From Chloroflexia bacterium (GTDB lineage: Bacteria > Chloroflexota > Chloroflexia > Chloroheliales > Chloroheliaceae): a stretch of DNA of 24,000 bases. The stretch is taken from assembly GCA_038245615.1 (NCBI GenBank), contig JBBRSG010000081.1:1069-25068 (forward strand), in the 5' to 3' direction. Made by a program: the position numbers and the translations under genes. Below, piece by piece: positions 1 through 24,000 of the stretch. The notes under the pieces are model-generated. The model saw nothing but the letters and a program-made list of their open reading frames with translations. It searched no databases and had not been told where the DNA came from. How positions within the stretch are numbered: position 1 is the first letter of the stretch; every line of letters begins with the position of its first letter.

Positions 1-1
1 C

Positions 2-571
2 TATCTCTTGTCCAAAAAGCTGAAAGAAGGTCAGTCGGTAACGACGGCCTGGACTGCCAAAGGCCAAGTCGAGCAAACCGGCTTCAAGGACGACCCGGCG
101 ACCAAAATTGCTACCACCCAAAATGGGCTGGGTATTCCCCAGGCCTTTTGGGAGTTTTTGAACCGCAAGGGCAAGATTTTCGCCGACTTTAAATTTGGCG
201 AGGCACAAGTGAGCGACTGGATTTTTAGCACCGGTTTCCCGATTACCGAGGCTTACTGGACTAAAGTAAAAGTCGGCGGGGTAGAGAAAGATGTCTTGTT
301 CCAGGCTTTTGAGCGCCGCACCCTAACTTATACTCCCACCAATCCCGCCGAATACCGGGTAGAAATGGGCAATGTCGGCCTGCACTATCTGGCCTGGCGC
401 TATCCGAAAGGCTTGTCGAACACTTATACCCCCGCCCCGCTTACCCCGGCCCAAAGTCTGGCGGAAATATATGTCGAGCCGCCCACCAAAGCGCATTATA
501 GCGACGTTTTCAGCGAATACTCCGCCGGGCCAAAAAAGACCAATATCGTCAGGTCTTCCCGAATAGAATGA
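2..571 (+). CDS. Hypothetical protein, 5'-truncated at the window edge (C-terminal ~189 aa)
   Basis: The frame is open from base 2, so the TTG at 8 is probably internal. Stop at 569-571. Coding-like composition. I recognise the segment GFPITEAYW...FERRTLTYTP...VEMGNVGLHYLAWRY only as a recurrent uncharacterised motif. The last 76 nt overlap the convergent cupin gene. Confidence 0.55.
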   Translation, partial: YLLSKKLKEGQSVTTAWTAKGQVEQTGFKDDPATKIATTQNGLGIPQAFWEFLNRKGKIFADFKFGEAQVSDWIFSTGFPITEAYWTKVKVGGVEKDVLFQAFERRTLTYTPTNPAEYRVEMGNVGLHYLAWRYPKGLSNTYTPAPLTPAQSLAEIYVEPPTKAHYSDVFSEYSAGPKKTNIVRSSRIE

Positions 572-831
572 AAACGATGTTCGACTCCGGCCTCGACCAG
601 CACGATTGAGCCGGGTTTTACCTCGCGGTCTTCCGGGCCTACCCGAATTTGTCCGCGCCCGCTCACGATATAATAAACTTCATCTTCGGTGTGGGGCTGT
701 TGCCCGTCAACTCCATCTTGCGGCAAGCGATATACTCCGGCGCTCAAAAGCCCGGTGCGGACAAATTCCTGCCAGACCTTCCCGGCCTCTTGTTGGGCTT
801 CCGTAATCTCGCTAATCTCAAAGGCTTGCAT
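496..831 (-). CDS. Cupin-domain protein (cupin_2-like, 111 aa)
   Basis: Cupin motifs H-x-E-DE-VYYIVSG and GSIVLVEAGVEHRF. ATG at 831, with AGGAGG 4 nt upstream on the coding strand. Confidence 0.8.
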   Translation of the reverse strand: MQAFEISEITEAQQEAGKVWQEFVRTGLLSAGVYRLPQDGVDGQQPHTEDEVYYIVSGRGQIRVGPEDREVKPGSIVLVEAGVEHRFHSIREDLTILVFFGPAEYSLKTSL

Positions 832-846
832 AAATCCTCCTGGGAG

Positions 847-1005
847 AAAATCTAAAATCTAAAATCTAAAATCTAAAATCGAGGGGCGGGGGTCAGTAAT
901 ATAGTTTTGAGTTTTGAGTTTTGAGTTTTGAGGTAAAAGGCCAACTACCACCCGGATTTCTTCCGTCCTCCCTGCCTTTCCCTGACCACTGACCTTAGAT
1001 TTTAG
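847..1005. repeat. Intergenic repeat element copy A, with heptamer arrays and nested inverted symmetry
   Basis: (AAAATCT)x~4.9 at 847-880. GGGGGTCAGT at 888-897. (GTTTTGA)x4 at 904-931. GGCCAACTACC at ~940-950. CTGACCACTGACC at 982-994. TTAGATTTTAG at 995-1005, the reverse complement of the left array unit. The module order is shared with copies B, D and E. Confidence 0.85.
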
Positions 1006-1757
1006 ACCCCTGCCTGTCCGATAACAAAAAAATCGCGGGTTTGTCCGGCGCTGCTTTTGGGGAAAATGCGACCTAAGATGGCTTCCAATTCTTGAGGGCT
1101 ATAGCGAATTTTCAGGACATCATGAACCGAGCCGTCATTCAAAGGGCGTTTGGCGATTTCCTCTTTGGGTCTGCCGGATTGCAGGGCCGAGTCGAAAATC
1201 AATAGATTGCCGCCGGGTCGCATAATCCGCTTGACTTCGCTCAAAAACGGGTAAATCCGGTCAGTCGGAACGTGGCTGAACCAGAAGCCAAAGAAAACCA
1301 GGTCAAAACTGCTATCTGGGAAAGGTAGCTGGTAGGCATCGCCCCGCACAAAAAGGGTCTTTTCGAGGTTAGCCGGGTCGTCCTCTTCCAGGCGGGCGCG
1401 AGTTTCAGACAGCATGGCGGGCGAATAATCGTATGCCACTAATCGTCCGGTTTCCTGCAAGCCGTGGACGAAATAAGGAGTCCATTTGCCAGTCCCACAC
1501 GCCAAATCGAGCACCCGCATTTGGGGCGCACGGGCCAGCATCCCCCCAAAGCGGGCGGCTTCGCGGCCTAACTCTGCTACCTGAGCATGCCAGGCGGCAT
1601 TGGTCGCGGGATGGTTATAGCGCCCGCGTCGGTCATACCAATCGTCATATTCGGTGGCGCGGGCTTCGTAATATTGGTGCATCGAAAGGTCAATTTCGTT
1701 TTTAGCCATTTTCCTCAAGCTTTCCTGAAAGTGCCGCTTTCCTGAACTCATCAGCAA
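1002..1757 (-). CDS. Class I SAM-dependent methyltransferase
   Basis: Motif I VLDLACGTGKWT and post-I/III region MRPGGNLLIFD. The likelier start is the ATG at 1709 (MAKNEIDL...), preceded by GAGGAAA. The longest ORF starts at 1757. Confidence 0.85.
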   Translation of the reverse strand: MLMSSGKRHFQESLRKMAKNEIDLSMHQYYEARATEYDDWYDRRGRYNHPATNAAWHAQVAELGREAARFGGMLARAPQMRVLDLACGTGKWTPYFVHGLQETGRLVAYDYSPAMLSETRARLEEDDPANLEKTLFVRGDAYQLPFPDSSFDLVFFGFWFSHVPTDRIYPFLSEVKRIMRPGGNLLIFDSALQSGRPKEEIAKRPLNDGSVHDVLKIRYSPQELEAILGRIFPKSSAGQTRDFFVIGQAGV

Positions 1758-1848
1758 TTCATTTACAATTGTAACCTATTGCGGCGTATGCTACCATTGG
1801 CAATATTGATTAGTATTGAGGGCAAGCGGCTTGAATTGATGTGGGAAG

Positions 1849-2292
1849 ATGTTTGCACTATTTGACGGTCTAATAATTTTGGGCTATATCGCGGCCCTGG
1901 GTCTATCTTTAACCTTGATAGTCCGGCTGGTGCGGCGCGACAAAGACCTTGAGCCGGAATTTGACGGCTTCTATTTTTTGCGCTGGTCATTTGGGTGTGC
2001 CATCCTGGGTCAGACCGGTTTGATAGTTTTGCTGTGTATAATTTTCTGGAATCGACAGGCATTGGCGGTGGGCTTTACCGCCTTGTTGGGATTTCCGGGC
2101 TGGTTTGTAGCTTCGGGCGGAATGCAACAGGGTTTTTTCCGGCGCTACAATCGGATAGTCAATATTATACGCCGTCTGGAGCTGCTCGGCCCGGCGGAAC
2201 GGATAGCCTTGCTAGAGAGTTTACCGCCCAAAATCCTGGCCCAACTCCCCGGCGATTACCGAATTGTAAGTTGGGAAGAGAATAAGCGGTAA
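1849..2292 (+). CDS. Hypothetical small membrane protein (about 3 TM helices plus a basic soluble tail)
   Basis: 147-aa ORF with three hydrophobic segments. No family recognised. Lies 119 nt upstream of the histidine kinase gene. Confidence 0.55.
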   Translation: MFALFDGLIILGYIAALGLSLTLIVRLVRRDKDLEPEFDGFYFLRWSFGCAILGQTGLIVLLCIIFWNRQALAVGFTALLGFPGWFVASGGMQQGFFRRYNRIVNIIRRLELLGPAERIALLESLPPKILAQLPGDYRIVSWEENKR

Positions 2293-2411
2293 GCTAAGTA
2301 ATTTCTTATTCTGCAAGAGCAGTTGATTGCACATGTTATAATATTTAGGATTGCTCTCGCCTGGGCAACCGTTTCACTATCAGGTTTTGCCAGCTATACT
2401 CAGGAGCTAGT

Positions 2412-4265
2412 ATGAATTGGGACAGTCTCTTAGCCGTATCACCACTCATTCTCACTGCTTTGATTCCCCTTTGTCTGGCAGTTTATGTCTGGCAACGGCG
2501 CCAGGTTCGGGCGGCAATGCCTCTCCTTTTCTTTTTAATTGCGGTTACTTTTTGGCTACTGGTCTACGCCCTGCAATTATTGAGCAACGATTTCAACCCA
2601 AAAATTTTCTTCTGGAATGTTAAATCCTTTGGGATTTTTAGTATCCCGCCGATTTGGTTAGTCTTTGTAATATATTATACCGGCTACGAACGCTGGATGA
2701 CCCGACGCAATCTAATTCTATTGCTGATTCACCCAATTGCAACTGAAATTTTGCTTTGGACAAATCATTTGCATAGCCTGATGCTGGTCAATCCGGTAAT
2801 TGAGTACCGAAGCAGCGGCCTTAATACCCTCGAATTTGATTACGGTAGCTGGTATTTATTCACGACGGTTTATCTTTATATCTTGTTGTTAGCCGGAACG
2901 GTTTTGCTGATTTATTTTTTGCTGCACTCACCAGGATTGTACCGCGACCAGGTGGCGGCTTTGTTGGTAGCTTCTTTTGTCCCCTGGGTGGCTAATGTCC
3001 TCGATATTCTAAAGGTATATGGCCCTTTGGGGATGGCTATCACCCCTTTCAGTTTTGCGATAACCTGCGTTGCCCTGGCCTGGGCCATCTTTCGCTTTCG
3101 CATGTTCGATGTTATCCCGGTGGCCTATGAGGCGGTAGTTAAGAGTATGCCGGATGCAGTTTTTGTGCTAAATATGCAATCTGAAATTGTAAATTTGAAC
3201 CCGGCAGGGCTGAATATTTTGGGCCGCAAAGCCGAGCAAATAATTGGCTATCCGGCCCAGCAGGTTCTACCCGAAAAATGGCTGGCCCTGGCAAAACGCT
3301 ATCATGGAGTTAATAGCGCCCAGGATGAATTTGAAATGTGCGAAGGCGAGCTTTTTCAGACTTATGATCTGCGAATTTCAAGCCTTCATGACCGCAAGGG
3401 CCATCAGACCGGGCGTTTGATTGTGTTGCGAAACATCACCGAGCGCAAAAAAGTCGAAGCCGAGTTGCAAAAAGCCAAAGATACGGCAGAATCGGCTAAT
3501 GTTGCCAAAAGTGCTTTTTTGGCGAATATGAGCCACGAATTGCGGACTCCCCTTAACGCCATTATCGGCTATAGCGAAATGTTGCAGGAAGAAGCTGCCG
3601 ACCAGGGTCAGAGTACTTTTGTGCCAGACCTCCAGAAAATTAGCGGGTCGGGCCGTCATCTCCTGACCTTGATAAACGATATTCTCGACCTCTCAAAGAT
3701 TGAAGCTGGTAAAATGGAACTTGATTTGCAAGCTTTCGCCCTTAGCGAACTGGTGCAGGAAGTGGCCCATACAATTCAGCCGATGGTCCTCAAGAAAAAT
3801 AACATCCTTAAAATTCTATCTCAGCCTGACCTGGGTTTGATGTATTCCGACCCTGGCAAAGTGCGTCAAAATTTACTAAATCTGCTTAGTAACGCTTGCA
3901 AGTTTACCGAAAATGGCACAATTAGCCTGGAAGTAGTCCGGCAGTCGCCCGCCTCGATTGTTTTCCGGGTTACTGATACTGGTATCGGGATGAGTCCGGT
4001 GCAGATAAACAAGCTATTCCAGCCTTTCACCCAGGCTGATAGCTCGACTACTCGGCGTTTTGGGGGGACTGGATTGGGTCTGACTATCACCCGCAGTTTT
4101 TGCCAGATGCTGGGGGGCGAAGTGTCAGTCGAAAGTGAAGTGGGCAAAGGCTCAACTTTTACAATGATGCTGCCCAACCGAACCCGCGAGGTTGAAGCCG
4201 AACCGCTATTTGAAGACATGGGAGAACCTCAACGCTCGCCCGCCTTACAAGAAATTATCGCCTAA
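2412..4265 (+). CDS. Sensor histidine kinase: N-terminal 7TM domain, PAS, HisKA, HATPase_c
   Basis: Seven hydrophobic segments in the first ~230 aa. H-box [16 protein letters not shown]-box [11 protein letters not shown]1 DTGIGM, G2 [14 protein letters not shown] lies 5 nt before the ATG. Confidence 0.93.
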
Positions 4266-4512
4266 TAATTTTAAGAAAATAATCCGCGTATTAAATAACT
4301 CAAAATTAATATGCCCCGACCCTTACTCCCGCCTCCAACCATAAAGGTTGTGTGAAGAAACCCGGTTTTTTTTGTAGTGCAAAATACTTGTGATTTACTC
4401 CTTTGATGATATTTTGACCTTATCACTAATCTGGTTAAGCTTCCCAAAAACCTCACTTTTGTTTGGCTTTTGTAGATATTTCATGGGTAAAACCCTGTTA
4501 AGGAGGAAAGAA

Positions 4513-6243
4513 GTGCATCACTTGAGAGCGCAAAGCAAGCGCCTGCGGTTCGCGTGGGCGGTGGCCTTTTTACTTATGGCAAGTTTAGTAATGACGGCCT
4601 GTGGCGATACTGCTACCCCGACTGCTCCGGCGACTTCGGCAACCACCACCAATAATACGTCGGCAACTACTTCTGCCGCGACTTCGGCTGCCGCCGCTAC
4701 GACTGTAGCCGCCGCGACCAGTGGACATCCGGGGATTTATAAAGAAGCCTGGTACGGGCCAGACCCGGTGACGCTTGACCCGCAGGCCAGCCAACCGCCG
4801 GGCTTTACTACCAAGTATATGTATGGCAATCTGTATGTCGGCCTGACCGATTACGATGAGAAGGCCAATGTTATCCCCGGCCTTGCTAAAGAATGGAAGG
4901 CCAGCCCGGATAGCAAGGTTTGGACTTTTAGCCTGAACCCGGCGGCTAAATTCAGTAGCGGACGGCAGGTGACGGCGGCGGACGTAGCCTATACTTACGA
5001 GCGTTCGATTGACCCCAAGCTGAAAAATCCGCAAGCTCTGGCGGCAGTCGGCGACATCGCGGGCGCTAACGAGAAATTTGCAGGTAAGGCCGAAAACATT
5101 AGCGGCCTCAAGGTGATTGACCCGGCCACGATTGAATTTACCCTGACTTTGCCGACTCCGTTCTTCCCCAGCAAGCTGGCGATTACCAATGCCTATATTT
5201 TGGATAAAGACATTGTGGAGAGTGGCCCGAAATGGTGGGAAACCAAAAGCGCCGGAGCTGGGCCGTTTCAGTTGGGCGAATGGCAACACAATCAGAAAAT
5301 CGTCATGACCCCTAACCCTGGCTGGTATGGGCCAAAAGTCAAGCTGACGCGGGTGGAATACATTATGGTTGGCGACCAAACCAACCGCCTGAATACCTTC
5401 GAGAGCGGACAGACCGATGCTCATTGGTCGCTCCTGACGGCGGAGATTGACCGCATCAGCAAGGATAAAGGCGAATTGGGCAAAACTTTGGTGGTTGTGC
5501 CGGAAGCCCTGGGCTATACCTTCGGGCTTTCGATGAACTCGGCGGGCTACGAGCCGTTCAAAGATGTTAAAGTTCGCAAGGCGGTTTCGATGGCGCTCGA
5601 CGCGGCGGCGATTAACGATACGGCCTTTAATGGGGCGGGTATCCAGGCCACCGGGATTGTCTCTAATGGGATGCCTGGCTTCAAGCCCAATCAGACGAAG
5701 CTGAAATATGATGCTGCCGCCGCCAAGCAATTGCTCAAAGAGGCTGGTTTTGAAGATGGCTCGAAGATGCCGGAATTAACCCTGACTCAGGTCGGGTCTG
5801 GCCCGGACGTGGCGGGCTTTATCCAGTTCGCCCAGGAAGCTCTCAAGACCAATCTGGGTATGAACGTCAAAATTCAGGTGGTAGACCAGGCTCAGTTCGT
5901 GGGGCTACTGCGGCAGGGCAAGGTCGCGGCCTGGCTAAACCTGATGATTGCCAGCTATCCTGACCCGTATGCGGTGTTGTCCAACTTTAGCAGCAAGTCG
6001 CCCTTCAATTACTACGGCTATAATAATGCCGAAGTGGACGGCCTGTTGTTCAAGGCACTTGGCACTCAGGACAACGCGGCGCGTTACGCCATTTATCAGG
6101 ATATCGAAACCAAATTGCTGGATGATGCGGCCATGATGCCGGTGATGTGGGGCAAATTGAGCTATCTCAAGCGGCCCTATGTCAGTGGCTATCGGGTCAA
6201 CGCCCTGGGCATTATGCCTTTCACCCAGATAGAGGTTAAGTAG
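4513..6243 (+). CDS. ABC transporter substrate-binding lipoprotein, family 5 (peptide/nickel, DppA/OppA-like)
   Basis: The tracked ORF starts at 4390. The GTG at 4513 has a perfect AGGAGG at 4501-4506 with a 6-nt spacer. Signal peptide with a basic n-region and lipobox-like VMTAC (Cys codon 4600-4602). A Thr/Ala/Ser-rich linker is followed by an SBP_bac_5-like body (YGPDPVTLDP..., GPFQLGEW...). Confidence 0.9.
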   Translation: MHHLRAQSKRLRFAWAVAFLLMASLVMTACGDTATPTAPATSATTTNNTSATTSAATSAAAATTVAAATSGHPGIYKEAWYGPDPVTLDPQASQPPGFTTKYMYGNLYVGLTDYDEKANVIPGLAKEWKASPDSKVWTFSLNPAAKFSSGRQVTAADVAYTYERSIDPKLKNPQALAAVGDIAGANEKFAGKAENISGLKVIDPATIEFTLTLPTPFFPSKLAITNAYILDKDIVESGPKWWETKSAGAGPFQLGEWQHNQKIVMTPNPGWYGPKVKLTRVEYIMVGDQTNRLNTFESGQTDAHWSLLTAEIDRISKDKGELGKTLVVVPEALGYTFGLSMNSAGYEPFKDVKVRKAVSMALDAAAINDTAFNGAGIQATGIVSNGMPGFKPNQTKLKYDAAAAKQLLKEAGFEDGSKMPELTLTQVGSGPDVAGFIQFAQEALKTNLGMNVKIQVVDQAQFVGLLRQGKVAAWLNLMIASYPDPYAVLSNFSSKSPFNYYGYNNAEVDGLLFKALGTQDNAARYAIYQDIETKLLDDAAMMPVMWGKLSYLKRPYVSGYRVNALGIMPFTQIEVK

Positions 6244-6258
6244 GACCCGAAAGAGATT

Positions 6259-7179
6259 ATGAGCTTTGTAGCCCGAAGATTGCTGGCAGTTGTCCCGATG
6301 CTGCTGGGAGTAATTATAATCACCTTTTTGGTGGGTCGCCTGGCACCGGGCGACCCTTTTCAGCAACTTTACGGTTATGGGGTGGACGAAGCTACTATCG
6401 CCGATTTGCGCCATCATTACGGGTTTGACCAGCCGCTTTTGCAACAACTCGTGATTTATCTTGGCAATCTGGCTCAGGGCGACCTGGGTATTTCGTTTAC
6501 CCGCGCTAATCGCCCGGTGAGTGAAATGATTTTGACCAGTGTTGGCCCGACCTTGATTGTCGGCGCACTTTCGATTACCCTGGCCTGTCTGATTGGAGTG
6601 CCGCTGGGAATGTGGTGCGCCTTGCGGCAGGGTCGCCCCGCCGACAAAATCATAACCGCTCTGGTCAGCTTTTTCGGGGCAATGCCGGGCTTTGTGCTGT
6701 CCTATTTTCTCATCTGGTTAGTCGCGGTAAATCTCAGGTGGCTGCCGCCGGGCGGTTGGGGCAAGCCGGAGCAAGTGATATTGCCGGTCATCGTGGCGGC
6801 CCTCAGTCCGGCGGCCTTTATTGCGCGGGTCGGACGGGCCTCAATGCTGGAAGTCTTGCGCCGGGAATATGTGACGGTAGCCCACGCCAAAGGTCTTGCA
6901 CCGGGTGCAGTCTTGCGGGGTCACGTCCTCAAAAACGGCTTTATCCCGATATTGACGGTCATTGGGCCGGTGGCAGGGCGCACTATCACCGGGTTGTTCT
7001 TTGTAGAGCGGATTTTTGGCGTGCCGGGGTTGGCTTCGCTAGTGGTCGAGGCAGTTCCAGCCCGTGATTACGCGGTAGTGCAAGCCTGCACTCTGTTCCT
7101 GGCCTTTATCTTTATTATGCTAAATTTGCTGGTAGACCTCGCTAATAGCTGGCTCGACCCGCGTATCAAAGCGGCCTAA
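6259..7179 (+). CDS. ABC transporter permease (DppB/OppB-like)
   Basis: 306 aa, N-terminal RRLL..IPMLLGVIIITFL-type segment, BPD_transp_1 region with EYVTVAHAKGL. Confidence 0.9.
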   Translation: MSFVARRLLAVVPMLLGVIIITFLVGRLAPGDPFQQLYGYGVDEATIADLRHHYGFDQPLLQQLVIYLGNLAQGDLGISFTRANRPVSEMILTSVGPTLIVGALSITLACLIGVPLGMWCALRQGRPADKIITALVSFFGAMPGFVLSYFLIWLVAVNLRWLPPGGWGKPEQVILPVIVAALSPAAFIARVGRASMLEVLRREYVTVAHAKGLAPGAVLRGHVLKNGFIPILTVIGPVAGRTITGLFFVERIFGVPGLASLVVEAVPARDYAVVQACTLFLAFIFIMLNLLVDLANSWLDPRIKAA

Positions 7180-7183
7180 TAGT

Positions 7184-7308
7184 GGGGTCAGAGGCTGGGG
7201 CATCGAAGGGTTGAGTTTTGAGTTTTGAATTGTAACAATTTAGCTCCAGGCGACTACCTAGCCCTCGATGGACGGGCTGAATGGTGCCTTAGATTTTCGA
7301 TTTTAGAC
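7184..7308. repeat. Intergenic repeat element copy B, between the two permease genes
   Basis: GGGGTCAG at 7184-7191. TTGAGTTTTGAGTTTTGA at 7211-7228. AATTGTAACAATT at 7228-7240. GGCGACTACC at ~7249-7258. CCTTAGATTTTCGATTTTAGAC at 7287-7308. Same module order as copy A. Confidence 0.75.
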
Positions 7309-7313
7309 AAGTT

Positions 7314-8234
7314 ATGGCAACAGTAGATAATCGCTCAAAAGCAAAAAACCAGATTCAGATGTACACCCGGCCTGATTTGCCGATAGTTCCGGCTGGGCCA
7401 GAATTACCGCCCAAAGCGCGGGTCAAAACCTGGTTCGGGCGCAAACGCGACCCGCTGGTAATCGCGAGCCTGATTTTTCTAGCAGGACTGGTTATTGTAG
7501 CGATATTTGCCGACCAACTTGCTCCCTATCGGCCCGATTTTCAGCAGCGTGGGCGGGGAGTAGCATGGCAAGACCCCTCGCCGGAACACTGGCTCGGTAC
7601 GGATAATCTGGGGCGCGACCTGTTGAGCCGCCTCATGCACGGGGCGCGGGTATCTTTGGCCCTGGCGGTTGGGGTCACGGCTTTGCAACTGACCGTCGGG
7701 ATTTTGCTGGGGTTGTTAGCCGGGTATTTTGGGGGCTGGTTCGATTTTTTGGTGATGCGGCTCGCCGATTTGCTCTATGCCTTTCCGGGGTTGCTTTTGA
7801 TAATTCTGGCGGTTAGTGTACTCGGCGGTGGCATCCTTACCGCTTTCGTGGTGCTGGCCTTGATTAGTTGGGCCGATATCTGCCGCCTGACCAGAGCGCA
7901 AGTTCAATCGCTCAAGGAGCGCGATTATGTATATGCCGCCCGTGCGTTGGGAGCATCCCATCTCCATATTATGCGGCGACATCTCTTCCCCAATTTCATT
8001 CGCCCGATTGCCGCGCTCGTGCCGTTGGGGATGGGATTGGTAGTCTTGAGCGAGGCCAGCCTGAGCTTTCTGGGATTGGGAGTTGTGCCGCCCGGTGCAA
8101 GCTGGGGCAACATGATTAGTGAAGTGGCGGTGCGTTTCAAGGTCAGCCCCTGGATGATTCTCGCCCCCAGCTTGAGCCTGGTTTTCACCGTCCTCACCCT
8201 GAACTATGTTTCGGATTGGTTATTAGATGAGTGA
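7314..8234 (+). CDS. ABC transporter permease (DppC/OppC-like)
   Basis: 306 aa. Contains the OppC_N-like HWLGTDNLGRDLLSRL motif and a BPD_transp_1 region with DYVYAARALGAS. No Shine-Dalgarno is visible. The ATG is preceded by GATTTTAGACAAGTT. Confidence 0.9.
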   Translation: MATVDNRSKAKNQIQMYTRPDLPIVPAGPELPPKARVKTWFGRKRDPLVIASLIFLAGLVIVAIFADQLAPYRPDFQQRGRGVAWQDPSPEHWLGTDNLGRDLLSRLMHGARVSLALAVGVTALQLTVGILLGLLAGYFGGWFDFLVMRLADLLYAFPGLLLIILAVSVLGGGILTAFVVLALISWADICRLTRAQVQSLKERDYVYAARALGASHLHIMRRHLFPNFIRPIAALVPLGMGLVVLSEASLSFLGLGVVPPGASWGNMISEVAVRFKVSPWMILAPSLSLVFTVLTLNYVSDWLLDE

Positions 8235-8241
8235 GATGCCG

Positions 8242-8266
8242 GAGGTCGGGGGTCAGGGGTCGGGAG
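8242..8266. repeat. GGTCRGG tandem (x3), a fragment resembling the left module of the repeat family
   Basis: GAGGTCGGGGGTCAGGGGTCGGGAG directly after the permease stop. Compare GGGGGTCAGT in copy A and GGGGTCAG in copy B. Confidence 0.5.
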
Positions 8267-8372
8267 ACGGGGAAATACTCTTCGTCCATCAAGTGAATTT
8301 TGATACTCAGGGCATTTGCACAAATAGGCTTTAGGGTGGTAACTATCGTGTTTTACCTCAAAAACAGTTGTG

Positions 8373-8419
8373 ATTAAATATTTGGAAAATTTACGCAGTA
8401 AATTTTCCAAATATTTAAT
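8373..8419 (+). terminator. AT-rich perfect hairpin (21-bp stem, CGCAG loop) followed by a T-run; probable intrinsic terminator of the ABC operon
   Basis: Left arm 8373-8393, loop 8394-8398 (CGCAG), right arm 8399-8419, then TTTTTT. Paralogous to the hairpin at 15844-15886. Confidence 0.6.
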
Positions 8420-8457
8420 TTTTTCCGGGCTTTAGCCCATCTCATAGAAAGACGCAA

Positions 8458-9318
8458 ATGACATCAGTAGTTAGTGGTGCAAGCGAACAATCGAAGGTTC
8501 AAGCAGCTTACAAAGGAGCGGCGGCGGTCTATCAAAATACCGTCATTGCCGATTATCAGCGGGCCAGTGTCCGGCATATTTTGGCGGATTTGTATCCTAC
8601 CCCGGCCTCCGGGGATAGGGTATTGGATTTAGGCTGTGGGACAGGCATCGGTCTGTTGGTCTTGCGCGAATTGTACCCCCAGTTAGGCCAATCGGTTGGC
8701 CTGGATTTGTCGGCCCAGATGCTCGAAACTGCTCAGGCTGAAACCGTCCAAAGTGCAAATGCCGCCAACCCGATAAGCTGGCTACAGGGTAACGCCCAAA
8801 CTCTCCCCTTTGCCGAAAATAGCTTTGACTTACTTATCAGCCACAATGCGTTCCACTGGTTTCCTGACCGGGGATTGGCCTTGCAAGAAATTCGGCGGGT
8901 CTTGAAACCGACTGGTCGCATGGCCTTGCTTTTCGAGGGGCAGACGGCGCGGAAATATTCCTTGAACGTGCGCCGTCGGGTGTTAGAACGTCATGGGTTG
9001 CAAGCTCCTTCCGGCTTTGGCAATTCCGCCGCACCGGGCGAAGCCTGGAATTCGCTGGCCGGAGTTGAAAAGCTGGTAGAGGAAGCCGGGTTGGAAATTA
9101 TAGATTTGTGGGGACGGCAGAGCTATTATTATCTGCCTGTCGGGATTATAGTGCAGCAATTCCGCTCGACGGCGGCTTACTGGCAGGCCGGGTTGCCCGA
9201 AGACAAAGTGACCCAAATTCTGACTGAAATGGAGGCCGAACTCACGGCAATGGCAACCCAACGCGGCTTCCGGGAAGTACTTTACCCAATAAATGTGATA
9301 GCCCGAAAGAAATCTTAA
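8458..9318 (+). CDS. Class I SAM-dependent methyltransferase (Methyltransf_11-like)
   Basis: Motif I VLDLGCGTGIG, acidic loop GLDLS, LKPTGRMALLF. Confidence 0.85.
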   Translation: MTSVVSGASEQSKVQAAYKGAAAVYQNTVIADYQRASVRHILADLYPTPASGDRVLDLGCGTGIGLLVLRELYPQLGQSVGLDLSAQMLETAQAETVQSANAANPISWLQGNAQTLPFAENSFDLLISHNAFHWFPDRGLALQEIRRVLKPTGRMALLFEGQTARKYSLNVRRRVLERHGLQAPSGFGNSAAPGEAWNSLAGVEKLVEEAGLEIIDLWGRQSYYYLPVGIIVQQFRSTAAYWQAGLPEDKVTQILTEMEAELTAMATQRGFREVLYPINVIARKKS

Positions 9319-9325
9319 AGTATAT

Positions 9326-9649
9326 TTAATGGCTTGTTTCCATCAGTTGCAGTCCGATTACGCCCATCACTATGAAGGCGATTGAAAGCAATCTGCCGAT
9401 GTGGGCCGACTCGCCTAAGAGGATAATTCCCAAAATTGCAGTTCCGACCGCGCCGATGCCAGTCCAGACCGGGTAAACCGTCCCAATCGGCAGGTTTTTC
9501 AGGGCAAGAGATAGCAGGCCAAAGCTTAAAGCGGCGGCCACCAAAAACCCCAGGCTGGGCCATAGTTGGCTAAATTCTTTGCTACTTTTCAAACTGAGGG
9601 CCATTATAACTTCGGCTAATCCAGCTACAATTAAATAAATCCAGGCCAT
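9326..9649 (-). CDS. sugE: SMR-family small multidrug/guanidinium exporter (SugE/Gdx-like)
   Basis: 107 aa with 4 TM helices and the essential membrane Glu in AGLAEV. Colinear from memory with E. coli SugE (MSWIILVIAGLLEV..., VWTGIGAVG..., LLGES...). AAGGAG lies 7 nt upstream of the ATG. Confidence 0.9.
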   Translation of the reverse strand: MAWIYLIVAGLAEVIMALSLKSSKEFSQLWPSLGFLVAAALSFGLLSLALKNLPIGTVYPVWTGIGAVGTAILGIILLGESAHIGRLLSIAFIVMGVIGLQLMETSH

Positions 9650-9679
9650 ATTAAAGCTCCTTTCACTATTTCCGACCCA

Positions 9680-10234
9680 TTATTCTCGGCTCATTTCGAG
9701 CAACTTGACTAATATTTGTTCCCGCAGTTCCCCGGTGGGGGGTGCAAGCTGGAACAATTCTGCAATCCAAAGCCCGTCAGTAGCCAACCGGATGATGGTT
9801 GCTATTATTGGGTCTACCCCGGCCTGTTCGGTCTGGCGTTGCCACTCGATAAAACTTTCCTGAAACGGCTTGAGCAATTGCGGATTGTTGGCGATTGCTG
9901 CCAGCAGCGCAGCATGCGTTTCGATTGTCTCCTCCCCCATCCCTACGCTGGCCCGGATATAAGCTCGCAGCCAGCTTCCTTTTTCCGTCGGGTTTTCGAC
10001 TTGCTGCAACTGTCGTTCGATTTCACCGTTAAACTCGGTGTTCAGGTGTTCTACTAGCCCCTTAATCAGGGCCTCCTTGCTGGGAAAGTGGTAGAGTAAC
10101 CCACCTTTGCTGACCCCGGCTTGGCGGGCGACGGCTTCGAGGGTCAGATGCTCTACCCCTTCGTTGAGGATAATTTGTCCGGCGGCCTGCAACAGCCCCT
10201 GCCGGGCATTCGGTTTGTTGTTCTGTTTTCCCAT
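9680..10234 (-). CDS. TetR/AcrR-family transcriptional regulator
   Basis: TetR_N HTH LTLEAVARQAGVSKGGLLYHFPSKEALI. I place the start at the ATG at 10234 (MGKQNNK...) rather than at the ORF maximum of 10297, because a consensus promoter lies inside the longer ORF. Confidence 0.88.
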   Translation of the reverse strand: MGKQNNKPNARQGLLQAAGQIILNEGVEHLTLEAVARQAGVSKGGLLYHFPSKEALIKGLVEHLNTEFNGEIERQLQQVENPTEKGSWLRAYIRASVGMGEETIETHAALLAAIANNPQLLKPFQESFIEWQRQTEQAGVDPIIATIIRLATDGLWIAELFQLAPPTGELREQILVKLLEMSRE

Positions 10235-10240
10235 AACAGT

Positions 10241-10270
10241 AGTATACCGTCTGGACGGTATAGTTGTCAA
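10241..10270 (-). promoter_or_regulatory. Sigma70-type promoter (TTGACA-18 nt-TATACT) with an embedded 9-bp inverted-repeat operator; predicts a leaderless tetR mRNA
   Basis: The minus strand reads TTGACA (10270-10265), an 18-nt spacer, TATACT (10246-10241), then 6 nt and the ATG at 10234. The palindrome TATACCGTC-TG-GACGGTATA occupies 10243-10262. Confidence 0.55.
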
Positions 10271-10358
10271 GAGGTGAAATAAAAACAGATGACGCAATTT
10301 GCCACCTGAAATTATTGGTTTATTAATAGTTTGAAAGTGCCGTCGTTATGACCTTTTG

Positions 10359-10709
10359 TTAGCCCTCTAAATCCAGCTTGAGGGTCGGCATCAGCTTTTG
10401 GAGGTTTTGGAGCGATTTACTCTGCCAGGGAATTGTTTTTGAACCCTGGACAGTCATGGGGATATTACCCTTTTGGCGTACCTGAATCACAAATTTCGAC
10501 AGAATATTAATCCCGGAACTATTCAGAAATTGCAATTCCTTTAGGTTCAGAATGATTTCGGCGGGTTTCTGGTTGATTACATCGGTCAAAAGCTGGGCAA
10601 TCGGGGCATACTCGGCGACTCCGTTTAACCGAAAAGCGCCCTTGCAGATAATACTATTGCTCGCTTGATCATATTTTACGCTATAATCATCGGTCAAAAT
10701 GTCGGTCAT
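10359..10709 (-). CDS. STAS-like / anti-sigma-antagonist-like small protein (116 aa)
   Basis: STAS-type motif LKELQFLNSSGINILSKF (Ser codons 10515-10520). Start chosen at the ATG at 10709, with GGAGGAG upstream. Confidence 0.72.
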   Translation of the reverse strand: MTDILTDDYSVKYDQASNSIICKGAFRLNGVAEYAPIAQLLTDVINQKPAEIILNLKELQFLNSSGINILSKFVIQVRQKGNIPMTVQGSKTIPWQSKSLQNLQKLMPTLKLDLEG

Positions 10710-10779
10710 TTCTCTCCTCCACCTAAGCCAATTCAAGGCTGGTATCGCTAAATTCAGGCAAAGCAATCTGAAAACCGGG

Positions 10780-11364
10780 TCAGGTCGAAAAACCCAATCG
10801 CACCATAGTATACACTACTCCGACCTCACTTTTGCCGGGAATGGCCTCGAATTTCCAGCCTACTTTGGCCTTGTAATCGTTCATAATCGTCAATAGTCCC
10901 AATCCTGATGCTTTGCTGCTGCTTCCAGCCCTGGCGTTTTCCTCAATCCGGCGAATAAGCAACTCGCCGGGGTCGCCGCTGATTAAATCGTGAATAAACT
11001 TCTCGAAGCTGGGTAGTTTTTCGGTGGCGACGCTGTTGCAGGCCACAAAGATTAGCTCCTCGAAGCCCAACCGCACCCGCAAGCTAATTTCAAGGGCTTT
11101 ATCCTGGTTAAATTTTACGGCGTTTTCCATCAGCTCGTTGGCGATATAGCTAATCGAGTGTTTAATTTCGTGGCCGGTGGTAATATCGCGGTCACTGACT
11201 TCCTTTTCAGGAAAATAGGCCTCGAAATACTGCCCGATAAAGTCCGCCGATAGCCCGATATTACTCCACTTGACCGGTAGCGAAAGGGGCGCAAATACTA
11301 TTGTGATGTATTGCTTGGTCGTGGGCAAATCCAGTCTGTAATCCCCAAAAATCTTTTGTTCCAT
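10780..11364 (-). CDS. GHKL-type ATPase / RsbW-SpoIIAB-like serine kinase fold protein (194 aa)
   Basis: N-box-like IANELMENAVKF and G2-like SGLGLLTIMNDY. Small size and no HisKA domain. Lies immediately upstream of the STAS-like gene. Confidence 0.72.
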   Translation of the reverse strand: MEQKIFGDYRLDLPTTKQYITIVFAPLSLPVKWSNIGLSADFIGQYFEAYFPEKEVSDRDITTGHEIKHSISYIANELMENAVKFNQDKALEISLRVRLGFEELIFVACNSVATEKLPSFEKFIHDLISGDPGELLIRRIEENARAGSSSKASGLGLLTIMNDYKAKVGWKFEAIPGKSEVGVVYTMVRLGFST

Positions 11365-11420
11365 AGTAATAAATCCCGTAATAATCCTGAAAAATAGTAA
11401 CTAATCAGCCCCTGTCATTC

Positions 11421-11458
11421 TGAGCGAAGCGAAGAATCTTTATCCTTCGCTTCGCTCA
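11421..11458. other. GC-rich perfect inverted repeat (14-bp stem, 10-nt loop), with a second small hairpin at 11457-11477
   Basis: TGAGCGAAGCGAAG-aatctttatc-CTTCGCTTCGCTCA. Lies between the CoxL-like stop (11533) and the start of the next gene (11364). Neither strand has a flanking U-tract. Confidence 0.5.
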
Positions 11459-11532
11459 CACCCCATAAAGGGGCGTGACAAATTCAAGGCTGGCTGAACT
11501 CTTACGAAAAATAAATCCTGCGAATCAAAGTC

Positions 11533-13998
11533 CTACTCAAAGACAAAGGTTTTAGGCCGCTCAACCGCTTCGGGCTGACTTTCCGGTTCGAGGAAAACAG
11601 CAGGCGGATAGCGGCGCGGTTGGTCGAGATTGCCGTTTTTAGCGGCTTGCAACAGCTTCCAGATTTTTTCGGGGCGCAAGGGCATATCAATTTCGATAAT
11701 GCCGTAAGGCGCAAGCGCATCCAGCACCGCATTGACGATGCAGGGTGGCCCGCCGGTACACCCGGCCTCGCCGACCCCCTTGGCCCCTAACGGGTTGCGC
11801 GGGGAAGGAGTTTCGATTATTCCGGTAAGAATGGATGGCACTTGTTCGGCGGTAGGGACAGTATAATCCATCAGCGTGCCGGTTAGCAACTGTCCATTTT
11901 CATCGTGAACGATTTCTTCAAAGAGGGCTTGACCAATCCCCTGAGCTAACCCGCCATGTACCTGGGCTTCCGCCAGGTAGTGATTAAGCACCCGCCCGCA
12001 GTCATCTACCGCGATATAGTTTAATACCTGCACTTCGCCAGTTTCGGTGTCCAACTCGACTATCGAAAGGTGCGCCCCCGATGGAAAGGTCGGGCCTTCC
12101 GGCTGGAAATCACGCCAGGCTGCCAGCCCTTCGATAGGTACGCCATTGACCGGGTTGGGGGCTTCTCGCTCAATCAAGTCGGGTTGGGCCTCGACCCGGC
12201 GGGCCAGTTCGCCCAGGCTGATACCACGCCCCGGCACGCCTTTGACCGTGATGTTACCTTCTTCCATTACCAAATCGTCGGGGGCGGCTTCCAGAAGCTG
12301 ACCTGCTAATTTGAGGGCTTTTTCGCGGGCCGCCTGAGCCGCCAGATAGACCACCGACCCGGCAATCTGGATAGTTCGGCTGCCAAAGGTGCCTATCCCA
12401 TAAGCCGGGAGGGAACTATCGTTCATCAGGACTTCGATTCTATCGCCGGGGAGCTTAAAGACCTCGGCGGCGATTTGGGCAAAGGCCGTAAAATGGCCCT
12501 GTCCGTTGTGGGCGACCCCGCTCTGCACCAGAATTGTTCCGTCCGGGCGAATTCGTACCGTCGCGGCTTCTTTGGGTGCGCCGGGCAGAGGTACGCCGCC
12601 GTCTCCGGCAATCTCCAGATAGGTCGCCAGCCCGATACCGATTTGCTTGGGGCTGTTGGCCTCGCGGCGGGCTTGTTGTTCGGAGCGCCACCAGCGATAT
12701 TCGCCTAAATCGAGGGCCAGCTTCATAGCGGCGGCATAGTTGCCACTGTCGTAGGTAATCCCGGTCAGAGCGGTATAAGGAAAAGCGCCTGGGGCGATAA
12801 AATTGCGAACTCGCACTAACGGTGGGTCCAGGTTCAACTCGCGGGCGACCCGCTCTATCGTGCGCTCCAGGACGTAAGCCGCTTCGGGTCGCCCCGCCCC
12901 ACGATAGGCCGAGGTCGCTACTTTGTTACTCAAAGCCCCGACCACCTGACTATCTATCGCGGCAAAGCGATATGGCCCGTTCAACATCCGAAGCGTGCCG
13001 ATTGGTACAATTGCCCCCGCCCCCGCCAAAAACGCCCCCAAATCGGCGATACTCCGCACTTTGAGGCCCAATATCCGACCATCGTTTTTAACGGCGGCTT
13101 CGATATAGTTTATCTGGCCGCGTCCGTGAGCCTGGGCTTGCATATTTTCGCTGCGACCTTCAATCCACTTGACTGGCTGACCCAGCTTGAGGGCCAGCGC
13201 CGCCGCCGCGACCTCTTCCCCCATAAAACGGGCCTTTGCTCCAAAGCCGCCGCCCACCTGGACGTTGATAACTCGTATCTGACGATGTTCTAGCCCTAGA
13301 TAATGGGCTAAAATATCGCGGGAGCCATAAACTCGCTGGCTCGATACCCAGGCGGTAAACTGCTCGGTAGCCGGGTCGTAATCGAACATGCAGGCCCGGT
13401 TTTCAATCGAGGCCGGGGCGAGGCGCTGATTTACTACTCGTAGCCGAATAATTCGGTCAGCCTGCTCGAAAGCGGCCTGAATATCGCCACTGCCGGAACG
13501 CTGGACAAAGGCGATATTGCTACCCAGTTCGTCATAGAGCAAAGGGGCATTGGGGGCGAGGGCCGCTTCGGGGTCGGCGACGGTGGGCAGAAGTTCGTAA
13601 TCTACCTTGACCAGTTCACGGGCATCCTGGGCGGCATATTGGTTGGTGGCGACTACCACCGCCACCGGGTCGCCGACATAGCGGGCGCGGTCTATCGCCA
13701 GCAGTTTGCGCTCAGGTTTTTTAATACCGGGCAGGACGATGGCATCCAGGTTGGGCAGGTGTCCCACCAATTCCGCCCCGCTAAAAGCGGCTACCACCCC
13801 TGGGGCGGCCTTAGCCGCTTCCAGCTTGATGCCCCGGATGAGCGCGTGGGCGTAAGGGCTGCGGACGACTGCCATATAGAGCGGAGCGGGCCGACCTTCG
13901 GGGGCGGACAAGTCGTCCACATATCCCAATGCGCCGGTAATCAGGCCATAATCTTCTTTACGCCGTTCCAGTCCGGCGGGTATCAGGCGTTCGGTCAT
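11533..13998 (-). CDS. Xanthine dehydrogenase-family molybdopterin-binding large subunit, form-II CoxL-like
   Basis: 821 aa. N-terminal a/b-hammerhead region (YVDD..., AVVRSPYAHA) and a GGGFGAK motif. The active-site loop AYRGAGR (12889-12909) is the signature usually quoted for form-II CoxL-like proteins. Confidence 0.9.
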   Translation of the reverse strand: MTERLIPAGLERRKEDYGLITGALGYVDDLSAPEGRPAPLYMAVVRSPYAHALIRGIKLEAAKAAPGVVAAFSGAELVGHLPNLDAIVLPGIKKPERKLLAIDRARYVGDPVAVVVATNQYAAQDARELVKVDYELLPTVADPEAALAPNAPLLYDELGSNIAFVQRSGSGDIQAAFEQADRIIRLRVVNQRLAPASIENRACMFDYDPATEQFTAWVSSQRVYGSRDILAHYLGLEHRQIRVINVQVGGGFGAKARFMGEEVAAAALALKLGQPVKWIEGRSENMQAQAHGRGQINYIEAAVKNDGRILGLKVRSIADLGAFLAGAGAIVPIGTLRMLNGPYRFAAIDSQVVGALSNKVATSAYRGAGRPEAAYVLERTIERVARELNLDPPLVRVRNFIAPGAFPYTALTGITYDSGNYAAAMKLALDLGEYRWWRSEQQARREANSPKQIGIGLATYLEIAGDGGVPLPGAPKEAATVRIRPDGTILVQSGVAHNGQGHFTAFAQIAAEVFKLPGDRIEVLMNDSSLPAYGIGTFGSRTIQIAGSVVYLAAQAAREKALKLAGQLLEAAPDDLVMEEGNITVKGVPGRGISLGELARRVEAQPDLIEREAPNPVNGVPIEGLAAWRDFQPEGPTFPSGAHLSIVELDTETGEVQVLNYIAVDDCGRVLNHYLAEAQVHGGLAQGIGQALFEEIVHDENGQLLTGTLMDYTVPTAEQVPSILTGIIETPSPRNPLGAKGVGEAGCTGGPPCIVNAVLDALAPYGIIEIDMPLRPEKIWKLLQAAKNGNLDQPRRYPPAVFLEPESQPEAVERPKTFVFE

Positions 13999-14188
13999 TA
14001 TTCTAATTTCCTCTAGTAGTAAAGCGGCTTAGAGTTGCAGAAGTTCCAGCTTGCGGAACATTGTTTCAGATTGCTCAAGTCTAGCATACCCAACCGAAAC
14101 CGACAATTTTTCGCCGATTGGCTAGAGTAAATAGCTAATTTTGCCTTTATCTGGCCTGGCTTGTCATCCGGGTTAATTTTATACGGGG

Positions 14189-14674
14189 CTAACTGAGCGA
14201 CTTTAGCACTTCATCGGCGTGACCGGCGGCCTTGACCTTGCGCCAGATTTTGCCGATAGTTCCATCCGGGTTAATCAGGAAAGTGGTGCGCTCGATTCCC
14301 ATGTATTTTCTGCCGTACATATTCTTTTCTTTCCAGACACCATAGGCCATCGCAACCTCATGATTTTCGTCCGCCAGCAAAGGAAAAGGCAATTCGTATT
14401 TGGCAGCAAACTTGTCGTGGGCCTTGACGCTATCGGGGCTGATACCATAGACCAGCGCCCCGGCCTCGCTCAGTAAATCCATGTTATCGCGGAAGTTACA
14501 GGCTTCGGTGGTGCAGCCCGGCGTATCATCTTTGGGATAGAAATAGAGGATAATAGACGACGCGCCGAGTTGCTCTTTGAGGTGCAAGCTCTCGCCGCCG
14601 CTCATTGGTAGCTCGAAATCCGGGGCTTTATCGCCCTCTTTTAGGTCTAACGGCGCGGTTTCAACTTCACTCAT
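14189..14674 (-). CDS. bcp: Thioredoxin-dependent peroxiredoxin Bcp/PrxQ
   Basis: FYPKDDTPGCTTEACNF contains the peroxidatic Cys, with the resolving Cys 5 residues later. AGGAG lies 8 nt upstream. Confidence 0.92.
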   Translation of the reverse strand: MSEVETAPLDLKEGDKAPDFELPMSGGESLHLKEQLGASSIILYFYPKDDTPGCTTEACNFRDNMDLLSEAGALVYGISPDSVKAHDKFAAKYELPFPLLADENHEVAMAYGVWKEKNMYGRKYMGIERTTFLINPDGTIGKIWRKVKAAGHADEVLKSLS

Positions 14675-14821
14675 TTCAAATTCTCCTTTTTCTCAAATAA
14701 AAATAGCTTTCTGGCAATTGGCATGTTAAAATGGCTATACTTCGGGGATTAAGGTAGCAAATTATGCGGGGCGATGCAAATTTAAGCCCTGTAAACTTGG
14801 ATAAAGCTCTTTTTAAAACTT

Positions 14822-15199
14822 ATGGCAGGACAAAGCAAGATGGCGTTTATTTTAATGATAGATGATTCAGAACTGACTTTGGACTTTACCCGCATGATGC
14901 TGGAGTCGGATGGTCATACCGTTTTTACTACCACCGACCCAACCGCGTTTATGGAAGTGGCAGAACACGGTCAGCCTCGCCCGGAGCTTATCATTGTGGA
15001 CTCGGTCATGCCGGAAGTTTCCGGGCCGGAATTGATTCTGAGATTGCGGAGTCATTCTGACCCCTGGTTGGCGGCCTTGCCGATTGTGCTTGCCAGCGCC
15101 CTGGAAGACCAGACGCCTCCGGCAGAAGGGGTACTACTTTTGCCCAAGCCCTTCAGCCCGGAAGAGCTACAGCAAGCCCTGAATTTTGCCCTCGGCTGA
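14822..15199 (+). CDS. Single-domain response regulator (CheY-like receiver)
   Basis: Acidic pocket MIDDSE, phospho-acceptor in LIIVDSVMPEVSG, conserved S/T (LASA) and PKPF. The start could be 14840 instead. Confidence 0.85.
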   Translation: MAGQSKMAFILMIDDSELTLDFTRMMLESDGHTVFTTTDPTAFMEVAEHGQPRPELIIVDSVMPEVSGPELILRLRSHSDPWLAALPIVLASALEDQTPPAEGVLLLPKPFSPEELQQALNFALG

Positions 15200-15285
15200 A
15201 ACGAGCCGAACCGAGCCACCAAACGGCGCATTTATTTTAACGCTAATTTAGATTAGCCAAGTAGATTTGGGAGAGAGATTGCCTT

Positions 15286-15798
15286 ATGGCTGAACCTTTA
15301 CACGAATTTGGCCCATTGGATGAATTGAAGCCGGAGGCGATTGGCGTGCCGGGTAATCGGCGCTTTCGGATATTGTTCCGGCAAGGTCGGCGCACCGCTT
15401 GTTTCTGGATGGAAAAGCAACAATTAGGGGCGCTAGGCGATGCGATTAGCGAATTGCTGGCGCAGTTGGAAGGCGGTAACGGGGTGCCAGACCCGCCGAT
15501 TCAGGATTCTTATCCTGAGCCTTTCGAGGTCGAGGCCCAAACCGGGCGTTTGGCGCTAGGCTATAACGAAAACACCGACCTATTTTTGATGTTGCTCTTT
15601 GATATTGAAACCGAAATGGCGGCCCAGGAGAATGCCACCAGCCCGGAAGAAATCGAGACTAACGCCGCCACCATGAACCCGACTCTGCGCTGTGAGGTCA
15701 GCCGTAGCCAGCTTGAGCGGTTCTATAACGAAACCGCCCAGGTTATCCAGTCAGGTCGCCCCCCCAAACCCAGCAAAAACGGACATATGCCGTCATAA
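15286..15798 (+). CDS. DUF3090-family protein (variant lacking the C-terminal Cys cluster)
   Basis: The N-terminal pattern F..PD.....A.G.PG.R.F.L (as in FGPLDELKPEAIGVPGNRRFRILF), then ...WMEKQQLGALGDAISELL, and the C-terminal GRPP...NGH match my recollection of DUF3090/TIGR03847. Confidence 0.65.
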   Translation: MAEPLHEFGPLDELKPEAIGVPGNRRFRILFRQGRRTACFWMEKQQLGALGDAISELLAQLEGGNGVPDPPIQDSYPEPFEVEAQTGRLALGYNENTDLFLMLLFDIETEMAAQENATSPEEIETNAATMNPTLRCEVSRSQLERFYNETAQVIQSGRPPKPSKNGHMPS

Positions 15799-15843
15799 AA
15801 TAAATTGTGAGCTTCGCTTGCAAATCGCCTCAACCCCGAAAAA

Positions 15844-15886
15844 GTTATATTTGAAAAATTTACGCAGTAAATTTTTCAAATATAAC
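15844..15886. terminator. AT-rich perfect hairpin (19-bp stem, CGCAG loop) between convergent genes; probable bidirectional terminator
   Basis: Left arm 15844-15862, loop 15863-15867, right arm 15868-15886. On the minus strand a TTTTT follows. Paralog of 8373-8419. Confidence 0.6.
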
Positions 15887-15962
15887 CAAACCTGGTTTGG
15901 GGTTTGGAGTGGTTATCCTCAAAATCAGACAAAGTACCACAAGCGATAGTCCCAAACCCCCC

Positions 15963-17912
15963 TTAACTATCAGTTGATTTGATATGGTTGAGCAACCCCC
16001 CGTCCAGCAATACCGCCAATTCGCGCTCACTGAGATTGTGATGCAAGGTCAGTTCCAGACTTTTGGTAATGTTTTTGACTACTATTTCGGTGGCGGCCCG
16101 AAGCTGGTCGCGCACCTGGCTAATCTCCAATTGGTCGCCTTGCTCGATGTGGGCATAATCCTCGGCCCTGCCAAAAGTGAGCGGCACAATCCCAAAGTTT
16201 ATCAAATTAGCCCGGTGAATCCGGGCAAACGAGAGCGCCAGCACCGCCTTGACCCCTAGATAGCGCGGAGCTAGGGCGGCATGTTCGCGGGCCGAACCCT
16301 GCCCATAGTTCGAGCCGCCTATCACGAAACTTGGCCCGGCGGCACGGGCGCGGGCCGCAAAAGTCTTATCCACCCGCTCAAAAGTATATTCGGCGATGGC
16401 GGGCAGGTTCGAGCGCAACGGCAGGATTTTCGCGCCCGCCGGAGAAATATGGTCGGTAGTTATATTATCGCCCATTTTGAGCAGTACCGGCCCGCTCAGG
16501 GTGTCTTCTAGCGCCCCAAACCGGGGCAGAGGCTTAATATTCGGCCCGCGCAGAATTTCGACGGCTTCGGCTTCCGCGCCCTCGGTAGCGGGCGACATCA
16601 GTAGGGCATCGTTTATCTCGAAACGTTCCGGCATGGCGATAGTCGGATACTCGCCCAGGTCTCGTGGGTCGGTGATGACTCCAGTCAAAGCAGTGGCAGC
16701 ACAGGTTTCGGGGCTGGCGAGATAAACTTGCGCGTCCGGGGTGCCGCTCCGTCCCTCAAAATTGCGGTTAAACGAGCGGACGGCGACCCCGCCGCTGGAA
16801 GGAGCCATCCCCATGCCGACGCACGGCCCGCAGGCTGACTCCAGCATTCGCGCTCCGGCGGCAATCATATCGCCCAGTCCGCCGCTTCGGGCAATCGTGG
16901 TATAGACCTGGCGCGAACCGGGGCTGACGGTCATACTCAAGTCGGGGCTGATGGCCTTATTTCGCAGAATATGGGCTACTATCGAGAGGTCGCGGTACGA
17001 GCTATTGGTGCAAGAGCCGACTGAAACCTGCTGCACCGCTAACCCGGCGACCTGGCGCACTGGCACGACTTTATCGGGGCTGTGGGGTAGCGCAATCAAC
17101 GGCTCAAGGCTATCGAGGTCAATCTCAATTTGCTCATCGTATTCGGCATCTGGGTCAGCGGCAAAGGGTTGCCAGCTACTCTCACGGCCTTGCGCGGCCA
17201 GATAGCGCCGGGTCTGGTCGTCGCTGGGGAAAAGCGAGGTAGTCGCGCCCAGTTCTGCCCCCATATTGGCAATCGTGGTGCGGTCAATCACTCCTAGCGC
17301 GACGACGCCCGGCCCGAAATATTCCACGATTTTACCAACCCCGCCCTTGACCGAGAGCCGTCGCAACAGCTCCAAAATTACGTCCTTGCCACTGACCCAG
17401 GGCTGCAAAGTTCCCGTAAGCCTGACTCCCAGAATTTTGGGCATCGCCAGATAAAACGGGCCACCGCCCATCGCTACAGCTACATCCAGCCCGCCCGCCC
17501 CGATTGCAAGCATGCCCAATCCGCCGCAAAGGGGGGTATGGCTGTCACTGCCCAAAAGGGTTTTGCCGGGGACGGCGAAACGCTCGGCGTGAACCTGATG
17601 ACAGATGCCGTTGCCGGGCCGCGAGAAATAGATCCCGAACTTTTTGGCGGTGGATTGCAAAAAGCGGTGGTCGTCGGCGTTCTCGAAGCCGATTTGCAGC
17701 ATATTGTGGTCTACGTAGCTAACCGAAACCTCGGTCTTGACTCGCGGAATCCCAATAGACTCGAACTGCAAATAGGCTGCCGTGCCACTGGCATCCTGGG
17801 TCAAGGTCTGGTCAATCCGAAGTGCGATTTCCTGACCAGCTATCATTTCGCCCGAAATCAGGTGGGCCGCCAGGATTTTTCGGGCAAGATTACTTCCCAT
17901 TTTTGCTTTCAA
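15963..17912 (-). CDS. Aconitase-family protein (about 650 aa, Aquifex-type putative aconitate hydratase)
   Basis: Fe-S ligand and active-site motifs GSDSHTP, GSCTNSS and CGPCVGMG, plus a C-terminal swivel domain (GGSNYGQGSAREHAA). The start is either TTG at 17912 or ATG at 17900. AAGGAG lies at 17915-17920 on the coding strand. Confidence 0.92.
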   Translation of the reverse strand: MKAKMGSNLARKILAAHLISGEMIAGQEIALRIDQTLTQDASGTAAYLQFESIGIPRVKTEVSVSYVDHNMLQIGFENADDHRFLQSTAKKFGIYFSRPGNGICHQVHAERFAVPGKTLLGSDSHTPLCGGLGMLAIGAGGLDVAVAMGGGPFYLAMPKILGVRLTGTLQPWVSGKDVILELLRRLSVKGGVGKIVEYFGPGVVALGVIDRTTIANMGAELGATTSLFPSDDQTRRYLAAQGRESSWQPFAADPDAEYDEQIEIDLDSLEPLIALPHSPDKVVPVRQVAGLAVQQVSVGSCTNSSYRDLSIVAHILRNKAISPDLSMTVSPGSRQVYTTIARSGGLGDMIAAGARMLESACGPCVGMGMAPSSGGVAVRSFNRNFEGRSGTPDAQVYLASPETCAATALTGVITDPRDLGEYPTIAMPERFEINDALLMSPATEGAEAEAVEILRGPNIKPLPRFGALEDTLSGPVLLKMGDNITTDHISPAGAKILPLRSNLPAIAEYTFERVDKTFAARARAAGPSFVIGGSNYGQGSAREHAALAPRYLGVKAVLALSFARIHRANLINFGIVPLTFGRAEDYAHIEQGDQLEISQVRDQLRAATEIVVKNITKSLELTLHHNLSERELAVLLDGGLLNHIKSTDS

Positions 17913-17923
17913 AGCTCCTTTAG

Positions 17924-18028
17924 CAGTGGTCAGTAGGCTAGTTTTGAGTTAAAATACCAATCACTAGCCGCTTTACTCAGTTCTCAGCCCTTAGCCCTGT
18001 CTTTCTCTGACCACTGACCACTGATCAC
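17924..18028. repeat. Intergenic repeat element copy D
   Basis: CAGTGGTCAGTAGG at 17924-17937. TAGTTTTGAGTTAAAA at 17939-17954. TTTACTCAG at 17972-17980. CTGACCACTGACCACTGA at 18007-18024. The ends are inverted repeats (CAGTGGTCAG / CTGACCACTG). Colinear with copy E. Confidence 0.8.
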
Positions 18029-18030
18029 AT

Positions 18031-18723
18031 TCATCCCCATTCCAAATGTTGATTGAGCCAGTTTCCGAAATCCTGCCGACTTTCGGGGCTGGTAGCGTGG
18101 GCAATCGGATATTCCTGGTAAGTGACATGGACTCCACCGACTTCCAGTATTTCGCGCACTTCGCGTCCAAGTCCCACTTTAAGCATTTGGTCCTCGATGC
18201 CGTGCGCCAGAAACGCATTTTTGTCCTTAAAGCATCCCGCCGCGATTTTTTCGGCATATTCCGGGCTGATGAAGCCGCTGTGCGGCAAAATTCCCGCCAG
18301 CTTATCAGGATAGGTCGCCGCCAGCATCAGGCTCATGGCCGCGCCTTGACTAAAACCACCTACGTAAATTTGGGTAGGGTCTACCTTCACCCCGGATAGG
18401 TCGCCCAACTGGTCAAGTAACTGCCCCAACTTCTCAAGGCTGACATCGCGCAAGCCGGGGTCGGGGCGGGCCGGTTTCGTCCATTCGTACCACTTCCAGC
18501 TACCCCGCGGATTATCGCTGACTATCCCAGGGCCACGCGGGGCCACAATCAGCACCCGTTTATCTACAAACGGCACGAGTTCGTATATATCACTTTCGTT
18601 TGCGCCCCAACCGTGAAGCATAATCAGGGCCGGATGTGCGCTTGGGCCAGGCTCAGGCCGTCGTATCAAGGCTGGTAGCGCCCCACTGGTAATCAACTCC
18701 GTTCCGCTTATATCAGGTTCCAT
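18031..18723 (-). CDS. Alpha/beta hydrolase (phospholipase/carboxylesterase, Abhydrolase_2-like)
   Basis: Oxyanion region MLHGWGANE, nucleophile elbow GFSQGA, late acidic residue and His (GIEDQ..., PIAH). AAGGAG lies 8 nt upstream. Confidence 0.85.
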   Translation of the reverse strand: MEPDISGTELITSGALPALIRRPEPGPSAHPALIMLHGWGANESDIYELVPFVDKRVLIVAPRGPGIVSDNPRGSWKWYEWTKPARPDPGLRDVSLEKLGQLLDQLGDLSGVKVDPTQIYVGGFSQGAAMSLMLAATYPDKLAGILPHSGFISPEYAEKIAAGCFKDKNAFLAHGIEDQMLKVGLGREVREILEVGGVHVTYQEYPIAHATSPESRQDFGNWLNQHLEWG

Positions 18724-18830
18724 ATTTGCTACTCCTTATTAACCACCGCCAGCCCAGATAAGGCTATACTTGACATAAATACACTAACCAACTACCAAAG
18801 ATTACCATTCAAGAATCTACTTGATTAAAT

Positions 18831-19553
18831 CTAGTCTTTCAGCGACTTTAGCACGTTTTTGAGAAAGATAGCTTCCGGGACTGCGCCTTCCACCTCGACT
18901 TTTTCATTGAAAATAATTTTCGGAACGCCGTAGACATAATATTGCTGCGAGAGTTCCTGAAATTCGTTGGCCTCGACAATATCCGCCGTGATGTGAGGAC
19001 TGACCATAGCGAAGTGGTTTGCCATCCGCACCGCGGACGGACAATAACTTCAGGTAGGAGTGACAAACACCACGATATTCACCGGCTGATTTATTTCGCC
19101 GACTAAGCGTCGAGTATTTTCGGTCAGGGTGGTTTGGCCTTTGGACAGGTCTATCAGGTTTTCGACCAGCGTACCGAATTCGTAGCCACTGGGAATCCCG
19201 AAAAAGCGGGACTGCCCGGCTAACTTTTCAGCCCGATAAACCGCCGCGGGCAATAGCGAACCGTCCAGCCCGACCGCTTCGGCGGCTTGCTGGCCGTCGG
19301 GGCTATCCAGATCATTAAATTTTAGGTTGAGCTGGGGAGCGATTTCGGTCAGTTCGGCATAAAGCTGGAAAGCGGTGCGGCAAGCCTCCCCGACCATCAG
19401 GGCTGCATCCTCGCTCTCCGGGTCGAATAGCTCGGCGGCCTCAGCCGTATGAAAACTTCCCCGTGAGAAAAACTCGATTTCAACTGGCTGTTCCAGTTCT
19501 TGCCCAAAATGCTGCTCTAAATATTCGCGGTCTTCTTCCCCGATAAGCGCCAT
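18831..19553 (-). CDS. Two-domain thioredoxin-fold protein (PDO / glutaredoxin-like domain family) with in-frame TGA read as selenocysteine (U-S-Y-C); 240 aa
   Basis: The tracked ORFs 19050..19553 and 18831..19031 are in the same frame, separated only by the TGA (19050-19052) and six sense codons. The joined sequence reads ...VNIVVFVTPT-U-SYCPSAVRMANHFAMVSPHITADIVEANEF...YGVPKIIFN...VEGAVPE. This is colinear with the second CPYC domain of Pyrococcus PDO-type proteins (VFVTPTCPYCPLAVRMAHKFA...), recalled from memory. Confidence 0.8.
19019..19044 (-). promoter_or_regulatory. Candidate bacterial SECIS hairpin downstream of the TGA
   Basis: mRNA: UGA-AGUUA-UUG(U)CCGUCCG-CGGUG-CGGAUGGCAA. The 7-bp upper stem includes one G-U pair. 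A 3-bp lower stem lies after a bulged U. The GGU-containing apical loop starts 16 nt after the UGA. Confidence 0.6.
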
Positions 19554-19578
19554 TTCTTTAGTCTACTTTCTTTTTTAG

Positions 19579-19700
19579 CAGTGGTCAGTGGTTAGTAGGG
19601 TAGTTTTGAGTTAAACTGCCAAGTATTACCTATATTTACTCAGCACTTAGCAATCAGCACTCAGGACTTTTCTGACCACTGGACACTGACCACTGACCAC
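19579..19700. repeat. Intergenic repeat element copy E
   Basis: CAGTGGTCAGTGG at 19579-19591. TAGTTTTGAGTTAAAC at 19601-19616. TTTACTCAG at 19635-19643. CTGACCACTGGACACTGACCACTGACCAC at 19672-19700. Colinear with copy D. Confidence 0.8.
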
Positions 19701-19757
19701 TTTTATCCCGACAATTGTAACCCAGGCAGGCGGTTGGCGCAAACCGGGGGTGTCTCG

Positions 19758-19766
19758 TGGTATAAT
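19758..19766 (+). promoter_or_regulatory. Candidate extended -10 promoter (TGgTATAAT) for the GT39 gene
   Basis: TGGTATAAT at 19758-19766, with a second TATAAT at 19773-19778. No good -35 element. Confidence 0.35.
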
Positions 19767-19831
19767 CGCGGCTATAATTAGGTATGGGATAACTTAAATC
19801 CAAAACTCGCTTTTCAGGACTTTTCAGGATA

Positions 19832-21607
19832 ATGGAGCTAAAAGACCAAGCCGGGCAAGTTTTTGATATAGCTACGGTGGCCCAATCCGAACACGCCGCT
19901 CGCACCACTCTGCTTTGGCGGCGGCACTGGGTTGGGTTGACCCTGAGCGCAATTTTGATATTAGCGGCGGGGCTGCGTTTATTTGTGCTGTTCAAAACCC
20001 ACTTTATTGCTGATGGCGATGAAGCCCTGACCGGGGTGATGGCGATAGATATTCTCAAAGGCGAAAGGCCGATTTTCACTTATGGACAGGCCTATATGGG
20101 GGCGGCGGAAGCTTATTTCACTGCCGCCATATACGCGATACTGGGGGTGTCGAGTTGGGGCATGAAAATCGCGCCGCTGTTGGCCTCGCTAGGGGTGATA
20201 GCTCTGAATTACGCGGTAGCCCGGCGCTATCTGGATCATCCGCTGGCGGGGTTGGGGGCGGCGGCTCTGACGGCGTTCCCCTCGCTCTATTTCTTGATGA
20301 TTGGGCTGCGGGCCTGGAATCACTATATCGAAACCTTGCTAGTCGGCAATCTCTTGTTTTTAGTGAGCTATAGCCTTATCTGGGGGAAAGCCGCCGATAT
20401 AATCGTGCCGCGCTTTTGGGGCTATGCCAGCCGGGAATGGCTTCAATGGGGTTTGCTTGGCTTACTGGCGGGCTATGGCTTTTACGGGCATATGATTATC
20501 GTCTATTACTATTTGCCGATAGTCTTCTTTTTGTTCCTGAAAGATAAGCTCTTTGCCGTGCGCCTAACCGCCCTGGCGACGATTGGTGGGTTCTTCCTCG
20601 GCAGCTTGCCCTGGTGGGTCTATAATCTGCAAAATAATTGGGCCACCCTCACCTATTTTCTTCGACCATCAGGCCGTAAAGAGGCCGCTTTAGACGTGTT
20701 GGGCCATTATGCTCAATTTTCATGGCCGCTCGCCACCGGCGGTTTTAATTACTGGTATCTGACCAGCCCGGTGATTAGCACTTTTCTGAATGTAGTCTTT
20801 GGGCTAGGTCTGGTGGGTTGGCTGGTAGCTCGCTGGCGGGGGCTGGCGGGCTGGCTGCGGTTGTCGCTAAAGCCCGCCCAGCCAGTAGATTTGCTTTTGA
20901 TGTTCGTGCTGGTTTCACCTCTGATTTACGTGGTCTGGGGAGTGGGCAATGTGGCTTTCACCGATTTGGATACCACCGGGCGCTATTTACTGCCCTTGCT
21001 GGGTATTCTGCCGGTCTTGGTTGGGGGTGGCCTTGCCCGACTCGCCGAAACCTTGTCTTCTCGTCTGAAATGGACGACTGCGCCCAAAAAATGGTTGCCG
21101 TTAGCTCTGGCGGGTCTGGTATTGCTGGGGATTATTAGTTCAAACCTGTATATGTACCGCTTCGCCGACTTTATCGCGGTCAGTCAATCACCCTATTTTC
21201 CGCAATTGCGTCCGCCGGTGGATAACGGCCCGCTAATCAGCTATCTCAAAAGCCAGGGAGTCGAGTATGCCAATTGCAATCATTGGGTCGGGCATCGGCT
21301 GATTCTCGATTCGGCAGAGGCGGTCAAGTGCGTGGATTATCACGATTTGACGGTTGGCGGTCTTGACCGCTTTCCGCAATACAGCAAAATTGCACTCCAG
21401 CCGGGCCAAAAAGTGGCCTTTGTTCTGCTCAATCTGGACGATGGTTTGCCGGGGCGGGAAGGCGCAGCCCTCGGCATGGAAAACCGTCTCAAGGCTCTGG
21501 GAGTAACTTATACTCGCCAGGATTTCCCGCCTTATTTGGTCTTCATCCCGACTTCGCGCCCGGTCAGCCCGACTGAGGTAGTGGAACAGATAAGGTATCC
21601 GTTTTAG
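19832..21607 (+). CDS. GT-C fold membrane glycosyltransferase (family 39 / ArnT / PMT_2-like)
   Basis: 591 aa and highly polytopic. Acidic first-loop motif ADGDEALTG directly after TM1, with a ~140-aa C-terminal soluble domain. Confidence 0.82.
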   Translation: MELKDQAGQVFDIATVAQSEHAARTTLLWRRHWVGLTLSAILILAAGLRLFVLFKTHFIADGDEALTGVMAIDILKGERPIFTYGQAYMGAAEAYFTAAIYAILGVSSWGMKIAPLLASLGVIALNYAVARRYLDHPLAGLGAAALTAFPSLYFLMIGLRAWNHYIETLLVGNLLFLVSYSLIWGKAADIIVPRFWGYASREWLQWGLLGLLAGYGFYGHMIIVYYYLPIVFFLFLKDKLFAVRLTALATIGGFFLGSLPWWVYNLQNNWATLTYFLRPSGRKEAALDVLGHYAQFSWPLATGGFNYWYLTSPVISTFLNVVFGLGLVGWLVARWRGLAGWLRLSLKPAQPVDLLLMFVLVSPLIYVVWGVGNVAFTDLDTTGRYLLPLLGILPVLVGGGLARLAETLSSRLKWTTAPKKWLPLALAGLVLLGIISSNLYMYRFADFIAVSQSPYFPQLRPPVDNGPLISYLKSQGVEYANCNHWVGHRLILDSAEAVKCVDYHDLTVGGLDRFPQYSKIALQPGQKVAFVLLNLDDGLPGREGAALGMENRLKALGVTYTRQDFPPYLVFIPTSRPVSPTEVVEQIRYPF

Positions 21608-21663
21608 AAGGTCGTTAGGGATTAGGGTAATTAAACGGCAATTATACCTTGCCAGCTTTGAGC

Positions 21664-22062
21664 TTAACCTGAAAACTCTGAAGACCTCCACGCCATTTCC
21701 TGAAATACCCACGAGTTGCCATCAAGGTCGCTGAAGGAAACAACCTTAACGCCCCCACCATGGTCCTCAACCTCGCTCACTTCAACCCCCCGCCCCACGA
21801 GGGCTTCGCGGGCTTTGCCTACGTCGGCTACCACCAAATGCAAGGCCTTGACCGAGCCAGGCGGCATTTTAGCAATTTCAGACATCCCGGTCCCAATAAC
21901 GATTGAACAAGCCGACCCAGGGGGAGTAAGTTGGACAACCCGCATACCATTACCAGGTTGAACATCCAGGTCGAGGTTAAATCCTACTTTGTCCATATAG
22001 AAGGCCTTAGCCTGGTCAACGTCAGAAACTGGGATCGGTACAAGCTCAAGTTTCATATCCAT
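21664..22062 (-). CDS. VOC-family (glyoxalase/bleomycin-resistance/dioxygenase fold) protein
   Basis: KLELVPIPVSDVDQAKAFYMDKVGF...HLVVADVGKAREAL...FSDLDGNSWVFQE. The start is probably the ATG at 22062 (AAGGAG 11 nt upstream) rather than 22092. Confidence 0.85.
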   Translation of the reverse strand: MDMKLELVPIPVSDVDQAKAFYMDKVGFNLDLDVQPGNGMRVVQLTPPGSACSIVIGTGMSEIAKMPPGSVKALHLVVADVGKAREALVGRGVEVSEVEDHGGGVKVVSFSDLDGNSWVFQEMAWRSSEFSG

Positions 22063-22159
22063 GGTTATTACTGCTCCTTTAGCTCTCATCATCGGATTTT
22101 TGTTAGAACATTTGTATTATAACCCAACAAAAGGCAACAGTCTTGTATAAAATGGCAAG

Positions 22160-22837
22160 TTATTCAGACTTATGCCTCTGGACAATTTGAGCCGGGGTAT
22201 GGCCGATCCATTGCTTTAGCGATCTGGTCAGATGCGGCTGATCGAAATAGCCAGCCTGATAAGTAGTGTCGAGGATAGAAACGTCTTGTTGTAAGAGGGC
22301 CACCGCCTTTTGAGCGCGTTTCATTTGATGAATGTGGCTTTGGGTCAAGCCAGTGGCTCGCAAGAACCGATGTCGCAGGGTGCGGGATGATAAGTCTTGA
22401 GGTTGGTCTTGTAAGACAGCGTTCACAATGGAATCACACATTAGCACATTATTCCGTACTAGCCGGTCTACAAAGGTGTCCGCATTTTCAAAGTCTGGAA
22501 ATTGCCAGGCCGAACCATTCAGCCAGAAGGATTTACTCGCCGCTCCCGGCAAAATCGTTTCGGTATCCAGGAAATCCTTTGCCGATAGATGAGGCATAAA
22601 GGTGCCAAGTTTAAACTTTATCCAAAGAAGTTCAGCGCCTTCAGGCCAAGACACAACCCCCGCCGCCGTCCATGGACCAACGACCAATATTTGGGCCTTG
22701 CCATTATGTTTCACGAGAACCAGGTGCCAATGGCACTCGGCGGGACGAATAGTAGAACCATCGCTCATAGTTCGACCCTGCGTAATTGTTTCTACATAAG
22801 GCGAGTCTGATAGCCTTTGCTCATAGATAATGCTCAT
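22160..22837 (-). CDS. AraC-family transcriptional regulator
   Basis: C-terminal HTH_18 (FDQPHLTRSLKQWIGHTPAQI). Start at the ATG at 22837 (MSIIYEQRLSDSPYVE...), with GGAGGG 8 nt upstream. Confidence 0.88.
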   Translation of the reverse strand: MSIIYEQRLSDSPYVETITQGRTMSDGSTIRPAECHWHLVLVKHNGKAQILVVGPWTAAGVVSWPEGAELLWIKFKLGTFMPHLSAKDFLDTETILPGAASKSFWLNGSAWQFPDFENADTFVDRLVRNNVLMCDSIVNAVLQDQPQDLSSRTLRHRFLRATGLTQSHIHQMKRAQKAVALLQQDVSILDTTYQAGYFDQPHLTRSLKQWIGHTPAQIVQRHKSE

Positions 22838-22938
22838 ACTTTTGGCCCTCCGCCAATTTTGACCCAATCAGCCAACGGCTCTAAATTTAAGCACACTTAT
22901 TCTATTAAAGCAAACTGATACTAACCTCTAACCTTCCG

Positions 22939-23034
22939 TTACTCCTTTTCTTCCCATTCGAGAGCGGCTAAAATTTCCAGGACACTGATGACGGCGACGG
23001 TGGCAATCATACAAACAACTAACGTACCAATCAC
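22939..23034 (-). CDS. Candidate 31-aa single-TM small protein (not in the ORF track)
   Basis: A GTG at 23034 is preceded by GGAG with an 8-nt spacer. Translation (M)IGTLVVCMIATVAVISVLEILAALEWEEKE, stop at 22939-22941. It lies 101 nt upstream of the chosen araC-like start (22837) on the same strand. Confidence 0.3.
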   Translation of the reverse strand: MIGTLVVCMIATVAVISVLEILAALEWEEKE

Positions 23035-23310
23035 TTTAGAATCTCCTCGTAAATCCGGCTATATCCAGCCTTATCAATTCGGCTTGGGCTTTGTCAATAC
23101 TTTCAGGTCTAATTCGCTATCGGAGCGTTTGGTTTTCCCGATGGTTATATTATAAAATATCCGAGGTTTTGGCACATTGAGCTTTGTGCTATTTTTCACA
23201 CGGAAGAAAGACCGAGCCAGTCTAATCCTAAAGACCTATTCCGATTGCGTGAGGTACATCACAAACTTTGGAACAATTTATGGTAAAATTACGTTATTAT
23301 AATATAGTAG

Positions 23311-23319
23311 TGATATAAT
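23311..23319 (+). promoter_or_regulatory. Candidate extended -10 promoter (TGaTATAAT)
   Basis: TGATATAAT at 23311-23319 in an AT-rich ORF-free stretch, ~50 nt upstream of the 63-aa ORF. Confidence 0.35.
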
Positions 23320-23368
23320 ATTGGTATCCAAAAGATTTTAGGTTGCCGCAAAGTGAAGGAGCAAAGCA

Positions 23369-23560
23369 GTGTTGAGGAAAGCTTACATAGCTCAACTGCA
23401 TCAGCATCTGGATGAGATGCGTAATAATGGAGATTTGACCGAAACGCCCCATACCAGCCGTAGTAATAGTGCCGTCGCCGAAAAACCGACCAAAAAGGTC
23501 AAGTTTTTGCGGATTCTGACCGGCAAAAAAGGCCAATCCAACACTCACTGGGATAGTTAA
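23369..23560 (+). CDS. Candidate 63-aa hydrophilic, basic small protein
   Basis: A GTG at 23369 has GAAGGAG at 23355-23361 (7-nt spacer). A candidate promoter lies upstream and a hairpin immediately downstream. No family recognised. Confidence 0.45.
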   Translation: MLRKAYIAQLHQHLDEMRNNGDLTETPHTSRSNSAVAEKPTKKVKFLRILTGKKGQSNTHWDS

Positions 23561-23561
23561 A

Positions 23562-23602
23562 TAGTTTTGAGTTTTGGGTTTTAATTCAGCTAACTCAAAA
23601 TT
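23562..23602. repeat. Repeat-family fragment F forming a hairpin
   Basis: TAGTTTTGAGTTTTGGGTTTT at 23562-23582. TTTTGAGTT (23565-23573) pairs with AACTCAAAA (23592-23600). It sits between convergent genes and overlaps the GntR-family stop codon. Confidence 0.5.
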
Positions 23603-24000
23603 TGTGAAGTCCTTGTAGGACTGAGTGTTCAACGCTATCGAGGTGCTGCCACATTTGGTGGCGGGCGGCGTTTGCGTCCCGTTGCAAGATAGCCGCGACA
23701 ATGGCACTATGCTCGCCCGCAGAGCGAGCCGGACGACCCGGAATCCGCAAACTCTCCTGCCGACCCTCCGCCAGTAAATCCAGCAAATTTAGCATTATCC
23801 GCAATAAAATTCCGTTTTGGGCCGCTTCCGCTACCCCGATATGAAAATCCAGGTCGAATTGGGCCAGGGCTGCCGGGTCGTCCAGGCTAGTATTGGCGTT
23901 GGCGGCAATCCTTTCCAGGTGGGTCAGTTGTTCCGGGCTACCGCGCAATGCGGCCCAACCCGCCGCCTCTACCTCGATTAGTTTCCTGATTTCAAATAAT
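23595..24000 (-). CDS. GntR/FadR-family regulator, FCD ligand-binding domain (5' end beyond the window)
   Basis: The frame stays open to base 24000 (LFEIRKLIEVEAAGWAALRGSPEQL...FHIGVAEAAQNGILL...EHSAIVAAILQRDANAA), which is the typical FCD pattern. The N-terminal wHTH must lie outside the window. Confidence 0.8.
   Translation of the reverse strand, partial: LFEIRKLIEVEAAGWAALRGSPEQLTHLERIAANANTSLDDPAALAQFDLDFHIGVAEAAQNGILLRIMLNLLDLLAEGRQESLRIPGRPARSAGEHSAIVAAILQRDANAARHQMWQHLDSVEHSVLQGLHKF

Follow-up and report, generated by a model that had tools for sequence, protein, structure and literature searches.

A 24,000-nt window of DNA contains three full copies (A, D and E) of what is probably a small non-coding dispersed repeat built of tandem heptamer arrays. 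The copies are best read as paralogs and as a generic element, not a gene-specific signal. As a system, it is not new in kind. The element falls into a known class, the intergenic heptamer repeats, represented by the cyanobacterial STRR (short tandemly repeated repetitive) sequences and the TAACTGA repeats. Its outer, inverted CAGTGGT/ACCACTG arrays would close a long hairpin around a ∼60-nt core private to the lineage. Coordinates of all copies and their parts are given in Table 1.

Table 1. Copies, fragments and associated sequence blocks in the window
Feature	Position	Strand	Composition and context
Copy A	847–1014	–	Full copy upstream of cupin gene, same orientation relative to gene as D and E
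Copy A, parts		–	Outer arrays (TCTAAAA)n and (ATTTTAG)n around inner GGTCAGTGGTCAG...CTGACC arms; core 944–924; (CAAAACT)x4
Copy B	7180–7309	–	Divergent relative; modules GGGGTCAG, (AGTTTTG)n and (TTTTAGA)n colinear with A
Copy C	8241–8366	+	Degenerate; (GGGGTCR)n array and GGGTGGTA...TTTTACCTCAAAA resembling A; no 3′ arm
Copy D	17924–18028	–	Ahead of aconitase gene
Copy D, parts		–	5′ arm (GTGATCA)(GTGGTCA)x2, 18028–18007; core TTGGTATTTTAACTCAAAACT, 17960–17940; 3′ arm ACTGACCACTG, 17934–17924
CTAAA	17919–17923	–	Directly 3′ of D (D–E alignment)
Copy E	19579–19700	–	Ahead of gene for thioredoxin-like selenoprotein
Copy E, parts		–	GTGGTCA-type x4 (5′), 19700–19672; GCTGAGT-type x4, 19668–19638; core, 19622–19602; ACCACTG x2 (3′), 19592–19579
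CTAAA	19574–19578	–	Directly 3′ of E (D–E alignment)
Putative promoter block	19714–19743	–	TTTGCGC-17 nt-TACAAT, upstream of E; alignment with closest relative
Fragment F	23551–23600	–	(CAAAACT)n and ACTATTTAACTATCCCAGTG

Read on the minus strand, copies D and E align end to end, with 88 of 109 positions identical (81%). A BLASTN search of the window with D recovered the two other full copies, E with an E value of 2.7e-14 and A with one of 1e-6. Gaps in the D–E alignment fall at the heptamer arrays: 12 nt in the 5′ arm, 7 nt in the 3′ arm and 3 nt in an internal array, and D also has GCTGAGA-type heptamers inside it. These results bear out a sequence-only reading of this DNA, which had described D and E as colinear elements lying in the same orientation shortly before start codons. 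The aconitase ATG (17900) lies 23 nt beyond the end of D, and the selenoprotein ATG 25 nt beyond that of E. On its other side, D is separated by 2 nt from the stop codon of a hydrolase gene (18033–18031). E is flanked by divergent genes, with a conserved TACAAT box 13 nt upstream, and the position of this box indicates that E probably lies within the 5′ UTR of the selenoprotein mRNA. The block containing the box (TTTGCGC-17 nt-TACAAT) is the sole stretch of E's intergenic region conserved with the closest sequenced relative (L003). We infer a promoter role for it; it scores below threshold in a promoter consensus scan. The CTAAA that follows both copies may mark where the element actually ends on its 3′ side.

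The ends of D and E had been taken for inverted repeats of each other that could fold as a long closed hairpin. They are indeed inverted, and both copies give stable predicted folds (–37.5 kcal/mol, z –3.4, for D; –48.5 kcal/mol, z –5.0, for E). Yet they are not terminal inverted repeats of the simple kind but consist of the heptamer CAGTGGT/ACCACTG in tandem arrays, and further heptamer arrays lie inside the element. The terminal inverted arms span 10–17 nt and are 94% complementary in E. Period-7 arrays were found by TRF at 847–880, 903–932, 18007–18028, 19638–19668 and 19672–19701, with AAAATCT, AGTTTTG, CTGACCA and ACTCAGC as units in the window, and all seven heptamer arrays of the window fall between ORFs. 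With up to one mismatch allowed, CAGTGGTCAG occurs 10 times in the window versus 0.59 expected. The core, TTGGnnnTTTAnCTCAAAACT, has three exact matches there (A, D and E), all on the minus strand, in a search that allowed up to three mismatches and for which 0.07 matches were expected.

Inside the hairpin, a helix pairs GGCTAGT with ACTAGCC in D and aligns with AGGTAAT/ACTACCC in E; the comparison shows a single compensatory swap along with two A-C mismatches, just as claimed from the letters. An alifold analysis of only three sequences (A, D and E) gave an unfavorable covariation term (+1.22); the outer stem was mostly invariant among the three, with 2 of 26 pairs changed on both sides. Copy A, evaluated over a 141-nt window, folded no better than shuffled sequences (z +0.9). 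The copies in tandem gene contexts fold better on the mRNA-sense strand in four of four cases. With such a small number, the shared orientation and sense-strand folding could be due to chance, and they leave room for an RNA-level role.

Copy A is 72% identical to D and 74% identical to E. As the sequence-only reading held, it is oriented like these copies relative to the cupin gene, whose ATG lies 16 nt beyond its end; the stop codon of a methyltransferase gene (TAA, 1004–1002) falls within its first heptamer. Beside the three full copies, the window holds degenerate relatives B, C and F. Alignment of B with A scored 35, versus 7.7 ± 4.5 for shuffles. B fills a 134-nt spacer between two ABC permease genes, both on the plus strand, and is reversed with respect to them; the same junction measures 15 nt and 4 nt in relatives. 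C starts 6 nt after a permease stop codon, and its whole-length similarity to the other copies is not significant. Fragment F runs over the stop codon (TGA) of the ORF at 23595–23948. The genes next to copies are unrelated, encoding a cupin, aconitase, a thioredoxin-like selenoprotein, ABC permeases and methyltransferases. A, C, D and E are all oriented alike with respect to the gene that follows them.

The best protein relatives of the window come from Chloroflexia and Ca. Chlorohelix. In L003, the order selenoprotein–hydrolase–aconitase is the same and aconitase is 89% identical. Neither orthologous site there carries the element. It is likewise absent upstream of the aconitase gene in four further relatives (L004–L007), in which nhmmer found no copy. 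Because L003 lacks the element at both sites and L004–L007 lack it upstream of aconitase, this comparison shows a recent gain: the copies came to the intergenic sites they now occupy after the lineage had parted from its closest sequenced relative. The earlier idea of a REP/MITE-like dispersed repeat is essentially right, although heptamer-array (STRR-like) hairpin element is the better label.

Scanning metagenomes with the two arm sequences alone yielded at least 120 loci. Among the matches listed, a typical locus has ∼5 heptamers per arm and a center unrelated to those of other loci, even within one contig. These arms-only loci carry inverted CAGTnnn arrays, on contigs labeled Acidobacteriota, Dormibacterota and Nostocales. 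Carrier proteins that were looked up, with labels taken directly or via cluster members at 90% identity, were from Blastocatellia, Pyrinomonadaceae, Ca. Dormibacteraeota, Ca. Binatus/Ca. Sulfotelmatobacter and Aphanizomenon/Anabaena. At the class level, the scan shows that the element falls within a wider class of inverted CAGTnnn arrays that take up the interval from a stop codon to the RBS of the following gene on contigs of several phyla. Since arms-only loci hold unrelated centers, the element itself is a lineage-specific family with a conserved core.

The left arm plus core had no matches in metagenomes and two in a genome collection (an uncultured cyanobacterium and a Bacteroidaceae MAG); both lie inside coding sequence and were for that reason set aside as chance. 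The core-only pattern gave 26 matches in viral contigs, all of them conserved phage gene segments without heptamer arrays. A core-only HMM, run on all fetched loci, found nothing beyond the loci chosen by the pattern itself, and blastn of E against a plasmid collection gave no match. We also compared the order of heptamer variants between arms, as mirror order would point either to selected pairing or to synthesis by foldback; no mirror order was seen in 109 elements (Wilcoxon p = 0.53).

Where the arrays lie relative to genes bears on the idea that they are selected modules at gene 3′ ends, acting as terminators or attenuators or as 3′ mRNA stabilizers, as proposed for REP, with dispersal secondary. 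Among the matches listed, the stop codon facing an array lies at a median distance of 2 nt, 74% lie within –25 to +15 nt (approximate values, from GC3-filtered gene calls), and arrays adjoin stop codons more tightly than start codons. Copies A, B, C and D and fragment F of the window likewise adjoin stop codons. The flanks of the listed loci are A-rich on the left in 19% and T-rich on the right in 28%, versus 5% of random 7-mers, an enrichment overstated by a control drawn from whole loci and not from intergenic DNA. Mean folding energy across the class, again among the matches listed, is about –60 kcal/mol. These features favor such 3′-end modules, but others do not. D and E have no U-tract 3′ of the stem in the sense direction (3′ flanks CTAAAGG and CTAAAAAA, respectively), and a terminator scan found no terminator-like site at either copy, which disposes of the earlier suggestion of a terminator, at least of an intrinsic one in the sense direction. 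Moreover, E sits between divergent genes, and divergent contexts are not depleted among the matches listed (13 of 85 two-sided cases). Nor do these matches show a sense-strand folding advantage (p = 0.054, in the opposite direction). On balance, we regard selection as 3′-end modules as unlikely.

A classical MITE, moved by cut-and-paste through a transposase that is encoded elsewhere and recognizes CAGTGGTCAG/CTGACCACTG as terminal inverted repeats, is similarly improbable. Like bacterial MITEs (PMC10969869, PMC11602168), the element is small, non-coding and intergenic, with inverted ends and several copies, and its presence or absence at orthologous sites would fit as well. It differs from them in that there is no consistent target-site duplication: the flanks are ATGTGAT/CTAAAGG for D and TAATAG/CAAGTT for B, and only E has TAAAA on both sides. 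Its ends are tandem arrays of variable length, not fixed repeats. In the wider class, listed metagenome loci with the same arms hold unrelated centers, even in one contig, a pattern that a single mobile unit would not give. Finally, no transposase is encoded in the window, and no RAYT gene, donor element or matching insertion sequence was identified in it either.

Another possibility, and a very remote one, is that the arrays offer multivalent sites to a protein that binds single-stranded nucleic acid, S1, Csp and CsrA being examples. For TAACTGA repeats located ahead of start codons, such a post-transcriptional network has been put forward (PMC4679880). In the TAACTGA register, the 3′ arm reads CCACTGA, with its first two bases different; the arm points forward, 18–25 nt upstream of start codons, and TAACTGA, CAACTGA and CCACTGA are mixed in arrays on a Nostocales contig (L116, Aphanizomenon/Anabaena). 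Yet the arrays of D and E are predicted to pair with their inverted partners and hence would not be single-stranded, and they are absent from orthologous sites in relatives.

The sequence-only reading had also raised a cis-regulatory leader common to both genes, coupling the Fe–S enzyme aconitase to a redox protein, the thioredoxin-like selenoprotein. Such a 5′ leader might be a riboswitch or an RNA bound by a protein. The common orientation of D and E 23–25 nt ahead of start codons, their stable predicted folds and the compensatory swap in the inner helix speak for it. Absence of the element from both L003 sites and from four other aconitase upstream regions speaks against it, and this ortholog comparison largely refutes it. 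Furthermore, copy A precedes an unrelated cupin gene, and B lies reversed between two ABC permease genes of a transporter operon. No curated Rfam model matched at gathering scores, and permissive thresholds gave two chance-level snoRNA-like matches (E > 2). The covariation term for the three sequences is unfavorable, RBS and start regions are 62–69% unpaired in the predicted folds and so not sequestered by the hairpins, and the same arms are found in other phyla as well, at no fewer than 120 unrelated loci. The chance that such a leader exists is minimal. The heptamer does contain CAGUG, the loop motif of iron-responsive elements, but an IRE-like version bound by apo-aconitase is rejected: the motif sits within stems, not in an apical loop, and the arrays are widespread at unrelated genes. 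This takes a tempting false lead out of the annotation of the window: no common leader co-regulates aconitase and the selenoprotein.

For the dispersed heptamer repeat that we favor, arm length would change by 7 nt at a time, replication slippage being the simplest means. Once transcribed, the element would fold into a self-contained and very stable stem-loop, within the selenoprotein 5′ UTR in the case of E and between cistrons in the cases of D, A and B. Any effect would be generic, as an exonuclease barrier or pause site, and not a gene-specific signal. We infer mobility from paralogy together with presence/absence. The missing target-site duplications suggest a route other than classical cut-and-paste transposition, and one might speculate that the element spreads by a single-strand hairpin-dependent (HUH-type) route or by template switching between arrays. 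Inverted CAGTnnn arrays were seen in Chloroflexota, Acidobacteriota, Dormibacterota and Nostocales contigs. It is a tentative and rather doubtful proposal that those at stop codons are one cross-phylum class, made or used by conserved machinery such as a hairpin-dependent ssDNA enzyme or a nucleic-acid-binding protein. If it holds, the D/E/A family would be a rare case of arms with a conserved core, and thus a handle for tracing copying.

Two of the three classical STRR units (CCCCAGT and CAACAGT) have the form nnnCAGT, as does CAGTGGT. In some bacteria, intergenic regions are enriched in heptamer repeats (PMC4692102, which cites Mazel et al. 1990 for the cyanobacterial STRR sequences), and STRR heptamer hairpins occur in filamentous cyanobacteria (PMC2670836). 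Like STRRs, the element has tandem 7-nt units, is intergenic, often hairpin-capable and variable in copy number, and has no known function; an arms-only locus, L116, lies on an Aphanizomenon/Anabaena contig. Unlike them, it resides not in a cyanobacterial host but in a Chloroflexia-like bacterium related to Ca. Chlorohelix, and its arrays are paired inverted arms that in D, E and A enclose a conserved ∼60-nt core, not a mere simple-sequence tract.

TAACTGA arrays span Beggiatoaceae, Cyanobacteria and Bacteroidetes (MacGregor 2015, PMC4679880). Their heptamer is nearly identical (TAACTGA versus CCACTGA), intergenic and forward near start codons, with strain differences as 7-nt indels and a patchy cross-phylum distribution. 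However, those sets are nearly all direct (one inverted case in 170) and end ∼1 nt before the start codon, whereas the arrays described here are inverted pairs in long stems, tighter to stop than to start codons. Heptamer-repeat hairpins, long known from cyanobacteria, also occur with the same CAGT-type unit in abundant soil phyla and in a bacterium of the Chloroflexia that resembles Chlorohelix. The stop-codon regularity, together with a family that has a traceable core, could ease testing how such repeats arise and spread.

REP, BIME and REPIN sequences (PMC3116915, PMC2817692, PMC3733652) are also abundant extragenic hairpins, found between cistrons and just 3′ of stop codons, and present or absent between relatives. 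REPs, however, are imperfect palindromes of 20–40 nt with a GTAG or CGTC head, tied to RAYT transposases, whereas D and E are 105–122 nt long with tandem-heptamer arms. Separately, GTAG-headed palindromes are present in L003 and L005; their sequence is unrelated to that of D and E.

The sequence-only reading described D and E, two copies of a heptamer-repeat hairpin element, as colinear look-alikes, and alignment bears this out: 88 of 109 aligned positions are identical (81%), with gaps at the sites of heptamer copy-number difference. BLASTN with D as query against the window returned E at E=2.7e-14 and a further copy, A, at E=1e-6. The arm sequence CAGTGGTCAG, with ≤1 mismatch, occurs 10 times in the window versus 0.59 expected, and the core sequence TTGGnnnTTTAnCTCAAAACT exactly three times, once each in A, D and E, always on the minus strand. 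D and E are predicted to fold as closed hairpins, as had been proposed, at –37.5 kcal/mol (z –3.4) and –48.5 kcal/mol (z –5.0), respectively. They end 23 and 25 nt upstream of the start codon, respectively, and share CTAAA after the 3′ arm; these features and the inner-helix comparison agree with the earlier description.

Elements in the window and the genes between which they lie
Element	Position	Strand or orientation	Relationship	Flanking genes
A	about 1014 to 847	minus	third copy, BLASTN with D	methyltransferase; cupin
B	7180-7309	opposite to flanking genes	degenerate relative, same modules; colinear with A	two ABC permeases, peptide-transporter operon
C	8241-8366		degenerate relative, same modules	second permease; another methyltransferase
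D	18028 to 17924	minus	colinear with E	alpha/beta hydrolase; aconitase
E	19700 to 19579	minus	colinear with D	thioredoxin-fold selenoprotein; divergently oriented glycosyltransferase-like gene
F	23551-23600		degenerate relative, same modules	

The two arms of each copy are indeed inverse, but they are not simple terminal inverted repeats. Both consist of heptamers in tandem: Tandem Repeats Finder identified period-7 arrays of CTGACCA, ACTCAGC, AGTTTTG and AAAATCT within the copies. CAGTGGT-type units number ∼3 in the 5′ arm of D and one and a half in its 3′ arm, against four and two in E, which also contains four internal GCTGAGT units. A has an extra outer layer, (TCTAAAA)n/(TTTTAGA)n, together with four units of CAAAACT. 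In all three the arrays flank a common core of ∼60 nt, and overall identity of the copies is 72–81%. The 24-kb window holds seven heptamer arrays, all intergenic, compared to zero to three in ∼20-kb stretches of relatives. An analogous hairpin whose repeat unit is a different heptamer, (GGATGAG)n ... (CTCATCC)n, lies between the DinB and DSBA genes of L003, the closest relative (13770–13890); its centre has GGACTGAGTAGTCCGG, with a faint likeness to the CTGAGTAAA region of D/E.

The neighbours of A–E are functionally unrelated. Five of the six elements start 0–6 nt past the upstream gene's stop codon (D, 2 nt; C, 6 nt; B, 0 nt) or overlap it (A and F). The exception is E: a TACAAT box lies 13 nt upstream of it and closes the sole block of its intergenic region that aligns as conserved with L003. 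Given this spacing, E is probably transcribed within the selenoprotein mRNA, from about position +7. The selenoprotein gene (18832–19553, minus strand), which gene callers split into ORFs of 167 and 60 aa, has an in-frame TGA at 19052–19050 in a U-x-x-C motif (VTPT*SYCPSAVRMA), kept in L003 (VTPT*GYCPSAVRMA). A stable hairpin 3′ of the UGA (–20.8 kcal/mol, z –2.8) is consistent with a predicted bacterial SECIS. Probably by chance, the E core, AGGTAATACTTGGCAG (window 19602–19630), aligns closely with AGGTAATAACTTGGCAC (L003 8170–8195), where the selenoprotein orthologue has its Shine–Dalgarno sequence and TTG start.

The window's proteins point to a Chloroflexia bacterium: its aconitase shares 79% identity with a protein from a "Chloroflexia bacterium" MAG, and its permease shares 67% with a Candidatus Chlorohelix protein. 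In L003 (GCA_038210655.1), aconitase is 89% identical and the selenoprotein–hydrolase–aconitase order is kept. The element is absent from both corresponding intergenic regions, and nhmmer found no copy in L003 or four further relatives. The hydrolase protein ends at the identical position in both genomes, so D lies just past an unaltered stop codon. Relatives have permease–permease spacers of 15 nt and 4 nt; here the spacer measures 134 nt and is filled by B. These comparisons indicate that the copies at the D, E and B sites are gains in the window's lineage, not conserved leaders. Upstream of aconitase, relatives have long GTAG-headed palindromes: CTGTAGGAGCGAGCTTCTGCTCGCGATT and its inverse in L003 (9834–9909; also in L004), and TTTGTAGGAGTGCCGTCCCCGGCACGAT and its inverse in L005 (about 9740–9810). 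These look like classical REP/REPIN elements, and their location suggests that the same intergenic slot was colonised by differing hairpin repeats in each lineage. In a Ca. Chlorohelix relative, a gene for an IS605 OrfB/TnpB protein (Cas12f-like; L155/L156, 13019–14134) is found 2 kb away from the permease operon, which shows that the lineage does contain hairpin-dependent IS200/IS605 elements, with no demonstrated tie to the heptamer elements.

A strict pattern of left arm plus core gave two matches in the genome collection, both chance, and none in metagenomes. Because only chance matches were found, the D/E/A core is taken as private to the window's lineage. A pattern of arms only (CAGTGGTCAG, 60–90 nt, CTGACCACTG) matched at least 120 loci in soil, peat and rhizosphere metagenomes. 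Nearly all the matches listed are inverted array pairs, typically with five heptamers per side, of CAGTGGT and variants such as CAGTGGC, CAGTGAT, CAGTTGT, CAGTGAA and CAGTAGT. Centres of the matches listed (median 42 nt) are mutually unrelated save for a few near-duplicate loci, and none is a counterpart of the D/E core. At 22 of these listed loci further arrays lie nearby, with differing centres and at times differing units. Among the matches listed as a whole, neither a mirror order of heptamer variants in the two arms nor a folding advantage of the mRNA-sense strand was found. Proteins on carrier contigs bear the labels, directly or through 90%-identity cluster members, of Blastocatellia, Pyrinomonadaceae, Candidatus Dormibacteraeota, Ca. 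Binatus/Sulfotelmatobacter and Aphanizomenon/Anabaena. By an approximate GC3-filtered gene call, contexts among the matches listed are tandem (63), divergent (13), convergent (9) or within an ORF (6); the median distance to the array is 2 nt for stop codons that face it (74% within –25 to +15 nt) and 14.5 nt for start codons. This abutment of arrays on stop codons across phyla, a regularity only partly established, is the most interesting by-product of the analysis.

Three published descriptions come nearest to the element. Cyanobacterial STRR heptamers are described as hairpin-capable 7-bp repeats with no assigned function (PMC2670836; Mazel 1990, cited in PMC4692102), and heptameric repeats generally as over-represented between genes (PMC4692102; Mrazek 2007, summarised in PMC4679880). 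TAACTGA repeats, which differ from the CCACTGA unit here in the first two bases only, occur in Beggiatoaceae, Cyanobacteria and Bacteroidetes, a patchy distribution whose spread was earlier noted as unexplained (PMC4679880). On an Aphanizomenon/Anabaena metagenome contig (L116, 4925–5024), a single array mixes CCACTGA, CAACTGA, TAACTGA and CAACCGA units, directly linking the window's CAGTGGT heptamer to the published TAACTGA repeats. Our literature search found no published occurrence of the CAGTGGT array sequence, and we know of no earlier description of this class of intergenic repeats from this phylum.

D, E and A are probably members of a dispersed family that is specific to this lineage and falls within the known class of heptamer repeats in intergenic DNA; the family is unusual in its conserved core between arrays. 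Arms may grow by slippage, copies would be transcribed into stable stem-loops having no more than generic effects, and copying would follow a route without target-site duplication. The proposal of a REP/MITE-like repeat holds in part: the copies are dispersed, recently gained paralogs, with a heptamer-array architecture common to elements of other phyla, and behave like REP/REPINs and MITEs, yet they lack the palindrome size and head that define REPs. A classical transposase-driven MITE is unlikely, since the defining target-site duplication is missing. Selection as a terminator or stabiliser is also unlikely. In a subset of the matches listed, A-rich left flanks (19%) and T-rich right flanks (28%), versus 5% of random 7-mers in a control that took in non-intergenic DNA, hint at bidirectional terminators; a terminator scan, however, found nothing at D or E, whose stems have no following U-tract. 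That the arrays are protein-binding sites seems highly improbable. We give hardly any credence to a shared regulatory leader for aconitase and selenoprotein, given the unrelated neighbours, the lineage-specific gain with empty sites in L003, ribosome binding sites and start codons that stay mostly unpaired when folded with the elements (0.62 and 0.69), and no Rfam match at gathering thresholds (noise alone at permissive ones).

In a consensus fold of only three sequences, the outer stem is mostly invariant; both partners change in two pairs, and the covariation term is unfavourable (+1.22). CAGUG in each heptamer recalls the iron-responsive element loop, tempting beside aconitase; this reading was rejected because the motif lies in stems and the same arrays often turn up next to unrelated genes elsewhere.

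An AT-rich perfect palindrome with 22-nt arms, ATTAAATATTTGGAAAATTTAC-GCA-GTAAATTTTCCAAATATTTAAT, occurs in two intergenic copies (37 nt at 95% identity), directly 3′ of C (8373–8419) and between convergent genes by the aconitase 3′ end (15844–15886). It has no match in any locus retrieved; it may serve as an operator or as a bidirectional terminator, or represent a further family of small repeats. Separately, window positions 18753–18779 and 20358–20384 form a 27-nt inverted pair, 81% complementary, with TATAGCCTTATCTGGG in common.

Follow-up and report, generated by a model that had tools for sequence, protein, structure and literature searches.

A UGA-interrupted gene of the protein disulfide oxidoreductase family from a Chloroflexia bacterium very probably encodes a selenoprotein

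We analysed a stretch of 24,000 nucleotides from a genome assembly labelled Chloroflexia bacterium (hereafter, the window), in which two open reading frames on the minus strand, one of 167 residues (19050..19553) and the other of 66 residues (18831..19031), are separated by six sense codons (Table 1). The upstream frame opens with an ATG (19553..19551) and runs through 167 sense codons to ...N-I-V-V-F-V-T-P-T, where it meets a TGA. Behind the TGA the same frame continues as S-Y-C-P-S-A-V-R-M-A... for 72 further open codons until a TAG, and the GTG (19031..19029) taken as the start of the shorter frame follows directly after S-Y-C-P-S-A. With the TGA counted, the joined frame has 240 sense positions. 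The coordinates of both frames, the six bridging codons and the peptide quoted in the initial annotation proved exact when the minus strand was read again, and its observation of a single Cys in the N-terminal unit was borne out, the Cys at position 58 (context E-A-C-R-T-A) being the only one upstream of the TGA. The open frame past the TGA is more than chance; by our estimate, a frame would stay open for 72 codons past a stop with a probability of about 3% at the composition of the window. Moreover, residues 159–235, which lie on both sides of the TGA, match Pfam Thioredoxin_3 as one domain (E = 2.3e-16). The neighbouring genes encode an Abhydrolase_2 hydrolase and a PMT_2 glycosyltransferase, and no promoter or terminator was found by scanning around the gene.

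Table 1. Features of the UGA-interrupted gene, in window coordinates
Feature	Position	Strand	Description and basis
Probable selenoprotein gene of the PDO family	18831..19553	minus	240 residues including Sec168, plus TAG; translation, TIGR02187.2 and PDB matches
UGA codon 168, predicted to be read as Sec	19050..19052	minus	N-terminal (nucleophilic) position of U-S-Y-C in the second thioredoxin fold
Codon of Cys171 (TGT)	19041..19043	minus	Resolving Cys of U-x-x-C; invariant across all alignments
Codon of Cys58 (TGC)	19380..19382	minus	Sole Cys of the N-terminal thioredoxin fold; read directly and from alignments
Stop codon of the PDO gene (TAG)	18833..18831	minus	Direct translation
Predicted bacterial SECIS hairpin within the CDS	19022..19040	minus	CCGUCCGC-GGU-GCGGAUGG; 8 bp, GGU apical loop

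For the profile search the TGA was written as Cys. The joined protein, for which membership in the protein disulfide oxidoreductase (PDO) family TIGR02187 had been proposed, scored 203.4 bits (E = 2.6e-60) against a curated cutoff of 185 with NCBIfam model TIGR02187.2 (short name ‘PDO_seleno_TRX’, description ‘protein disulfide oxidoreductase’), its residues 6–236 being aligned with profile positions 2–208/209; the matches to the NCBIfam models for AhpF and AhpF homologues were weaker. The best solved relatives were the PDOs of Pyrococcus horikoshii (1J08, E = 4e-39) and P. furiosus (1A8L, E = 2e-37), followed in the PDB ranking by the PDOs of Aquifex and Aeropyrum and by the AhpF N-terminal domain. 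In the alignment with 1J08 and 1A8L, VFVTPT-[TGA]-SYCPSAVRMA falls on VFVTPT-C-PYCPLAVRMA, in agreement with the Pyrococcus motif VFVTPTCPYCPLAVRMAHKFA that the initial annotation had given. The TGA is opposite Cys146 of 1A8L, so that U168-S-Y-C171 corresponds to C146-P-Y-C149; it thus occupies, as had been suggested, the place of the first, N-terminal redox Cys of the second-domain CxxC. In classical PDOs, the position of Cys58, which is invariant in an alignment of 40 sequences, is taken by the second Cys of the N-terminal CxxC (residue 38 of 1A8L); where that motif has its first Cys, the window protein has Glu55. Of the second CxxC that marks the N-terminal fold of classical two-site PDOs, Cys58 alone is left, and the protein should for this reason be classified neither as a two-site PDO nor as an isomerase.

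As a structural proxy we used the model of P0002, the closest Cys-form homologue (60% identical to the window protein and aligned with it without large gaps). This model (pLDDT 93.4) has two thioredoxin folds, a TM score of 0.81/0.87 to 1A8L and TM scores of 0.78–0.88 to PDO structures, with AhpF N-terminal domains as the next group of matches. Through this proxy, the window protein is predicted to be a single chain of ~25 kDa with two thioredoxin folds in tandem. U168-S-Y-C171 follows the strand V-V-F-V-T-P-T, and the helix begins at residue 171 in the P0002 model. We accordingly describe the product as a member of the PDO/AhpF-N-terminal-domain-like family (TIGR02187) that stands alone as a protein, is made up of two thioredoxin folds and has its only complete redox centre in the second of them (U168-S-Y-C171, where the helix starts).

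A protein search returned the window's own shortened product together with six others of 165–169 residues, all ending in ...VFVTPT, as well as full-length Cys forms of 239–245 residues with 53–60% identity. The DNA was examined for five of the six further shortened products, which derive from GCA_038210655.1, GCA_036261665.1 (labelled Chloroflexia bacterium), GCA_025491075.1, JGI metagenomes and an ENA farmland metagenome. All five are distinct orthologues, 58–69% identical to the window protein, and all five carry TGA at the equivalent of codon 168, followed by 72–80 open codons for a C-terminal part that is highly conserved, without a second stop or a frameshift in any of them. The window gene itself, TGA included, was found again in the Logan assembly of run SRR19962014 (a contig of 1.8 kb), which comes from an independent assembler, although perhaps from the same reads. 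More distant homologues, about 78 of them and spread over many phyla of bacteria and archaea, have TGC or TGT at this position; these Cys controls (identity of 43% or less) were collected by a tblastn-type scan of contigs with the clade alignment, in which unbroken matches ranked first. The comparison of this codon among orthologues and Cys-form homologues, proposed at the outset as a check, thus gave TGA in the five orthologues examined and Cys codons in the Cys-form homologues. In every source the gene had been called as a ‘hypothetical protein’ of 165–169 residues ending at the TGA, with a separate Thioredoxin_3 fragment of 60–74 residues called alongside in most loci (none in L004), a splitting by gene callers that had been anticipated. 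Recognition of the Sec codon would restore a complete redox enzyme from these mis-annotated pieces in every source examined. A scan of the window and of loci L002, L004, L006, L009, L091 and L093 for other genes that have Cys-type motifs and are interrupted by UGA left the PDO gene as the only credible case.

Two of the Cys forms, P0003 and P0005, share a gene neighbourhood (PfkB, PDO, TPR, 4HBT, M24 peptidase, hydrolase, GGDEF) with the Sec forms in L004 and L009 and are therefore true orthologues that differ as Cys and Sec versions. In a neighbour-joining tree the Cys form P0002 is placed inside or beside the Sec group, the bootstrap value being 144/200 for the Sec forms plus P0002 and 24/200 for the Sec forms alone. 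This suggests at least one switch between Sec and Cys within the clade, the branching order being weakly supported. The placement of P0002 fits the interconversions of Sec and Cys that have been described (PMC1794560).

Pairwise Nei-Gojobori estimates were made for the window and its orthologues. Synonymous sites are near saturation for most pairs (pS 0.6–0.8). Downstream of the TGA, dN is 0.02–0.24 and dN/dS, where computable, about 0.06–0.14, which is lower than upstream of the TGA. The part behind the UGA is under strong purifying selection, and a dead 3′ fragment is excluded. The initial annotation had held that this part is alive and had named neutral decay in relatives as a finding that would overturn its reading; in the five TGA-bearing orthologues we saw conservation and purifying selection, and no such decay.

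A hairpin begins 9 nt past the UGA (Table 1). Its stem includes one G-U pair among the 8 bp, its loop lies 17 nt from the UGA, and it folds at −12.2 kcal/mol alone and is also present in the MFE structure of the region. According to published constraints on bacterial SECIS elements (PMC13188914), the loop measures 3–9 nt and has G in its first two positions, the upper stem has 4–16 bp, the loop lies 16–37 nt from the UGA and the MFE does not exceed −7.5 kcal/mol; the window hairpin agrees with all four constraints (GGU loop, 8 bp, 17 nt, −12.2 kcal/mol). At gathering thresholds, Rfam has no match within the window, and nothing is concluded from this. No stretch of the gene that is invariant in nucleotides across the six sequences is longer than the 20 nt that contain the hairpin; the 6-nt ACCTGA comes second. 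Codons were compared in those columns of the window and the five orthologues where the amino acid does not vary and has at least four-fold degeneracy; here the codon is invariant at 5 of 5 positions in the hairpin and at 1 of 45 outside it (Fisher p = 2.8e-6). The syntenic Cys-form orthologues L091 and L093 have the identical peptide P-S-A-V-R-M in other codons (CCC-TCG-GCG-GTC-AGA or CCT-TCG-GCA-GTG-CGC), with which no hairpin is possible. From these codon comparisons, the hairpin appears to serve the UGA and not the protein, and the contrast in codons between Sec and Cys forms is the strongest single argument. Being invariant within the six-member clade, the hairpin has no covariation of its own there; three metagenome Sec forms in the register of the window show compensatory changes (U-A to G-C and C-G to U-A), with 100% of cells paired, a count over nine sequences that were chosen because they pair in this register and that is consequently biased and supportive only. 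The ACC codon before the UGA was considered as a context signal and no claim is made for it, ACC being also the majority codon in the Cys forms.

The distribution of Sec forms across the family was surveyed in metagenomes with the pattern V-F-V-T-P-T-TGA-x-x-C-P, in which only the bases determined by the amino acids were fixed. At least 120 Sec-form stretches were obtained, mostly from soil and sediment metagenomes, and all 80 of those inspected were genuine Sec-form PDO genes, with downstream ORFs of 68–129 residues and a motif that reads mostly U-P-H-C or U-P-Y-C. A simple best-hairpin search over 83 Sec forms and 78 Cys forms found hairpins within all four bSECIS constraints in 60/83 and 10/78, respectively, and at a spacing of 17–18 nt in 46/83 and 3/78. 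The GC content of the Sec forms (0.65) exceeds that of the Cys controls (0.56), which inflates the gap in hairpin energy and affects the geometric criteria less. A single consensus structure for the 83 Sec forms was tried and rejected, the register of the stem differing among subfamilies.

The genetic code and the Sec machinery were considered next to these data. TGA ends 3 of the 18 annotated genes of the window, the other genes contain no internal TGA, and the L004 orthologue itself ends in TGA; with TGA otherwise a stop in these genes, a genome-wide reassignment of UGA is very improbable. Pfam searches of 20 window ORFs gave no selA, selB or selD, and ARAGORN detected no tRNA gene in the window and no tRNA-Sec in 215 sequences (214 loci and the window). 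In a tblastn search of all loci with an approximate E. coli SelD query, only AIR-synthase-like ORFs of 25–28% identity were hit, adjoining Cys-form PDOs in L011, L014 and L015; they are not evidence of SelD. Decoding as Sec is inferred because the UGA is conserved and a SECIS is present, and not from the machinery; on these sequence grounds, Sec is almost certainly inserted. Taking all of this together, we consider it highly probable that a single gene spans the two ORFs and encodes a cytoplasmic thiol/selenol-disulfide oxidoreductase of 240 residues (TIGR02187), with UGA 168 decoded as Sec. Chloroflexota genomes that carry the Sec-form gene are then likely Sec decoders. A Chloroflexota origin of the window is also the most likely one by its aconitase, whose nearest named homologues are proteins of Chloroflexia or Chloroflexi MAGs (79–80% identity) and which shares 89% identity with the aconitase encoded on the contig of orthologue L002.

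Other readings of the TGA have to be weighed against decoding as Sec. It is scarcely credible that the codon is a lesion, in which a TGC or TGT was turned into TGA by nonsense mutation or by an error of sequencing or assembly and the 72 codons behind it are a dead remnant. A single base separates TGA from either Cys codon and the callers in all sources stop there; however, the TGA recurs in the window and five further orthologues between which synonymous divergence is saturated, the downstream part evolves at a dN/dS of 0.06–0.14 with no frameshift or second stop, a different assembler returned the same codon, and a selected RNA hairpin follows it. A pseudogene or an error is in effect refuted by these conservation data. 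We regard it as extremely improbable that the locus yields two polypeptides, the first stopping at the TGA and the second, a Thioredoxin_3 fragment of 60–74 residues, starting from an internal GTG or ATG and perhaps assembling with the first non-covalently. A second small ORF with Pfam Thioredoxin_3 matches is indeed called in most callable loci (none being called in L004), but its called start differs among loci (60, 64 or 74 residues), so that no start is conserved. Furthermore, the six bridging codons between TGA and GTG are conserved as protein and include the essential Cys171, which would be missing from the fragment, as would the nucleophile and a beta-strand that belong to its fold; no such split occurs among the ~78 Cys-form homologues, and the geometry of the hairpin is that of a SECIS and not of a ribosome-binding site.

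The UGA might also be read by a tRNA other than that for Sec, either through reassignment of the code (codes 4/25) or through near-cognate read-through, stimulated by the hairpin, with Trp, Cys or Arg. Read-through can be stimulated by stem-loops, and the searches of the window gave no gene of the Sec machinery. Against this stand the use of TGA as a terminator elsewhere in the window and in the L004 orthologue, the position of the codon exactly on the catalytic Cys of a family with known Sec forms, and the fit of the hairpin to the SelB-type SECIS consensus (G at the first loop positions, 17-nt spacing), and we judge a reading by another tRNA to be very improbable.

The PDO family is, according to the literature, already catalogued as a UxxC selenoprotein, which answers a question that the initial annotation had left open; with both the family and the UxxC motif catalogued, general knowledge of selenoproteins is unchanged and the locus is no surprise to a specialist. 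With the catalogued Sec forms of TIGR02187 the window protein shares the family (the curated cutoff being passed), U-x-x-C at the same site, a SECIS just downstream within the CDS and widespread Cys-form homologues. What sets it apart is its U-[S/G]-Y-C motif, an N-terminal fold with one Cys and an origin in Chloroflexota and soil. The motif of the window clade differs from the U-P-H-C or U-P-Y-C of most of the 80 metagenome Sec forms; its members come from Chloroflexota-labelled MAGs and from soil and farmland metagenomes, whereas the catalogued Sec forms belong to anaerobic thermophiles; and its N-terminal fold has one Cys. Sec use is usually considered rare in oxic soils and in the Chloroflexota lineage. 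We put forward, tentatively and as a possibility that falls short of probable, that the U-[S/G]-Y-C clade is a distinct single-redox-centre subfamily of soil Chloroflexota with its own frozen SECIS (8 bp, GGU triloop, 17-nt spacing), together with a place for the PDO/AhpF-NTD-like family among the commoner thiol-oxidoreductase selenoproteins of oxic soils and with interconversion of Sec and Cys among syntenic orthologues. These orthologues are a natural experiment, in which the same peptide is encoded with UGA and the hairpin or with UGC/UGU and without it, and the locus shows a SECIS being built from synonymous sites, which it then freezes.

The tandem thioredoxin folds of the window protein are shared with the PDOs of P. 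furiosus (1A8L), P. horikoshii (1J08), Aquifex (2AYT/2YWM) and Aeropyrum (2HLS), as is a near-identical stretch around the C-terminal site (VFVTPT-C/U-x-Y-C-P-x-A-V-R-M-A). Classical PDOs have two CxxC sites, all Cys, whereas the window protein has one N-terminal Cys and Sec as its C-terminal nucleophile; it also carries an insertion of ~15–20 residues in the N-terminal unit (approximately residues 33–55, with lower pLDDT in the P0002 model). The N-terminal domain of AhpF has a single active CxxC, located in the second fold. This arrangement, a double thioredoxin fold with a single redox CxxC in the second fold, is common to the domains from Salmonella (1ZYN/1HYU), E. coli (4O5Q) and Enterococcus (5H29), and Foldseek matched the P0002 model to AhpF N-terminal domains with E = 1e-13 to 1e-15, the sequence identity being only ~17–20%. 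AhpF has a fused FAD/NAD(P)H thioredoxin-reductase-like module, whereas the window protein is free-standing, its gene ending at 18831 with no adjacent ahpC. In its single redox centre, the window protein resembles the AhpF N-terminal domain more than a two-centre archaeal PDO. The hairpin, in turn, has in common with E. coli fdhF-type SECIS elements and the bSECISearch consensus its location in the CDS just 3′ of the UGA, a small apical loop starting with G-G/U and a spacing of 16–37 nt; compared with the E. coli fdhF SECIS, it has no sequence similarity and no identified bulged U, and SelB binding is putative.

In the mechanism that we propose, a ribosome at the UGA would meet the 8-bp hairpin with its GGU loop, 9 nt downstream, which would act as a bacterial SECIS and recruit SelB-GTP-Sec-tRNA(Sec), with the result that Sec is inserted instead of termination. 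The product would be a disulfide reductase or a thiol-transferase relay with its single redox centre in the second fold, where a selenolate would surpass a thiolate both as nucleophile and as leaving group. The reductase/thiol-transferase activity of Sulfolobus PDO comes from its C-terminal site, and isomerase activity needs both sites (PMC7465337), and because of the latter no isomerase role is expected for the window protein. From the parallels with Sulfolobus PDO and AhpF, we therefore expect a reductase relay with a single centre and not an isomerase. Homologues alone point to its partners: in Sulfolobus, thioredoxin reductase reduces PDO, which then regenerates Bcp peroxiredoxins (PMC7465337), and by analogy the reductant of the window protein would probably be an NAD(P)H-dependent flavoprotein of the thioredoxin-reductase type, with electrons passing onward to peroxiredoxins or other disulfide substrates. 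An AhpC/TSA gene is located at 14189..14674, 4.4 kb from the PDO gene, a linkage that is not conserved in L002, L004 and L009, and its product is a candidate partner only.

Among the 80 metagenome Sec-form genes of the PDO family that were read (L095-L174, among at least 120 matches listed), 51 encode the redox motif U-P-H-C and 27 the motif U-P-Y-C; C-P-Y-C is the motif in nearly all of approximately 78 Cys-form PDOs. Judged from these sequences, His at position +2 seems to track with Sec in this family, an association which may stem from a single large clade and not from any chemical requirement. The Thr codon immediately 5' of the UGA (19053-19055, minus strand) reads ACC in the window gene and also in each of its five TGA-bearing orthologues (L002, L004, L006, L009 and L010), and it is the sole degenerate codon outside the SECIS hairpin to be frozen across this set. 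ACC is likewise the commonest codon at this position in the Cys forms; ACA, in turn, was found in none of the 80 metagenome Sec forms read among the at least 120 listed, versus 23 of 80 Cys forms. This pattern could be either a context effect or a consequence of GC bias.

An Abhydrolase_2 gene lies directly downstream of the PDO gene in one part of the clade, namely in the window, in L001 (the Logan contig reproducing the window gene), in the Sec-form loci L002 and L006 and on the contig of the closest Cys-form homologue, P0002. An alternative neighbourhood, PfkB-PDO-TPR-4HBT-M24, is common to the Sec-form loci L004 and L009 and the Cys forms P0003 and P0005, and there are therefore two conserved contexts for one PDO orthologue group. 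The 5' intergenic region of the window PDO gene (19579-19701) was observed to contain a 17-nt inverted repeat, with arms AGTGGTCAGTGGTTAGT and ACTGACCACTGACCACT (94% complementary, spacing 88 nt), along with short direct repeats of the GGTCAGT type. These repeats could serve as an operator or a structured leader; alternatively, they could be a small repeat element.

Further genes of the window
Feature	Position	Strand	Remark
Abhydrolase_2 gene (phospholipase/carboxylesterase-type)	18031-18723	-	immediately after PDO gene
Aconitase gene	15963-17912		
AhpC/TSA-family peroxiredoxin gene	14189-14674	-	Pfam E = 4.7e-40
Molybdopterin-binding large subunit, xanthine-dehydrogenase or aldehyde-oxidase-family enzyme	11533-13998	-	

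The peroxiredoxin gene and the PDO gene are 4.4 kb apart on the minus strand. The peroxiredoxin is a candidate acceptor of electrons from the PDO protein; no AhpC/TSA peroxiredoxin gene was present in the PDO-orthologue neighbourhoods of L002, L004 and L009. Some xanthine-dehydrogenase/aldehyde-oxidase-family enzymes, the group to which the molybdopterin-binding subunit belongs, use a labile selenium cofactor. In three MAGs, ORFs directly adjoining Cys-form PDO genes (L011, 10945-11574; L014, 10948-11574; L015, 10289-11047) matched E. coli SelD with 25-28% identity and a best E-value of 2.5e-14, the query being an approximate SelD sequence; the adjoining ORF is a member of the AIR-synthase/SelD-like superfamily. 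Several relatives of the window aconitase (P0173, P0176-P0178, P0198 and others) are proteins of approximately 960 residues in which aconitase is fused to a methyltransferase domain, and in L002 a stand-alone methyltransferase gene is located two genes after the aconitase.
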